Below, in pieces: positions 1 to 57,474 of a stretch of DNA of 57,474 nucleotides (the first letter of the stretch is position 1; each line of letters starts with the position of its first letter). The stretch covers positions 1 to 57,474 of IMG/VR virus record IMGVR_UViG_3300046777_000741; one strand, written 5' to 3'. Source of the DNA: a virus. Lineage: Duplodnaviria > Caudoviricetes. A program made the translations under genes and the position numbers. Below the pieces are notes generated by a model. The model had not been told where the DNA came from and made no database searches. It saw only the letters and a list, made by a program, of their open reading frames with translations.

Positions 1-93
1 GCCTTTCTGGACTGGGTCAAGGGTGGGGGGAAGGTGCTTCCGGGGCTGGTTCGCCGCCGGGAGGCTGAAAAGGCCCTTTTCCTGTCAAATTGA
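1..93 (+). CDS. Endolysin (GH24 lysozyme), C-terminal fragment
   Basis: Frame 1 reads AFLDWVKGGGKVLPGLVRRREAEKALFLSN*, the typical GLxRRRxAE C-terminus of phage lysozymes; the N-terminal part is at the other end of the window. Confidence 0.9.
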   Translation, partial: AFLDWVKGGGKVLPGLVRRREAEKALFLSN

Positions 94-107
94 CCGTTTT
101 TGGGTTG

Positions 108-136
108 GTGACAAACATGCCCCCCCAACTTAAAAT
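108..136 (+). promoter_or_regulatory. Sigma70-like promoter for the tail/ejection operon
   Basis: GTGACA (108-113), 17 nt, TAAAAT (131-136), intergenic, upstream of AAGG and the next start. Confidence 0.6.
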
Positions 137-162
137 TCACACAATATAGAAAGGTGACCAGC

Positions 163-798
163 ATGACGGTTGCGGCAGTAATGACCTACGACAGCTTGGT
201 CGAGAATATCCAGTCCTATCTGGAGCGTTCTGACGCCGCCACTCTCGACAAAATCCCGCTGTTCATCATGCTGGCGGAGCAGACCATTGCTTCCCAGATC
301 AAGTTCCTTGGCAACCTGACGGTGCAAACGAGCACCATGACCGCCGGCCAGAATGTGATCGACAAGCCGGCCCGGTGGCACAAGACGGTCTCCATGAACA
401 TTACAGTCAATGGCCGGCGCCAGCCCGTGCTGATCCGCAAGTACGAGTACATGCGCGAATACTGGCCTGATCCGGCGTCGACCTCGGTTCCCAAGTTCTA
501 CTGCGACTACGACTACACCCACTGGCTGGTGGCCCCCACCCCGGATGCGGCATACAACTTCGAGGTGCTTTACTACGAGCGCCTTCAGCCGCTGGATTCG
601 TCCAACCAGACCAACTGGTTCACCATCTACGCCCCGCAGGCACTGCTGTACGGCTCTCTCCTGCAAGCTATGCCGTTCCTCAAGAACGATGAGCGTGTGC
701 AACTGTGGCAGGCCATGTATCAGCAGGCGATGGATGTGCTGGTGGCTGAGGACAAGCTTCGCGTGGCAGACCGTCAGGCTGTTGCGATTGACAGTTAA
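163..798 (+). CDS. Tail adaptor / tail tubular protein A-like
   Basis: ~210 aa with ..VAPTPDAAY..LYY..NWF..AP.ALLYGSL pattern seen in podophage adaptors; position before the nozzle gene. Start 163 (ATG) or 154 (GTG). Confidence 0.6.
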   Translation: MTVAAVMTYDSLVENIQSYLERSDAATLDKIPLFIMLAEQTIASQIKFLGNLTVQTSTMTAGQNVIDKPARWHKTVSMNITVNGRRQPVLIRKYEYMREYWPDPASTSVPKFYCDYDYTHWLVAPTPDAAYNFEVLYYERLQPLDSSNQTNWFTIYAPQALLYGSLLQAMPFLKNDERVQLWQAMYQQAMDVLVAEDKLRVADRQAVAIDS

Positions 799-807
799 GG
801 ATTGACC

Positions 808-2046
808 ATGAGCTTCAATAGCCCGTTTACCGGCAACGTGGTGCAACCCACGGATGTCTCCTACCGAGCGATCACCCTAACGGCCAATACCCAGTTGGAG
901 TGGCCGATCAACGGAAACGCCACGGACGACTACAGCGCCCGGATCATGGATGTGACGGCCTCCTCTGCGGGGCTGTCGCTCTATATGCCCCCGGCCAACC
1001 AGACCTCGGTGGGCAACGATGCGCTGATCCGCAACGTCGGTGCAAACACCTTCACGGTAACCACCTACAACGGCACGGGCACCATCATCTCTGTGGCCGC
1101 GGGTGAGGCCAAGTACATCTACATCAAGACCAATGCAACAGAAGCCGGAGTCTGGGGGAATATTTCGTTTGGCACCGGGACTTCTGCTGCTGACGCCGCC
1201 ACTTTGGCTGGCCTTGGTCTCGTGGCTTCTGGTGCTACGCTTAATCAGAGCCACCCTTCGGCGTCTCTAGTCGCCGCATACACCTTCGCTACCTCCGACC
1301 GGGCTCAGACCTATGTGTGGTCTGGCGGCGTGACCACGGCCACTTTGCCGGCCTCCTCGACTACCGGCAACAACTGGTTCGTTCTGTTCAAGAACAACGG
1401 CACCGGCACTGTCACGATCGGAACGACTGGCGGTGAGTTCATCGATGGTCTGACGACCAAGGCATTCGCTCCGGGTGAGTCGGCATTCATCATCTCCACT
1501 GGTGCCAGCTATGTGACCGTGGGGTATGGGCGCAGTACCGATTTTGAGTTTGGTGTTCTGACCAAGCCTGTGACCACGGGCTCGTATACCCTGACGGCCA
1601 GCGAGGCTGGAAACACGATCCAGTTCTACACCGGAACCCTCACGGGTAACGTGACGGTGACCTACCCGCCGGTGGTGAACCTGTATGTGATCTCCAACCA
1701 GACTGTGGCAGGGGGCTACTCCCTGACTGTGACCACCGGCCTTCCGGGAGCCGCAAGCGCCACCGTCCCCTCTGCTGGTCAGGCCACCCTGATCTGTGAC
1801 GGCACGAACTTCTACAACGCCAATACCACGCAGGCTGGCGCTACGTCCCTGAGCTTGCTCAACGGCTCGGCGGGCGCTCCTTCGCTGAACTTTGCCTCGG
1901 AGACCAATACCGGCGTGTATCGCCCTGGCGCTGGCCGCTTCGGCATTTCTGTGCTGAGTAACTTGGTGGCTGACTTTGATGCCAACGGGTTGACCATGCC
2001 GGGCACTGGTAATTTCGAGTCGGGCATCTCCGGTGGGGGCTTCTAA
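808..2046 (+). CDS. Virion structural / tail-associated protein
   Basis: Thr/Gly/Ala-rich beta-type sequence; C-terminal GSAGAPSLNF..NTGVY tail-fibre-like motif; ends ISGGGF like the fibre at 45407. Confidence 0.6.
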   Translation: MSFNSPFTGNVVQPTDVSYRAITLTANTQLEWPINGNATDDYSARIMDVTASSAGLSLYMPPANQTSVGNDALIRNVGANTFTVTTYNGTGTIISVAAGEAKYIYIKTNATEAGVWGNISFGTGTSAADAATLAGLGLVASGATLNQSHPSASLVAAYTFATSDRAQTYVWSGGVTTATLPASSTTGNNWFVLFKNNGTGTVTIGTTGGEFIDGLTTKAFAPGESAFIISTGASYVTVGYGRSTDFEFGVLTKPVTTGSYTLTASEAGNTIQFYTGTLTGNVTVTYPPVVNLYVISNQTVAGGYSLTVTTGLPGAASATVPSAGQATLICDGTNFYNANTTQAGATSLSLLNGSAGAPSLNFASETNTGVYRPGAGRFGISVLSNLVADFDANGLTMPGTGNFESGISGGGF

Positions 2047-4322
2047 TGACCAAAAAGGTCTTTGCGCTCGATACGCAACCGGGCATCCAGCGAGATGGAA
2101 CCTTGTTCGACAAGGAGTTCTATGTCGATGGCCGCTGGGTGCGTTTTCAGCGTAAGCGCCCTCGCAAGATCGGCGGCTACCGCCAGATCACAGATAACAT
2201 CGCTGGCCCCTCGCGGGGCATCTTTGTTGTCCCTCGCAACAATTTCAACAACATCTACAGCGGCTACTCCGATGGCCTTCAGGTGATCCCGGTCGATGCG
2301 AACGGCACCGGTTCGGGTATCACTGACTACACCTTCGGCGGCTCGATCTCCACGGTCAATACGATCGTTGGCGGATCGGGCTACACCAACGCCACCTACA
2401 CCGCCGTCCCGCTGTCCTATGTGACCTCAGGCTTTGGCTCTGGCGCAACAGCCACGATCGTGGTCTCCGGGGGCGCTGTGACCTCCGTGACCATCACTGG
2501 CGCTGGATACGGCTACGTTCCCTACGACAAGCTCACGGCGGCCAATACCTACCTTGGCGGGGCGGGATCTGGCTTCTCGCTTCAGGTGGCCACCACGAAC
2601 TCGTGCTTTACGCCGTCGCCCTATAACCTGTGGCAGTTCGACACCTTTACTGATGCCTCTGGTTCTGGCAATAACTACCTGCTGGCGCACCCCTCCCGGG
2701 ATCTCAACGATATCGACGATGAGACCAATACCCCGGTTCTGGCCGGCCCGATTGGGTCAACCAACCTCAAGCCGGTAGGAGTGTTTACCGATACCGCTGC
2801 GCTGACCAGCGGCTCCTCGACCATCACTCTTGCTGCTGCCAACTTCAACGTGGGTGCTGGCCAGCTTGTGACCGGGCCCGGCATCCCTGCTGACACCCGC
2901 GTTGTCTCTGTCTCCTCGACTACGGTGGTTCTGGACAAGAACGCCACCGCGACGATTGCTGCCGCCTCCATCACCTTTGACAACGAGATCAGTGTCTCCG
3001 GTGGTGTGGTCTCGCTGCACCCGTATGTGTTCGTGTACGGCAACGATGGCCTGATCAAGAACTGCGCCTCTGGCAACCTTGATGACTGGGTCTCCGCGGA
3101 AGCCAACGAGGTCAACGTGGCTACCGGAAAGATCGTGCAGGGCTTCCCTGTCCGCGGTGGCTCTAACTCTCCCTCGGGCCTGTTCTGGAGCCTCGATAGC
3201 CTGATTCGGGTGTCCTTTGCGCCGACTTCGCTGGGTATCGGCGGCACCAACAACTTCGCAGCCCCTACCTTCTGGCGCTACGACATCATCACCAGCCAGT
3301 CCTCGATCCTGTCGTCTCAGTCGATCATCGAGTATGACGGGATCTATTACTGGTGCGGGGTTGACCGCTTCCTGCTGTACAACGGTGTGGTCAAGGAGAT
3401 CCCTAACCCGATGAACCAGAACTGGTTCTTCGATAACCTGAACTACACCCAGCGCCAGAAGGTCTATGCGACCAAGGTGCCGCGCTACGGCGAGATCTGG
3501 TGGTTTTACCCCCGCGGTGACTCTACCGAGTGCAACGATGCGATCATCTACAACATCCGCGAGGGTACTTGGTATGACGCAGGAACCGCCCTTGGAGCCC
3601 GCCGCTCTGCCGGCTACTTCTCGCAAGTGTTCCGCTTCCCGGTCAATGCTGGCTGGGAGCCCAACTATGTAGGCGGCGTCCTGAATGTGACCATCACCGA
3701 CCCTGGCACCGGGTACACCGATGGCACCTACTCCTACGAGGCCCTGACCGGAGGCACTGGATCTGGCGCTACGGCCACTATTGAGGTGGTCGGTGGCGAG
3801 GTGATTAAAATTGAGATCAACAACCGCGGCACTGACTTTACGGTGGGAGATCTTCTAACCGCCAGCATTCCTGGCGGCTCTGACTTCGAGATCTCTGTCG
3901 AAAGCACCATGAACTTCGTGTCTCTATGGCAGCACGAGGTGGGCACGGACGAGGTCAGGTTTGCTGAGTCAAACGCGATTGAGGCTTTTGTCGAGACCAG
4001 TGACCTCGGATGGGTGGCCGGCGGCCCCTCTCAACCCTCTCCGGTAGGTGAGAACCGCTGGCTGCATCTGGAGCGTCTGGAGCCTGACTTCATCCAGTCT
4101 GGTGACATGGAACTTTATGTGACGGGTCGCTCCTACGCTCAGGGCGAGGACAAGACCACTGGGCCGTATACCTTCGCCCCGGGAACCACGAAGATTGACC
4201 TGCGTGAGCAGCGCCGAGAGCTTCGCCTGAAGTTTGTCTCGAACGTCTCTGGAGGCAACTTCCAGATGGGTAAGGTTATCGTCAACGCAGACCTCGGAGA
4301 TACTCGTGGCTATACCTCTTAA
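2046..4322 (+). CDS. Tail nozzle / DNA stabilisation protein (P22 gp10 / T7 gp12 analogue)
   Basis: 758 aa, beta-propeller-like aromatic repeats (EIWWFYP, IIYNIREGTWY), with inserted GSGATAT..G.GY repeats; located between adaptor and ejection genes. Confidence 0.65.
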   Translation: MTKKVFALDTQPGIQRDGTLFDKEFYVDGRWVRFQRKRPRKIGGYRQITDNIAGPSRGIFVVPRNNFNNIYSGYSDGLQVIPVDANGTGSGITDYTFGGSISTVNTIVGGSGYTNATYTAVPLSYVTSGFGSGATATIVVSGGAVTSVTITGAGYGYVPYDKLTAANTYLGGAGSGFSLQVATTNSCFTPSPYNLWQFDTFTDASGSGNNYLLAHPSRDLNDIDDETNTPVLAGPIGSTNLKPVGVFTDTAALTSGSSTITLAAANFNVGAGQLVTGPGIPADTRVVSVSSTTVVLDKNATATIAAASITFDNEISVSGGVVSLHPYVFVYGNDGLIKNCASGNLDDWVSAEANEVNVATGKIVQGFPVRGGSNSPSGLFWSLDSLIRVSFAPTSLGIGGTNNFAAPTFWRYDIITSQSSILSSQSIIEYDGIYYWCGVDRFLLYNGVVKEIPNPMNQNWFFDNLNYTQRQKVYATKVPRYGEIWWFYPRGDSTECNDAIIYNIREGTWYDAGTALGARRSAGYFSQVFRFPVNAGWEPNYVGGVLNVTITDPGTGYTDGTYSYEALTGGTGSGATATIEVVGGEVIKIEINNRGTDFTVGDLLTASIPGGSDFEISVESTMNFVSLWQHEVGTDEVRFAESNAIEAFVETSDLGWVAGGPSQPSPVGENRWLHLERLEPDFIQSGDMELYVTGRSYAQGEDKTTGPYTFAPGTTKIDLREQRRELRLKFVSNVSGGNFQMGKVIVNADLGDTRGYTS

Positions 4323-4569
4323 TCCACAGTCTCCACTGGTCTATGACCCTCGCTACCAGACCTTCGAGGACTGGGCCTCGCTGATGTGTGAGCAGTATGC
4401 TGGTCAGCAGCTTCAGATTCCTACTCCTGATATGGAGTGGAAGTCATGGGCTGCTGGATTGAACGCGATCGATGTGTTCACGAACAACGCCATCCCAGAT
4501 CCTTACGGCTTCGATAATTGGCAGGACTGGGCCGCCTCGCTGGTGAACGTAATGAACGGCGGAACCTAA
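4306..4569 (+). CDS. Hypothetical virion-associated protein (Trp-rich)
   Basis: GTG start after GGAGA; DPR..F.DWA..W..WA..W.DWA pattern; tightly coupled to neighbours. Confidence 0.6.
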   Translation: MAIPLNPQSPLVYDPRYQTFEDWASLMCEQYAGQQLQIPTPDMEWKSWAAGLNAIDVFTNNAIPDPYGFDNWQDWAASLVNVMNGGT

Positions 4570-4572
4570 GAC

Positions 4573-7500
4573 ATGAAGAGAAAAAAGTCAGGTGCCCTCC
4601 AGCTTGCCGTTGGCGGCATGGCTGACCCCATTGCTATTGATGAAACTCCCAATTATGAGGACATAGTTCGTCAGGCGTATGGGAGCATCGGTCGCACCGG
4701 CGTAGGTGATGCGCCATCTAACATTGACCCCGAGGGTTTCGACTATTGGGTCAATACCTTGAAGACTGGCGCCTCGACGCCTGAGGCTTTCCAGCGCAAC
4801 TTCCAGACTGCTGTCCAAGACTATCTGCAAACCAAGCCGACAGATGAGGTCAGCCAGTACGTCAATCAATTTATTTCTAGCCCGGATTACGTTAATCCGT
4901 TGGCCGACGATGCCGCAAGCGCAGCAACCTCAGATGTATCTGGCGCCGAGACCGCCACATCGGCGGCAGACTCAACACCTGCTGTCCAGATGGTGCGGGA
5001 CTACCGTGGCCAAGAGTACAACCCAAATGAGGTATTGAAGCTCGCCCAGCAGGTGGCAAGCAATTTCGACACCTCCAGCATGAGTGGTGGCGTGTTTGGC
5101 ACCACCGGCGAGAGTGTGGGCTTCAACTACGAGGATGCCCTGAGGATCACCGGAAACAGCGCCCTGACTGCGCCTCAGCAGGTGGCTCTGGACATGGCTC
5201 GTTACTTGATTGATCAGGGCATCACTGACCTGAGCCAAATCCAAAGGCAAGAAATTCGAGAGAGCCTTCCGGTTTCCACCGTTTATGATGAATCTGGAGC
5301 CATGATTGGTTATCGGGCGGAATTTACGAATCCGTCCACCGGTGAAGTCACTTCTCGATATTTGAGCCCGGAAGAAGTTGCTCGTATCTCTTCGGTTGAA
5401 AAGACCAATGAAGAGGGGATTCCGTTCTCTCAACAAATTTTGGCTGATACCCCGCTGGGTTATCGATTGAATTTGCCGGGAGGATCTCAGTTGGCCAGTG
5501 CGGGTCTGGGTGAAATAGCCTCTGTGCCGATTGGCTCTACCTATACCGGCCCGGGCGGGACTCACTATTACCTGACCTATGACCCGGCCACCGGCCAGTA
5601 CAAGTTCAATACCGTTGGTGCCTCTAGCTCTGATCTAGAAGCCATTCAGCCATTCCTGACTGTTGCGTCTTTTATCCCGGGCGTAGCTCCGTTTGCTCAA
5701 GCTGCCAACGCGGTGATTGCGGCTAGTCAGGGAAATTATCTGGGCGCTGCACTCGGTGGTTTAGGCGCTTACGGCAGCTATCTCGGGGCAGAACTTGCTG
5801 CCGCCTCGAACCCGCTGTCTGCTGCTGCTGTCAACGGCATGGATCTGGCCAGTGATCTGGCCACCATGGGATCGACTACCGCCCAGACTCTGGCCAACGT
5901 AAATCTTGCAAGGGCCGGGATCGCTGGTCTTAATGCTCTGAATACGGGCAACGTGGGCGGCGTACTCGATGCCGCGCTTTCTGGGTATACGCAACTTGGC
6001 GGAACGCTCCCATCTGGCGTGGCCACTGGTGTTCAGGTTGGCAACCTGCTGATGGCCGTCAACAGGGGCGATGCGGCTGGAGCACTGAACGCAGCCGGCG
6101 ATCTGGCCGGCAGTAGCGATTTAAAGGTGGCCGCCTCTGGCTTGAGACTGCTCAACGCTCTTGAGTCTGGCGACCCGTTGGCCATCGTTGATGCGGCCAC
6201 TAACTTTGGCAGCAGGGTCTCTTCTGGCACCTCCAACGCAACAAATAACGCCTACGCGACCGCCATCCGATCTGGTGCTACGCCCGATGAGGCGCTGGCT
6301 GTTGCCAATGCAGTCTCCGGTGGGGACGTAACGGGCACCGAGCTTGGCCCTCTTGATCGGGATGAGGGCGAGTTCGCAGGTCTGGATACCGCGGCAGAGC
6401 AGACCCGTGCTGCAAATACGGTGACGATTGACAACTCCGAAGCAGATACTTTGGAGGAGGCGGCTGCTCTGGCGTCCGCACGGAATCCGACCGCAACCGC
6501 ATTCACCTTCGGCGGGAACACCTACAACATCAGCGCCTCCACCGATCGCGTCAACAGCATGCTGCGCGACAACGATCTGGCGCAGATCGAACAGCTTCCC
6601 AACTTCAACGATGCGTACGCTCAGGCCCGTGATTTGCTGGGGCCGGGGAAGACGTTCTCGTGGCAGGGCCGTGAGTACAGCACCTCCACCCGTGAGGAGA
6701 ACCCCGCGCTGGCCGCCGCATCTGACGCCACGAGGTTCGGCGCTGGAGCCGGTCGAGGTTCTGCGGGGTCTTATGCCGGGTTCGATGCCGCCGCTGCCGC
6801 AGAGGCTGCCGGTAGGTCTGGGGCCGCTACAACTGCCACTGACCTAAATCTTCCGACTGACGCCACCTATGACGCCATGGGCAACCTTATCGGTGGCCAG
6901 ACTGTCATGGGCTCGCCCGATCTCAATACGGTCTCGGGTCGGATTGCGAACAGCGTGGCTGGCGCCATCAATACGTTTGCCAATCAGGTGGCCACCTATC
7001 CGTCCTCTGCGGTTCGCGCTGGTGGAAACCTGCTCAGTAACGTAGGTGGCGTGATTGATCTTGCTGCCGGCACTTCTACGGATGCCGGGAACAAGCTGCG
7101 CGAACTGGCCGGTCAGGTAGATAGGTTCGCCAACTCTATTGAGAACCCGCAGGTTAGGGCGCAGCAGCAGGCCATCGGCAGCGCGATTGATCAAGCCGAA
7201 GGTGTTTTGGGCAAGACCGCCGCGTTTGGTAGCGCCATTCTCAACAACCCCCTTGGCGCTACCGGCTGGGTCTTTACGGAGGCTTTTGAGGAAGTGCCCG
7301 GAGTTGGTCTGGCCTTGAAGGCTGGCAGCAAGCTGGGTATGTACGGCATCTTGGTTGTCAACGACATGGTCGAGTCTGGCGGATCTGCCTACAACGACAC
7401 CTACAAAGCCGCGATTGCCAAGGGCATGCCCGAACAAGAAGCCCGCGATGCTGCCCGCAACGCCTCCCTTACATCCATGATGGCCACGGGCGTGACTCAG

Positions 7501-9282
7501 GGTTTGGTTGAGGGCAAGATTATTTCCAGAATGGTCGGGCGTGAGACGATCGGCGAGGGAGTTGAGGGGGCTGCTCAGTCCGTGGCTTCTCAGCTTGCTC
7601 TTGGCGAGGCGGTTGATCCCAACAAGGTCATCAAGAGCGCACTGATTGAGGGTGCGGTGGGTAAGGGCGCAAGCTCTACCGCAAGCGGCATCACGGCCAC
7701 CAACGATGCTGTCGTTTCTATTAACTCGGCCATCTCTTCTGCGGTAGCCTCTGGAGATACGCAGAACCTGCCGGCAACCATCTCTTCTTCCATCAAGTCG
7801 GCGGTTGAGTCTGGGGCTGACGCATCCACTGTAATTTCTTTGGCCGTTGATTCTGCGATTGATGCGGGGGCGGGGGTCGGGGAAATTGTTTCTTCCGCTG
7901 TAAATTCTGCCGTCGATTCCGGAGCGGATGTTGCAACCGCAATTTCTTCTGCGGTCGGGTCTGCCGTATCCTCTGGCGCGGACGCTTCTGAATCGGTTGT
8001 GTCTGCTGTCAATTCGGCCATCAACTCCGGCGCTGACGCCACTGTGGCCATCACCTCCTCGGTGACCTCTTCAATCAATGCTGGAGCCAATGCTTCCACT
8101 ACGGTAGCCTCTTCAGTGGGGTCTGCTGTTGCGGCTGGAGCAGATGTGAACACGGCTATCGCCGCTGCGGTTGAGGCCGCAACGAATGCCGGCTCGAATG
8201 TTCAGGTCAACTCCACGGTCAACCCCGACACAAATGTCTCGACCATTACCGCTGTTGACACCAATACCGGGGTGACCACCAACGTCACGGTTGATCCTTC
8301 GACCAAGACTGTCACCACGGTCACTGTGGACTCCACCACCAATACCGAGACCAAGGTTGTCACCAATACCGACACCAATACCTCGGTGACGACCAAGTCT
8401 GATCTGCCCGGCGGTGAAGTCTCCTCGGCGGGCGATGTAACTGCCAGCACAACCGGCGGCACAGAAGTCACCCAAGCCGAAGGGGCCGAGGCGGCTACAT
8501 CGACAACCGCTCCGACTACCGCAACCAGAGCCACAACCACTACCCGCCCGTCCCTGCCGGCCTCTGGGGGTCTGGCCGCTGGAATGCTCGGTGGTTTGAT
8601 GGCTCCCGGCCCCGCTCAGAATCCCCTTGAGGCCATGATGCTCAAATCGTGGGAGACGCAAAAGGCCGTAGATCCTTTGGCTCAAGTTAGGGCCGCCCAA
8701 GAACAACTTGAAAGAGATTCCATGATCCAGAATCTAGATCCCCGTCTTCTTGCTGTTATCCAGCAGCGCATGGGACAAACCGGCGAGATGCCGCAGCAGC
8801 CTGTCGAGCAAGCCGCACAGGAACCTAGTTACTACTCCTACGGCTCCGAAGACAGCATCGATGACATCCTTGAGGGTATCAATCGCATCGGGGAGCCGGT
8901 CTACAAGCAGGGTGGATATGTGGCCCCCCTGATGGCCCAAGGCGGGATGGCGCTGCCTCTGCTGGCCAAGTCTGGAGGAGCTCTCCAGCAGGCTCACCGG
9001 GGTGGCCGGGAGGACTTCAAGGACGGCAAGCACGTTGCCGGCGATGGCGACGGGCAGTCGGACGACATCCCGGCGTGGCTGGCCGATGGCGAGTTCGTGT
9101 TCCCGGCGGATGTGGTTTCCGCCCTCGGAAACGGCTCGACCAAGGCCGGAACCGACAAGCTCTATGAGATGATGCACAGCATCCGAGACCGGGCTCGCTC
9201 CAAGGGGCCAAAAGATCTCCCGCCCCCGGCTTTGAAATCCCCGCTGGATTACCTAAAATCCGCTAAAAGGAGCGCCAAATGA
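4573..9282 (+). CDS. Large internal virion / DNA ejection protein
   Basis: 1569 aa, Ala/Gly/Ser-rich, hydrophobic segments, internal repeats, C-terminal GDGQSDDIPAWLADGEFVFPADVV domain. Confidence 0.65.
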   Translation: MKRKKSGALQLAVGGMADPIAIDETPNYEDIVRQAYGSIGRTGVGDAPSNIDPEGFDYWVNTLKTGASTPEAFQRNFQTAVQDYLQTKPTDEVSQYVNQFISSPDYVNPLADDAASAATSDVSGAETATSAADSTPAVQMVRDYRGQEYNPNEVLKLAQQVASNFDTSSMSGGVFGTTGESVGFNYEDALRITGNSALTAPQQVALDMARYLIDQGITDLSQIQRQEIRESLPVSTVYDESGAMIGYRAEFTNPSTGEVTSRYLSPEEVARISSVEKTNEEGIPFSQQILADTPLGYRLNLPGGSQLASAGLGEIASVPIGSTYTGPGGTHYYLTYDPATGQYKFNTVGASSSDLEAIQPFLTVASFIPGVAPFAQAANAVIAASQGNYLGAALGGLGAYGSYLGAELAAASNPLSAAAVNGMDLASDLATMGSTTAQTLANVNLARAGIAGLNALNTGNVGGVLDAALSGYTQLGGTLPSGVATGVQVGNLLMAVNRGDAAGALNAAGDLAGSSDLKVAASGLRLLNALESGDPLAIVDAATNFGSRVSSGTSNATNNAYATAIRSGATPDEALAVANAVSGGDVTGTELGPLDRDEGEFAGLDTAAEQTRAANTVTIDNSEADTLEEAAALASARNPTATAFTFGGNTYNISASTDRVNSMLRDNDLAQIEQLPNFNDAYAQARDLLGPGKTFSWQGREYSTSTREENPALAAASDATRFGAGAGRGSAGSYAGFDAAAAAEAAGRSGAATTATDLNLPTDATYDAMGNLIGGQTVMGSPDLNTVSGRIANSVAGAINTFANQVATYPSSAVRAGGNLLSNVGGVIDLAAGTSTDAGNKLRELAGQVDRFANSIENPQVRAQQQAIGSAIDQAEGVLGKTAAFGSAILNNPLGATGWVFTEAFEEVPGVGLALKAGSKLGMYGILVVNDMVESGGSAYNDTYKAAIAKGMPEQEARDAARNASLTSMMATGVTQGLVEGKIISRMVGRETIGEGVEGAAQSVASQLALGEAVDPNKVIKSALIEGAVGKGASSTASGITATNDAVVSINSAISSAVASGDTQNLPATISSSIKSAVESGADASTVISLAVDSAIDAGAGVGEIVSSAVNSAVDSGADVATAISSAVGSAVSSGADASESVVSAVNSAINSGADATVAITSSVTSSINAGANASTTVASSVGSAVAAGADVNTAIAAAVEAATNAGSNVQVNSTVNPDTNVSTITAVDTNTGVTTNVTVDPSTKTVTTVTVDSTTNTETKVVTNTDTNTSVTTKSDLPGGEVSSAGDVTASTTGGTEVTQAEGAEAATSTTAPTTATRATTTTRPSLPASGGLAAGMLGGLMAPGPAQNPLEAMMLKSWETQKAVDPLAQVRAAQEQLERDSMIQNLDPRLLAVIQQRMGQTGEMPQQPVEQAAQEPSYYSYGSEDSIDDILEGINRIGEPVYKQGGYVAPLMAQGGMALPLLAKSGGALQQAHRGGREDFKDGKHVAGDGDGQSDDIPAWLADGEFVFPADVVSALGNGSTKAGTDKLYEMMHSIRDRARSKGPKDLPPPALKSPLDYLKSAKRSAK
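7771..8202 (+). repeat. Eight tandem 18-aa (54-nt) coding repeats
   Basis: PATISSSIKSAVESGADA / STVISLAVDSAIDAGAGV / GEIVSSAVNSAVDSGADV / ... / NTAIAAAVEAATNAGSNV. Confidence 0.85.
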
Positions 9283-10286
9283 GCCTTTTCGATCCCGTCG
9301 CGCCACCGAACGTCACCAGCACCGAAACTACTGCGGCAGCAGCGCCGCAGTACCTGACCGATTACCTGACCAAACTTGCTGAGTCGGGGGTTGGCGCTCT
9401 GGGTACGACCTCTGCTGAAGGCACTCTGACCCCTTACACGGGCGAGGAGCTGATCGCCTCTCTGCCGCAGAACCTGAAAGACCTGTACGAAACTGCGCCG
9501 ACTACCCTGACGCGGTATCAGACGCCTATGGATGAGGCGCTGAAATCTCTTCAGTCGGGCGCTACAGGTGTCTCAGCCTCCGACATCTCGGCCTTCTACG
9601 ATCCCTATCAGCAGGATGTCATCGATGAGATGTCCCGCCAGAGCGCACAGAACGTCCAGCAGAGCATGCTGCCTGCGCTCAAGGCCGCATTTGCTGGGCA
9701 GGGCGCCTTCGGTAGCCGCCGCTACGCCGGAGCTCTAGGACAGGCCATGGGTGATGTCCAGCAGGATCTGCTGGGCCAGCAGGCCAAGCTGCGATCGGAA
9801 GGCTACAAGACGGCACTGGAGGCGGCTCTCAAGGAACGCGGCTACGACATCCAAGCCGGCCAAGGTCTGAGCACTTTGGGCTCGAACGAGGCTACTGCCG
9901 CATCGTCTGCTTCCAAGTCTTTGGGAGACATTGGCACTCAAGAGCTTGCCTACGAGCAGGCCAAGATGGATGCACCGCTGACCCGCGCAATGAATGTGGC
10001 TCAGATCCTTCGTGGCTACACCTACCCGACCACTACCGAGAAGAAGTACGAGGGCCCGGCTAGTGCTTACGGAACCTCGGCAATGGGTCAGGTTGCTGGA
10101 CTGGGCTCCTTGATCGGCTCCTTGTTCCCAACTTCAGTTGACCCGAGAACCGGTCAAGTTATCCAGTCTGGTATTGGCTGGAGCGGCCTGAGCACACTGG
10201 GTGATGCCTTCCGCAGCCTGTTCCCCAGCTCTAGTAGCTCAACTTCAACCGATTGGTCAAACGTACAGCCCAATACGCTTGATTGA
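9279..10286 (+). CDS. DNA ejection / pilot protein
   Basis: FYDPYQQDVID and QGAFGSRR motifs, Gln/Ala-rich helices, Gly-rich hydrophobic C-terminus typical of podophage ejection proteins. Confidence 0.6.
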   Translation: MSLFDPVAPPNVTSTETTAAAAPQYLTDYLTKLAESGVGALGTTSAEGTLTPYTGEELIASLPQNLKDLYETAPTTLTRYQTPMDEALKSLQSGATGVSASDISAFYDPYQQDVIDEMSRQSAQNVQQSMLPALKAAFAGQGAFGSRRYAGALGQAMGDVQQDLLGQQAKLRSEGYKTALEAALKERGYDIQAGQGLSTLGSNEATAASSASKSLGDIGTQELAYEQAKMDAPLTRAMNVAQILRGYTYPTTTEKKYEGPASAYGTSAMGQVAGLGSLIGSLFPTSVDPRTGQVIQSGIGWSGLSTLGDAFRSLFPSSSSSTSTDWSNVQPNTLD

Positions 10287-10300
10287 AGGCGAGAACAAAA

Positions 10301-12142
10301 ATGTCATCGTCTCTCAAAATTCAACAAGCTCCTCTGGCGTATTCTTTTTCGGATGGTCAAAATGACCAAGGTGCTCTCGAAGAACTGAATCGATCTAGAG
10401 AAAACCTTCAGCAGGCGCTGTATGCCCGTCAGAATCAATTATTTGATCCTGTTCTGTTGGCAATGGCGCAGGGTTTTTTGTCGCCTACCAAAACTGGATC
10501 TTTTGGCGAAACGCTGGGTAATGTCGCCGCACGAATCGCGCCTGTTCAGGAGGCCGAACAGAAAAGGGCTCAAGAGATTGCTGAGATGAGGTATGCCCTT
10601 GCTCAACAAGAGGTGGCTCAAAATCAAGTCAATGCCGGCATGCGGATGGCTCAAGGTCTCTTTTCTGGCGCTAAACCTTCTGGCCCTCAACCGACTGGAC
10701 AGGCCACACCTGAGGGCGCACCTACAGCTCCTACTGGAGCGGCTCCTGAAGTTTCTGGTGGCGCCCCTGTCAGTGGCCTGCAAAACGTCACCGGGGCGCA
10801 CGTTGCTGCTCTTGGGATGATGCCCGGAATGAAAAGTTTTGCTGATGCTCTTGAGAAGGGCATCAAACTTGATCGTGATCGATTCAAGAGTGAAGGCGGG
10901 GTTTTTGTTGATGTTGGCGCCGCAGGCGGCCCAAAGGTGATCCTCGATCTTCGTGGTGGCGAGCAGAAGCCCACGGAAGTTGTGATTGACGGCAAACGTA
11001 TGGTCGTCAATATGAGCCCATCCGAAGAGTTCCAGTTCCGAACCGCTAAAGAAAAAGGGCAGGAATCGGCGTTCTTCGACAAGATGCTCAAGGGGCGACG
11101 CACGGATGTGGATCTGCCGGCCTCTGGTGGCCAGTTGCAAGAGATCAACGTCCCGCTGCTTGGCCCCGAGGTCAAGTTCATGGGCACCCCGCGTCAGGCG
11201 GCAATGGTCGAGCGCCTGTCTGAAGAGGCACAAAGAACCCGCAACCCGGCTGCTCTGAGTGATTACGTCAACGAGATCCGGTTTGGTATGCGTACCCCCA
11301 TGACCGGCGCTCCTGCCGCTCCCCGGGCTGCAACTCGTGCCGCGCCCATGTCTGCCGACGAGGCTTTTGCGTCTCGCCCCTCTGCTGCACAACCTGCTGC
11401 CGCGCAACCTGCCGCCGGACAACCCGCCCGGGCACAAGCTGCGCCACAACCGGTTACCAGTGATCTGGCGCAATTGCCGCTCAAGGAGCAGAACGAAGAG
11501 ATCATCAAGCGCATCTCTGCCGCAGATAAACCCGCTCAAGAGCAGCAGGCGTTGATTATGAAGTCCGCATCTCCTGAGGTGATCGCGGGTTCTAACCTAC
11601 GCCTCAAGGAAATTAATAACCTTGTGACCAAACACCCGAACGTGGTGGGCTTGATGAATCAGCAAGGTCTTCTGGCTGCTCTTGGGAGATTAGCTCAAGA
11701 GGGTGCAAGAGTCGGCCAATACTCTGTTTCTCTGCCGGTCAATGAGTTTTTGGAGAACCTCAAACTCAGCCCGCAAGAGCAGCGGATCGCTAGACGCATC
11801 ACCATGTTGCTTGATGAGGAGTTCTTCAATCGCGCACAGTTGTCCAAGAGTGCGCTGGGCCCGCAGATCTCCAACGCTGATACCGTGCTGATGAAGTCCC
11901 CGATGGCTCGACCGCAGGATGCCGCGCCGTTGATCAAGTACTGGGCTTTGCACGGCATCCTGACCAACAAGCAGCTTGACGATATGTACCGTGGCCTCAA
12001 TAGCTGGCAAGACAGAACCGGTGGCCGCGCTCCTGCTCGCCAGTTCTTTAATACTGACGCTCGCACGATTATGGATAGTTACACGCCGATGTACGAGCAG
12101 TTGCAGCAACGCTTCCTGCCTTCTTCTCCGCCCGCGAGGTAA
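10301..12142 (+). CDS. Putative DNA ejection protein
   Basis: LLAMAQGFLSPTKTGSFGE N-terminal motif, Pro/Ala linkers, position in the ejection cluster. Confidence 0.55.
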   Translation: MSSSLKIQQAPLAYSFSDGQNDQGALEELNRSRENLQQALYARQNQLFDPVLLAMAQGFLSPTKTGSFGETLGNVAARIAPVQEAEQKRAQEIAEMRYALAQQEVAQNQVNAGMRMAQGLFSGAKPSGPQPTGQATPEGAPTAPTGAAPEVSGGAPVSGLQNVTGAHVAALGMMPGMKSFADALEKGIKLDRDRFKSEGGVFVDVGAAGGPKVILDLRGGEQKPTEVVIDGKRMVVNMSPSEEFQFRTAKEKGQESAFFDKMLKGRRTDVDLPASGGQLQEINVPLLGPEVKFMGTPRQAAMVERLSEEAQRTRNPAALSDYVNEIRFGMRTPMTGAPAAPRAATRAAPMSADEAFASRPSAAQPAAAQPAAGQPARAQAAPQPVTSDLAQLPLKEQNEEIIKRISAADKPAQEQQALIMKSASPEVIAGSNLRLKEINNLVTKHPNVVGLMNQQGLLAALGRLAQEGARVGQYSVSLPVNEFLENLKLSPQEQRIARRITMLLDEEFFNRAQLSKSALGPQISNADTVLMKSPMARPQDAAPLIKYWALHGILTNKQLDDMYRGLNSWQDRTGGRAPARQFFNTDARTIMDSYTPMYEQLQQRFLPSSPPAR

Positions 12143-12144
12143 GC

Positions 12145-13305
12145 ATGGCCGACCAGAAACAAGACAAAGCGCCCGACCTTGCCGACATCGATCCGATCTT
12201 CAAAAAGGAGATCGATCGGCAGGATGAGGAGCGCCGTCGTCGTGACGAGGACATCGCCAAGGGCAGAAAGCCCGATGATGAGACTCAGCCGCCGTCCAAA
12301 ATCTCTTTTGAGGATCGGATGCTGTACGACTTGGCCGGGGTTTTGGGTGGCCAAAGCGTGGCAAGAATGCTCGATTCCGTTGCCAGACGCCTGCCGGAGC
12401 CTGTGGCTGGCCCGATGCGCTCTGCCGGCTTTGAGACCGCAGGGATGGGCACTCCTAAGTCTCCTCGCGCCCCTCTATCGGCTGCTCCTGCGGCCCCCAT
12501 GGGTGCCCCGATGGCCGGTGCAGCTCCTGTTGGCGGCCCAGCAGGCCCCGTTGGAGGCCCTCCAAGCGTTGTTCGTGTGCAACAGCCACCTATGGGCGGC
12601 CCCGGCGCCTACAACTATGGCAAAGCGTTTGGCTTGACCGACATCGAGGCCGCTCGGGCGCTGGATATGACCAAAAACCCCGGTGGTGCCAACGATCTAA
12701 TCCGCCAGCGGGCCGAGGCGCTCAACCGCATCCAGCAAATGGGTGGTGGATACGTCGAAAATCCCCGGTTTGGTGGCTTGATGACTCCAGAACAAGGGGC
12801 TGGACAGGGCCCTCGGGCATCTTTTGTCCAGCAGTCGGCTGTTCCTGCAAACCCTGATATGCCTGCCGGACGCCCCGGCGGCCTTTCTCCGGTTCCCACG
12901 CCTAAGCCAATCCCCCTCACGGAGCCGCCTCCCGGGGCGCTGGATCGCTTTTTGACGGCAGGTAAAGGGGTAGCCAAGGCTGTGGCCGGATCGCCTCTTG
13001 TAACGGGCGTTTTGGGTGGTTTGGCCACCGCTGAAGGGGTTCAGGAGTACTTCAAGCGCCAGCAAGAGGGTGACATCCCCGGTCAGGTGATGGCTGGAAT
13101 GGGCGCTCTGGGCGGCGGGATGACCCTGATGCCTCACCCGGTGACCAAAGCTGTTGGGGCGGGGCTGGGCGCCCTGTCTCCGCTGACCCTGTACCTGTAC
13201 GACAAGATGAGACAGCGGGAGCAGCAGCAGCCCCTGAAGCCGAGAATCCCTGAGCCGGGAACCAATTTCCCGCCCTCAGAGATGCTTCTCAGGCCCACCC
13301 CTTGA
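12145..13305 (+). CDS. Putative internal virion protein with Gly-rich hydrophobic C-terminus
   Basis: 386 aa, last gene of the + operon; GxxxG-rich C-terminal segments. Confidence 0.5.
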   Translation: MADQKQDKAPDLADIDPIFKKEIDRQDEERRRRDEDIAKGRKPDDETQPPSKISFEDRMLYDLAGVLGGQSVARMLDSVARRLPEPVAGPMRSAGFETAGMGTPKSPRAPLSAAPAAPMGAPMAGAAPVGGPAGPVGGPPSVVRVQQPPMGGPGAYNYGKAFGLTDIEAARALDMTKNPGGANDLIRQRAEALNRIQQMGGGYVENPRFGGLMTPEQGAGQGPRASFVQQSAVPANPDMPAGRPGGLSPVPTPKPIPLTEPPPGALDRFLTAGKGVAKAVAGSPLVTGVLGGLATAEGVQEYFKRQQEGDIPGQVMAGMGALGGGMTLMPHPVTKAVGAGLGALSPLTLYLYDKMRQREQQQPLKPRIPEPGTNFPPSEMLLRPTP

Positions 13306-13336
13306 GTGATTCTCACAGTTGCCATTGTGAGACTTT

Positions 13337-13363
13337 AGGCCCCCCTCACCGGGGGCCTTTTTT
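13337..13363 (+). terminator. Intrinsic terminator between convergent arms
   Basis: AGGCCCCC..GGGGGCCT stem followed by a T tract. Confidence 0.8.
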
Positions 13364-13601
13364 ATAGTGGGCCGCGCACCTCTTCGAGCTTGTCGGCCAC
13401 CACGGAGTTCAGGCTCCTGACCACCTTGATGCACATCTGCCGCTCGGTTCTGGCAATTGCCGGCATGGCCTCCATGATGAAGCCGGTGGCAATGGTCTCC
13501 AGATCCTCGGGCAAGAAAGAGTGGCTCTCTTCGAGTTGCACGGCGATCTTTTCGAGGAAGGTCTTGACGACCTCCTCTTGAGTCAGATACGGGTTTTTCA
13601 C
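13362..13601 (-). CDS. Hypothetical protein
   Basis: 79 aa, 4-nt overlap with the upstream gene; ER..CI..V motif common in small phage proteins. Confidence 0.65.
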   Translation of the reverse strand: MKNPYLTQEEVVKTFLEKIAVQLEESHSFLPEDLETIATGFIMEAMPAIARTERQMCIKVVRSLNSVVADKLEEVRGPL

Positions 13602-14035
13602 TTAGCGGGCCTCCCGGGGCGCTTCTTCGGGGTGCCGTCCTTTTTGTAGCCGTAGGGTGCATTAACCGACTTCTTGGCCGCTCGGGGCTTTTGGGCGCCT
13701 TTGAAGCGGGCGTAGATCTTCTTGCCCACTTGGTTGGTGACCCATCCGTCTTCGGTCATCTCATTGGCGGGGAGGCTTTTAGTGCCCTGATACATCCGCT
13801 CGGCCAATAGATAGCCCTCCAGAGGCCAGATCTGGCGGACGGCATCATCATAAGCAACTTGCCGACCGATGACGAAGTCGAAGTTGGCGGGGTCGACGCA
13901 GGCGCTCAGGCCCTTGATCGTGTAGCCGTTCTCCAACGAGAGCATGCAGATGGTCGTCTTGCCATCGGGCAGCACCATGTAGCACGATGCCTTGATCTTC
14001 GATTCGATATCTTTGAGAGTGACTTTGTTTTCCAT
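13598..14035 (-). CDS. N4 Gp49 / Sf6 Gp66 family protein with basic C-terminal tail
   Basis: TTIC.L.LENGYTI.G.SACVDPANFD..IG..A..A..IWPLEGYLL signature; tail ends DGTPKKRPGRPAK (AT-hook-like). Confidence 0.85.
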   Translation of the reverse strand: MENKVTLKDIESKIKASCYMVLPDGKTTICMLSLENGYTIKGLSACVDPANFDFVIGRQVAYDDAVRQIWPLEGYLLAERMYQGTKSLPANEMTEDGWVTNQVGKKIYARFKGAQKPRAAKKSVNAPYGYKKDGTPKKRPGRPAK

Positions 14036-14044
14036 GATTTTTCC

Positions 14045-14212
14045 TTAAAAAATCCCGAACCAGATGCCAGTGCCGTGAATGCAACCTACGGGAAAAAAGA
14101 TTGCGCCGGCGATGAGAAAGCCCCAAGAGGCTGTTTTCAAGCAGGTGATGACATGGGTGAGCCATGCGCCGAGCACCCATACCACCAAAAGGATTGAGCC
14201 GATATCGCTCAC
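14045..14212 (-). CDS. Small two-TM membrane protein (55 aa; not in ORF track)
   Basis: MSDIGSILLVVWVLGAWLTHVITCLKTASWGFLIAGAIFFPVGCIHGTGIWFGIF*; GTG start overlaps the stop of the upstream ORF. Confidence 0.7.
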   Translation of the reverse strand: MSDIGSILLVVWVLGAWLTHVITCLKTASWGFLIAGAIFFPVGCIHGTGIWFGIF

Positions 14213-14286
14213 AGGTCTAGCTCCAGTTGGATGCAGACCGGCTCTTCAGGCGGCTCGATGAAGATGAAAATACGGAAGGGTGCCAT
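14209..14286 (-). CDS. 25-aa peptide (not in ORF track)
   Basis: MAPFRIFIFIEPPEEPVCIQLELDL*; preceded by AAGGAA; GTGA overlap with the next gene. Confidence 0.5.
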   Translation of the reverse strand: MAPFRIFIFIEPPEEPVCIQLELDL

Positions 14287-14299
14287 TGTGAGTTTCCTT

Positions 14300-15061
14300 T
14301 CACAGTTGAGATTTCGCGTACCAGTACGTCTTGAGAGCTTCAAACATCTTCCAGCCACGCTCTAGCTCTTCTTGTGTCCACTCCTTGACCACCACCAGCC
14401 CCGGCTCGATGACGGAGACGAAGATGTTGGCGCAGCGGGCCTTCGGCAGATCCAGCCCCATGCGGTAGGCGCTCAGTTGCATGACGTGCTCGTCATACCC
14501 CGTGGCCTTGTCGATGGTCTCGGTGGTGAATTCCTTGGTTTTGAAGTCAATCACCACGCCATCCCCGTCCGAGCTGGACAGGTCGAGCTTGCCGCCAAAC
14601 CCCAAGGGGCTGGCAAAGGACTTCTCGGTGGCCCAGTTCAGATCGCCAAAGTGCTCGTTGACCACCTTGTAGACAGGCTCAAGGTAAGGAAGGGCATCCG
14701 CGACGATCTGGCCATCGAAGAACTGCTCGATCGCCGTATGCACCTGCGTTCCACGATCGGCAGCCATCCGGGCCTGCTCTTTGGAGTCGGACTGGATTCG
14801 CTTGATGAAGGACTCCTCCGACTCATCCACGGCGCGTGGCAGGGTCAGGGCCGCCAGCATCATTTGGTTGAGCTTCCAGGCCTCTAGCCCGGGGCTGGCA
14901 GCCGCCTTGATGATGGTGGTGACCGATGGAACCAGCCCAAGCTTCCTGGCGTCTCGCAGGGTGGTCGGGCGCGGCTCTCCGTTCTTGGCAAGCACTGTGT
15001 ACGCTGGCGCTCCCGCCTTGTCGTACCAGTGGTTTGACTCTGATGCTCTGGCGACGATCAT
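14300..15061 (-). CDS. PD-(D/E)XK exonuclease (Cas4/RecB-like)
   Basis: VPSVTTII, RGT.VH, E, GGKLD, VIDFKT, QLSAY motifs. Confidence 0.85.
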   Translation of the reverse strand: MIVARASESNHWYDKAGAPAYTVLAKNGEPRPTTLRDARKLGLVPSVTTIIKAAASPGLEAWKLNQMMLAALTLPRAVDESEESFIKRIQSDSKEQARMAADRGTQVHTAIEQFFDGQIVADALPYLEPVYKVVNEHFGDLNWATEKSFASPLGFGGKLDLSSSDGDGVVIDFKTKEFTTETIDKATGYDEHVMQLSAYRMGLDLPKARCANIFVSVIEPGLVVVKEWTQEELERGWKMFEALKTYWYAKSQL

Positions 15062-15402
15062 GCTGGTGCTCCAAAAAGAAGTTTTTGCCTGCTCTTTGGA
15101 TTGATCTTGCGAAATTCAAAGAACCCTTCGGCTTGTGGGTGGGTCATCACATATAGCCGTCCAAGATATGGGACGCAGTGGTCGTTGATCTTGAAGGTGC
15201 TGTCGTTATCGGCAAGGGCCGTGTTATGACGCAGGTACTCCACAATCGTGCGAGACGAATAATGTGTTCGTCCCTTGTTCCTGACACTGGTGGCCTCTCT
15301 TTTGAAGGCCTCCCAAATGTGCAGGTTGTCCACAATCCAGTCAGTGAACTCTTCAGAAAACTGATCTGGATTGCCGCGAACGAGGTTCACGATTTCGCTC
15401 AT
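15058..15402 (-). CDS. Conserved hypothetical phage protein
   Basis: 114 aa, coupled to neighbours; HYSSRTIVEYLRH..FKIND..Y.GR..FFE.R pattern. Confidence 0.7.
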   Translation of the reverse strand: MSEIVNLVRGNPDQFSEEFTDWIVDNLHIWEAFKREATSVRNKGRTHYSSRTIVEYLRHNTALADNDSTFKINDHCVPYLGRLYVMTHPQAEGFFEFRKINPKSRQKLLFGAPA

Positions 15403-15404
15403 GA

Positions 15405-16070
15405 TCAGAACGGCACGTCATCGTCCATGTCGTCGAACCCGGAGGCCGGGGCCTGCTTCTCAGGGGCCACCTGCTTGGCCGGGGGCGCTTTACGTCCAGT
15501 CAGGGCCTTGAACTCGGGGGACGCCTCAATTTTGGTTTTTAGGCCCTTAGAGAAGGTCTCGAACATCTCCCAGTCGGGCTCGGCAAGGCGGAAGACCTGA
15601 AGCTCGTTCATGCCCTCGGGCAGGCCAGCTTTCTTGATCATGGCCGGCACCGGGGCGATGCCTGCTACGTTGGCGTAGGTCTTGCCGTTCTCGCCGGGGC
15701 GGTGGATGACGTTGAGCATGCACCACTGGCCAAGGATGTTTTTGAGGTCAAAGCGGTTAGCTTCGGCGTCCGTCCACGGCTGGCCGCGCCATCCTTGCAG
15801 ATCCTTGCGAAGGTTGGCGTTCTCAGACCACGAAAGGGTGTAGTTCTTGAAGATGGCCAGCGGGGCGCCGTCATCGGTTGTCAGGGGGGTGCCATCTTCT
15901 TCCTCGCCGTGGATCTCCCAGCCGAGCATGACCTTGCGGAGGAACTTCATCTGGCCCATGTACTCCGACTGCTGGGTGCCCAGGTCGATGATGCGATAGC
16001 ACCGGGCAAGGTGGGTGCCTGCCGGGGTGAGCTTGAATTCTTTGCCGCCACTTTCAACGAAAAAAGACAT
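15405..16070 (-). CDS. ssDNA-binding-like protein (NGO0469-like family)
   Basis: PAGTHLARCYRIIDLGTQ N-terminus, ANLRKDL..WRG, acidic SSB-type C-terminus DDMDDDVPF. Confidence 0.75.
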   Translation of the reverse strand: MSFFVESGGKEFKLTPAGTHLARCYRIIDLGTQQSEYMGQMKFLRKVMLGWEIHGEEEDGTPLTTDDGAPLAIFKNYTLSWSENANLRKDLQGWRGQPWTDAEANRFDLKNILGQWCMLNVIHRPGENGKTYANVAGIAPVPAMIKKAGLPEGMNELQVFRLAEPDWEMFETFSKGLKTKIEASPEFKALTGRKAPPAKQVAPEKQAPASGFDDMDDDVPF

Positions 16071-16080
16071 CTGATACTCC

Positions 16081-16425
16081 TTAAACTTTCTTAACGGGTT
16101 TCTTGGTTGGTTTCTTTACTTGCTTTGCAGCGGGTCTGGCAGCAGGCTTCTTTTTTGCCTGTCCCTTTGCAGCCACTCCCGATACTCTTTTTGCGCCTGC
16201 GGGTCGTTTAGCCACTGCTGGCGCTCGATCTCCAAAAAGTAGGCGTCCTGCATCATCCGGAAATCGGGTTCCAAATGAGATGATGAGGTTGACATCGATT
16301 GTCTCGTTGAGGCCATCGCCCACTCCTATGAAATAAAAGACTTCGTTCTTCTCGTCGGTTGCTTTGACAATGCCTACGATTCCCCTGTTGCGGAACCACA
16401 GACACCTTTGAGCCGTCAGTTCCAT
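16081..16425 (-). CDS. Hypothetical protein with Lys/Ala-rich tail
   Basis: 114 aa ORF in the leftward operon. Confidence 0.55.
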   Translation of the reverse strand: MELTAQRCLWFRNRGIVGIVKATDEKNEVFYFIGVGDGLNETIDVNLIISFGTRFPDDAGRLLFGDRAPAVAKRPAGAKRVSGVAAKGQAKKKPAARPAAKQVKKPTKKPVKKV

Positions 16426-16517
16426 AGCGGAGCGTCCTCGTGGTTGTCAGGATTGAAGGGGATGCGATCGCCCGGGCGGGGGTGCTGGAAGTCAGCAGGG
16501 GGGAATGGCCAGTTCAT
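16416..16517 (-). CDS. 33-aa Pro-rich peptide (not in ORF track)
   Basis: MNWPFPPADFQHPRPGDRIPFNPDNHEDAPLWN*; ATGA overlap with the upstream gene; fills the gap in the operon. Confidence 0.6.
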   Translation of the reverse strand: MNWPFPPADFQHPRPGDRIPFNPDNHEDAPLWN

Positions 16518-16756
16518 TTAGATGCCCCCCAGGCCAGCAACAGGGAGATGGCGCCTACCAGCAGCGCACCATAGACCACCCATTCAGCGATCTCAATTAT
16601 TCCGAGGCGGGGGCGATGTCCAAGCAAAGCTGCCTGGATAAGCTCTTCGTCGGCGGTCAGGCGGGCGAGGGGGCGTTGATAGAGCGATCCAATCTGGATG
16701 CCCGTCTTGGTGGTGTACGGCACGATGCCGCTTTGACTTGCTTTCTTCACTTTCAT
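16514..16756 (-). CDS. Small protein with C-terminal TM helix
   Basis: ATG after AAAGGA; VPYTTKTGIQIG..Y..IQAALL motif and hydrophobic C-terminus; first gene of the left arm. Confidence 0.7.
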   Translation of the reverse strand: MKVKKASQSGIVPYTTKTGIQIGSLYQRPLARLTADEELIQAALLGHRPRLGIIEIAEWVVYGALLVGAISLLLAWGASK

Positions 16757-16843
16757 TCCTTTCTGAAAACGCCTACAGCGCAGAAGCATTAGGCTCCCGC
16801 TTGAAGAAAAAGTCAAAGAAACCCGAGAAGAATGTGGGGTTTT

Positions 16844-16860
16844 TTGAATTCCAGATTCAA
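16844..16860. promoter_or_regulatory. Operator TTGAA-N7-TTCAA, copy 1
   Basis: TTGAA TTCCAGA TTCAA in the divergent intergenic region, next to TATACT (16863-16868). Confidence 0.7.
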
Positions 16861-16875
16861 GCTATACTCCGGCGC

Positions 16876-17076
16876 ATGAACCTAGCACAGTATTTTTCAG
16901 AGGAGCCGCGAGGGGCGAAGATCGAGATGGCCCAGTATCTGGGCATCAGTGCCGAATGGATGTCCAAGATCATCCATGGCAAGGTCAAGCCCGGAGCGGC
17001 CCTGTGCTACAAGATTGAGAAGGCTACGCAGGGGTTGGTGACGCGCAGGGAGTTGCGTCCTGACCTGTTTGCGTAG
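16876..17076 (+). CDS. Cro-like (YdaS family) HTH regulator
   Basis: 66 aa; MAQYLGIS..WMSKI..G..IEKATQGLVTRRELRPD signature. Confidence 0.85.
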   Translation: MNLAQYFSEEPRGAKIEMAQYLGISAEWMSKIIHGKVKPGAALCYKIEKATQGLVTRRELRPDLFA

Positions 17077-17081
17077 ACAAT
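17053..17081 (+). promoter_or_regulatory. Putative promoter for the replication genes
   Basis: TTGCGT, 17 nt, GACAAT; the predicted start site coincides with the 5' end of the leader structure. Confidence 0.45.
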
Positions 17082-17086
17082 GTTTT

Positions 17087-17166
17087 GAAACCCGGCTAGG
17101 TGGGAAGTCATGAGCCCACCGAAAAGCGAACCGCATCCCGCCTGCCGTAGGTTTCTTTAAGGATGC
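17087..17166 (+). ncRNA. Structured 5' leader of the replication initiator
   Basis: GAAACC/GGTTTC, CGGC/GCCG, GGTGGG/CCCACC and GCATCC/GGATGC complementarities. Confidence 0.55.
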
Positions 17167-17183
17167 ACTTGAGGATCGCGGAA

Positions 17184-17954
17184 ATGCACTACTACCAATT
17201 CAACATTGGGGACTACGCTTCCCATACCGGCCACCTCGACCCCATCGAGGACATCGCCTATCGGCGAATGCTTGACTGGTGCTACCTGCATGAGCGCCCA
17301 CTGCCCGACGACATTGAGCAGATCAGCAAGCTCATCCGTATGCGTTCGCATACCGACTGCATAGCGTCCGTACTGCAAGAGTTCTTCGAGCGCACTCCGG
17401 ATGGATGGTGGAAGGGGCGCATCGGAGAGGAAATCGCTCGGGCCGACGAAAAGTCGAAGAAGGCGTCTGCCAGCGCAAAGGCTAGGTGGGGCAAGGAAAA
17501 AGATGATGCGAACGCATTGCAAGCGCAATCCAAACGCAATGCTACACAAGACACATTACCCAAGACACAAGACACAGAACACAGGACACAGGTTAAAAGC
17601 ATCGAGCCGCAAAGCGACTCTCCGCCGGTCATCGAGATCCCGATTCTTGGTGACAAGGTCTTTGGGGTTAGTAGCCAGATGGCTCAGGAGTGGTCTTCTG
17701 CCTACCCGGCTGTCAACGTGATGCTGGAGCTTGGGAAGATGCGGGCATGGGCTCTGTCGAACCCTACAAAGCGCAAGACTGCTGGCGGGATCATGCGATT
17801 CATCAACGCATGGCTGGCCAAGGCTCAAGACCAAGGCGGTAGCCCTGCTGCTGCCAGCTTCAAGAACCAAGGTGACCGCAACGCAGAGGTTTTGCAGGGT
17901 CTGACCCGTGGACTCGTTGGAGGAGGCAGCAATGTCAAATTACTCGGAAACTGA
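17184..17954 (+). CDS. Replication initiator, DUF1376/YdaU family
   Basis: MHYYQFNIGDY..T.HL..ED.AYRR.LD.CY..E.PLP N-terminus; C-terminal YPAV....EL..M..W..NP.KRKT..G..RFI..WL.KAQ domain. Confidence 0.85.
   Translation: MHYYQFNIGDYASHTGHLDPIEDIAYRRMLDWCYLHERPLPDDIEQISKLIRMRSHTDCIASVLQEFFERTPDGWWKGRIGEEIARADEKSKKASASAKARWGKEKDDANALQAQSKRNATQDTLPKTQDTEHRTQVKSIEPQSDSPPVIEIPILGDKVFGVSSQMAQEWSSAYPAVNVMLELGKMRAWALSNPTKRKTAGGIMRFINAWLAKAQDQGGSPAAASFKNQGDRNAEVLQGLTRGLVGGGSNVKLLGN
17507..17592 (+). repeat. Iteron-like repeats (putative origin) inside the initiator gene
   Basis: Three 11-mers (TGCGAACGCAT, TGCAAGCGCAA, TCCAAACGCAA), then seven 7-mers of ACACAAG type at 17544-17592. Confidence 0.7.
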
Positions 17955-18357
17955 TTTCTGCCAGCCCGAGGAGGGCTTGGACTACGTTTTTGGCTACATG
18001 AGCGCCGTCTACGGTGCCTCGTTCACCCGGCACTGGGAGCGGGTTGACCCGGAACTGGTGCGATCGGTTTGGGCCAAGGAGCTTGGGCGGTTCCTGACCT
18101 ACAAGCCTTCGCTGGAGTACGCCTTGAGCCACCTGCCGCCGAACCTGCCGCCGTCTGCGATTGCGTTCCGAAATACCTGCAACGCTGGCCCCGCCATCCC
18201 GGTCAAGCCCCTGACGCTGATCGAGAAGCAGCCCACGCAGTACGAGAAGGCTCGGGCCGAGATTGCCAAGTCCGAGGCGCTCCAGAAGCTCAAGGAACTT
18301 AAGGAGCAGATGTCTGCTGGTATAGCCCAGCGCAGGAGCCATGATGAACAAGATTGA
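17932..18357 (+). CDS. Putative helicase loader (lambda P-like position)
   Basis: Follows the initiator; F..M.A.YG..F...W..W..EL..PPS...F...C pattern. Confidence 0.5.
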   Translation: MSNYSETDFCQPEEGLDYVFGYMSAVYGASFTRHWERVDPELVRSVWAKELGRFLTYKPSLEYALSHLPPNLPPSAIAFRNTCNAGPAIPVKPLTLIEKQPTQYEKARAEIAKSEALQKLKELKEQMSAGIAQRRSHDEQD

Positions 18358-19387
18358 GTTTGGAGATTGCCGCGACATTATGCGGCGATGGGCAACCGAG
18401 GGCGTAAAAGCGCAAACCTGCGTCACGAGCCCGCCCTACTTTGGGTTGCGCGACTACGGGCACGAAGGGCAGATTGGGCTTGAGCAGACGCCCGAGCAGT
18501 ACATCGCCGCCATGGTGGAGGTGTTCCGATGCGTGCGGGATGTGCTGGCCGACGATGGCACGCTGTGGCTAAACATCGGGGATAGTTACTTCAGCACGAC
18601 CAAGGGAACAGGTGGAACGGCAAAAAGTGGACTAAACGCCAAGCGGGATGATGATGGATCGCTGCACCCGGATCGAAAGTCCCAGCCAACCAATCAAGGC
18701 TACAAGCTGTCGGCAGGGGAAACCGGGTGCAAGACCAAAGACCTAATTGGCATCCCCTGGATGCTCGCTTTCGCCCTCCGAGCCGATGGCTGGTATCTGC
18801 GCCAGGACATCATCTGGCACAAGCCCAACCCGATGCCCGAGTCGGTGCGCGACCGCTGCACTAAGGCGCATGAGTATGTGTTTCTGCTGTCGAAGTCGGA
18901 GAGGTATTACTTTGACAGCGAGGCGGTGGCCGAGCCTTTAGCTGAGTCGAGCATTTCCCGGTTGATGCAAAACATTGAAGCTCAGGTTGGCAGTGCGAGA
19001 GCTCACGCTGGGCGAAAGACCAATGGGAACATCAAAGCCGCGGGTAATTTAGAAACTGGCAAGCGTAATCGCCGAAGCGTCTGGACAGTCGCCACCCGGC
19101 CTTACAAGGGCGCTCACTTTGCCACATTCCCCACCGAACTGATCGATCCATGCGTTCTTGCTGGTAGCAAGCCGGGAGATATTGTTCTCGACCCATTCAT
19201 GGGAAGCGGGACAACGGCTCAGGTTGCTCTACATCACGGCAGGCAGTATCTCGGATGTGAATTGAACGAGTCTTATCGGGAACTTCAAGAGCAGCGATTG
19301 AGGTCTCAAATAAAACCGAAAAAATATGGATCAAGTGATCGTTGCATCAAGACCATTGATCTTTTTGAGGAATGTTATGACCTATGA
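18341..19387 (+). CDS. Orphan DNA methyltransferase (N4-C/N6-A, beta class)
   Basis: TSPPY catalytic motif before VLDPFMGSGTT SAM-binding motif; IIWHKPNPMPES; HFATFP. Confidence 0.95.
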   Translation: MMNKIEFGDCRDIMRRWATEGVKAQTCVTSPPYFGLRDYGHEGQIGLEQTPEQYIAAMVEVFRCVRDVLADDGTLWLNIGDSYFSTTKGTGGTAKSGLNAKRDDDGSLHPDRKSQPTNQGYKLSAGETGCKTKDLIGIPWMLAFALRADGWYLRQDIIWHKPNPMPESVRDRCTKAHEYVFLLSKSERYYFDSEAVAEPLAESSISRLMQNIEAQVGSARAHAGRKTNGNIKAAGNLETGKRNRRSVWTVATRPYKGAHFATFPTELIDPCVLAGSKPGDIVLDPFMGSGTTAQVALHHGRQYLGCELNESYRELQEQRLRSQIKPKKYGSSDRCIKTIDLFEECYDL

Positions 19388-19589
19388 AGAAGCCTGCGAA
19401 GTCCTCGATGCGGCCCGAGAGGGCCATCCTGTTGGAGCGTCCGCCATACACCTCGCCTTACGGGTCACCGGAGACCTTGGAACACATGAAGAACTGCGAG
19501 GCCAGGGAGTGGATAGCGAGGTTCAAGAAGAAGACTGGAGAGCTAGGACTCGTGCCCGCGCAATCATGGTGGGCAGAAGTTTGCAGTGA
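19377..19589 (+). CDS. Hypothetical protein
   Basis: ATG after GAGG; EA..VLD..REG...I..AL..TGDL motif. Confidence 0.6.
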   Translation: MTYEEACEVLDAAREGHPVGASAIHLALRVTGDLGTHEELRGQGVDSEVQEEDWRARTRARAIMVGRSLQ

Positions 19590-19680
19590 CATCGAAAAAC
19601 GCCGCGGGGCTCAAGCCCTTGCGGATCTCAGAGACCGGATGAACAAGGAGCGCAAGAATGTCGGAGAAAAAAGAACTTAG
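19384..19680 (+). CDS. Hypothetical protein (true start probably downstream)
   Basis: EHMKNCEAREW..WW....DIEKRRG..A..DLR.RM motif; overlaps the previous ORF in another frame. Confidence 0.55.
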   Translation: MKKPAKSSMRPERAILLERPPYTSPYGSPETLEHMKNCEAREWIARFKKKTGELGLVPAQSWWAEVCSDIEKRRGAQALADLRDRMNKERKNVGEKRT

Positions 19681-19945
19681 CCAACTGGCCAAGACCATCC
19701 TCAGTGGTGCTGGCCACATCACCACCTTTACCCAGAGCGAATTCGATGAGGCGCTGGCGGTGGCCAAGGCAGAGATCATGACCGTGGCCATCGAGACCAC
19801 GAAGACCGCCATCAGGATCGAGCGTGAGGCATGCGCTGATCTGGTCGATGAGCTGGCGGGGCAGGAAGATGAGGGGGAACTGGCAACGGCCCTCAAGGAC
19901 GCCGCTAAGGCCATCCGCAATCGCATTCCGAGCCAGCGGCAATGA
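19658..19945 (+). CDS. Hypothetical protein
   Basis: EREACA..A.AIR motif; coupled to the next gene. Confidence 0.7.
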   Translation: MSEKKELSQLAKTILSGAGHITTFTQSEFDEALAVAKAEIMTVAIETTKTAIRIEREACADLVDELAGQEDEGELATALKDAAKAIRNRIPSQRQ

Positions 19946-20298
19946 AGATCGAGCTTGACTTCCCGCCCGCGGAGCTTTTCCCGAATCGGTCGAAGGGCAA
20001 GCATTGGTCGGTCACGCATACAGCCCGCTCGAACTACCGGCAGGTCTCCGGCTGGCTGACCAAGCATCAGATGAAGGACTGGAAACCCACTGATGCCCAG
20101 ATCCGGCTGACCATCACCTTCCTGATGCCCGATAAACGCCTGAGGGACACCGATAACTGCCTTGCCGCGGCCAAGGCTGGTCTCGATGGCATGGCCGATG
20201 CACTGGGTGTGAACGATCGCCAGTTCCAACCCGTGATCGTTTATCGACAGCATGGTGAGAAGCCCGGAAAAATGATCGTGGAGCTTGACATTATTTGA
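19942..20298 (+). CDS. RusA-like Holliday junction resolvase
   Basis: PD.R.RD.DN.LAA.KAGLDGMADALGVND motif. Confidence 0.8.
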   Translation: MKIELDFPPAELFPNRSKGKHWSVTHTARSNYRQVSGWLTKHQMKDWKPTDAQIRLTITFLMPDKRLRDTDNCLAAAKAGLDGMADALGVNDRQFQPVIVYRQHGEKPGKMIVELDII

Positions 20299-20313
20299 AT
20301 ATTAAATTCAAAT
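20285..20313 (+). promoter_or_regulatory. Promoter with operator TTGAA-N7-TTCAA, copy 2 (20295-20311)
   Basis: TTGACA at 20285-20290; TTGAA TATTAAA TTCAA occupies the spacer and -10 position. Confidence 0.7.
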
Positions 20314-20320
20314 ATTGATC

Positions 20321-20791
20321 ATGAGGAAAAGGAGTCGATATCGCCCTCGTGCGGTGTTTGTGAACCCGGTTGCTTATGTGCTCGAAGGGTTCACGCCGGT
20401 CTCGCGTCATGGTCAGTACCTGATCGATCTGAAGATCAAGAACCACGATGCACTGGCGGCCCTGACAAGGGGTCAGGCAACGCAGGCGGAGATAGAGCTT
20501 CTGATCTCATGCGCCAACATCACTGAGGCCCTCTATCGCATGGGCTTTGGCAACGAGTATGGGGATGTGGTCAAGCAGGGACAGGACTCACTTGTGGCTG
20601 TTGGTAGGCGTGGTGTTCAAACTGGGAAATTCATTTTGAAGGCGCAGGAGATGTCTGCTCTGAATCAACTGATGGAGTTGCATGACGCCCAGATGGAGGT
20701 CATCACCATCAAGGACATGGAGCAGGCCGTTGCGATTGTCAAAAAAGAGTTTGAGCAAAAGAAGATGCGATCCATCGTGGAGAAATCATGA
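20321..20791 (+). CDS. Conserved hypothetical phage protein
   Basis: MRKRSRYRPR basic N-terminus, ELHDAQ motif. Confidence 0.75.
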   Translation: MRKRSRYRPRAVFVNPVAYVLEGFTPVSRHGQYLIDLKIKNHDALAALTRGQATQAEIELLISCANITEALYRMGFGNEYGDVVKQGQDSLVAVGRRGVQTGKFILKAQEMSALNQLMELHDAQMEVITIKDMEQAVAIVKKEFEQKKMRSIVEKS

Positions 20792-21129
20792 ACAAGCTAC
20801 CAGTCTTTTTTGCCTTGGCCCTCTCGATGAGCGCCGCTCACGCCGAATTCAAAGATGGCAACAAGCTGCTTCGAGAGTTGAGGGGTGACAACATCGATCA
20901 AGTACATGCAATGGGCTATGTGATCGGCGTAGCTGATGCCCTTCGCGGGATAACTCATTGCCCCCCCTCGAATGTGACAGTCGGACAGCTTTCAGACATG
21001 GTCAAGCAACATCTTGAGGCGTCTCCCTCCACCCGTCATTTGACGGCGGATGTCCATGTGGGGTTTGTTCTCAAGCAGGCATGGCCGTGCGCGAACAACA
21101 ACTCCAAAGGCACGAGGGGTGGCGTGTGA
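20788..21129 (+). CDS. Rap1a/Tai family immunity-like secreted protein
   Basis: Signal peptide ending AHA; DGNKL..GYVIGVAD..C.P.NVT.GQ..D.V..HL...P..RH..A...V...L..AWPC. Confidence 0.75.
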   Translation: MNKLPVFFALALSMSAAHAEFKDGNKLLRELRGDNIDQVHAMGYVIGVADALRGITHCPPSNVTVGQLSDMVKQHLEASPSTRHLTADVHVGFVLKQAWPCANNNSKGTRGGV

Positions 21130-21320
21130 TCTCGATCCGCAAGGCCAATCTGACCCTGCCGAACAGTTCTCCGCCTCAGCCGGCGCATAAGTTCCGGGTC
21201 TGCTCCAAGTGTGATGACAACCGCCCACCCGAGGGTGGCCTTGAACTGAGCCCGGGCCGATGGATCTGCGCCCGATGCTGGGCCGCCAGAGCAGCCAGAA
21301 GGAATGGAGGATTCAAGTGA
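21126..21320 (+). CDS. Small zinc-finger protein
   Basis: CSKC..PEGG..WICARC. Confidence 0.7.
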   Translation: MISIRKANLTLPNSSPPQPAHKFRVCSKCDDNRPPEGGLELSPGRWICARCWAARAARRNGGFK

Positions 21321-21568
21321 GCGACAAAGAAAATCAGATCTCCGCAAAGCCTCGACTGGATCAAGGCCCGGACTACGAGCGTGGATTCATCGACGGGATG
21401 CAGCACCAGATGATGTCCAGCGTTGACAAGTTTGTGAACCGTTTGGAGGCGGCTGGCAAAAACACGGCGGCAGCCGAGCGCATCGCCATCTTGCAGATTG
21501 TCGAGAGGATCGAGACCCCCGAGACCAGACGTATCGCAGCCCTTATTCGAGACAGGATGAAAAAATGA
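21317..21568 (+). CDS. Hypothetical protein
   Basis: GTG after GGAGG; 4-nt overlaps at both ends. Confidence 0.65.
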   Translation: MSDKENQISAKPRLDQGPDYERGFIDGMQHQMMSSVDKFVNRLEAAGKNTAAAERIAILQIVERIETPETRRIAALIRDRMKK

Positions 21569-21909
21569 CCGACAAGACGATCGACCCGAATGACGCCGTG
21601 GACTACATGATCGCCAAGTCCAAGGAGTACGCCCTGTCCAAGGCCAACCGGATCTACATGGAGGAGTATCGGAAAAGCCTGAAAAGCCAACTGATGAAGG
21701 CCGCCATGGTTGATGGTCACGCCGCGGTCAACGCTCAGGAGCGGGAGGCGTATGCCCACCCGGACTACGTCCAGCACCTGATGGCCCTGAAACAGGCTGT
21801 AGAGGCCGAGGAGACGCTTCGGTGGATGCTGGTGGCGGCTGAGGCTAGGGTGGAGGTCTGGAGGTCTCAGGAAGCCTCCAAACGGGCCGAAGGCAGGGCC
21901 GTGGTGTGA
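21565..21909 (+). CDS. Conserved coiled-coil protein
   Basis: AQEREAYAHPDY..LRW...EVWRS..A..R motif. Confidence 0.7.
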   Translation: MTDKTIDPNDAVDYMIAKSKEYALSKANRIYMEEYRKSLKSQLMKAAMVDGHAAVNAQEREAYAHPDYVQHLMALKQAVEAEETLRWMLVAAEARVEVWRSQEASKRAEGRAVV

Positions 21910-22193
21910 ACAACCGCCTGAACCAGCGTGAGAGGCTGCATTTGGCGGCCGTAAAGGCCCTTCCGTGCTCCGTTTGTGACGCACCCGGGCCCAGTGAGGC
22001 CCACCACGTAAAGCAGGGCCTGCAGTACACCTGCGTGGCTCTGTGCCCGGACTGCCACAGGGGGCCGGTGCTGGGGTTGCACGGGCAGAGGCGGATGTGG
22101 GCAATCCAGAAGATGGATGAGATCGACGCCCTGAACGTCACAATCGAACGCCTGATGGGCGAATCGCAAAAAAGCAACAAAACACCATTCTGA
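21906..22193 (+). CDS. HNH-like zinc-binding nuclease (Ref/DUF968-like)
   Basis: LPCSVC..EAHH..ALCPDCH..GLHG. Confidence 0.7.
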   Translation: MNNRLNQRERLHLAAVKALPCSVCDAPGPSEAHHVKQGLQYTCVALCPDCHRGPVLGLHGQRRMWAIQKMDEIDALNVTIERLMGESQKSNKTPF

Positions 22194-22236
22194 GGGAAAA
22201 CCCCTAGAAAATAGTTGGGTAAGGACTTCCCTGTCC

Positions 22237-22253
22237 TTGAATATTTTGTTCAA
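22237..22253. promoter_or_regulatory. Operator TTGAA-N7-TTCAA, copy 3
   Basis: TTGAA TATTTTG TTCAA in an AT-rich intergenic region. Confidence 0.7.
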
Positions 22254-22294
22254 ATTCAGTTACCGCGAAGTGCGGGTTATCGAAAGGAACTGAA

Positions 22295-22588
22295 ATGAAC
22301 GCCAACGACATCGCCCTGACCCAAGTTGACAAGCTGGGTCTCCTGCTGGCCCAGATCGCTGAACTGACTGCTCAGGCCGACGCGATCAAAGATTCCATCA
22401 AAGATGCAGCCACTGCTGGTGGCGAAAAGGTTGTCGAGGGCAACCTCTTCAAGGCCACCGTGGTCGAGGCCAACCGCAAGGTCACCGACTGGAAGGCCAT
22501 CGCCAAGGTCTGCAACATCCCCGAGGATGTGATCATCGAGAACACCAAGGTCACCGCAGTGTTCTCGGTCAAGACGACCGCCCGCTGA
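22295..22588 (+). CDS. Hypothetical protein
   Basis: AAAGGA SD; D.LG.LLAQIA.L...AD.IK..EG.LFKATV motif. Confidence 0.75.
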   Translation: MNANDIALTQVDKLGLLLAQIAELTAQADAIKDSIKDAATAGGEKVVEGNLFKATVVEANRKVTDWKAIAKVCNIPEDVIIENTKVTAVFSVKTTAR

Positions 22589-22601
22589 TCAGGAGGCCAA
22601 G

Positions 22602-22814
22602 ATGAACAAGTTCCACTTCTTCGCCACCTCTGTCGCTGAGTACCACGTTGACTCCGACCTTCGAGCCCTGATGAAATTCATGGACAAGCGTGGGTTCGAA
22701 TACGGCATCTGGTATGTGCCCGGTGATGTCAACGGCAGTGAGTACGAGATCAAGAGCTTTCGACCGCAAGTCGAAGGCTCGGTATTCCTCGGCAAATATC
22801 AACCCAAGAAGTAA
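22602..22814 (+). CDS. Hypothetical protein
   Basis: AGGAGG SD; 70 aa. Confidence 0.7.
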   Translation: MNKFHFFATSVAEYHVDSDLRALMKFMDKRGFEYGIWYVPGDVNGSEYEIKSFRPQVEGSVFLGKYQPKK

Positions 22815-22821
22815 TTAACCC

Positions 22822-22839
22822 CGGGGGCTTCGGCCCCCG
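22822..22839 (+). other. GC-rich UUCG hairpin without U tract
   Basis: CGGGGGC TTCG GCCCCCG, intergenic. Confidence 0.6.
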
Positions 22840-22853
22840 ATCAGGAGATCACC

Positions 22854-23042
22854 ATGACCACTGAACTCGACACCCGAATTGAAGCCACCAAGCGCGGCTC
22901 CTGCGTCTTCGTTGATAAATACGACGAGGGTGTGTGGCTCTCGATCCAACTGTCTAACGGCAGCGCCAACTGCACCCTGAGCATCGAGGCCGCCAAGGAG
23001 ATGATCGCGGCTCTGACGCGCATCGTGGAGGCTTCAGAGTGA
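22854..23042 (+). CDS. Hypothetical protein
   Basis: AGGAG SD; 62 aa. Confidence 0.7.
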   Translation: MTTELDTRIEATKRGSCVFVDKYDEGVWLSIQLSNGSANCTLSIEAAKEMIAALTRIVEASE

Positions 23043-23749
23043 CTACTGCACTGGTTCGCTCTACCATGAGCCTTATGGCTGATGCTGGTATCGATCCAGT
23101 GGAGATGCACTGGTTCGACATGAGTGGCGCGTTCTCGAACACGCAGCGCGTCACCCTTGATCCACTGATGACTCACCGTCCCCCGTTTGAGAAGTGCATG
23201 GTCGTCTGGCGTGGAGCCACAAAAAGCAACCCAAGCTATGACGTACTCATGATGGTTGCTGGAAATGACCCCGAAGAGGGTATTGTGGTGTCTATGTGGA
23301 AAGGGCCGACCGGAACTGTCCTGCGCCCGATTCCGGGGATGGTTTACCTGATCGAGGATGACAACATCCGATATGGTGGACTTGATGATGAGCAGCCGGT
23401 GGACAAGGAGCTTGCCGAACTAATGCTCGCGCAGATTGGCGCTTGGTACGGCGCGATGGACAAACGGGTTGAGGTTTATGTGCCGTCGGTCAAGGACACC
23501 TTCACCAATCGCCGCAAAATCGCGCAAAAGAAGCGGCCTACCTACGACTGGAAGACTGTCTACATTGAGCCTGTAGCGCCCAAGGCCGAGCCGAAGGGAG
23601 GTACTCACGCATCACCGCGCCTGCATGACCGCCGCGGTCACTTGCGTCGGCTAAAGACGGGAAAGAATGTATGGGTCAAGCCGCATAAAGTTGGTGACGC
23701 CAGCAAAGGTATCGTTTTCCATGACTACGCTATTAAGGAGCAGGCATGA
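23039..23749 (+). CDS. Conserved hypothetical protein
   Basis: 236 aa with C-terminal GGTHASPRLHDRRGHLRRL..GK.VWV motif. Confidence 0.75.
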   Translation: MTTALVRSTMSLMADAGIDPVEMHWFDMSGAFSNTQRVTLDPLMTHRPPFEKCMVVWRGATKSNPSYDVLMMVAGNDPEEGIVVSMWKGPTGTVLRPIPGMVYLIEDDNIRYGGLDDEQPVDKELAELMLAQIGAWYGAMDKRVEVYVPSVKDTFTNRRKIAQKKRPTYDWKTVYIEPVAPKAEPKGGTHASPRLHDRRGHLRRLKTGKNVWVKPHKVGDASKGIVFHDYAIKEQA

Positions 23750-23880
23750 ACCGCGACGAAATCATCAAGCTGGCGCACAAAGCTCAGTTCGAAGGTTTTG
23801 GCAATGGCGATTGGGTTTGCACCACCGAAGAAATTGAACGCTTCGCCGCCCTTATCGCCGCAGCCAAGGAGCAAGCATGA
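23746..23880 (+). CDS. 44-aa hypothetical protein (not in ORF track)
   Basis: MNRDEIIKLAHKAQF..IERFAALIAAAKEQA*; ATGA overlaps on both sides; AAGGAG SD. Confidence 0.7.
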   Translation: MNRDEIIKLAHKAQFEGFGNGDWVCTTEEIERFAALIAAAKEQA

Positions 23881-24275
23881 GCATCGACGTGATGAAACAG
23901 GCGCTGGAGGCGCTGGACTCAGACAACCCAGACATTCAACTTAGAGCAGCCGCCGCCCTACGCCTCGCCATTGAGCAGGCCGAGAAGCAGGAGCCGGTGG
24001 CGTGGACTGGACTGACAAACGCTGAAGCCTACATTTTCATCAATGAGTACATCGGCCCTGTCAATGAGTGGAATCTAAAGGCTGTCCGCGCCATTGAAGA
24101 CAAACTTCGCAAGAAGAACACCGCCCCGCCCCAGCGCCAGCCGTTGACGGATGAGGAGCTAGATACTGTTACCCAAAAGTGGGCAGGCGCTCCGGTCGAT
24201 CTCCATCGCTTGGTGTTGTGCCGTGAATATGCCCGCGCCATCGAACGCGCCCACGGGATCGGGGGTGAGGCATGA
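23877..24275 (+). CDS. Hypothetical modular protein
   Basis: MKQALEAL, QEPVAW, PLTDEE, ARAIERAHGI modules typical of phage variable regions. Confidence 0.75.
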   Translation: MSIDVMKQALEALDSDNPDIQLRAAAALRLAIEQAEKQEPVAWTGLTNAEAYIFINEYIGPVNEWNLKAVRAIEDKLRKKNTAPPQRQPLTDEELDTVTQKWAGAPVDLHRLVLCREYARAIERAHGIGGEA

Positions 24276-24367
24276 CTGCGATCTTTGTTGTCCTGCTGGC
24301 CCTGCTTGCATTTGGCATCTCTTCCCTGCTGGCGCTACTGATCGTCTTGGATATATATTCCGACTAA
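24272..24367 (+). CDS. 31-aa single-TM peptide (not in ORF track)
   Basis: MTAIFVVLLALLAFGISSLLALLIVLDIYSD*; ATGA overlap. Confidence 0.55.
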   Translation: MTAIFVVLLALLAFGISSLLALLIVLDIYSD

Positions 24368-24378
24368 ATTGTGTGGGC

Positions 24379-24407
24379 TTTACAACTCTTGAAGTTTCTG
24401 TTCAAAT
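24379..24407 (+). promoter_or_regulatory. Promoter with operator TTGAA-N7-TTCAA, copy 4 (24389-24405)
   Basis: TTTACA at 24379-24384; TTGAA GTTTCTG TTCAA in the same register as copy 2. Confidence 0.7.
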
Positions 24408-24446
24408 ACAGATACGGCAATGACGCCGGTTTAATGAAAGACAGAC

Positions 24447-24686
24447 ATGACCTACATCACCACGATCGAGACCCAGATCAACGGCGAGTCCGTGACCCTT
24501 GGCGTCACCCACTTCGAGCGCCATGAGGGCAATGGCTCCATGTACAGCGCCGCCACGGATCTGGACTACTACGGCTGGACGGAGTGCTACTACGACATCC
24601 TCGATGAAGAGGGCCGTAAGCTGGCTATCGAGCCGAGCGAAAAAGACCTTGACCGCCTGCACTGCCTGATCGCTGAAACCCTGTGA
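24447..24686 (+). CDS. Hypothetical acidic protein
   Basis: D.DYYGWTE..Y.ILD..GR motif; 79 aa. Confidence 0.7.
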   Translation: MTYITTIETQINGESVTLGVTHFERHEGNGSMYSAATDLDYYGWTECYYDILDEEGRKLAIEPSEKDLDRLHCLIAETL

Positions 24687-25006
24687 TGGAGACGACCATG
24701 AAATACGCCAACCTCTGCATGTATTCCGATGTCACCCCCTACGAGATCGTTCGGGTGATCAGCGACAAGACCATCGAGATCCGCGAGATGGACGCCGAAC
24801 TGGCTCCTGGCGAGCGCCCCGAGATCATCCCGGGTGGATTCTCTGGCCACTGCACCAACCAGCGCAGCCTCAAGTACGTCATCACCAGCAACCCCGAGAA
24901 CAAGGTCATCCGGGCCCGTCTGCGTAAGGATGGGGACTACCACAGCCCCTATGGCCGCCACATCCTGAGCGAGGAGCCCCGCAGGTTCTACGACTACAAT
25001 TTCTGA
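24683..25006 (+). CDS. Hypothetical protein
   Basis: YSDV.PYEIVRV.S.KT..FYDYNF motif. Confidence 0.75.
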   Translation: MMETTMKYANLCMYSDVTPYEIVRVISDKTIEIREMDAELAPGERPEIIPGGFSGHCTNQRSLKYVITSNPENKVIRARLRKDGDYHSPYGRHILSEEPRRFYDYNF

Positions 25007-25013
25007 CAGGCAA

Positions 25014-25224
25014 GCCCCCGAGAGGGGGCCAACACGCATGGGGATTGGTGGACGCCTGAAAAGGTCAAGAGGTCGCACCAATTGGACAGGATGGAAGGTC
25101 ATTAGTCCCCAGCCGTGTTGGTGAATGCGTAGGCTGATACGCGCCTCGGCTCAACAAAACCGAGAATTGGCGGCTAAGTACGCAGCGTTAACCGTATGCC
25201 GGAGATCAGCGCCGGCCACCAACA
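25014..25224 (+). ncRNA. Candidate structured RNA (long stem plus multibranch domain with kissing loops)
   Basis: Multiple perfect stems in a 290-nt intergenic region; loops GCTGAT and ATCAGC are complementary. Confidence 0.7.
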
Positions 25225-25232
25225 ACCTACAT

Positions 25233-25262
25233 TTGCCCCGATCTTGAACAAGGCGGTAAACT
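25233..25262 (+). promoter_or_regulatory. Possible promoter for terminase genes
   Basis: TTGCCC, 18 nt, TAAACT. Confidence 0.35.
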
Positions 25263-25293
25263 CTGGCCATCCAAATGTCTCTGAAAGAACGAG

Positions 25294-25842
25294 ATGGCAG
25301 ACGAAACACCAGATCAGGGTAAACCCGAGGGGTTGGCCGCAAAAAAGAAGACGGGCCGACCTTCTAAATACACCCCCGAGATAGCCCGTCAGATGTGCGA
25401 GATGCTCGCTGATGGCATTCCCCTCAGGGAGATATGCAGGAACGAAGGCTTCCCCGCTTGGAGGACGGTCTACGACTGGATGTATCAGGATGACGCTCGT
25501 GGGGCTGAGGGCGTCGGTCTTTCCGCAGCGATCGCCCGTGCGCGTGAGGTTGGGCAGGACGCCATGGCTGAGAGGGCCTACATGGAGATGTACGAGCCTC
25601 CTGAGCGCATCCTGAGCGAGGGCGGGGGCAAGATCGATCCTGGCTACGTCCAGCTAGTCAAGGCCCGGGCGGAGATCACCCTCAAGCTCCTGGCCAAGTG
25701 GAACCCTAAGCGGTACGGTGACCGCACCACGATCGCTGGTGATGCCGAGAACCCGATCGAGGTCAAGAACGAGGCTCTGGACATCATGTCCGACATCATC
25801 CGGAACCTAGAGCTTCAGCGCCAGAACCGCGCCAATGGCTGA
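25294..25842 (+). CDS. terS: Terminase small subunit (Sf6 gp1-like)
   Basis: GRPSKYTPE...C..LADG..LR.IC....P...TVY.W HTH; K.NPKRYGD; directly upstream of TerL. Confidence 0.85.
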   Translation: MADETPDQGKPEGLAAKKKTGRPSKYTPEIARQMCEMLADGIPLREICRNEGFPAWRTVYDWMYQDDARGAEGVGLSAAIARAREVGQDAMAERAYMEMYEPPERILSEGGGKIDPGYVQLVKARAEITLKLLAKWNPKRYGDRTTIAGDAENPIEVKNEALDIMSDIIRNLELQRQNRANG

Positions 25843-27277
25843 CATACTGGAGACCCTGCGCTCCCCGCTGGTGGCGGAGAACCTGCCCAAGCTGCCGCCC
25901 ACCCACCAGATGGCCTTCGCCAAACGGGCAGCATGGCTGGCGCAGGCCCACGATCACCAGATCCTGCCCCACGGGGACTGGTGGTCAATCTGGCTGCTGC
26001 TGGCAGGCCGCGGCGCTGGAAAGACCCGCACCGCCGCGGAACAGATCTGGTGGTGGGCGTGGGAGTTCCCCGCCACCCGTTGGCTGGTCTCGGCCCCCAC
26101 CTCCTCCGATGTCCGCTCCACCTGCTTCGAGGGTGACTCGGGGCTCATGTCCGTCATCCCGCCGATCCTGATCGAGGATTACAACAAAGCATTACATGAG
26201 TTGAAGCTGGTCAATGGGTCGCTGATCAAGGGCATCCCGGCCTCGGAGCCCGAGCGTTTCCGGGGGCCTCAGTTTCACGGGGGCTGGTGCGATGAGCTTG
26301 CGGCATGGGAGTACCTGCAAGAGGCCTGGGATCAGATGCAGTTCGGCATGCGCCTGAAGATCGCTGGTGACCCCGCCTTCAAGACCCGCCTGATCTGCAC
26401 TACCACCCCGAAGCCCAAGGATCTGATCGTCGAGCTTGTGGGCCGGGAGGGTGACGATGTCCACCTGACCACCGCCTCGACCTACTCGAACATCGCCAAC
26501 CTGTCGGACAACTTCCGCAAGCAGATTCTTCAGTACGAAGGTACTAAGCTGGGTCGGCAGGAGATCTACGCCGAGATCCTCGACCCGGAGGATGCCGGTA
26601 TCGTCAAGCGATCGTGGTTCAAGCTCTGGCCTGCGGACAAGCCCCTGCCTAAGCTGGAGTACATCGTCCAGTCCTATGACTGTGCGTTCACCGACAAGGC
26701 CAACAACGACCCGACCGCCTCGATCACGTTCGGGGTGTTCAAGCCCATGGACGGGCCGATGTCCGTGCTGGTGATCGATGCGTGGCAGGACAGGCTCCAG
26801 TACCCCGACCTCAAGCCCAAGGTGCTGGAGGAGTACGAGGTTATCTACGGGGATGGTAAGGACGCTCGCCGGGTGGATCTGGTGCTGGTCGAGGAGAAGG
26901 CCGCTGGCATCTCCCTGATCCAAGACCTCCAGCGAGCCCATGTGTTCGTGCGTGGCTACAACCCAGGCAGGGCCGACAAGATGCAGCGCCTGTCGATCAT
27001 CGCCAACATCATCCGGGCAGGCAGGGTCTGGATACCCGAGTCCAGTGTCAACAAGGGCTATGTCCGGGACTGGGCCGAGGGGATGGTCAGCCAGATCTGC
27101 GCCTTCCCCGATACGACCCACGACGACTTCTGTGACGCCATGAGTCAGGCCCTGCGCTATCTGCGGGACGCTGGGTGGCTCAACATCGATCCTCCCCCGC
27201 CGGAGGCATACGACGAGGAAGATGTGATTGACGCCGGCTGGGAGTTCCGGCGCAGGGAGAACCCCTATGCCGTTTGA
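25835..27277 (+). CDS. terL: Terminase large subunit
   Basis: Walker A LAGRGAGKT, Walker B WCDE, motif III TTTP, nuclease residues QSYD and HDDFCDA. Confidence 0.95.
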   Translation: MADILETLRSPLVAENLPKLPPTHQMAFAKRAAWLAQAHDHQILPHGDWWSIWLLLAGRGAGKTRTAAEQIWWWAWEFPATRWLVSAPTSSDVRSTCFEGDSGLMSVIPPILIEDYNKALHELKLVNGSLIKGIPASEPERFRGPQFHGGWCDELAAWEYLQEAWDQMQFGMRLKIAGDPAFKTRLICTTTPKPKDLIVELVGREGDDVHLTTASTYSNIANLSDNFRKQILQYEGTKLGRQEIYAEILDPEDAGIVKRSWFKLWPADKPLPKLEYIVQSYDCAFTDKANNDPTASITFGVFKPMDGPMSVLVIDAWQDRLQYPDLKPKVLEEYEVIYGDGKDARRVDLVLVEEKAAGISLIQDLQRAHVFVRGYNPGRADKMQRLSIIANIIRAGRVWIPESSVNKGYVRDWAEGMVSQICAFPDTTHDDFCDAMSQALRYLRDAGWLNIDPPPPEAYDEEDVIDAGWEFRRRENPYAV

Positions 27278-27470
27278 GCATGGATGCCACAACCGCCCGG
27301 AGTACAAGACCTCCAGCCTGATGCAGGACGGCTGGGTGGTGGTCGATTGCACCCGCTATCCCATCCTGATGGACGTCCCGTTCCGCATGGAGACCCTGTG
27401 CCAGTACACGCATACGGATCTGGGCAAACAGGACGAAAGATGCCACGGCTGTAAATGGAGAGTCCAATGA
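27267..27470 (+). CDS. Small Cys-containing protein
   Basis: GCHNR..QDGW..PFRM...CQY..D.RC.GC; GGAG SD. Confidence 0.65.
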   Translation: MPFEHGCHNRPEYKTSSLMQDGWVVVDCTRYPILMDVPFRMETLCQYTHTDLGKQDERCHGCKWRVQ

Positions 27471-27742
27471 GCGAAAAAGTAGACATTGATACCGATCGGG
27501 AGATGATTAGGTGGGCCGGAATCCAGTACGAGGGGGACGACATCCCGATCCAGCTTCAGCGGCTGATCTGGGCGGCAAGGACGCAGGGGGCGAGGCTGGC
27601 GTGGCGGGATGTCTACCAGATCGCCTCGTCGCAGGTAGAGAACCACTCGCCTCGGCTTCCGGTCGTCCCACCCGATGTGAGTTCCTCGGCGTCTGTCACT
27701 CAGTCCGATGGTGCCCAGGCTGCCCCAACAAAAAGTGAATGA
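27467..27742 (+). CDS. Hypothetical protein
   Basis: GGAG SD; ATGA overlap with the previous gene. Confidence 0.55.
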   Translation: MSEKVDIDTDREMIRWAGIQYEGDDIPIQLQRLIWAARTQGARLAWRDVYQIASSQVENHSPRLPVVPPDVSSSASVTQSDGAQAAPTKSE

Positions 27743-27756
27743 AACTAGTTTTGTCA

Positions 27757-27799
27757 TTTTTCACCCTACCTGGGGTGCTTTTTCACCCTACCTGGGGTG
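27757..27799. repeat. Two tandem 21-bp direct repeats (22-bp period)
   Basis: TTTTTCACCCTACCTGGGGTG at 27757-27777 and 27779-27799. Confidence 0.9.
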
Positions 27800-27855
27800 T
27801 TTTAGTTCCCGAAATCGGGTGACAAATCTTGTTGGATCTTGTTGGCTCTTGGTGC

Positions 27856-27883
27856 TTGACTGGTTTTCTGGTTGTGGTAGAGT
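27856..27883 (+). promoter_or_regulatory. Putative extended -10 promoter
   Basis: TTGACT, 16 nt, TGn-TAGAGT. Confidence 0.5.
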
Positions 27884-27890
27884 CAGTTCC

Positions 27891-27990
27891 GTTGTCGTAG
27901 CTGTCAACAGTTGAAGGCCACTTACTCATGCGTCCGTCCCTGGGGGTTCCCGGGGAACAGCTACCGGGCGCAGCAGTAAGTGGCTTTTTT
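27891..27990 (+). ncRNA. Candidate small RNA / attenuator ending in a terminator-like stem
   Basis: GCCACTTACT/AGTAAGTGGC stem with T6; inner stems; GTAGCTGT/ACAGCTAC complementarity. Confidence 0.65.
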
Positions 27991-28004
27991 GTTGCCAATG
28001 CGCC

Positions 28005-28227
28005 AGCCCTGATGCCATGCGGTACGTCGGTGGTGGCTATACAGGAACCCCGTTACACGAGCGAGCCAGAGCGGGGGCGGTGGGCGAATCCCTAGAGCCG
28101 GGTGGTTGAGACAAGTCTGGGGTAGTGCGATGCGATGGCGTGGCTCCGAGGGTCAGGCATCCAGCACAGAGCGAAACTGGTGTTGTGACACGGTTAGGCT
28201 GTGCTTTGCTCAAACGTTCACCAAGGG
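28005..28227 (+). ncRNA. Candidate ~220-nt structured RNA
   Basis: Nested stems CCTGA/TCAGG, GCCATGC/GCGTGGC, CCCCGTT/AGCGGGG, CCCTAGA/TCTGGGG, AGCACAG/CTGTGCT; no convincing ORF. Confidence 0.45.
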
Positions 28228-28235
28228 TCAGAGGA

Positions 28236-28439
28236 ATGGAAATAACTAGAGAATGGCTCGACAGCATCAGTGACGAACGGGGGCTGACCAACGGTCAACA
28301 GCAACTTTTGCTGATCTGGTGCAAAGAGGCGCCTTATGTCGGCAAGGTAATCCCGGATCAGGTCGCCCATGTGATTGAGACCTGTCGGGGCTACAGGGGG
28401 ATTCCTCAGTCAGTGCGTGATCACCTCATGTGGACTTGA
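28236..28439 (+). CDS. Hypothetical protein (67 aa)
   Basis: GAGG before ATG; ITREWL..GLT.GQ..LL.IW. Confidence 0.6.
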   Translation: MEITREWLDSISDERGLTNGQQQLLLIWCKEAPYVGKVIPDQVAHVIETCRGYRGIPQSVRDHLMWT

Positions 28440-28459
28440 ATCCCGCTGCTGGGCATAAT
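28431..28459 (+). promoter_or_regulatory. Possible promoter for the head operon
   Basis: TGGACT, 17 nt, CATAAT. Confidence 0.4.
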
Positions 28460-28488
28460 TCAAGCAAGTCAATCCCTTGAGGCCCGAC

Positions 28489-31485
28489 ATGCCCAAAAAG
28501 ACCGGCAAGCTGGCAGACGCTCTGTTCGGCCAACCCGAAGAAAAAGCTGCCTTCGGCGTCTTTCCCCAGATGAAGCCCCGCCGGTCTCAGCAAGACCCTG
28601 AGGCTGCCAAGAACTTCCCCGTTGACGTTGCCCGAGGATTCGCCTCTGGTGTTCTGGGAGCCCCCGGTGACATCGAGTCCCTGATCCGGCTGCTGCCCGG
28701 GCTGGATGAGAAGACCGTCCTGCCGACCAGCGAGGAAATCGAGAAGCGCATTCCCCTGCGGTCTGACACCCCCGTGAGCCGTGCGGCCACTGGAATGGGC
28801 CAACTGGGTGGCGGCTTCTACATGGGCCCGGGCTCCCCGCTTCGCCTTGCTGCTGGCCTGCCTGGGGCTGTTGTAAGCGCCAGCAAGGACTTTGCAATGG
28901 CGGCTGGATCGTCCGGCCCCCGCATCTTTGTTGGCCCGAAGGCCAAGACATGGGATCAGGCTGCTGCCGATGCCGCTGCTCGACTGGAGAAGCAAGGCAT
29001 TGATCCCGTCGAGATCTGGAAGCAGACGGGCACCTTCCGTGGGGTTGACGGCATCCTGCGCCAAGAGATCGACGATCGCGCCGCCTTGTTCCTTACGCCC
29101 GATGAGCGCAAGGAGATGGCCGCTGTGATTAAGGGCGGCATCGATGTCCTGAAGGAAAAAATCAAGACCACCCCGCAGAAGGATCTGTTCCCGAAAGCTC
29201 TGACCGAGGCCAAGAAGGATGTGCGCGAGAAGATCGCCACCGCCAAGGAAGAGCTTGCTGATTACAAGAAAGACCCAAGCCTGACCGAGGCAAAGGCGTA
29301 TACGGTCTTTCACCACCCGGAGCTTTACAAGGCATATCCAGAGCTTGCAAAAATTCCGGTCGAGACTGGCGGCTATGGCGGGGAAGGAACCCGCGGCAGC
29401 TTGAGCATTTTCGAGAAGAGTGACAAAAGCCCCGGCTCGATGTCGATGGACATTTATCAATCCGGCTTGCAGCGCAACCCGACCTCGACGACTCTGCACG
29501 AGATGCAGCATGCCGTGCAGACGCTGGAGGGCATGAGCCCCGGCGGCAATCAGGCTATGGCCTTCAAAGATCCTCGTGCGTTCGACATCCTTCAGCGCCT
29601 ACGCTATGAGATTCAGCAGCCTCCGAGCTTTGCTGAGTTTCAAAAGGCAAACCGCTACCCGACCGAGGATGAGGCCAAGAAGGCTTACTCTGAGTTCGTC
29701 AACAGCTACAACGTGCCGATCACTCCGGCGATAGAGCGCGACCTTCAGGAAAACGCCGCTCGGGAATACTACAGGCGACTTGCCGGTGAGGCTGAGGCTC
29801 GTGCGGTGCAAGACCGCCAGATGATGACGCCCGAGCAGCGCCGAGATACTCCGCCCGCCGCCAGCTATGACGTTCCGCAGGAGGATCTGCTGACCAAGCC
29901 CCCAAAACAGTACAAGAAGGGCGGCAAGGTTCAGATCTCGGACAACCCCGACACGATGCGAGCCGAGCTTGCCCAGATCAAGCCCACCGAGGTTCGCAGC
30001 AAGCCTGCCCTGGGCGCTGCCAAGGCCTTGCAAAAGGCGCATGAGTTCGTCTCCAAGCCCTTTGGCTACCCCAACCCTCCTGCCGCAATGATCAGCGAGT
30101 TCCTCGGTGTTCCCGCTATTGCCCGGACGCTGGAGCGCGTTGGTTATGGCCAGCCGATCACCAACATCGGCAAGGCCAACGTCCCGCTGCTGCCTGAAGA
30201 CACCTCAGAGACAATCCTGTCCGTGGCTCCATTGGCCTCTGTGACCAAAGGCCTTCCAGTGGGCGCCGCAATTAAAAAATCAGAAAAGGTTCCCGCGGTT
30301 CCGCTTGACATTCCTCGCGTCCGACCGACCAAGCAGGACATTCTGGAGGCCGCCGAGCGAGTGGGGCGCCAGCAAGCCGGAGAGCATGTCAGAAGTCCGC
30401 TGTTGAACAAAACCGAGAACCTTGCTGGCCGTTCAATGGCGGAGTCCAAGCGTGTTCAGGCGCTCAAGTACGAGTTGGAGCCGACAAAAGACATCCCGAA
30501 TCTAGGCGTTTATGAGCCCAAGATCGGCGAGGTAAACATCGCCCTTCCCGGAGATCAGACGGTTGCCGATGTCATCCTGAAGAGCGTTGATGACATTCCT
30601 GTGGGATCTGTCCAAGAGGGCGGCGCCAATTTTGGTCTTGGCAAGCTGGAGCTTCCTGAGGAGAAGCGGGCGTTCTGGGCGTCTAACTTTGGCCCGGCGC
30701 AGATATTCCAGAACAAAGTCACCGAAATCGCAAGGAAGTTTAATACCGATCTTGTCACTGCGTATCACCTTGCCATGGGCACTGATGCCAATAACTTTGC
30801 CCAGCATTTTGCTGACGCAAACCTTCGCGCCATCGACTACTCCAAGATGACAAAAGGTCAGATGGAGGCATTTGATCAAGCCATTGCATATGGGTACATC
30901 AAGAAGAACCCAAAGACCGGCGAGTATGTTCATACCTCATTCCCTGAGTGGCCCGGTATTGCAGATCCTGATGGCGCTTATCTGGCGATGAAGGAAAATC
31001 CAGAGCTTCGAAAGTGGTTCAACAACCGCATGAAGACGCCAAAGCTCACAGAGGCTACCAACATGCCTGATGGCCGCTCGATTGAATGGGCGATCACCGA
31101 GCCCGAGATTCGGAACATGGAGATCAACATGACCGGTTTGTCGGCTGGTCGCATGAAGCCGGGCGCGGAGCTTATCCCCGAGTCTGCCCACCAGACCTAT
31201 AGCCACGATATTCCGGGCACCGCACTGGGCCGTGCGCCAGAGCTTGCGCCTTTCTCGATTAGTTTTCCGGATGTCACAGAATTTGTCCGCCAGAAGTACC
31301 GCCCGCAGGACTTTACTGGCACGATTCAGAAAGTCTTCCCACATCAAGTGGTCGATGAGGCTTATCTGGAAGATCTGGCGACCTACTACAACCAGCTTCG
31401 CAAGGTGCGTGGATTTGCTGAAGGCGGAGCGGTTGATGGTGACATCACCGGTGACGACCTGACCATCGAGGAGCGCCCGCTGTGA
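28489..31485 (+). CDS. Large polyvalent-type protein (LPD23-like domain plus zincin HExxH metallopeptidase-like domain)
   Basis: IWKQTGTFRG.DG.LRQEI.D, HPELYKAYP.L, TLHEMQHAVQ..EG...GG, Y.RLAGEAEAR motifs. Confidence 0.7.
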   Translation: MPKKTGKLADALFGQPEEKAAFGVFPQMKPRRSQQDPEAAKNFPVDVARGFASGVLGAPGDIESLIRLLPGLDEKTVLPTSEEIEKRIPLRSDTPVSRAATGMGQLGGGFYMGPGSPLRLAAGLPGAVVSASKDFAMAAGSSGPRIFVGPKAKTWDQAAADAAARLEKQGIDPVEIWKQTGTFRGVDGILRQEIDDRAALFLTPDERKEMAAVIKGGIDVLKEKIKTTPQKDLFPKALTEAKKDVREKIATAKEELADYKKDPSLTEAKAYTVFHHPELYKAYPELAKIPVETGGYGGEGTRGSLSIFEKSDKSPGSMSMDIYQSGLQRNPTSTTLHEMQHAVQTLEGMSPGGNQAMAFKDPRAFDILQRLRYEIQQPPSFAEFQKANRYPTEDEAKKAYSEFVNSYNVPITPAIERDLQENAAREYYRRLAGEAEARAVQDRQMMTPEQRRDTPPAASYDVPQEDLLTKPPKQYKKGGKVQISDNPDTMRAELAQIKPTEVRSKPALGAAKALQKAHEFVSKPFGYPNPPAAMISEFLGVPAIARTLERVGYGQPITNIGKANVPLLPEDTSETILSVAPLASVTKGLPVGAAIKKSEKVPAVPLDIPRVRPTKQDILEAAERVGRQQAGEHVRSPLLNKTENLAGRSMAESKRVQALKYELEPTKDIPNLGVYEPKIGEVNIALPGDQTVADVILKSVDDIPVGSVQEGGANFGLGKLELPEEKRAFWASNFGPAQIFQNKVTEIARKFNTDLVTAYHLAMGTDANNFAQHFADANLRAIDYSKMTKGQMEAFDQAIAYGYIKKNPKTGEYVHTSFPEWPGIADPDGAYLAMKENPELRKWFNNRMKTPKLTEATNMPDGRSIEWAITEPEIRNMEINMTGLSAGRMKPGAELIPESAHQTYSHDIPGTALGRAPELAPFSISFPDVTEFVRQKYRPQDFTGTIQKVFPHQVVDEAYLEDLATYYNQLRKVRGFAEGGAVDGDITGDDLTIEERPL

Positions 31486-33242
31486 GCGGATTCAAACTTC
31501 TTAAGGGGCTGACCTCCAAGGCCGACGAGGCGCTAAACGCACTCAAGCGTGAGAAGGGCACCGGCGCGGAGTTCCTTCGGGAGTTGGAGAAGACCCCCGG
31601 CGTCAAGGCGCAGGAGATCAAGGATCGGGGGCTGGACAAGGCTTTGCCTGCCATGGGCAAGACCACCAAGGCCGAAGTCAAGAAGGTCATGGAGAAGAAC
31701 GCTCCTCCCAAGCTGGAGGAGACCGTCCATGGTGGACGCGACAACTGGCGCATCCGGCTCGATGTTCTGGAGAACAGGGGGCTTCGCAACCTGAGCCCCG
31801 CGGAGCGTGATGAGTATTTCCGCCTAATCGAGCAAGCCGACGAGCTTGGGCGGCAATCTGCGGCGTCTAATGCTAGGTTTCAGGACTACACGCTTCCCGG
31901 CGGCGAGAACTACCGCGAGATCTTGCTGCGTCTGCCAGATCCGATCACCAGTAGGCAGAACGAACTCAAGGCGTTTCAGGCGCAGATGCGCGAGAAATAC
32001 AACGCCGGAGTCAACTGGGGTCAGTTTGCAACGCCGGAGGAGCGCAATTACGCACGATCGCTGGCCGATGCTTCTACGCTGCCACAGATGTATCGCTCAT
32101 CCCACTGGAATGAGCCCAACGTCCTAGCCCACGCCCGAGTCAGTGACCGCACTGGCCCTAACGGCGAGAAGATCCTGCACATCGAGGAGATCCAGTCCGA
32201 CTGGCATCAGGCAGGCCGCAAACACGGCTACCAGACGCCGGAGAAGTTGGCTGAGATGGAGGAACTCAAGAAGGCCAAGATCAAAGCCAAGTCTGAATTG
32301 AACGAGATTCAGAAACGGTACGAACAAGCGAAGGAAAGCTCCGCGATCTTTGATGACAAGCTCAAGAGCCCGGAGTTCGCCACGTATTCTCCTGAGCGTC
32401 AGGCTCAGATCAGGGAGTCTGCCGAAAGCTGGGGCAGGGCTTGGCTCAACGAGCTTCCGAGGTTGATGGAAGCCAGACAGGCATACGACAGCATCCCCGA
32501 TGTCTCACGGGCCATGGGCAGCATGGTTCCCGATGCGCCGTTCAAGAAGAACTGGCACGAGTTGACGATGAAGCGGCTGCTCAATTACGCCGCGGAGAAC
32601 GGATACGACCGTGTGGCGATCACGCCGGGCATTGAGCAGGCCAAGCGGTACGACCTGAGCAAACAAATCGACAGCTTAAATTTCAGCAAGAACTCGCAGG
32701 GCACCGTGGATATCGCCGCCATTCGCGGTGGTGACGTAGTCATTGATAAAACAATGCAAACGCCGGAGCAACTGGAGAGTCTTGTTGGGAAAGAACTGGC
32801 GCGAAAAATTTTAGATGCGGCGGATACCGATGGATCTCTGACCGGCCTCGACCTCCAAGTCGGCGGCGAGGGGATGAAGGGCTTCTACGACAAGATCCTG
32901 CCCGATTACCTCAATAGCTTTGGCAAGCCGTACGGCGTCTCTGTCGGGCAATTTGAGATGGTCACCCAGCCATCAAAAATAGAGCAGGCCGGTCGATCTT
33001 TTTATCAGACCCCGCAAAAAACCGTTCCTGTTCACACCTTCGACATCACCCCCCAGATGCGCGAGGAGATCACCAAGAGGGGCCTTCCCCTGTACCAGCA
33101 AGTCGGTGTTCCGGCGCTGGAGGGCATCGGGGCTGGAGCGGCCGCTATCGGCGCGGCCCCTGATAATCAGCAAGTTCCACAAAAGGTTGAGTTCTCAGAT
33201 AATCCGGATGCGATGCGTCTGGAACTGATGCAGAGGAAATAA
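31482..33242 (+). CDS. Large internal-virion / polyvalent-associated protein
   Basis: LPGGENYRE.LL, SHW.EPNVLAH.R..DR, EEIQSDWHQ.GR, PDAPFKK.W, GM.GFYDK motifs seen in large phage injected proteins. Confidence 0.65.
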   Translation: MSGFKLLKGLTSKADEALNALKREKGTGAEFLRELEKTPGVKAQEIKDRGLDKALPAMGKTTKAEVKKVMEKNAPPKLEETVHGGRDNWRIRLDVLENRGLRNLSPAERDEYFRLIEQADELGRQSAASNARFQDYTLPGGENYREILLRLPDPITSRQNELKAFQAQMREKYNAGVNWGQFATPEERNYARSLADASTLPQMYRSSHWNEPNVLAHARVSDRTGPNGEKILHIEEIQSDWHQAGRKHGYQTPEKLAEMEELKKAKIKAKSELNEIQKRYEQAKESSAIFDDKLKSPEFATYSPERQAQIRESAESWGRAWLNELPRLMEARQAYDSIPDVSRAMGSMVPDAPFKKNWHELTMKRLLNYAAENGYDRVAITPGIEQAKRYDLSKQIDSLNFSKNSQGTVDIAAIRGGDVVIDKTMQTPEQLESLVGKELARKILDAADTDGSLTGLDLQVGGEGMKGFYDKILPDYLNSFGKPYGVSVGQFEMVTQPSKIEQAGRSFYQTPQKTVPVHTFDITPQMREEITKRGLPLYQQVGVPALEGIGAGAAAIGAAPDNQQVPQKVEFSDNPDAMRLELMQRK

Positions 33243-33245
33243 TTC

Positions 33246-35771
33246 ATGGCTACAGAGTTCCCCATTGACCCGGAGTACGGACGATTTGTCCCGGGCATCT
33301 CCGATCAGACGGAGACTGAGGACGACCAGATGGAGTTCGAGCTTCCCGAAGGTGATGGCACCGAGGTCGAGGAGCTTCCTGACGGCTCCGCGGTGGTCAA
33401 GCTGGAGACCGAAGGGCCGATGGAGGACAAGGACTTCTACGCCAACCTTGCCGACGACATCGATGCGCTTGATCTGGATTCCATGGCCCTGCGCTATCTG
33501 GAACTGATCGACAAAGACAAAAAGGCCCGCGAAGAGCGGGACAAGCAATACGAGGAAGGCATCAAGCGCACCGGCCTGGGCAACGATGCCCCTGGTGGCG
33601 CTTCCTTTGCTGGTGCCTCCAAGGTTGTCCACCCGGTAATGGCTGAAGCCTGCGTGGACTTCGCCTCCCGAGCCATCAAGGAGCTTTTCCCGCCTGACGG
33701 GCCCGTCAAGACCAAGATCTTGGGTCAGGTCGATGAGGACAAGACCGCCCGAGCCGAGCGTAAGCGCGACTACATGAACTGGCAGCTTACCGAGCAGATC
33801 GAGGAGTTCCGCGACGAGGAAGAGCAGCTTCTGACGCAGCTTCCTCTGGGCGGCTCCCAGTACATGAAACTTTGGTATGACGAGGAGAAAAAGCGTCCTT
33901 GCGCCGAGTTCATGCCGATCGACCGGGTGATCGTGCCGTTTGCCGCCACCAACTTCTACACCGCCCAACGGGCTACCGAGGTGCATGACATCACGGAGTG
34001 GGAGTTCAAGCGCCGCATCCGTACAAAGCTGTACCGCGACATCTCCCTGATCCGGGCGACCATGCAGCCCGATGAGTCCAAGGCGCAAAAGGCCAACGAC
34101 AAGATCGAAGGCCGCAAGTGGCAGGACAACGAGGACGGCGAGCGCACCGTTTATCACGTTTACTGCTGGCTGGAGCTTGAAGACGACCCGTATTCCAAGG
34201 GCGAGATGGCCCCCTACATCCTGATGATCGACAAGCTCGATTCTGAGGTGGTGGGCCTGTACCGCAACTGGGAAGAGGGCGATGACACGATGACCAAGCT
34301 CGACTGGGTGGTCGAGTTCAAGTTCATCCCGTGGCGCGGCGCCTACGCGATTGGCCTGCCCCACCTCATCGGTGGCCTCTCCGCGGCTCTGACGGGCGGT
34401 ATCCGGGCCCTGATGGACTCGGCGCACATCAACAACGCCGCCACCATGCTCAAGCTCAAGGGAGCCAAGATCTCCGGGCAGAGCCAGCAGGTGGATGTCA
34501 CGCAGGTGGCCGAGATCGAGGGAGCCCCGGGCGTGGACGACATCCGCAAGATCGCCATGCCGATGCCGTTCAACCCGCCCTCCCAGGTGCTTTTTGAGCT
34601 TGTCGGCTACCTCGACAAGGCCGCCCGTGGCGTAGTTACAACAGCCGAAGAAAAAATTGCTGATGTCAACGCCAATACCCCGGTGGGGACGACTCAGGCC
34701 CTGATCGAGCAGGGAGCGGCGGTTTTCTCGGCCATTCATGCCCGTTTGCATGACTCTCAGGCCCGCATCCTGAAGATTCTGGGGCGCCTGAACCGCTGGT
34801 ATCTGGAAGACCAGCGTAAGGGTGAGATCGTCGCGGATCTGGAGATTGAGTCGGAGGACTTCCGCCGCAATACGGATGTGGTGCCGGTGTCCGACCCGCA
34901 CATCTTCTCCGAGACCCAGCGTATGGCTCAGATGCAGGCGGTGCTGGCCCGGGCGGACAAAGCCCCGGATCTGTACAACCGGCAGGCTGTTGAGCAGCGG
35001 CTCCTGAAGCAACTGAAGATTCCGGGCATTAACGAGCTTCTGAAGGACACCCCGGCCCCTGAGGAGCGGACTCCCGCGGATGAGAACGTGGCCATGGCCC
35101 TGGGCCAGAACGCCTTCGCCTACATCCAGCAGGATCACCTTGCCCACATCCAGAGCCATCTGGACTTCGCCCTGAACCCGGCCTTCGGCTCCAACCCGAT
35201 CATGGCCTCGTTCTACCTGCCGCGGTCGCTGGAGCACATCAAGCAGCACATGGTGCTGTGGTATCTGAACCGGATGAACGGCTATGTGGCCAAGTCCCGC
35301 GGTGACAAGGTGCTCACCGAGGAGGAGTACGAGGACAAGCGCCTGACCAGCCAGATCGACAAGGTCTTCGCTGTTGCATCGCAGCATGTCAAGCTCGACA
35401 GCGAGAAAGCCTTTAGCAAAATTGTCCCGATGCTCCAGCAATTGATCCAGGCCATGCAGCAACTGACCCCGCAGGGTCAACTGCCGCCCGAGGCTCAAGT
35501 GCTGCGCGAGACTTCGCTGGCTGAGACCCAGCGCCGCGCCGAGCGTGACAAGGCTGAACTGGCGCTCAAGGGCGAGGAGTTGAAGCTGGAGGCGTCTCAG
35601 AACCAGCGCCGTGACGACTTGGATATCGCTCTGAACTCGGCAGATAACTTGACGAAGGAGCGCATCGAGACTGCACGTTTGACCCAGAAGGATCAGGCGC
35701 TGCAACAAGAGCAGTACGACACTGCAACCCGCCTGCTCCAACAGGCACAACGTAACTTAGGAGAGATCTAA
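33246..35771 (+). CDS. Portal protein
   Basis: 841 aa; GASKVVHPVMAEACV.F, MNWQL, LPL.GS...K..YD, PVGTT.AL.E motifs and long helical C-terminus. Confidence 0.85.
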   Translation: MATEFPIDPEYGRFVPGISDQTETEDDQMEFELPEGDGTEVEELPDGSAVVKLETEGPMEDKDFYANLADDIDALDLDSMALRYLELIDKDKKAREERDKQYEEGIKRTGLGNDAPGGASFAGASKVVHPVMAEACVDFASRAIKELFPPDGPVKTKILGQVDEDKTARAERKRDYMNWQLTEQIEEFRDEEEQLLTQLPLGGSQYMKLWYDEEKKRPCAEFMPIDRVIVPFAATNFYTAQRATEVHDITEWEFKRRIRTKLYRDISLIRATMQPDESKAQKANDKIEGRKWQDNEDGERTVYHVYCWLELEDDPYSKGEMAPYILMIDKLDSEVVGLYRNWEEGDDTMTKLDWVVEFKFIPWRGAYAIGLPHLIGGLSAALTGGIRALMDSAHINNAATMLKLKGAKISGQSQQVDVTQVAEIEGAPGVDDIRKIAMPMPFNPPSQVLFELVGYLDKAARGVVTTAEEKIADVNANTPVGTTQALIEQGAAVFSAIHARLHDSQARILKILGRLNRWYLEDQRKGEIVADLEIESEDFRRNTDVVPVSDPHIFSETQRMAQMQAVLARADKAPDLYNRQAVEQRLLKQLKIPGINELLKDTPAPEERTPADENVAMALGQNAFAYIQQDHLAHIQSHLDFALNPAFGSNPIMASFYLPRSLEHIKQHMVLWYLNRMNGYVAKSRGDKVLTEEEYEDKRLTSQIDKVFAVASQHVKLDSEKAFSKIVPMLQQLIQAMQQLTPQGQLPPEAQVLRETSLAETQRRAERDKAELALKGEELKLEASQNQRRDDLDIALNSADNLTKERIETARLTQKDQALQQEQYDTATRLLQQAQRNLGEI

Positions 35772-35923
35772 TGGCTACGAATCCGTACCACAATGAGGCT
35801 GTGCCTTTGCATAAGCGTATTGCCGCTGGCGAAAAGCTCGATGGCACTTCGCTCAAAACCCAAGGCGGCAACAACAAGCCGGCTCAACCCGCAAAAGGAG
35901 GCATCGCCCAGAAGAATAAATAA
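35771..35923 (+). CDS. 50-aa basic protein (not in ORF track)
   Basis: MATNPYHNEAVPLHKRIAAGEKLDGTSLKTQGGNNKPAQPAKGGIAQKNK*; AGGAG SD. Confidence 0.7.
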   Translation: MATNPYHNEAVPLHKRIAAGEKLDGTSLKTQGGNNKPAQPAKGGIAQKNK

Positions 35924-36109
35924 ATGAAAACCCTTGGCGACCTGATCGGCGCAATAGAGTCTCGTCAGGCTGAGATACGCCTGTCCCTAGCGGATGGAAA
36001 TGCCGCGACATGGGAGTCCTATCAGCGCATGGTTGGTCATTACGCAGGACTTGCTGAGTCCCTGCAAATCCTCAACGATCTTTTGAAAGAAGACGATGAA
36101 CATGAATGA
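35924..36109 (+). CDS. Small conserved protein between portal and GroES
   Basis: LADGNA..WE.Y...VG...GL motif. Confidence 0.75.
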   Translation: MKTLGDLIGAIESRQAEIRLSLADGNAATWESYQRMVGHYAGLAESLQILNDLLKEDDEHE

Positions 36110-36533
36110 GCCGGTAGCGTTTACTGACGCTGACATTGCTTGGGCTTTCCCGAGTGTAGATCCCGGTGCGAAACCTCTTGGTGGGCGAATCCTTGTGCAA
36201 CTGCGCCGCACCAAAAAGAAAGCAACCGCCGCTGGAATCATCTTGGTTGAAGAGACCAAAGAAACCGAGAAGTGGAACAACATGGTGGCGAAAGTCATCG
36301 AGATTGGCCCTCTCGCATTCAAGAAACGCGACACCATGGAATCGTGGCCTGAGGGCTCGTGGTGCGCCGTTGGCGATTACATCCGTGTACCCAAGTGGGG
36401 TGGTGACCGTTGGGAAGTCAAAGTCCCGGGCGACGACGATCTGGAAGATCCGGCCCTGTTCATGATCCTCAACGATCACGAAGTCATTGCAAAAGTGACT
36501 GGCAACCCGCTCGAAATGCGCGCTTTCATTTGA
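36102..36533 (+). CDS. groES: Co-chaperonin GroES (Cpn10)
   Basis: KPLG.RILV, T.AGIIL mobile loop, V..IGP, VGD.I, ILND.EVIA.V. Confidence 0.9.
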   Translation: MNEPVAFTDADIAWAFPSVDPGAKPLGGRILVQLRRTKKKATAAGIILVEETKETEKWNNMVAKVIEIGPLAFKKRDTMESWPEGSWCAVGDYIRVPKWGGDRWEVKVPGDDDLEDPALFMILNDHEVIAKVTGNPLEMRAFI

Positions 36534-36541
36534 GGTGAAAA

Positions 36542-37528
36542 ATGGCACAAGAGAACGAAAACATTGAAGTCAAGGAAGAGCAGGACGGTTCTGCCGTTGT
36601 TGATCTTCCTGAGAGCATTCCGAACCCGCAGGCAGAAGATGCCAGCGAACCGGAAGAAAAGCCGGAGCCCGTAGAGGCATCCGATGACGCCGGTGAGGGC
36701 AACGACCCTGCCGACGACGACGATCCGGACGACACCGAGGCCCTTCGCGCCGCCAAGCGTGAGCGCCGCCGCGCCAAGAAGCAGTTGGTCAGACAGACCA
36801 ATGCCGAGAAGGAGCTAAAGCTCCAGATGCTTGAACGCCAGAATCAAGAACTACTCCAGCGGCTCTCGGTTATTGAGCGTAAGACGCATTCTGCGGATCT
36901 GGCCCGGATCGACAAGGCGATCGAAGACTCGGAACTGCGGGTCAACTACGCCAAGATGAAGCTGGCTGAGGCCGCCGAGGCCCGCGACGGGCAGGCTATG
37001 GCCAAGGCGCAGGAGATGTGGATGGAGGCTCGCCAGCAGGCCGAAAGCCTGCGGAACCTCAAAAAGAATGCCGCCTCTCCGAAGCAAGAATCGAACATTC
37101 CAGACCCCCGTTTGCAGCGAAATGCGGCGGACTGGATGGAGCGCAATATGTGGTTCAAGCCCGATGGCCGGGATTTGGACAGCAAAATTGCCAAACAGGT
37201 CGATGAATCTCTCAGTGCCGAGGGGTGGGATGCCACTAGCCCGGAATATTGGGAGGAGCTTGACAATCGCTTGCAAAAGTATCTACCCCATCGATACAAT
37301 TCAAACACCGACGAAAGTCAGAGTCGGCGGAGTAAACCGAGAGGTATCGTGACTGGATCTGGGCGCGAATCATCCGCAAGGGCAGGTGGCAAAAACACCT
37401 TCACTTTGTCTCCCGAACAAGTTCGGGCGATGAAGGATGCGGGTTTCTGGGACAACCCGGAGCAGCGCAACAAGATGATCAAACGCTATGCCCAAGAGGC
37501 GCGGCAATCTCAAGGTTACAGGAGCTAA
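36542..37528 (+). CDS. Capsid scaffolding protein
   Basis: Acidic N-terminus, long coiled coil, W..RN.WF, EYWEELD.RL, C-terminal LSPEQV..M motif. Confidence 0.7.
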   Translation: MAQENENIEVKEEQDGSAVVDLPESIPNPQAEDASEPEEKPEPVEASDDAGEGNDPADDDDPDDTEALRAAKRERRRAKKQLVRQTNAEKELKLQMLERQNQELLQRLSVIERKTHSADLARIDKAIEDSELRVNYAKMKLAEAAEARDGQAMAKAQEMWMEARQQAESLRNLKKNAASPKQESNIPDPRLQRNAADWMERNMWFKPDGRDLDSKIAKQVDESLSAEGWDATSPEYWEELDNRLQKYLPHRYNSNTDESQSRRSKPRGIVTGSGRESSARAGGKNTFTLSPEQVRAMKDAGFWDNPEQRNKMIKRYAQEARQSQGYRS

Positions 37529-37530
37529 AC

Positions 37531-38106
37531 ATGACTGCCGTGTACTCGCTCTACATTGCTACCAACGTGGTGAATGGTAGGCAGTACATTGGTCTCACAA
37601 AGGAGTATCAAAAGCGTCTGATCTCCCATAAGTGCGCCAAGACAAAGTCCGTCTTTCATGAGGCCATCCGCCAACATGGTTTTGACAAGTTCGTCTTCTC
37701 TCATATTGCTGATGCCTTCGATTTAGAGGCGGCCTGTGATCTTGAACGCATGCTGATTCAACAGCACAACACCTTGACCCCCAACGGATACAACATGACC
37801 GTTGGAGGCCAAATTGGGCCTGTTGGATACAAACATAACGCGGAATCTAAGGCGAAGATCGCTGAGGCAAACCGCAATCGAAACCCCGAAGTCAAAGAGA
37901 AGTTCCGTTTGGCAAAGGTAGGCGTTAAGCAGACTGATGCCTTCAAGTCGAATGCTAGGGCCAAGTCAAAAGAGGTCTGGTCTGACAAAGCACGGCGCGA
38001 AGCGCAAAGTCTTCGCCTCAAGGAATCTTGGGCGAAACGTCGACTTGCCAAGGAGCAAGCTGATAGACTTCTACATAACTTAAGTTTGGAGAACTGTCAT
38101 GACTGA
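37531..38106 (+). mobile_element. Free-standing GIY-YIG homing endonuclease with NUMOD3-like tail
   Basis: LYIATN.VNGRQYIG, R...H, E...I, GYN...GG, H..ESKAKI. Confidence 0.85.
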
Positions 38107-38650
38107 CAGCAGGCTCAAAAAATCCCTTCAGGCCGGTGGCCGCGATGATCGCGCAAGTGAGGACGCAAGCCGCCGTCCCCCTGAAGAACAGTTCATGAGT
38201 TCGCAGGAGCGTCGAAAGATGTGGAGCGACGAGTGGACGCAATCGGCACTACCCAAAGTCCCTCCCATCCCGGGATGGCACCTGTGCTGGCTTTCGACTA
38301 CCAATGCGTACGACACCATCGACAAGAGGATGCGTCTTGGCTACGTTCCCGTGAAAGCGGATGAGTTGCCTGGATTCGACAACTTCAAAGTCAAGGCTGG
38401 CGAACACACTGGATACATCGCTTGCAATGAAATGCTTCTGTTCAAGCTGCCCATGGACGTCTACCAAGAAGTCATGACGCAGATGCACTACGAAGCTCCG
38501 CTGGAAGAGGAAGAAAAAATCCGAATCCAAGTGGAGAACCTTCAAGGCGCACGGGACAGCAGCGGCAAGCGTTTGGTGCAGTTGGAAGGCGGTGGGATGG
38601 GTCGTTTCGATCAACAGCAAACCCAACGTGCCCCCACTTTTGAGGGCTAA
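38099..38650 (+). CDS. Conserved head-region protein
   Basis: P.IPGWH.CW, R.RLGY.PV, EMLL.KLP motifs; precedes capsid genes. Confidence 0.7.
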   Translation: MTDSRLKKSLQAGGRDDRASEDASRRPPEEQFMSSQERRKMWSDEWTQSALPKVPPIPGWHLCWLSTTNAYDTIDKRMRLGYVPVKADELPGFDNFKVKAGEHTGYIACNEMLLFKLPMDVYQEVMTQMHYEAPLEEEEKIRIQVENLQGARDSSGKRLVQLEGGGMGRFDQQQTQRAPTFEG

Positions 38651-38664
38651 TCCAAGGAGTTAAC

Positions 38665-39240
38665 ATGAGTGCAACCTCTGCTCCGTTCGGTCTGCGTCCT
38701 GCGTTCCACCCCTCCGGTTTGGATCGCGCTCAGGCGCTGGCTGGCGGCATCGTTTCGGCCTTCGGGTCGAACATTCTCAAGGGCCAACCGGTCAAGTATG
38801 TGACCGGCGGTGTTATCGAGCCGGCGGCTGCCGGTGACGCTTTCGTCGGCGCTTTCGCTGGCGTTGAGTGGACTGACACCACTGGTCGTCGTCGCGTCTC
38901 GAACTACTGGCCTGCCTCTACGGCTTACCAGACTGGTTCGTGCGTTGCCTACTTCTACAACGATCCCAACATCGTCTATGAAGTCCAGGCTGACGGCTCT
39001 CTGGCCCAGACCTCGATTGGCGACGAAGCTGATCTGAGCAATACGACTGCTGGCTCGGCCACTACCGGCCTGTCCGCAGCGACGATTTCCACCACCCTCG
39101 CTGGTGCTGGCAATACCGCTCAGATGCGAATCGTTGATCTCGCTCCGTACCCCGGCAATGCTTGGGGTGATTCCTACACCATCGTCCGTGCTACCGTGGC
39201 CAAATTCCAATTTGCCACCACCGCCGGCACTGCAATCTAA
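38665..39240 (+). CDS. Capsid decoration / cement protein
   Basis: APFGLRP N-terminus, I..G.PV, DPN.VYEVQ; directly upstream of the capsid gene. Confidence 0.65.
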   Translation: MSATSAPFGLRPAFHPSGLDRAQALAGGIVSAFGSNILKGQPVKYVTGGVIEPAAAGDAFVGAFAGVEWTDTTGRRRVSNYWPASTAYQTGSCVAYFYNDPNIVYEVQADGSLAQTSIGDEADLSNTTAGSATTGLSAATISTTLAGAGNTAQMRIVDLAPYPGNAWGDSYTIVRATVAKFQFATTAGTAI

Positions 39241-39254
39241 GGAGGGAGTGAACC

Positions 39255-40172
39255 ATGGCCGCTCCGATGCGTAGTACCGACTTTCGTTCCATCGTCGAAC
39301 CCATTCTGAACGAGTGCTTCGACGGTGTTTACGATCAACGTGCCGACGAATGGTCGCGGGTTTTCCGCGAACAGCAAGGCATCCCGCGCAACTACCACGA
39401 AGAACCCGTCCTGTACGGATTCGGTGCTGCTCCGCAGATGCCTGACGGCACTCCGGTGACGTACCAACAAGGTGGTGTGCTGTTCCTCAAGCGTTACGTC
39501 TACAACGTCTATGGTCTGGCCTTCGCGCTGACCAAAGTTCTGGTTGAAGACGGCGACCACATCCGTATTGGTCAGGTGTATGCCCGCCATCTCGCTCAGT
39601 CCCTGATCGAGACCAAGGAAACCCTGTGCGCCAACGTGCTGAACAACGCCTTCACCGGCGGCCAGTACGCAGGCGGCGACGGTGTGGCACTGAACAGCGC
39701 CTCTCACCCGATCGTCAACGGCACGTTCTCCAACCTGCTGACCACGGCAGCCAACCTGTCCCAGACCTCTCTGGAGCAGATGCTGATCCAGATCCGTCAG
39801 GCTGTGGACAACAACGGCAAGAAGATTCGTCTGGTTCCCCGCCAACTGGTGGTGGCCCCGGGCAACATCTTCCAAGCCGAAGTGCTGCTCAAGTCCGTGC
39901 TGCGGGCTGGCAACGCGAACAACGACATCAACCCCGTCAAGTCCATCGGGCTGCTGGACGAAGGTGCTGCCGTGATCTCGCGTCTGACTAGCTCCACCGC
40001 ATGGTGGGTGCAGACCGATGCTCCTGAGGGCATGAAGCTGATGATGCGCCGTGGTCTGGAGAAGACCATGGAAGGCGACTTTGAGACCGACACGATGCGG
40101 TACAAGGCCACCGAGCGTTATGACGTTGGCTTCACCGATCCTCGTGCGATGTACGGTACTCCCGGCGTCTAA
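39255..40172 (+). CDS. Major capsid protein
   Basis: 305 aa; GFGAAP, LAFALT, GDGVAL.SASHP, DFETD..RYKATERY..G..DPR..YG.PG. Confidence 0.85.
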   Translation: MAAPMRSTDFRSIVEPILNECFDGVYDQRADEWSRVFREQQGIPRNYHEEPVLYGFGAAPQMPDGTPVTYQQGGVLFLKRYVYNVYGLAFALTKVLVEDGDHIRIGQVYARHLAQSLIETKETLCANVLNNAFTGGQYAGGDGVALNSASHPIVNGTFSNLLTTAANLSQTSLEQMLIQIRQAVDNNGKKIRLVPRQLVVAPGNIFQAEVLLKSVLRAGNANNDINPVKSIGLLDEGAAVISRLTSSTAWWVQTDAPEGMKLMMRRGLEKTMEGDFETDTMRYKATERYDVGFTDPRAMYGTPGV

Positions 40173-40177
40173 ACCCA

Positions 40178-40199
40178 AGCGGGGGCTTCGGCCCCTGCT
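40178..40199 (+). other. UUCG hairpin after the capsid gene
   Basis: AGCGGGGGC TTCG GCCCCTGCT; no U tract. Confidence 0.6.
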
Positions 40200-40217
40200 C
40201 CAATAAAGGAGTAATAA

Positions 40218-40667
40218 ATGGCACAGACCTATTTCGGTTCTGCCGTTCGCATGGGTTCTGGTACTCTGACCGACACGGTGGATGGTGGTTTTGCGGTTCT
40301 GGCTCAGACCACGACCGTGACCACTGTTGCCGCGGGCACCGCCTCCAGCGCAACCATCACCATTCCGGCAAGCTCGCAGATCATCGACCTCAAAGTTGAT
40401 GGCACTACGGTTGCTGTGGCTGGTGCCGGTACTGCGACGGCGATTGCTGTGACGGTTGGAACCGCCGCTGCTGGCACCCAGTATATGTCGTCGACTGATG
40501 GCATTGCTGGCGGTCGTCTGACGTTCGCCCCGACTGCGGCTCAAACCGCGGCCATGGCTGATGTCACTACCAACCAGTCTGTGGTGATCACTGTTGACCC
40601 CAACGGCACGATCTCTACCACGCAGGGTGTCTTCCGCCTCACGGTGGTCTACGCTCAGAAAGTCTGA
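40218..40667 (+). CDS. Minor capsid / structural protein
   Basis: Thr/Ala-rich; IPA.SQIID..TV.Y.Q; AAGGAG SD. Confidence 0.65.
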   Translation: MAQTYFGSAVRMGSGTLTDTVDGGFAVLAQTTTVTTVAAGTASSATITIPASSQIIDLKVDGTTVAVAGAGTATAIAVTVGTAAAGTQYMSSTDGIAGGRLTFAPTAAQTAAMADVTTNQSVVITVDPNGTISTTQGVFRLTVVYAQKV

Positions 40668-40677
40668 GGAGTAAATC

Positions 40678-41673
40678 ATGGGCCAATTCAAGCCGATGGT
40701 GAAGATGATGACCACTGAGCCTTCAGTTGAACTGAAGCTCAAGAAGGGTGGCTCCGTCAAAGCTCCGAAGAAGATGATGAACGGTGGCGTTATGGGCGCT
40801 CTGTCTGCGGCTCCGGCTCCTGTCGGTGCCCGCGGCGGTATGCCCGCTGCTGCTCGTCCTGCCAAGCCCTCCATGGCCGCTCGTCGCGGCGCCATGGCTG
40901 GCCGCCGTATGCCCATGATGGCCGAAGGCGGTGAGTCCAAGGCCGAGCACAAGGCTGAGATGAAGGCCATCAAGGGCCTGAAGTCTGAGCTTAAGTCTCA
41001 TGAGGGCAAGCCTGCCTCGAAGGCGCACAAGGGTCTTAAGACCGGTGGTGTGATGAAGTCACCCAAGCCGGGCAACTACAAGACCGGCGGCGTTGTAATG
41101 GGTCAGGCTGGCTTCAAGGAAGGCGGCGCTATCGCCAAGAGCGGAATTATCAACACCGAGAATCAAGGTGGCGAGTATCGCAACACCAAGATGCACACGG
41201 CCAAAGTTGATACCAACTCTGCTCCGACTGGCGATGTGAAGCTGGGCAATGCTGGCGGCTACAAGAAAGGTGGCGCAGCAAAAAAAGCCTACGCCACGGG
41301 GGGAGCTGTTAACGACAGCGGCCACGCCGTGGCGTATCCGAAGAAGCCTGCTTCTAAGTCCGTCAAGAACAATCTTCAGTCTGGCACCTTCAAAAAAGGC
41401 GGCAAGGTGAAGATGGCCGAAGGCGGATCAACCGATGTGACCTCTCCTGCCGAGCAGCGCATGCTCGATAAGGCATACAGGGAAAGCATCGGCCCGGCCA
41501 AGGAAGAACTGGACATGGCCCGCAACATTCGCAGCATCCCCGGAAAGCTCTTCCGCGGTGCTAAGAAGATGCTGGGCATGGACACTACTCCCAAGGCTGG
41601 CAGCGTGACTGAGACCGAGAAATCGGTCACGGTGACCCCTGCCAAGAAGCGCGGCGGATCGGTTAAGTGCTGA
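40678..41673 (+). CDS. Basic low-complexity protein with 11 xxGG repeats
   Basis: LKKGG, MMNGG, MAEGG, LKTGG, YKTGG, FKEGG, YKKGG, YATGG, FKKGG, MAEGG, KKRGG. Confidence 0.75.
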   Translation: MGQFKPMVKMMTTEPSVELKLKKGGSVKAPKKMMNGGVMGALSAAPAPVGARGGMPAAARPAKPSMAARRGAMAGRRMPMMAEGGESKAEHKAEMKAIKGLKSELKSHEGKPASKAHKGLKTGGVMKSPKPGNYKTGGVVMGQAGFKEGGAIAKSGIINTENQGGEYRNTKMHTAKVDTNSAPTGDVKLGNAGGYKKGGAAKKAYATGGAVNDSGHAVAYPKKPASKSVKNNLQSGTFKKGGKVKMAEGGSTDVTSPAEQRMLDKAYRESIGPAKEELDMARNIRSIPGKLFRGAKKMLGMDTTPKAGSVTETEKSVTVTPAKKRGGSVKC

Positions 41674-41677
41674 ACCG

Positions 41678-41706
41678 AGTGGGGGCTTCGGCCCCCGCTT
41701 TCTTTG
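41678..41706 (+). terminator. Intrinsic terminator (UUCG loop)
   Basis: AGTGGGGGC TTCG GCCCCCGCT followed by TTCTTT. Confidence 0.7.
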
Positions 41707-41716
41707 AGGAATTGAA

Positions 41717-42022
41717 ATGAAAGTTCAGACGGTCTCCCGCACTGGCGCCGGCTCGACTGACGCAGTCGTCATCAATACGAACACCAACCCTGTCAACATC
41801 GGGTTCGCTGTTATTGTGACTGGCACGGTCAACTACTCGGTGCAGTTCTCCTACGATGATCCGGCATCTGGCTTTTCGACATGGTTTGACGATGCCACCA
41901 TCACCAGCAAGACTGGCAACGAAGATGGCTACATCAATTTTCCCATCACCGGCCTGAAGGTTCTGGTCAATTCCGGGACTGGCGTGGTGACCATGAAAGT
42001 CGTTCAAGCGGGGATTGCTTGA
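41717..42022 (+). CDS. Small beta-rich structural protein
   Basis: YSVQFSYDD..WF pattern; GAGG SD. Confidence 0.65.
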   Translation: MKVQTVSRTGAGSTDAVVINTNTNPVNIGFAVIVTGTVNYSVQFSYDDPASGFSTWFDDATITSKTGNEDGYINFPITGLKVLVNSGTGVVTMKVVQAGIA

Positions 42023-42801
42023 TGCCAACAGTCATATCCTCGGTTACAAGACAAGGGGCATACGAGCCTTTTGAACTTCAAGTTTCTCGTGGTCAGATTC
42101 AGGGCCACAGGAATGTCACCGTCTTTGGGTTTAACCCTGACGTGGACGCGACTCAGGTATCGGTTTGGCCTTTGCCGAGCCTGATCACCTTCCCTGCCGC
42201 TGCTTTGCAGATGACTGTCAGTTCTACGAGCGCGAACGATACAGCCGCAGGTACAGGCGCCCGTACGGTAGTCGTGCAGGGCCTTGATGCAAACTACAAC
42301 GAAGTCACAGAGACCGTTACGCTGAATGGGCAGACCGCCGTCACGATGACCGCATCGCTTCTTCGTGTGAACTACGCTTATGTGAGAACCGCAGGCTCAA
42401 GCAATAGCGCCGAGGGCGACATCTACATCGGTACTGGCACTGTGACAGCGGGCGTCCCTGCGACCGCCTACGACATCATCAAACTTGACTACAACAACAC
42501 GACTACGGGCAGTTACACCATCCCAGCCGGGTATACGGGATATGTGTCTCAGGGTCTGTTTTCGACTGGTCAAGCAGGCGGATCTAACCCCGTGCAAGGC
42601 AGGCTCCTGAGCCGTGGCGTGAACAACATTCGGATGACCGCCGCAATCACCACGATCAACAACGGCGTGGCGAACTATGTGTTCGAGTACCCGCTGGCCG
42701 TTCCTGAGAAGACTACGCTTGAGGCGACTGCGATCGGCAGTTCATCAAATAACTCAGTGTCGTCCATGTTCATCATCGTTTTGGTGAAAGAGGGGCCGTA
42801 A
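42022..42801 (+). CDS. Putative virion structural protein
   Basis: VSST.ANDT..GTGART...GLDANY..E...LNG motif. Confidence 0.65.
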   Translation: MPTVISSVTRQGAYEPFELQVSRGQIQGHRNVTVFGFNPDVDATQVSVWPLPSLITFPAAALQMTVSSTSANDTAAGTGARTVVVQGLDANYNEVTETVTLNGQTAVTMTASLLRVNYAYVRTAGSSNSAEGDIYIGTGTVTAGVPATAYDIIKLDYNNTTTGSYTIPAGYTGYVSQGLFSTGQAGGSNPVQGRLLSRGVNNIRMTAAITTINNGVANYVFEYPLAVPEKTTLEATAIGSSSNNSVSSMFIIVLVKEGP

Positions 42802-43349
42802 TGCCTGCCAAGTCTCAAGCCCAGTTCCGCCTGATGAAGGCCGCGGAGAACAACCCGAAGTTTGCCAAGAAGGTCGGTATTCGTCCGGATGTGGCTGCTG
42901 AGTTCACCGACGCCAACAAGGGCAAGAAGGCGTATGGCAAGCTGCCAGAGAAGATGGCAGCCGGTGGTGGCTTGTACGCCAACATTCACGCCAAGCGTGA
43001 GCGCATTGCTGAGGGTTCTGGCGAGAAGATGCGAAAACCCGGATCTCCCGGGGCCCCCACGGAAAAGGCATTCAAGCAGGCCGCTAAGACCGCCAAGATG
43101 GCCAAGGGTGGGCCCAGCCTAGCGGTGGGGCGCGGCGAGAAGCTTCCTGCCGATCAAGGCGCTGGCCTGACCGCCAAGGGGCGGGCCAAGTACAACCGCG
43201 AGACGGGCTCGAATCTGAAGGCTCCGCAGCCTCAGGGTGGGGCTAGGCGCGATTCTTTCTGTGCCCGTATGGGTGCGATAGCTGAGAAGAGCGAAAAGGG
43301 CAGCAGATCCCGCGCCTCGATGAAGCGTTGGAATTGTCCGGGATGGTAA
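42801..43349 (+). CDS. Basic modular protein with two MAxGG motifs
   Basis: MPAKS.AQ.RLM module, GLYANIHAKR.R module, GL..KGR..NLK.P..RR.SFCARM..W.C module. Confidence 0.75.
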   Translation: MPAKSQAQFRLMKAAENNPKFAKKVGIRPDVAAEFTDANKGKKAYGKLPEKMAAGGGLYANIHAKRERIAEGSGEKMRKPGSPGAPTEKAFKQAAKTAKMAKGGPSLAVGRGEKLPADQGAGLTAKGRAKYNRETGSNLKAPQPQGGARRDSFCARMGAIAEKSEKGSRSRASMKRWNCPGW

Positions 43350-43358
43350 AGGAGCGAT

Positions 43359-44429
43359 ATGGCCTACTCTGACACTTACGGACAGGTCTACAACGTCCAG
43401 ACGCTCATCGATCATGGCGCTCGGCGCTGCGGCAAGCTGGCCGAGGAACTGACTTCTGAGCAGCTTTTGAGCGCCCGGGAGTCTCTTGGCTTCGTTTTGT
43501 CGAACCTGATCAACATCGGCATCCAATACTGGGCCGTCAAGAAGGATGTGATCGGCCTGACGCCCGAGAAGTACATCTACACCCTGCCCAACGGGTCGAA
43601 TGATGTGCTCAACGCCCTGTATCGCACGATGAATCGACCCTCTGGCAGCTACACCACGAGCGCCGGCGGCACTGTTGCCAACGTAGCGGACAACAGCATC
43701 AATACTTTTTGCCAGCAAACCTCGGCAAACGGCAATATTTCGGTCAATTTCGGCACCGATAACCCCATTTATGCCGGTTCGATCGGCCTGATGCCCTATA
43801 TCGCGGGTGGCGGGAGCGCCGCTTGGTCGCTGACGCTCGAATACTCGACCGATGGGGTCACTTGGAACACCCTGGATGACCTGGGGCAGGTTGCGGTGAC
43901 CGATAAACAGTGGATTTGGACGGATATTGACCCCGGTCAGAGCGTTCAATACTACCGAGTGCGAGCTTCTGGCGGCACCACGCTGGGTTTGCGCCAGTTT
44001 TATGTAGGAAACAACTCCCGCGAGATCACAATGTCCCGCCTGAACCGGGACGACTACACCAACCTGCCGAACAAAAACTTCACGGCCAACCAGCCGTACC
44101 AATTTTGGTTCAATCGGACGGTTCCGAACCCGGAAATCTACCTTTGGCCGACCCCGAGCGACCCGTTCGTGCAGATGACGGTCTGGTACAGCAGGCAGAT
44201 CATGGATGTGGGCGATCTGACCGACGAATTGCAGATTCCGCAGCGGTGGTACATGGCCGTGGTCTCGATGCTGGCTCACCAGATGAGCCTGGAACTGCCT
44301 GCCGTGCCCATGGATCGCGTGACCTACCTCGAAGGGCAGGCCGAGAAGTATCTGGCGCTGGCTGAGGTCGAGGAGCGCGACAAAAGTCCTGTGTACTTTG
44401 CGCCTAACATTTCTCCGTATACACGCTGA
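43359..44429 (+). CDS. Head-tail adaptor-like protein with inserted discoidin-like domain
   Basis: Helical N-terminus, LNRDDY.NLPNK..YLWPTP C-terminal part, inserted EYSTDG.TW..YYRV segment. Confidence 0.6.
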   Translation: MAYSDTYGQVYNVQTLIDHGARRCGKLAEELTSEQLLSARESLGFVLSNLINIGIQYWAVKKDVIGLTPEKYIYTLPNGSNDVLNALYRTMNRPSGSYTTSAGGTVANVADNSINTFCQQTSANGNISVNFGTDNPIYAGSIGLMPYIAGGGSAAWSLTLEYSTDGVTWNTLDDLGQVAVTDKQWIWTDIDPGQSVQYYRVRASGGTTLGLRQFYVGNNSREITMSRLNRDDYTNLPNKNFTANQPYQFWFNRTVPNPEIYLWPTPSDPFVQMTVWYSRQIMDVGDLTDELQIPQRWYMAVVSMLAHQMSLELPAVPMDRVTYLEGQAEKYLALAEVEERDKSPVYFAPNISPYTR

Positions 44430-44430
44430 A

Positions 44431-45066
44431 ATGATTCACGCGACATACGCTCATTACAAGCCTGATGGCTCGATGTTTTACATCGGCAAGGGCAGTATTC
44501 GCCGTGCGTACAGCAAGGCTGGGCGTAATGTTGTCTGGAATCGAACGGTAGAGAAGCATGGCGGCTTCAAGGTAGAGATTCTTGGCCGCTGGAGCACTGA
44601 GCAAGAGGCTTTTGACCACGAGATCTTCTTGATTGATACCATCAAAAAGATGGGCACCCCGCTGGTCAATATTTCTGATGGAGGTCGTGGATCTACGGGG
44701 TTTAGGCACACTGATGAGCACAGAGCCTTCAAGGCAAAGATGATGCTTGAGCGCAATCCAATGAGCAGGCCCGAGATTCGAGCCAAACAGCGCGAGGCGT
44801 TGCTGGTTGCCATGAATCGGCCTGACATCAAGCGACATCAAAGACTTGCCAGAATCGGGAAAAAGCTGTCAGAGTCCCATGTGGAGTCTCTGCGAAACTG
44901 CCATCCTATGAAGCCCTGCGTAGTCAACGGGGTTCAATACAAGTCCCTGATGGAGGCATCCAGAATGCTTGGAATCCGGCATGGAACGCTCTACCGTTGG
45001 CTGAACAACCCGGAGGTCAAGCACACCGGGAAATACGCCCACATCACTGAGTGCAGGTGGCTGTAA
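44431..45066 (+). mobile_element. Free-standing GIY-YIG homing endonuclease
   Basis: YAH.KPDG..FYIGKG..R, E..LI, LVN..DGG.G, C-terminal YKSL.EASR.LGI...TL..W HTH. Confidence 0.85.
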
Positions 45067-45407
45067 TGGGGATGTTTCTGGACACCATCGGCAACCAGTC
45101 TCTGGCCATTTTCATCTGTGATCGCTGCCGCATGAAGCGGGCGATGGATGAGCAGATGTCCGACCCCAATTTCCCGGGGTTGAAGGTATGCCAGCAGGGC
45201 TGCGCCGACCAGATAGATCCCTACCGGCTGCCCGCTCGTAAAACCGAGCGCATCAACCTGCGTTTTCCCCGTCCGGATGTCTCCGTGGCCGTAGACCCGA
45301 ACAACCTTGTGACGGACAATCAGGGCGACTACATCGTCTCCACCGAGGGCAATACCCAAGATCCGGAGAACAACGGCAACCTTGACGGAATTTCGGTGAC
45401 ACCATAA
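45066..45407 (+). CDS. Conserved Cys-containing virion-region protein
   Basis: ICDRC..LKVC..C.D..DP..L..PRPD motif. Confidence 0.7.
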   Translation: MGMFLDTIGNQSLAIFICDRCRMKRAMDEQMSDPNFPGLKVCQQGCADQIDPYRLPARKTERINLRFPRPDVSVAVDPNNLVTDNQGDYIVSTEGNTQDPENNGNLDGISVTP

Positions 45408-47401
45408 TGGCCAATCAAACCATCACCCAACTGCCGGATGCGGGCCCGATTCAGGGCAACGAGCTTGTCCCGATCGTCCAGAACGGCGGTACGGTCAAGA
45501 CCACCGCCTCCGCACTTGCTGGCTCTCCGGTTCAGACCCAGACCTTCCTGACTCAGGTCAACGAGCCGACCCTCAACAACAGCCGTTACCTCTCGACTGA
45601 CGCAAATCTGTCCATAACTGACGGCGGGGCGCAGTCTTTCCTGCGGATCAACCTCACTGGTGCTGCCGCCAGCCTAAATTCGGCCGGCAACGGCTTTGCG
45701 GTCAAGACCGGGCTGACCACGGTCGTCCCGCGCTCTATCACTGTCTCGACCTCGGGGCTGTCGATCACCAACGGCGATGGCGTCTCTGGCAACCCAGATC
45801 TGGCCCTGACGGGGCAGGTTTTGAGCCTTGCCAACGCCTCTGGCGCGGGCTTGGTGGCGCTGCCCAACAACGGCACCGTTGTCCCTCGATTTATCGTGGG
45901 CACGGCCAGCGAGATCGATGTAACCAACGGCAGTGGCGCAGCAGGCAACCCCACGATTGGGTTGTCCGACGATCCCGTCCTTCCCGGCTCTGGTGGTGTG
46001 CTGGTTCCCACTGGGAATACCGCTTCCCGCCCTGCCCTGCCTACCAATGGCCTGCTGCGCTACAACAGCCAGACCCAGACCTTCGAAGGCTATGCCAACG
46101 GTAGCTGGGGCTCTATTGCCGCGGGGGTGGGCGTTACCTCGGTCGGGCTGGTCATGCCGGCTCAGTTCACCGTCACGAACTCCCCGGTCACTTCTACCGG
46201 CGATCTGACAGCAGCATGGGCCTCGCAGGCCGCCAATCGCATTCTGGCGGCCCCGGATGGCACCTCCGGCGTCCCGACCTTCCGGGCGATGGTCAACGCC
46301 GATCTGCCGGCCTCTGGAGTCACCCCCAATACCTACGGCTCGACCACCGCCATCCCGGTCATCACGGTCAACGACAAGGGCGTGATCACCAGCGTGACCA
46401 CAGCGGGCATCGTCGGCGGGCTGGACTACAAGGGCGGCTGGAACGCCTCCACGAACACCCCGACCCTCGCCTCGGGCGTCGGCGTCAACGGCAACTACTA
46501 CGTTGTAACTACTGCTGGCAGCACGAACCTTGACGGGATCACGGACTGGCAGATTGGTGACTGGGCGATCTTCAACGGGACAACGTGGCAGAAGATCGAC
46601 CAGACGAACACGGTAACTTCGGTCAATGGACAGACTGGTGCGGTTAGCCTGACCTATAGCGATGTAGGGGCTCCGAGTACCGCTGGCACGAACGCCACGG
46701 GAACCTGGGCGATTAACATCTCTGGCAACGCCGCAACGGCCACCAGCGCCACTTCTGCGACCTCGGCCACCTCGGCTACCACCGCGACCAATCTGGCCGG
46801 CGGTACGGCCTACCAGATCCCCTACCAGACGGGGGCTGGAGCGACTAGCTTTATCACCGCTCCGGTGACGGCTGGGCACTACCTGAAGTGGACTGGATCG
46901 GCTTTCGAGTGGAACGTGGCCGGAACTGGCACCGTGACCTCCGTGGACGTATCCGGGGGTACTACCGGCCTGACGACCTCTGGCGGCCCGATCACCTCCT
47001 CGGGCACGATCACCCTGGCCGGCACTCTGATTCCGGCCAACGGCGGCACCGGCATCAGCAGCTACGCCGTGGGCGACTTGCTTTTTGCTAACACCACCAC
47101 AACGCTGGACAAGCTGACGGTCGGCACTAATGGATACCTGCTGGCCTCCAACGGCACTGCGCCGGCATACGTTGATCCGGCTGGTGTCACTGTCGGGACG
47201 GCGACCACCGCAACTACGGCGACCACGGCCACGAACGCTACCAACGTGGCCACCACCGCCACGGCAACCAACGCCAACTTCTACATCCCCTTTGTGGCGG
47301 CCTCGACAACAGGCAATCAGGCGCTTGGTGTAGACGCAGGGCTTTCTTACAATCCATCAACTGATGCCATTACCAGCGGCATTTCTGGAGGAACCTTCTA
47401 A
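45407..47401 (+). CDS. Tail fibre protein
   Basis: ITQLP N-terminus; G..GNP repeats, RYN..FEGY, YKG.WNA.TN.P.L, VTSVNGQTGAV and TATTAT repeats. Confidence 0.8.
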   Translation: MANQTITQLPDAGPIQGNELVPIVQNGGTVKTTASALAGSPVQTQTFLTQVNEPTLNNSRYLSTDANLSITDGGAQSFLRINLTGAAASLNSAGNGFAVKTGLTTVVPRSITVSTSGLSITNGDGVSGNPDLALTGQVLSLANASGAGLVALPNNGTVVPRFIVGTASEIDVTNGSGAAGNPTIGLSDDPVLPGSGGVLVPTGNTASRPALPTNGLLRYNSQTQTFEGYANGSWGSIAAGVGVTSVGLVMPAQFTVTNSPVTSTGDLTAAWASQAANRILAAPDGTSGVPTFRAMVNADLPASGVTPNTYGSTTAIPVITVNDKGVITSVTTAGIVGGLDYKGGWNASTNTPTLASGVGVNGNYYVVTTAGSTNLDGITDWQIGDWAIFNGTTWQKIDQTNTVTSVNGQTGAVSLTYSDVGAPSTAGTNATGTWAINISGNAATATSATSATSATSATTATNLAGGTAYQIPYQTGAGATSFITAPVTAGHYLKWTGSAFEWNVAGTGTVTSVDVSGGTTGLTTSGGPITSSGTITLAGTLIPANGGTGISSYAVGDLLFANTTTTLDKLTVGTNGYLLASNGTAPAYVDPAGVTVGTATTATTATTATNATNVATTATATNANFYIPFVAASTTGNQALGVDAGLSYNPSTDAITSGISGGTF

Positions 47402-47874
47402 TGCCTCAGACCGGATATACCCCGATCAAGCTGTACTACAGCACCACGCCGACCAATGCTCCGACCGCGGGCAATTTGGTCGATGGTGAGCTTGCGATTA
47501 ATACCGCTGACGGCAAGCTGTTCTACAAGGACAGCGGCGGCGCAGTCCAGACAATCGCCACCAAGGCAGGTGCCAACGGTGATGTGGTTGGGCCCGCATC
47601 GGCTACGGATAGCGCCCTTGCTGCATTCGATGGCACTACGGGCAAACTAATTAAGCAGGCCGGCACTGTCACGGTCGCTCAGGGTGGTACGGGTGGAACG
47701 TCTTTCACGGCCAATAACGTGCTGCTGGGTAACGGAACATCGGCTTTCCAAGTGGTGGCCCCGGGCACTGCTGGAAACGTCCTGACCTCCAACGGAACCA
47801 CTTGGCAGTCAACGGCCCCGACCGGCGCCAGCAAGGGTCAGGCCATCGCTTTTTCACTTATTTTTGGCCTGTAA
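47401..47874 (+). CDS. Short tail fibre protein
   Basis: L.DGELAINTADGKLFYKD motif, GGTG repeat, G.VLTSNG..W. Confidence 0.7.
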   Translation: MPQTGYTPIKLYYSTTPTNAPTAGNLVDGELAINTADGKLFYKDSGGAVQTIATKAGANGDVVGPASATDSALAAFDGTTGKLIKQAGTVTVAQGGTGGTSFTANNVLLGNGTSAFQVVAPGTAGNVLTSNGTTWQSTAPTGASKGQAIAFSLIFGL

Positions 47875-47883
47875 GGAGAAACC

Positions 47884-48261
47884 ATGGCTAACCCGAATAT
47901 CGTCAACGTCACTGCGATTTATGGCAACTCTTCGCAGACTTCCCTGACCACTACAAGCGCCACCAGCTTGGTGAGCAATGCTGCTGCAAGCGGCAAGGTC
48001 TTCAAGATCAATTCGATCGTGGTGGCCAACGTGGATGGAACTTCTGCGGCAGATATCACCATCAACATCTACAGCCAAGCGGCGCTCGGTGGCACGGCGT
48101 ATCCGATCGCCTCGACCATCTCCGTGCCGGCAGATGCCTCCCTGATCGTTACCGACAAGACGACCAGCTTCTATCTGCTGGAGAACCAGTCAATTGGTGC
48201 GACGGCAGGTTCGGCAAGTGATCTGGTGGTCAACTGCTCTTGGGAAGAGATCAACAGCTAA
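47884..48261 (+). CDS. Tail-associated beta-sandwich protein
   Basis: MANPNIVNV.., SI.VANVDG, S.EEI C-terminus. Confidence 0.65.
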   Translation: MANPNIVNVTAIYGNSSQTSLTTTSATSLVSNAAASGKVFKINSIVVANVDGTSAADITINIYSQAALGGTAYPIASTISVPADASLIVTDKTTSFYLLENQSIGATAGSASDLVVNCSWEEINS

Positions 48262-48273
48262 TAGGAGGGCTAA

Positions 48274-50529
48274 ATGCCGCTTCGTCCTCCTGCCGGTTTT
48301 ATTCGACCCGGCTATGACCCGCTGAAGGTTCCCAACGCCCCGACTAGCGTCACCGCTACCGCCGGCACATCTGAGGCGTCTGTTGCGTTTACCGCTCCCA
48401 CAAACGTGGGCGGCAGCGCCATCACGAACTACTACGCCGTCTCTAGCCCCGGTGGTTTTGTGGGGTCAAGCGCCACCTCGCCGATCACGGTAACTGGTCT
48501 GACTAACGGCACGGCTTACACCTTCACGGTCTTTGCTGAGAACAGTTTTGGCCCGGGCGTTGTGAGCGCGGCAAGCAACTCGGTTACTCCGCAGAACTTG
48601 TATGTCGAAGATGTTTTTTCGACATACCTTTACAACGGGAACGGCGCTCCCAACACCATCAACAACGGGATAGACCTCGCTGGCAAGGGCGGCATGGTTT
48701 GGGCAAAAGCCAGAACTCTAAGTGGCGGTACAACGGTTTATGGCACAGGAAGCAACATCCTGTACGACACAAATCGAGGAATTAACTCAGCCATCTCATC
48801 AAACAGAAATAACGCTGCTGACACTCAATCAGGACACCTGACAGCATTTAACAGCAACGGTTTTTCTCTTGCGGGGAACTGGGAGCCCAACGAATTTGGT
48901 TACCCTTATGTCTCTTGGACATTCCGCGAGCAGCCGAAGTTCTTTGATGTGGTGACGTATACGGGGAATGGAATCGGCCCTCGTGCTATAGCGCACAACT
49001 TAGGATCTGCGCCCGGTTGCATCATTGTCAAAAAGACAAGCGCGACTCAAAATTGGGCGGTATATCACCGAAGCGTTGGCACTTCTCAATGGTTAATTCT
49101 TAACTCAACATCAGCGGCGATTACTCAATCTGTTTGGGGCGATACAACTCCAACCAGCACAAATTTTTACGTTAGCGACACGCAAGACACTAATGGTTCT
49201 GGGCAAACTTATGTCGCCTACCTCTTCGCCCACGATGCAGGAGGCTTTGGCGCGTCAGGTTCGGACAACGTGATCACCTGCGGCAGTTTTACTGTCAACG
49301 CAAGTAACGTCGGTCAAGTTGTTACTCTGGGATATGAGCCGCAATTTATTCTTCTTAAATCATCCGGGCCTGATGCGACCAACTGGGAGATTTTTGACAA
49401 TATGCGTGGCATGCCTTTGCCACCAGAAAGCTCGGCAGTTTTATACCCAAATCAAAGTGCCGCAGAGGGCGGTAGTGAAATAAGTATCAGCGCAACCGGT
49501 TTTCAGTATAACGGTTTTGCTTCCAATACCTACATCTACATCGCCATCCGTCGCGGCCCGATGAAGACGCCGACGAGCGGGACGAGTGTTTTCTTCCCGC
49601 AGGCATACGCCGACATTAGCCTTGGTACAAGCAACCCAACTACCTTGGGAGCAAGTGCCGGGTTCCCTGTTGACTTCTTCATGCACTCTATCCGCACAGA
49701 CCCGACGTTCTGCGCGAATATCTTTGATAGGCTGCGTGGATCAAACCCCGCGCTCCTAACATCTTCCACAGCCGCTGAAGATACAGGGGAGCCGCTGAAC
49801 GGATACAGCAACGCCTTTGACACTATGTCTGGCGTCAAGTCGGCGTATAACAACAGGTACTACTACTACAGTTCCGCAGCAGGCACACGCAGTCATATTG
49901 GCTGGTTCATGCGCCGCGCTCCATCATTCATGGATGTGGTCTGTTACACGGGGACGGGTTCTGCTCGCACAGTAAATCACAACTTGGGTGTTGCGCCTGA
50001 GTTGATGATTGTCAAGAACAGACCAAATCCTGCCTCATGGGCTGTTTACTCTCCAATTGGGGCGACAAAAGTCCTGACATTAAACACAACAAATGCCGAG
50101 ACAACTTTTTCAGGTTCTTGGAACAACACCGCTCCCACTGCGTCTGTTTTTACTGTCGGAACAGCTACAGGAACTAACGGGTCTGGTGTTAATTACGTTG
50201 CCTATCTCTTCGCCTCCTGCCCCGGAGTGAGCAAGGTCGGCACTTACACAGGAACAGGCACAACGCAACAGATCAACTGCGGCTTCACAGCCGGAGCGCG
50301 ATTCGTTCTTATCAAGCGCACGGACAGCACGGGCGACTGGTACGTCTGGGATAGCGCACGGGGCATCGTGGCAGGTGACGACCCGTACCTCCTGCTCAAC
50401 TCTACCGCCGCTGAAGTCACAAACACTGATTACGTTGACACCTACTCGGCTGGTTTTGAGATCAGCAGCACCGCGCCTGCGGCGATCAACGCAAACGGCG
50501 GAACATTTATTTTCTTGGCAATTGCCTGA
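48274..50529 (+). CDS. Tail fibre / receptor-binding protein with N-terminal FN3 domain
   Basis: FN3 (P.AP..TGLTNGTAYTFTV.A.N..G) followed by repeated F....YTG.G..HNLG..P..IIVK..W...N....Y.A modules. Confidence 0.75.
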   Translation: MPLRPPAGFIRPGYDPLKVPNAPTSVTATAGTSEASVAFTAPTNVGGSAITNYYAVSSPGGFVGSSATSPITVTGLTNGTAYTFTVFAENSFGPGVVSAASNSVTPQNLYVEDVFSTYLYNGNGAPNTINNGIDLAGKGGMVWAKARTLSGGTTVYGTGSNILYDTNRGINSAISSNRNNAADTQSGHLTAFNSNGFSLAGNWEPNEFGYPYVSWTFREQPKFFDVVTYTGNGIGPRAIAHNLGSAPGCIIVKKTSATQNWAVYHRSVGTSQWLILNSTSAAITQSVWGDTTPTSTNFYVSDTQDTNGSGQTYVAYLFAHDAGGFGASGSDNVITCGSFTVNASNVGQVVTLGYEPQFILLKSSGPDATNWEIFDNMRGMPLPPESSAVLYPNQSAAEGGSEISISATGFQYNGFASNTYIYIAIRRGPMKTPTSGTSVFFPQAYADISLGTSNPTTLGASAGFPVDFFMHSIRTDPTFCANIFDRLRGSNPALLTSSTAAEDTGEPLNGYSNAFDTMSGVKSAYNNRYYYYSSAAGTRSHIGWFMRRAPSFMDVVCYTGTGSARTVNHNLGVAPELMIVKNRPNPASWAVYSPIGATKVLTLNTTNAETTFSGSWNNTAPTASVFTVGTATGTNGSGVNYVAYLFASCPGVSKVGTYTGTGTTQQINCGFTAGARFVLIKRTDSTGDWYVWDSARGIVAGDDPYLLLNSTAAEVTNTDYVDTYSAGFEISSTAPAAINANGGTFIFLAIA

Positions 50530-50540
50530 GGAGAGACAAC

Positions 50541-51044
50541 ATGGAAATCAGACTTCGCACCAACGGCGTGGTTATGCTGGAGAACGAATGGCGCAACTAC
50601 ATCTTCAAGCAAACGGGCAAGCTATTTGGCCAGTTGGATGAGGCTACGATCAACAGCTTCGAGTCCGATGTGGTCTTCGAGGGGCCTCAGGCTACTGGTG
50701 GCACTGTGTATCAATACTCCATTCGTAACGGCATCGAGCAAGGCGATGACGGCAAGTGGTACACCAAGTACATCCTCGGCCCCATCTTCGTCGATCGTGT
50801 CAATGATGAAGGCAACTTCGTCAGCGCCGCCGAGCAGGAAGCTCAATACAAAGCCCAAAAGGATGCTGATCAAGCCAAGGCTGTTCGTGAGCGGCGCAAT
50901 AAAATGCTGGCTGACTGCGACTGGACGCAACTGGCTGATTCTCCGGTCGATAAGGCTAAGTGGGCTGTCCACCGCCAAGCCCTTAGGGACATCACGGCGC
51001 AAGCTGGTTTCCCTTGGAACGTGCAGTGGCCCACCGTTGATTGA
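50541..51044 (+). CDS. Tail fibre assembly chaperone
   Basis: VR.RRN.ML..CDWTQL.D..W..RQALRDI..FP....WP. Confidence 0.85.
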   Translation: MEIRLRTNGVVMLENEWRNYIFKQTGKLFGQLDEATINSFESDVVFEGPQATGGTVYQYSIRNGIEQGDDGKWYTKYILGPIFVDRVNDEGNFVSAAEQEAQYKAQKDADQAKAVRERRNKMLADCDWTQLADSPVDKAKWAVHRQALRDITAQAGFPWNVQWPTVD

Positions 51045-51056
51045 TAGGGGCCCCTG

Positions 51057-52649
51057 ATGCCGACCTATTCTGGTATTTGGACTCTCCCAGCGCAGATGCA
51101 GGCGCTGGCTGCTGGCAACTGGCCTGTAAACGGCCCGTTTCCGGTCGTGCAGACCTTTACATCTTCTGGCACGTGGACTTGCCCGGCTGGCGTCACCGAG
51201 GTTGAATACCTTGTAGTGGCCGCGGGCGGCGGTGGCGGTTGGGGTGGTGGCGGAGCCGGTGGATTTCGGACGGGAACTGGGTTGGCAGTAACCGCTGGAA
51301 CTGATTACACGGTCACAGTTGGCGGCGGTGGGTCGGCTGGTAATTCCGGTGCTAACGGGGTCAATGGCACGAATAGTGTGTTTAGCTCCATCACTTCTAC
51401 TGGTGGTGGTTATGGCTCCCGTACGGGTACGACCGCCGCTGGCGGCAATGGTGGTTCTGGTGGCGGCTCCGGTGGTGGCTCCAGTGGCGGGACTGCTGTT
51501 TCAGGCCAAGGAAATGTCGGCGGATCATCTGGGTTTACTAGCGTTTTCGTGGGTGGCGCTGGTGGCGGCGGTGCTGGTGCTGCTGGTGAGTCTGACCTGT
51601 CTAGTGGTTTTGAAAATGGTCGAGAGGGCGGCGTAGGACTGTCCTCTTCTATTTCTGGCGCTTCCGCTTTTTACGCTGGCGGTGGCGGTGGAGGATCTTC
51701 CGGTAATGCTGGAGGCGTAGGGGGCACTGGCGGTGGTGGCGCTGGCGGGAAGAGCGGCGGAACCACCGGAACTGCTGGCACTGCGAATACTGGCGGCGGG
51801 GGTGGAGGTGGTGGCGGTTCGCCATCCGTATCTGGCGGTGCGGGCGGCTCGGGCATCGTAATTATTAAATACTACGTCCCTGCCCAGTCTACGTTTGTCT
51901 TTAAATCCTCGACTAAGTGGGTAGCCCCTGCTGGCGCAACTACTGTTGACTATCTGGTGGTAGCTGGTGGTGGTGGCGGTGGTAGAGGCCGAGGCGGTGG
52001 CGGCGGTGCTGGTGGATTTAGAACTGGTACAGGTTTATCTATAACAGCAGGTACTGAATACACCATCACAGTCGGTGGCGGCGGCGCTGGGGGCCCATCG
52101 ACCGACACAGTTGGTAGTACTGGCTCAAACTCCGTTTTTTCTTCGATCACCTCTAATGGAGGTGGCGGTGGTGGGACATATAACGGTGTGGACGGACTCT
52201 CCGGGGGTTCTGGCGGTGGCGGTGGTGGAGGAGTTAGCAACGATGCCAACGGTGGCGCGGGTAACACCCCAAGCACCTCGCCTTCTCAAGGAAGCAGCGG
52301 CGGCTCAACCCCAAATGCGGGGAACATAGTCAACGGTGCTGGCGGGGGCGGTGCTAGTGCGGTTGGTTCAAGCGTTGTAGCGCCTAGTTATCTTTGTGGT
52401 AATGGCGGCGCGGGGACTGCTTCTAGTATCAGCGGTTCATCGGTAACTTATGCTGGCGGCGGAGGCGGTGGCGGAGATGGCCCCGCACCGGCTGGGGCTG
52501 GTGGTTCTGGCGGCGGTGGAAACGGTTCGGTGGGCGGTGCTGCATCGTCTGGAACTGCAAATACTGGCGGTGGCGGTGGCGGTTCTATTTTTGACGCAGC
52601 CTCTGGCGCAGGCGGTTCGGGTATCGTCATCATCAAGATCACGGGGTAA
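51057..52649 (+). CDS. Gly-rich adhesin-like protein (two tandem domains)
   Basis: Two copies of F.SS..W..P.G...V.YLVV.GGGGG..ANTGGGGGG..GGSGIVII. Confidence 0.8.
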   Translation: MPTYSGIWTLPAQMQALAAGNWPVNGPFPVVQTFTSSGTWTCPAGVTEVEYLVVAAGGGGGWGGGGAGGFRTGTGLAVTAGTDYTVTVGGGGSAGNSGANGVNGTNSVFSSITSTGGGYGSRTGTTAAGGNGGSGGGSGGGSSGGTAVSGQGNVGGSSGFTSVFVGGAGGGGAGAAGESDLSSGFENGREGGVGLSSSISGASAFYAGGGGGGSSGNAGGVGGTGGGGAGGKSGGTTGTAGTANTGGGGGGGGGSPSVSGGAGGSGIVIIKYYVPAQSTFVFKSSTKWVAPAGATTVDYLVVAGGGGGGRGRGGGGGAGGFRTGTGLSITAGTEYTITVGGGGAGGPSTDTVGSTGSNSVFSSITSNGGGGGGTYNGVDGLSGGSGGGGGGGVSNDANGGAGNTPSTSPSQGSSGGSTPNAGNIVNGAGGGGASAVGSSVVAPSYLCGNGGAGTASSISGSSVTYAGGGGGGGDGPAPAGAGGSGGGGNGSVGGAASSGTANTGGGGGGSIFDAASGAGGSGIVIIKITG

Positions 52650-52652
52650 ACA

Positions 52653-54326
52653 ATGAGCAAGAACTGGCCCGGTGGCTTTATCACGAAGACGGCCCCCACG
52701 CCCACCGGGGGCGTGAATGGCACTGCGCCCGGCATTTGGACGCTGGCTCAGGCTACTAACTACATCAAGTTAAATCAGTGGCCTGTTTCTGGCTATCGCG
52801 TCATTCAGATTTTCAACTCCTCGTCCTCATGGACTGCTCCGACTGGGGTCACGCAAGTTGATTACCTAGTGGTGGCTGGTGGAGCCGGAGGCGGCGGTGG
52901 CGGAAACCAAGCGGGCGGAGGCGGTGGTGGTGCGGGTGGATTTCGCACTGGCACTGCTTTAGCGGTAACTCCCGGAACGGTTTACACGATTACCGTGGGC
53001 GCTGGGGGTGCAGGAGCTAGTGGTGCCGCAGACACTGATGGTGCAAGCGGAGGAAATTCTGTTTTCTCTTCCATAACTTCAGCCGGTGGTGGCGGTGGTG
53101 CAAGTGAGGGCAGCACCGCCCCCGCATACTCAAACGCTGGTGCTGATGGAGGTTCTGGTGGTGGTGGCACGGGTCGAGCCAGCAGCCCGGGCGGAACGGG
53201 AAACACGCCCTCTACATCTCCAAGCCAAGGCAACAATGGAGGAGCGGGAAGCACCACTAACCTGTCTGGTGGAGGCGGTGGTGGAGCAAGTGCGGCTGGT
53301 GGAACCGTATCTGGTTCGACGGCTGGTGCTGGCGGTAACGGCACCGCATCCACCATTTCTGGATCTTCTGTGACCTACGCCGGAGGCGGTGGGGGTGGAA
53401 GCTATAACGGAACCGCTGGCCCTGCTGGTAGCGGCGGCGGCGGTGCTGGTGGAACTGTCCCCAACGGGATTGGAACTGCGGGCACGGCCAATACTGGCGG
53501 TGGCGGTGGTGGCTCTAGCGGCCCATCTGGCCCGTCTCGGGTAGGCGGCGCAGGCGGCTCTGGCGTAGTCATCCTGTCCTACCTTGCTCCCACCTCCACA
53601 AAAACTGCAATTTTCAATACCTCTGGTACTTGGACGGCTCCCGGTGGCGTGACCAGCGTTGACTACTTGGTCGTAGCTGGTGGAGGGGGTGGCGGTAATA
53701 ACGGCTCTGGCGGCGGCGCTGGCGGCTTTCGTACAGGCACGGGACTATCAGTAACTGCGGGTACGGGGTACGCAATAACAGTAGGCGGCGGCGGAGGTGG
53801 GTCAACTAATCTTAGTACCATAGGGTCAAAAGGATCAGACTCAACTTTTAGCACCATCACATCTACAGGTGGCGGTGGGGGCGGATCAGGTCTAAGCGCA
53901 AATGGTGGTTCTGGGGGATCTGGCGGCGGCGCTTGGGACAATACTGGATCGGCTGGCGCAGGAAATACGCCTTCGACTTCCCCAAGCCAAGGGAATAATG
54001 GTGGTACGGGGGCCAACTCCGGCGGTAACGGGTTGGGCGGCGGCGGCGGCGGTTCAAGTGCTGTTGGCAACAACGCCAATACTTCTGTTGCTGGAGCGGG
54101 CGGCGCGGGAACTGCGTCTACTATTTCTGGGACTTCCGTAACTTATGCTGGTGGCGGCGGCTCTCTTGGTTTGTCTGGCGCTGGAAGTAGTGGTGGCGCT
54201 GGCGGCGGTGGTAGTGGCGGGTCTTCTAATACTGCTGGCACAGCTAATACCGGAGGCGGTGGCGGGGGTGGAGCCACAAACGGAGCAGCGGGCGGCTCCG
54301 GTATCGTAATAATCAAATGGAGTTGA
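52653..54326 (+). CDS. Gly-rich adhesin-like protein (two tandem domains), paralogue
   Basis: Same domain pattern as the preceding gene; shared GIWTL..WP N-terminal motif. Confidence 0.8.
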   Translation: MSKNWPGGFITKTAPTPTGGVNGTAPGIWTLAQATNYIKLNQWPVSGYRVIQIFNSSSSWTAPTGVTQVDYLVVAGGAGGGGGGNQAGGGGGGAGGFRTGTALAVTPGTVYTITVGAGGAGASGAADTDGASGGNSVFSSITSAGGGGGASEGSTAPAYSNAGADGGSGGGGTGRASSPGGTGNTPSTSPSQGNNGGAGSTTNLSGGGGGGASAAGGTVSGSTAGAGGNGTASTISGSSVTYAGGGGGGSYNGTAGPAGSGGGGAGGTVPNGIGTAGTANTGGGGGGSSGPSGPSRVGGAGGSGVVILSYLAPTSTKTAIFNTSGTWTAPGGVTSVDYLVVAGGGGGGNNGSGGGAGGFRTGTGLSVTAGTGYAITVGGGGGGSTNLSTIGSKGSDSTFSTITSTGGGGGGSGLSANGGSGGSGGGAWDNTGSAGAGNTPSTSPSQGNNGGTGANSGGNGLGGGGGGSSAVGNNANTSVAGAGGAGTASTISGTSVTYAGGGGSLGLSGAGSSGGAGGGGSGGSSNTAGTANTGGGGGGGATNGAAGGSGIVIIKWS

Positions 54327-54329
54327 TCA

Positions 54330-54611
54330 ATGGCAGACAAAATCTACATGCTCTATGGCATCGATACTGCGATGCACCTACTGCGCCCGGGAGCTAAGTG
54401 GGAAATCTCGAACACTATGTTCACCCGGTGGGAAGACCCCCGCCCGTGCCCCACATGGGAAGAGGTCATGGAGACCATGGAGAAGATCAAAGCCTTTGAA
54501 GACTCCATCAATACCGTGTGGCTTCCTGAACAAGTAGCCCAGATCAAGGGCTACTCTGAGGCCCAGCAGATGGCTGCCGACATGGCTCAGGAGCAGCATG
54601 CAACTGCATAA
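54330..54611 (+). CDS. XkdW-like tail-associated protein
   Basis: A...LRPGA.W....W.D.RP.PT.EE pattern. Confidence 0.55.
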   Translation: MADKIYMLYGIDTAMHLLRPGAKWEISNTMFTRWEDPRPCPTWEEVMETMEKIKAFEDSINTVWLPEQVAQIKGYSEAQQMAADMAQEQHATA

Positions 54612-55194
54612 CCTGTTCCCCACTGCTGTCGGCATGTTCGACCTTGGCAGGGAGTTCTCTGCCGAGGAGACCGAGTTTTTTCTCGGTCTTGAGCAAAAGC
54701 CGAATCTAGGGAACACCTCCAGCCAGAACACCAAGGTGCTCAGTAGCGATCCGATGGCCTCCATCAAGGAGTTTGTCGAGGCTTCGGTTGCTGAGTATCT
54801 GGGTTCGGTGTACGCCCCCAAGAATGAAGTGGGCATGCGGGTGACGCAGTCATGGTGCAACTACACCAAGCCGGGTCAGTTTCATCACAAGCACGAGCAC
54901 CCCAACTCTTTCATCTCTGGTGTTTTGTATTTGCAGTCTGGGCCGAGCGATCGGATCTACTTCTACAAAAACGGCTACCAACAAATCAAGCTGCCTACCG
55001 AGAACTGGAACCTATACAACTCCGAGTCTTGGTGGTTCGAGGCTACCAAGGGTCGCCTGATTCTCTTCCCATCCTCCCTGACTCACATGGTTGAGGCCGT
55101 AAAGGGGGATGACACAAGAGTCAGCTTGTCTTTTAATACTTTCCCTGTTGGTCACGTTGGCGATGACCAAGCACTAACCGGCCTTTATCTTTAG
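54598..55194 (+). CDS. Putative 2OG-Fe(II) oxygenase (TIGR02466-like)
   Basis: LFPT, SW.N, H..H.HPNS.ISGV.Y, G.LILFPS.L.H.V, R.SLSFN. Confidence 0.85.
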   Translation: MQLHNLFPTAVGMFDLGREFSAEETEFFLGLEQKPNLGNTSSQNTKVLSSDPMASIKEFVEASVAEYLGSVYAPKNEVGMRVTQSWCNYTKPGQFHHKHEHPNSFISGVLYLQSGPSDRIYFYKNGYQQIKLPTENWNLYNSESWWFEATKGRLILFPSSLTHMVEAVKGDDTRVSLSFNTFPVGHVGDDQALTGLYL

Positions 55195-55203
55195 GAGATC
55201 AAC

Positions 55204-55575
55204 ATGGCACATTTTGCTGAAATTGACCAATTCAACAGAGTCAAGCGGGTGGTCGTCGTCTCAAATGCCGACACTTCCGATGCTTCTGGTGTAGAGAAGG
55301 AGCACATCGGTCGCGCCTTCTGCGAGCGTCTGTTTGGCGGCAACTGGGTGCAGACCTCGTACAACGGAAACTTCCGAAAGAACTACGCTGGCATGGGTTA
55401 CACCTGGGATGCAACCCGTGATGCCTTCATCCCTCCGCAGCCGTATCCGAGTTGGACTCTCGTGGAGGCTACCTGCCAATGGCAGGCCCCTGTTGCGATG
55501 CCTACTGACGGCAAGATGTATTCGTGGGATGAGCCGACCACCTCTTGGAAAGAGATGGCCTCTGCCGCCGCTTGA
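55204..55575 (+). CDS. Conserved tail-region protein
   Basis: MAHFAE..V..V.VV, W.QTSYN..FRKNYAG.GY.W...DAFI.PQP.PSW..W.AP..WDE. Confidence 0.75.
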   Translation: MAHFAEIDQFNRVKRVVVVSNADTSDASGVEKEHIGRAFCERLFGGNWVQTSYNGNFRKNYAGMGYTWDATRDAFIPPQPYPSWTLVEATCQWQAPVAMPTDGKMYSWDEPTTSWKEMASAAA

Positions 55576-55598
55576 TCAACTGAAGATGTAGTGAAGCC

Positions 55599-55829
55599 AT
55601 GAGCACGGAGATCGACCCTGTGCGGTATGGAGTCCTGTGGCAGAAGGTTCAGGACTACGAGCGCCGCTTTGATGATATGGGCAAGAAGATTGACCGCATG
55701 GAGGGCCAGCTAGAGACACTTGTCGCTCTGGCCAACCAAGGCAAGGGCGGCTTCTGGGCTGGCATGGCTCTGGTATCTGCGATCTCATCGGCCATCGGGT
55801 ATATCTCGCACTGGTACGGGAACAAGTGA
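55599..55829 (+). CDS. Coiled-coil plus C-terminal TM protein (holin-like)
   Basis: Heptad N-terminus, KGGFWAG followed by a TM helix. Confidence 0.6.
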   Translation: MSTEIDPVRYGVLWQKVQDYERRFDDMGKKIDRMEGQLETLVALANQGKGGFWAGMALVSAISSAIGYISHWYGNK

Positions 55830-55939
55830 TGCGAGACTGGATCATCGGCACCTTGGGAGGGGTTGGTTTAATTGCCTTCTTCCTTCTGGTGGCGAAGATC
55901 GTTCTTCCTTTTATGGAGGCTATCCGTGGACAAGCATGA
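55829..55939 (+). CDS. 36-aa single-TM peptide (not in ORF track)
   Basis: MRDWIIGTLGGVGLIAFFLLVAKIVLPFMEAIRGQA*; TGATG overlap. Confidence 0.6.
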   Translation: MRDWIIGTLGGVGLIAFFLLVAKIVLPFMEAIRGQA

Positions 55940-56339
55940 ACTGTCCGTCTTCAAGGCTCAGGCTCAGGCGGAACTTAGCAAGCTGGAGGCCGAGGCCACC
56001 GCCAAAGATGTTGCCGGCAAGGCGATCGGCAAGCATGGACTTGCCTACATAACCGCCATCGTTGTCGTCGGCGTAGGAGCCAGTCTGGTGCTGGAGGAGT
56101 CCAAGATTGCCGCCGTGATTGGCCTTGTATCTGCCGCGCTGACCGCGCTGATTGCAATGCTCAACGGGATAGCTGGGGCATCGCCAAAACAGGACAAGCC
56201 CGAGTTCGAGATCATGAAGCAACTGATCGACAAGCTCGATCGCCTGGATCGCCAAGAGGCCGCCATGAAGGTGGAGGTTGAGGGCAACAAGGTCACCGTC
56301 CGTAAGGGCGAGGATGTCGTAACCACCGGAGGCCACTGA
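55926..56339 (+). CDS. Two-TM membrane protein
   Basis: GTG after GGAGG; two hydrophobic segments. Confidence 0.65.
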   Translation: MDKHELSVFKAQAQAELSKLEAEATAKDVAGKAIGKHGLAYITAIVVVGVGASLVLEESKIAAVIGLVSAALTALIAMLNGIAGASPKQDKPEFEIMKQLIDKLDRLDRQEAAMKVEVEGNKVTVRKGEDVVTTGGH

Positions 56340-56614
56340 TGGCATGGTCAGATGTACTTAAAGCGGTCATCCCGATTGTGGTGGCCGCTCTTGCTTGGCT
56401 GCTAGGGCAAGTGGCCTCTTTTTCCGAGCGCCTGACCAAGATTGAGGGGGCAATGCCCGCTTTGATTACCAAGGAGGGTACACCAACCGACAGCCCAATT
56501 AGTGCAGAAAAACGGGCGCAGCAGCGAGAGCAACTGATGGTTCATATCCATGAATTGCAAGTCAAGGTTCGGTTGCTCGAAGAGCGTGAGCGGCTTACAA
56601 AAGGAGCCAAATAA
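56339..56614 (+). CDS. N-terminal TM plus coiled-coil protein
   Basis: AVIPIVVAALAWLL followed by heptads. Confidence 0.65.
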   Translation: MAWSDVLKAVIPIVVAALAWLLGQVASFSERLTKIEGAMPALITKEGTPTDSPISAEKRAQQREQLMVHIHELQVKVRLLEERERLTKGAK

Positions 56615-57117
56615 TGCTATCTCTCATTTCAACCCTTGGGGGCCTGCTGATCAGCGGCCTGCCTAAGCTGCTGGAGTTCTTCCAGAACAAGGCTGACCAG
56701 AAGCATGAGTTGGAGATGATGCGGGTGCAGACTGAGCGCGAACTCCAGCTTGCCGCCGCCGGGTTTGCTGCTCAAGCCCGAATGGAGGAGATTCGCACCG
56801 AGCAGGTGGCCATGGAGACCGATGCCCGGATGACCGAGGCGGCCCTAGCGCACGATGAGAAGGTGCTGGAGAAGGCTTCCCGCTGGGTGGCCAACTATGT
56901 GGGAACCGTGAGACCTACAGTTACCTACATCTTCGTGATGGAGTTGGTGCTGATCAATGCCTTCATGGCGTGGTATCTGTGGAACCACCCGACCCTGATC
57001 CAGTCCATCGATGATGTGATCCGCTACTCCGAACTGATCTTCTCGACCGATGAGATGGCCATGCTCGGGGGCATCATCGGTTTTTGGTTCGGGTCTAGGC
57101 AGTGGAATAAGAAATGA
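56614..57117 (+). CDS. Putative holin (3-TM type)
   Basis: VRP.VTY and IIGFWFGSR motifs; immediately before the endolysin. Confidence 0.65.
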   Translation: MLSLISTLGGLLISGLPKLLEFFQNKADQKHELEMMRVQTERELQLAAAGFAAQARMEEIRTEQVAMETDARMTEAALAHDEKVLEKASRWVANYVGTVRPTVTYIFVMELVLINAFMAWYLWNHPTLIQSIDDVIRYSELIFSTDEMAMLGGIIGFWFGSRQWNKK

Positions 57118-57474
57118 AGTTAAGCCCGAAAGGCGAGGCCCTGATGCACCGCTTCGAGGGCTTTAAGAACAAACCCTACCTTTGCCCAGCCCATATTTGG
57201 ACGATCGGTTATGGCCATGTTTTGTACCAAAACCAGATCAGGCTGCCAGTAGTCAGAAAGGAAGGTTATGAAGGTGCAATCCGCAAGGAATACCCCCTAT
57301 CTGAGCAAGATAACCGGGTCTGGGGCAAGGATGAGATCAACGAACTATTCCGCGTTGACGTTTCAAATTTTGAACGCGGTGTTCTTCGTCTTGTTCCCGG
57401 CGTGGTTGGCCGTCAAGGCAGCTTCGACGCTCTGGTCTCTTTTGCCTTCAATGCTGGGCTAGGAAACCTCCAGA
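57114..57474 (+). CDS. Endolysin (GH24 lysozyme), N-terminal part, runs off the window
   Basis: MKLSPKGEALMHRFEGFKNKPYLCPAHIWTIGYGH..FDALVSFAFNAGLGNLQ; catalytic E..C/D..T arrangement. Confidence 0.92.
   Translation, partial: MKLSPKGEALMHRFEGFKNKPYLCPAHIWTIGYGHVLYQNQIRLPVVRKEGYEGAIRKEYPLSEQDNRVWGKDEINELFRVDVSNFERGVLRLVPGVVGRQGSFDALVSFAFNAGLGNLQ

Follow-up and report, generated by a model that had tools for sequence, protein, structure and literature searches.

A conserved RNA with complementary loops, a tRNA-like outline and an alternative leader pairing upstream of the terminase genes in a caudoviricete genome

The window analyzed here is a complete IMG/VR virus record (IMGVR_UViG_3300046777_000741) of 57,474 bp. 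The RNA under study lies on the plus strand, in a gap between a short open reading frame of unknown function and the small terminase gene. The two terminase genes are neighbors of the RNA and lie outside it. The genes and the gap are arranged as follows.

24683-25006, plus strand: upstream open reading frame, 107 aa, PHROG 19789, unknown function, with its stop codon at 25004-25006
25007-25293, plus strand: 287-nt gap between the 107-aa frame and the small terminase gene, holding the RNA and its leader
25294-25842, plus strand: small terminase subunit gene
25835-27277, plus strand: large terminase subunit gene

The start codon of the small terminase gene is found 66 nt beyond the element. We searched the plus strand around the element for a sigma-70-like promoter and an intrinsic terminator and found neither; with no promoter of its own, the window copy is probably co-transcribed with the neighboring genes. 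From 5' to 3', the gap contains a short hairpin, a leader (domain A) and the RNA itself (domain B, about 25117-25227, plus strand), made up of the elements listed below.

25014-25029, plus strand: hairpin 0, GCCCCC (25014-19), GAGA, GGGGGC (25024-29), adjoining the 5' strand of the leader
25030-25050, plus strand: 5' strand of the leader, of which CAACACG (25030-36) pairs with 25114-20 in the minimum free energy (MFE) fold
25039-50, plus strand: 5' side of the inner leader helix, TGGGGATTGGTG, with its partner at 25100-11 in the MFE fold
25051-25099, plus strand: variable apical part of domain A, which differs among relatives
25100-25116, plus strand: 3' strand of the leader, cATTAGTCCCCAGCCGT, whose last nucleotide is the near-invariant U at position -1 (25116)
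25117-25123, plus strand: acceptor-like 5' strand, GTTGGTG, with G1 at 25117, whose partner is either the leader (25030-36) or 25217-23
25124-25126, plus strand: linker, AA (plus U), at the position of tRNA nucleotides 8-9
25127-25142, plus strand: hairpin 1 (D-arm-like), GCGTA-GGCTGA-TACGC, with the kissing nucleotides GCUGA at 25133-37
25143-25197, plus strand: hypervariable arm, 55 nt in the window, at the position of the anticodon and variable arms
25198-25216, plus strand: hairpin 3 (T-arm-like), GCCGG-AGATCAGCG-CCGGC, with the kissing nucleotides UCAGC at 25206-10
25217-25227, plus strand: acceptor-like 3' strand CACCAAC (25217-23), following hairpin 3 with no spacer, and then the tail A-ACC

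Direct reading of the sequence located every helix that the original prediction had listed. These comprise the closing helix of domain A (CCAACACG at 25029-36 with CGTGTTGG at 25114-21), the closing helix of domain B (TGTTGGTG at 25116-23 with CACCAACA at 25217-24), and the arms GCGTA (25127-31)/TACGC (25138-42) and GCCGG (25198-202)/CCGGC (25212-16). Two further arms, CTCGG (25145-49)/CCGAG (25160-64) and GCGG.TAA/TTA.CCGT, are also present, but they fall inside the hypervariable segment and are unconserved. Hairpin 0 has no U tract and is therefore not a typical intrinsic terminator. The folding energy of the whole 287-nt gap is unremarkable (z -0.84, plus strand). Hairpin 0 and domain A together fold strongly (z -4.6), and the MFE structure of domain B alone is the proposed cloverleaf (-38.8 kcal/mol, z -1.9).

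The element is not confined to the window. An exact 21-mer (CCGTGTTGGTGAATGCGTAGG) that runs from the closing helix to hairpin 1 recurs in 31 other IMG/VR stretches, and the pattern of the 3' block was found in 114 stretches. Inspection and a MAFFT alignment of 22 sequences revealed constant blocks at the 5' and 3' ends, separated by a variable middle; 99.5% of the 418 cells in that alignment pair, with double-sided change in four of 19 pairs. A covariance model was searched against 97 sources, consisting of the window and 96 loci and leaving out exact duplicates and loci with rows missing from the source listing, and it recovered 110 copies at E-values up to 0.001. In the alignment of these copies, which was fitted to the nested helices of the model, standard pairs occupy 99.0% of 2393 pair cells, compared to 25-63% in controls with slid partners. 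Changes on both sides were found in 13 of the 23 pairs (124 cells). None of 500 shuffles reached any of the five measures.

Helix 1, the acceptor-like helix, is 98.4% paired, and 91 of 106 copies have GTTGGTG/CACCAAC. The invariance of the conserved blocks partly reflects selection, because exact motifs from these blocks were used to retrieve most of the IMG/VR copies. Hairpin 1 (helix 2) is 99.2% paired with compensatory changes in all five of its pairs, and hairpin 3 (helix 5) is 99.6% paired with such changes in four of five. Many of the pairs are G-U, each of which would be an A-C mismatch on the opposite strand, indicating that the RNA is read from the plus strand and bearing out the earlier proposal of a structured RNA there. 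Across the collected sequences, the recurrence and the pairing pattern lie far beyond chance.

Loop 1 (GCUGA, 25133-37) and loop 3 (UCAGC, 25206-10) can form five Watson-Crick pairs, within the complementarity of GCTGAT (25133-38) to ATCAGC (25205-10) from which kissing loops had been predicted. We added these pairs to the 110-copy alignment as a pseudoknot, which is absent from the covariance model. The pair G25133-C25210 is GC in 57 copies, GU in 23, AU in 17 and another combination in four, and in these sequences the variation is true covariation, upholding the predicted kiss. The other four kissing pairs are invariant, hence uninformative either way. The kissing pair replaces a G-C pair drawn inside hairpin 3, and the loop of hairpin 3 is thus 9 nt long. 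The sequences would fit a kiss within one molecule, forming a tRNA-like elbow, as well as a kiss between molecules, and do not tell the two apart. The invariant loop of hairpin 3 also contains a GATC.

The position of the window copy had suggested a tie to the terminase genes and to the early-to-late boundary. The comparison did not support this tie. When the window and 80 IMG/VR loci that encode a related small terminase were compared, the RNA was present only in the window, in locus L033 and, weakly, in L063, or in 2-3 of 80 such loci. The IMG/VR copies lie ahead of packaging modules whose terminases belong to at least six PHROG families, and HNH or RusA genes often precede the element. A BLAST search recovered the RNA from 203-205 INPHARED phage records (Klebsiella 60, Pseudomonas 59, Escherichia 35, and others), and the settings of these copies are varied. 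One P1 copy lies about 80 nt after tRNA-Asn/tRNA-Thr and a second P1 copy lies further on. The D3 copy is found between tRNA-Met and tRNA-Gly, beneath the annotated 'orf86', and the ZCKP8 copy forms an operon with tRNA-Arg and tRNA-Met, which it precedes by 5 nt, with the flanking tail genes encoded on the other strand. In HK620 the copy sits between pR'/qut and the annotated late terminator, in E. coli H19 it sits between a Q-like antiterminator and the holin gene, and in the Stx2 phage Stx2a_WGPS2 it is located behind cI. The range of settings, from tRNA operons and the HK620 pR'-tQ leader to a site behind cI and to promoters of the RNA's own, also speaks against the tie. ARAGORN called a tRNA within 300 nt of only 11 of the 110 copies, and in all 11 it lies on the same strand. 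Some phages carry paralogues, with two in P1 and three in L124.

We considered whether the inverted repeats might work in DNA, as a pac or cos site or as another protein-binding site for packaging. The element does lie directly upstream of the small terminase gene, an HNH endonuclease gene is found just upstream in some relatives, as in HK97-type cos phages, and the hairpin 3 loop holds its invariant GATC. However, the pairing is strand-specific with abundant G-U pairs, loop-loop covariation would be meaningless in duplex DNA, the element is far from the packaging genes in P1, HK620, D3 and ZCKP8, and the neighboring terminases come from unrelated families. We consider a DNA-level site highly improbable.

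Upstream of domain B, the 19 nt before G1 and the first seven acceptor nucleotides pair with an upstream strand to form the leader stem. In 74 of 102 distinct copies the upstream complementary strand is better than all of about 30 control windows from the same locus, and 70 of those 74 include at least five of the seven acceptor nucleotides in the pairing. The stem has a median length of 22 bp, and the 70 copies have 46 different leader sequences. The inner leader helix covaries freely in relatives (TGAGGATT/AGTCCTCA, TGAAGATT/AATCTTCA and TGGTGATT/AGTCACCA). From one subfamily to another, the outer helix, the acceptor strand and the 3' partner of that strand change jointly, the trio being CAACACG / GUGUUGG / CCAACA in the window and CACAAC / GUUGUG / CACAAC in P1, and HK620 and ZCKP8 have their own versions. 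This joint change of three strands indicates that both of the mutually exclusive pairings are maintained. The original prediction had reached the same exclusivity from the TGTTGG shared by the two closing helices, and the covariation in homologues bears it out.

The two states are also nearly isoenergetic. In the nearest-neighbor model, the state with domain B closed differs from the state with its 3' strand blocked by a median of +0.6 kcal/mol (closed minus blocked), and the difference does not exceed 3 kcal/mol in 61 of 93 copies. The window gives -67.9 kcal/mol with domain B closed and -69.7 kcal/mol with the 3' strand blocked; here the leader form is the more stable by 1.8 kcal/mol, and domain B is not closed in the unconstrained MFE structure. 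Of the 93 leader-bearing copies, 30 have a hairpin adjoining the leader strand, compared to 94 of 1860 control positions (5%). Its commonest loops are GAAAGA, GAGAGA and GAAA, with the GAAAGA type in 15 of the 30, and the GCCCCC-GAGA-GGGGGC hairpin of the window belongs to this group. The apical slot of domain A is occupied in P1, L122, L133 and L209 by a T-arm-like GGNNN-TTCGAAT-NNNCC hairpin, and in L134 by a sequence that matches the Rfam tRNA model above threshold (35 bits). A self-cleaving ribozyme in the leader was considered and rejected, since leader sequences differ completely between subfamilies and have no conserved core.

Not every copy has a leader. Five leaderless copies (L140, L145, L182, L198 and L208) carry a TAnnnT hexamer, similar to a -10 element, that ends exactly 6 nt before G1. 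At this spacing the G of GUUGGUG is the expected transcription start, and we took it as +1.

The paired states raise the possibility of a cis-acting two-state switch, in which the choice between leader form and cloverleaf would set terminase read-through or translation in response to a signal. Two conserved, mutually exclusive pairings of nearly equal energy, only 66 nt before the small terminase start codon in the window, would suit such a device. Yet no terminator forms in either state, nor is a ribosome-binding site masked, suggesting that the leader form and the cloverleaf are precursor and product and not the states of a sensing switch. Copies that start at their own promoter without any domain A would have one state only, leaving a sensing switch unsupported; in addition, the family is not linked to terminase, and the HK620 element lies upstream of a separate annotated terminator. 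We regard the switch as improbable. The original prediction had offered 'a switch or processed ncRNA', of which the processed ncRNA is the better option; nothing points to the sensing of a ligand or signal.

The outline of domain B resembles that of a tRNA. The 7-bp closing helix continues directly into the 5-bp stem of hairpin 3, giving the 12-bp stack of a tRNA. Among 106 distinct copies, U is found at -1 in 104, the linker is AA in 87 and the discriminator position is A in 89; the tail A-ACC has its consensus nucleotides in 89 (A), 78 (A), 78 (C) and 52 (C). With RF00005 the RNA thus shares the 7-bp plus 5-bp stack, the 2-nt linker to a hairpin at the D position, U at -1, a purine discriminator and, in several phages, a place in tRNA operons with the orientation of the tRNAs. 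In L105 the copy is immediately preceded by a true tRNA-Arg that shares the acceptor stem sequence of the RNA.

The element is nevertheless not a tRNA by the tests that define one, having no T-loop (UUCRANY), no D-loop GG register and no anticodon arm. Its loops are GGCUGA and AGAUCAGCG, and where a 5-bp stem with a 7-nt loop would be expected, the local hairpin of the window has a 10-nt loop. Unlike RF00005, the RNA has an elbow made of five Watson-Crick loop-loop pairs in place of the T- and D-loop consensus, a hypervariable segment of 35-147 nt in place of the anticodon stem-loop, and an encoded A-ACC tail without CCA. ARAGORN called no tRNA gene in the window, in domain A, domain B or elsewhere, and the Rfam tRNA model did not match within 24900-25400 at E-values up to 10. 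The earlier statement that the fold has 'no T-loop or tRNA geometry' therefore holds for the T-loop, but not for the geometry, in view of the 7-bp plus 5-bp stack, the 2-nt linker and U at -1. Judged from its sequences, the family is an independent small-RNA gene family, either derived from tRNA or convergent on it.

The segment between hairpins 1 and 3 behaves very differently from the blocks around it. It varies from 35 to 147 nt (median 58.5 nt), and the 110 copies fall into 90 unrelated similarity clusters of arm. In folding energy the arms do not exceed dinucleotide shuffles (median z of -0.30 for 97 arms, with 7% below -2), and no k-mer shared beyond chance was found among 88 non-redundant arms. 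Only the last two nucleotides of the arm are kept, as A and then A or U. Some arm classes do recur, one being shared by P1 and Stx2a_WGPS2 and another by HK620 and ZCKP8. The reverse is seen at L097/L106 and L112, which have the same flanks and unrelated arms. We compared the window arm with the plus strand elsewhere in the genome and found no antisense match of 10 nt or more. A 14-nt sense copy is present at 30406, but it is of borderline significance (2 of 200 shuffles). Neutral filler is a possible reading of the variable arm.

We asked whether the RNA belongs to a known family. Rfam 15 gave no match on the whole window at gathering thresholds, and the region yielded only chance-level hits at E-values up to 10, namely rydB (17.7 bits against a threshold of 50) and MS2 (12.2 against 40); the suggestion that an existing Rfam family might be recognized was thus not realized. 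Scans of five and then 19 related loci placed no family on the element or on the variable arms. The YrlA (RF02553) and tmRNA models did not match the element, and their weak matches sit on or beside true tRNAs. The model for C4 antisense RNA (RF01695) did not match the window or the P1, HK620 and Stx2a copies; as a control, the same model found a true C4 RNA at L224:410-497 with 83.6 bits.

Several characterized RNAs are nonetheless useful for comparison. The C4/CI antisense RNAs of P1, P7 and P4 are small cloverleaf-like phage RNAs cut by RNase P from the leader of a longer transcript, and in the P4 CI RNA the flanking sequences are complementary to a segment inside the RNA. C4 RNAs pair with flanking mRNA, whereas the loops of the present RNA pair with each other, and the P1 copies lie in the tRNA region, which we take to be outside the immI region that holds c4. 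T4 rnaC and rnaD (species 1 and 2) are small stable RNAs of unknown function that are co-transcribed and processed with the phage tRNAs; the likeness to them is one of description, and T4-like phages are absent among the INPHARED matches listed. RNase III processing stems are known from the T7 early R sites, the lambda N leader and the leader-trailer stems of rRNA. Domain A resembles them, since its duplex of about 22 bp, in some cases interrupted by a small internal loop, flanks the RNA and keeps its pairing as the sequence drifts, but one of its strands is also the 5' strand of the closing helix of the mature RNA. Finally, the phi29 pRNA, a packaging RNA, has two mutually complementary hairpin loops in one molecule. 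The RNA of the window similarly has complementary loops and adjoins packaging genes, but it has no Rfam match and most family members are not beside packaging genes; the sites in P1, HK620, D3 and ZCKP8 argue against a packaging role. Searches of openly accessible literature found no published description of the RNA. A preprint on the Pas sRNA concerns other prophage sRNAs (10.64898/2026.05.13.724894).

We favor, as the probable explanation, that the gap holds an independent small-RNA gene with its leader, whose precursor would be matured by host enzymes into a stable RNA acting in trans. The comparisons themselves establish the fold, its strand, its conservation, its gene-like independence and the alternative pairing; the enzymes, the sequence of steps and a trans function, like the ends of the RNA, its processing and its expression, are predictions from sequence. 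The window copy would be transcribed with its neighbors, and in the primary transcript the leader stem would hold the 5' strand of the acceptor-like helix captive. Cleavage of the leader by host enzymes would follow. The long duplex would probably be cut by RNase III, whose substrates it resembles in its length and its drifting sequence. RNase P or another enzyme may cut between U(-1) and G(+1), a proposal suggested by the invariance of these nucleotides and by the stack of the acceptor-like and T-like helices. The 3' end would be trimmed as for a tRNA, and the freed acceptor strand would close the cloverleaf. In the stable RNA, the constant chassis would provide stability and processing and the variable arm would provide specificity. 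The window copy, being embedded in a longer transcript, would need the leader that copies with their own promoter are without.

The main competitor of this explanation is a pure processing signal similar to a t-element, at which RNase cuts would split the upstream transcript from the terminase message or free tRNAs, leaving an excised RNA with no function. Such a signal would account for the short distance of 5-25 nt that separates the end of the element from the next ribosome-binding site in many loci, for its place among tRNAs in P1, D3 and ZCKP8, for the window copy having no promoter or terminator of its own nearby, and for a variable arm without detectable constraint. It would have no need, however, for near-invariant loops, for a covarying kiss of five pairs or for a minimum arm of about 35 nt kept everywhere. 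A copy that starts at its own promoter would have no upstream RNA from which to be separated, and several paralogues per phage, two in P1 and three in L124, also speak against it. We consider the processing signal unlikely and retain the trans-acting small RNA.

A more specific version of the trans-acting RNA is offered tentatively, and we would not bet on it. The family might be a natural RNA 'display chassis', a tRNA-shaped core that the host matures and that the Watson-Crick kissing elbow holds shut, with an exchangeable arm serving as a programmable decoy or guide against factors of the host or of rival phages. The chassis would perhaps form dimers or rings through its loops, as the phi29 pRNA does, and the leader stem would be a safety catch keeping it open until processing. 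The wholesale exchange of arms between otherwise identical loci, and the 88 unrelated arms, are the observations that suggest it.

For the terminase genes of the window, the consequence of the RNA is likely modest, at most a processed 5' end of the late message. Its wider interest is that a conserved, covarying RNA has gone unannotated in the well-studied phages P1, HK620 and D3 and in Stx2-converting phages. The RNA would add a tRNA-derived fold whose elbow is rebuilt from Watson-Crick pairs, and it poses a question that is tractable in model systems, namely why a constant tRNA-like chassis bearing a hypervariable arm is so widespread among phages. Short open reading frames have been annotated across it, including D3 orf86, ZCKP8 gp60 and 'hypothetical protein' entries of several Klebsiella phages. 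Such frames are probably spurious, and a name for the RNA would put the annotations right.

The RNA is also present in many E. coli genomes. Of 5426 complete genomes, 862 carry the P1/Stx2a type and 108 carry the HK620 type. Among the matches listed (40 of the P1/Stx2a type and 30 of the HK620 type), no copy carries an ncRNA annotation; there is no feature at all on 40 of 40 and 27 of 30, respectively, and the other three overlap a 'hypothetical protein' coding sequence. A 20-mer from the window is present in one GTDB genome, that of Paludibacterium denitrificans. The dicF region of the Qin prophage of E. coli K-12 holds only a weak remnant similar to domain B (L228:2949-3085, 13.9 bits, E-value 0.009).

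We found a second conserved module, in which GCGTAGGCC..GTAGCATCGACATACGC precedes a GCYGGATAATCGTAACCRGC hairpin, in three of the loci compared with the window. In L085 and L108 the module lies downstream of the tRNA-shaped RNA, the phage small RNA that in the window lies upstream of the small terminase gene, and in L109 it stands in place of the 3' half of that RNA. The abiF RNA motif (54-56 bits with Rfam) was detected 3' of a copy of the RNA in two unrelated IMG/VR loci, with spacing from copy to motif of either none (directly adjoining) or 150 nt:

L200:1719-1755, - strand, abiF RNA motif RF03085, Rfam match
L148:2788-2824, + strand, abiF RNA motif RF03085, Rfam match

The antirepressor region of phage Stx2a_WGPS2 (L224:410-598, - strand) carries a true C4 antisense RNA (83.6 bits with Rfam) accompanied by isrK RNA (67 bits), both away from that phage's copy of the tRNA-shaped RNA. 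In phage P1, Rfam gave an STnc100 match below threshold (33.9 bits versus 47) at L223:3195-3315 (+ strand), between tciA and the second copy of the RNA. The roughly 3 kb surrounding the RNA in Klebsiella phage UPM 2146 (L225, record positions 88138-91340) has no annotated gene and no tRNA by ARAGORN; this region may hold further RNA modules.

Short 'hypothetical protein' ORFs have been annotated over the RNA in two phage records, and these are probably not real genes:

L227:1905-2219, orf86 of phage D3
L226:2013-2111, gp60 of phage ZCKP8

In the dicF-dicB interval of the E. coli K-12 Qin prophage (L228:2949-3085) lies a sequence, GTGATGTGGTGAATGCGGCTGAGCGC ... CATCACAAA, that resembles the RNA weakly and in degenerate form; the covariance model of the tRNA-shaped RNA, run with filters off, scored it at 13.9 bits (E 0.009).

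Two ORFs of the window carry the following domains:

window 20788-21129, ORF with a Rap1a immunity-protein domain
window 37531-38106, ORF with a GIY-YIG nuclease domain

Part of the variable arm, the hypervariable segment in the anticodon-arm position of the RNA, also recurs in sense orientation over 14 nt (AACAAAACCGAGAA) at 30406-30419, inside the 1002-aa ORF of the window; a match as long was obtained in 2 of 200 shuffles.
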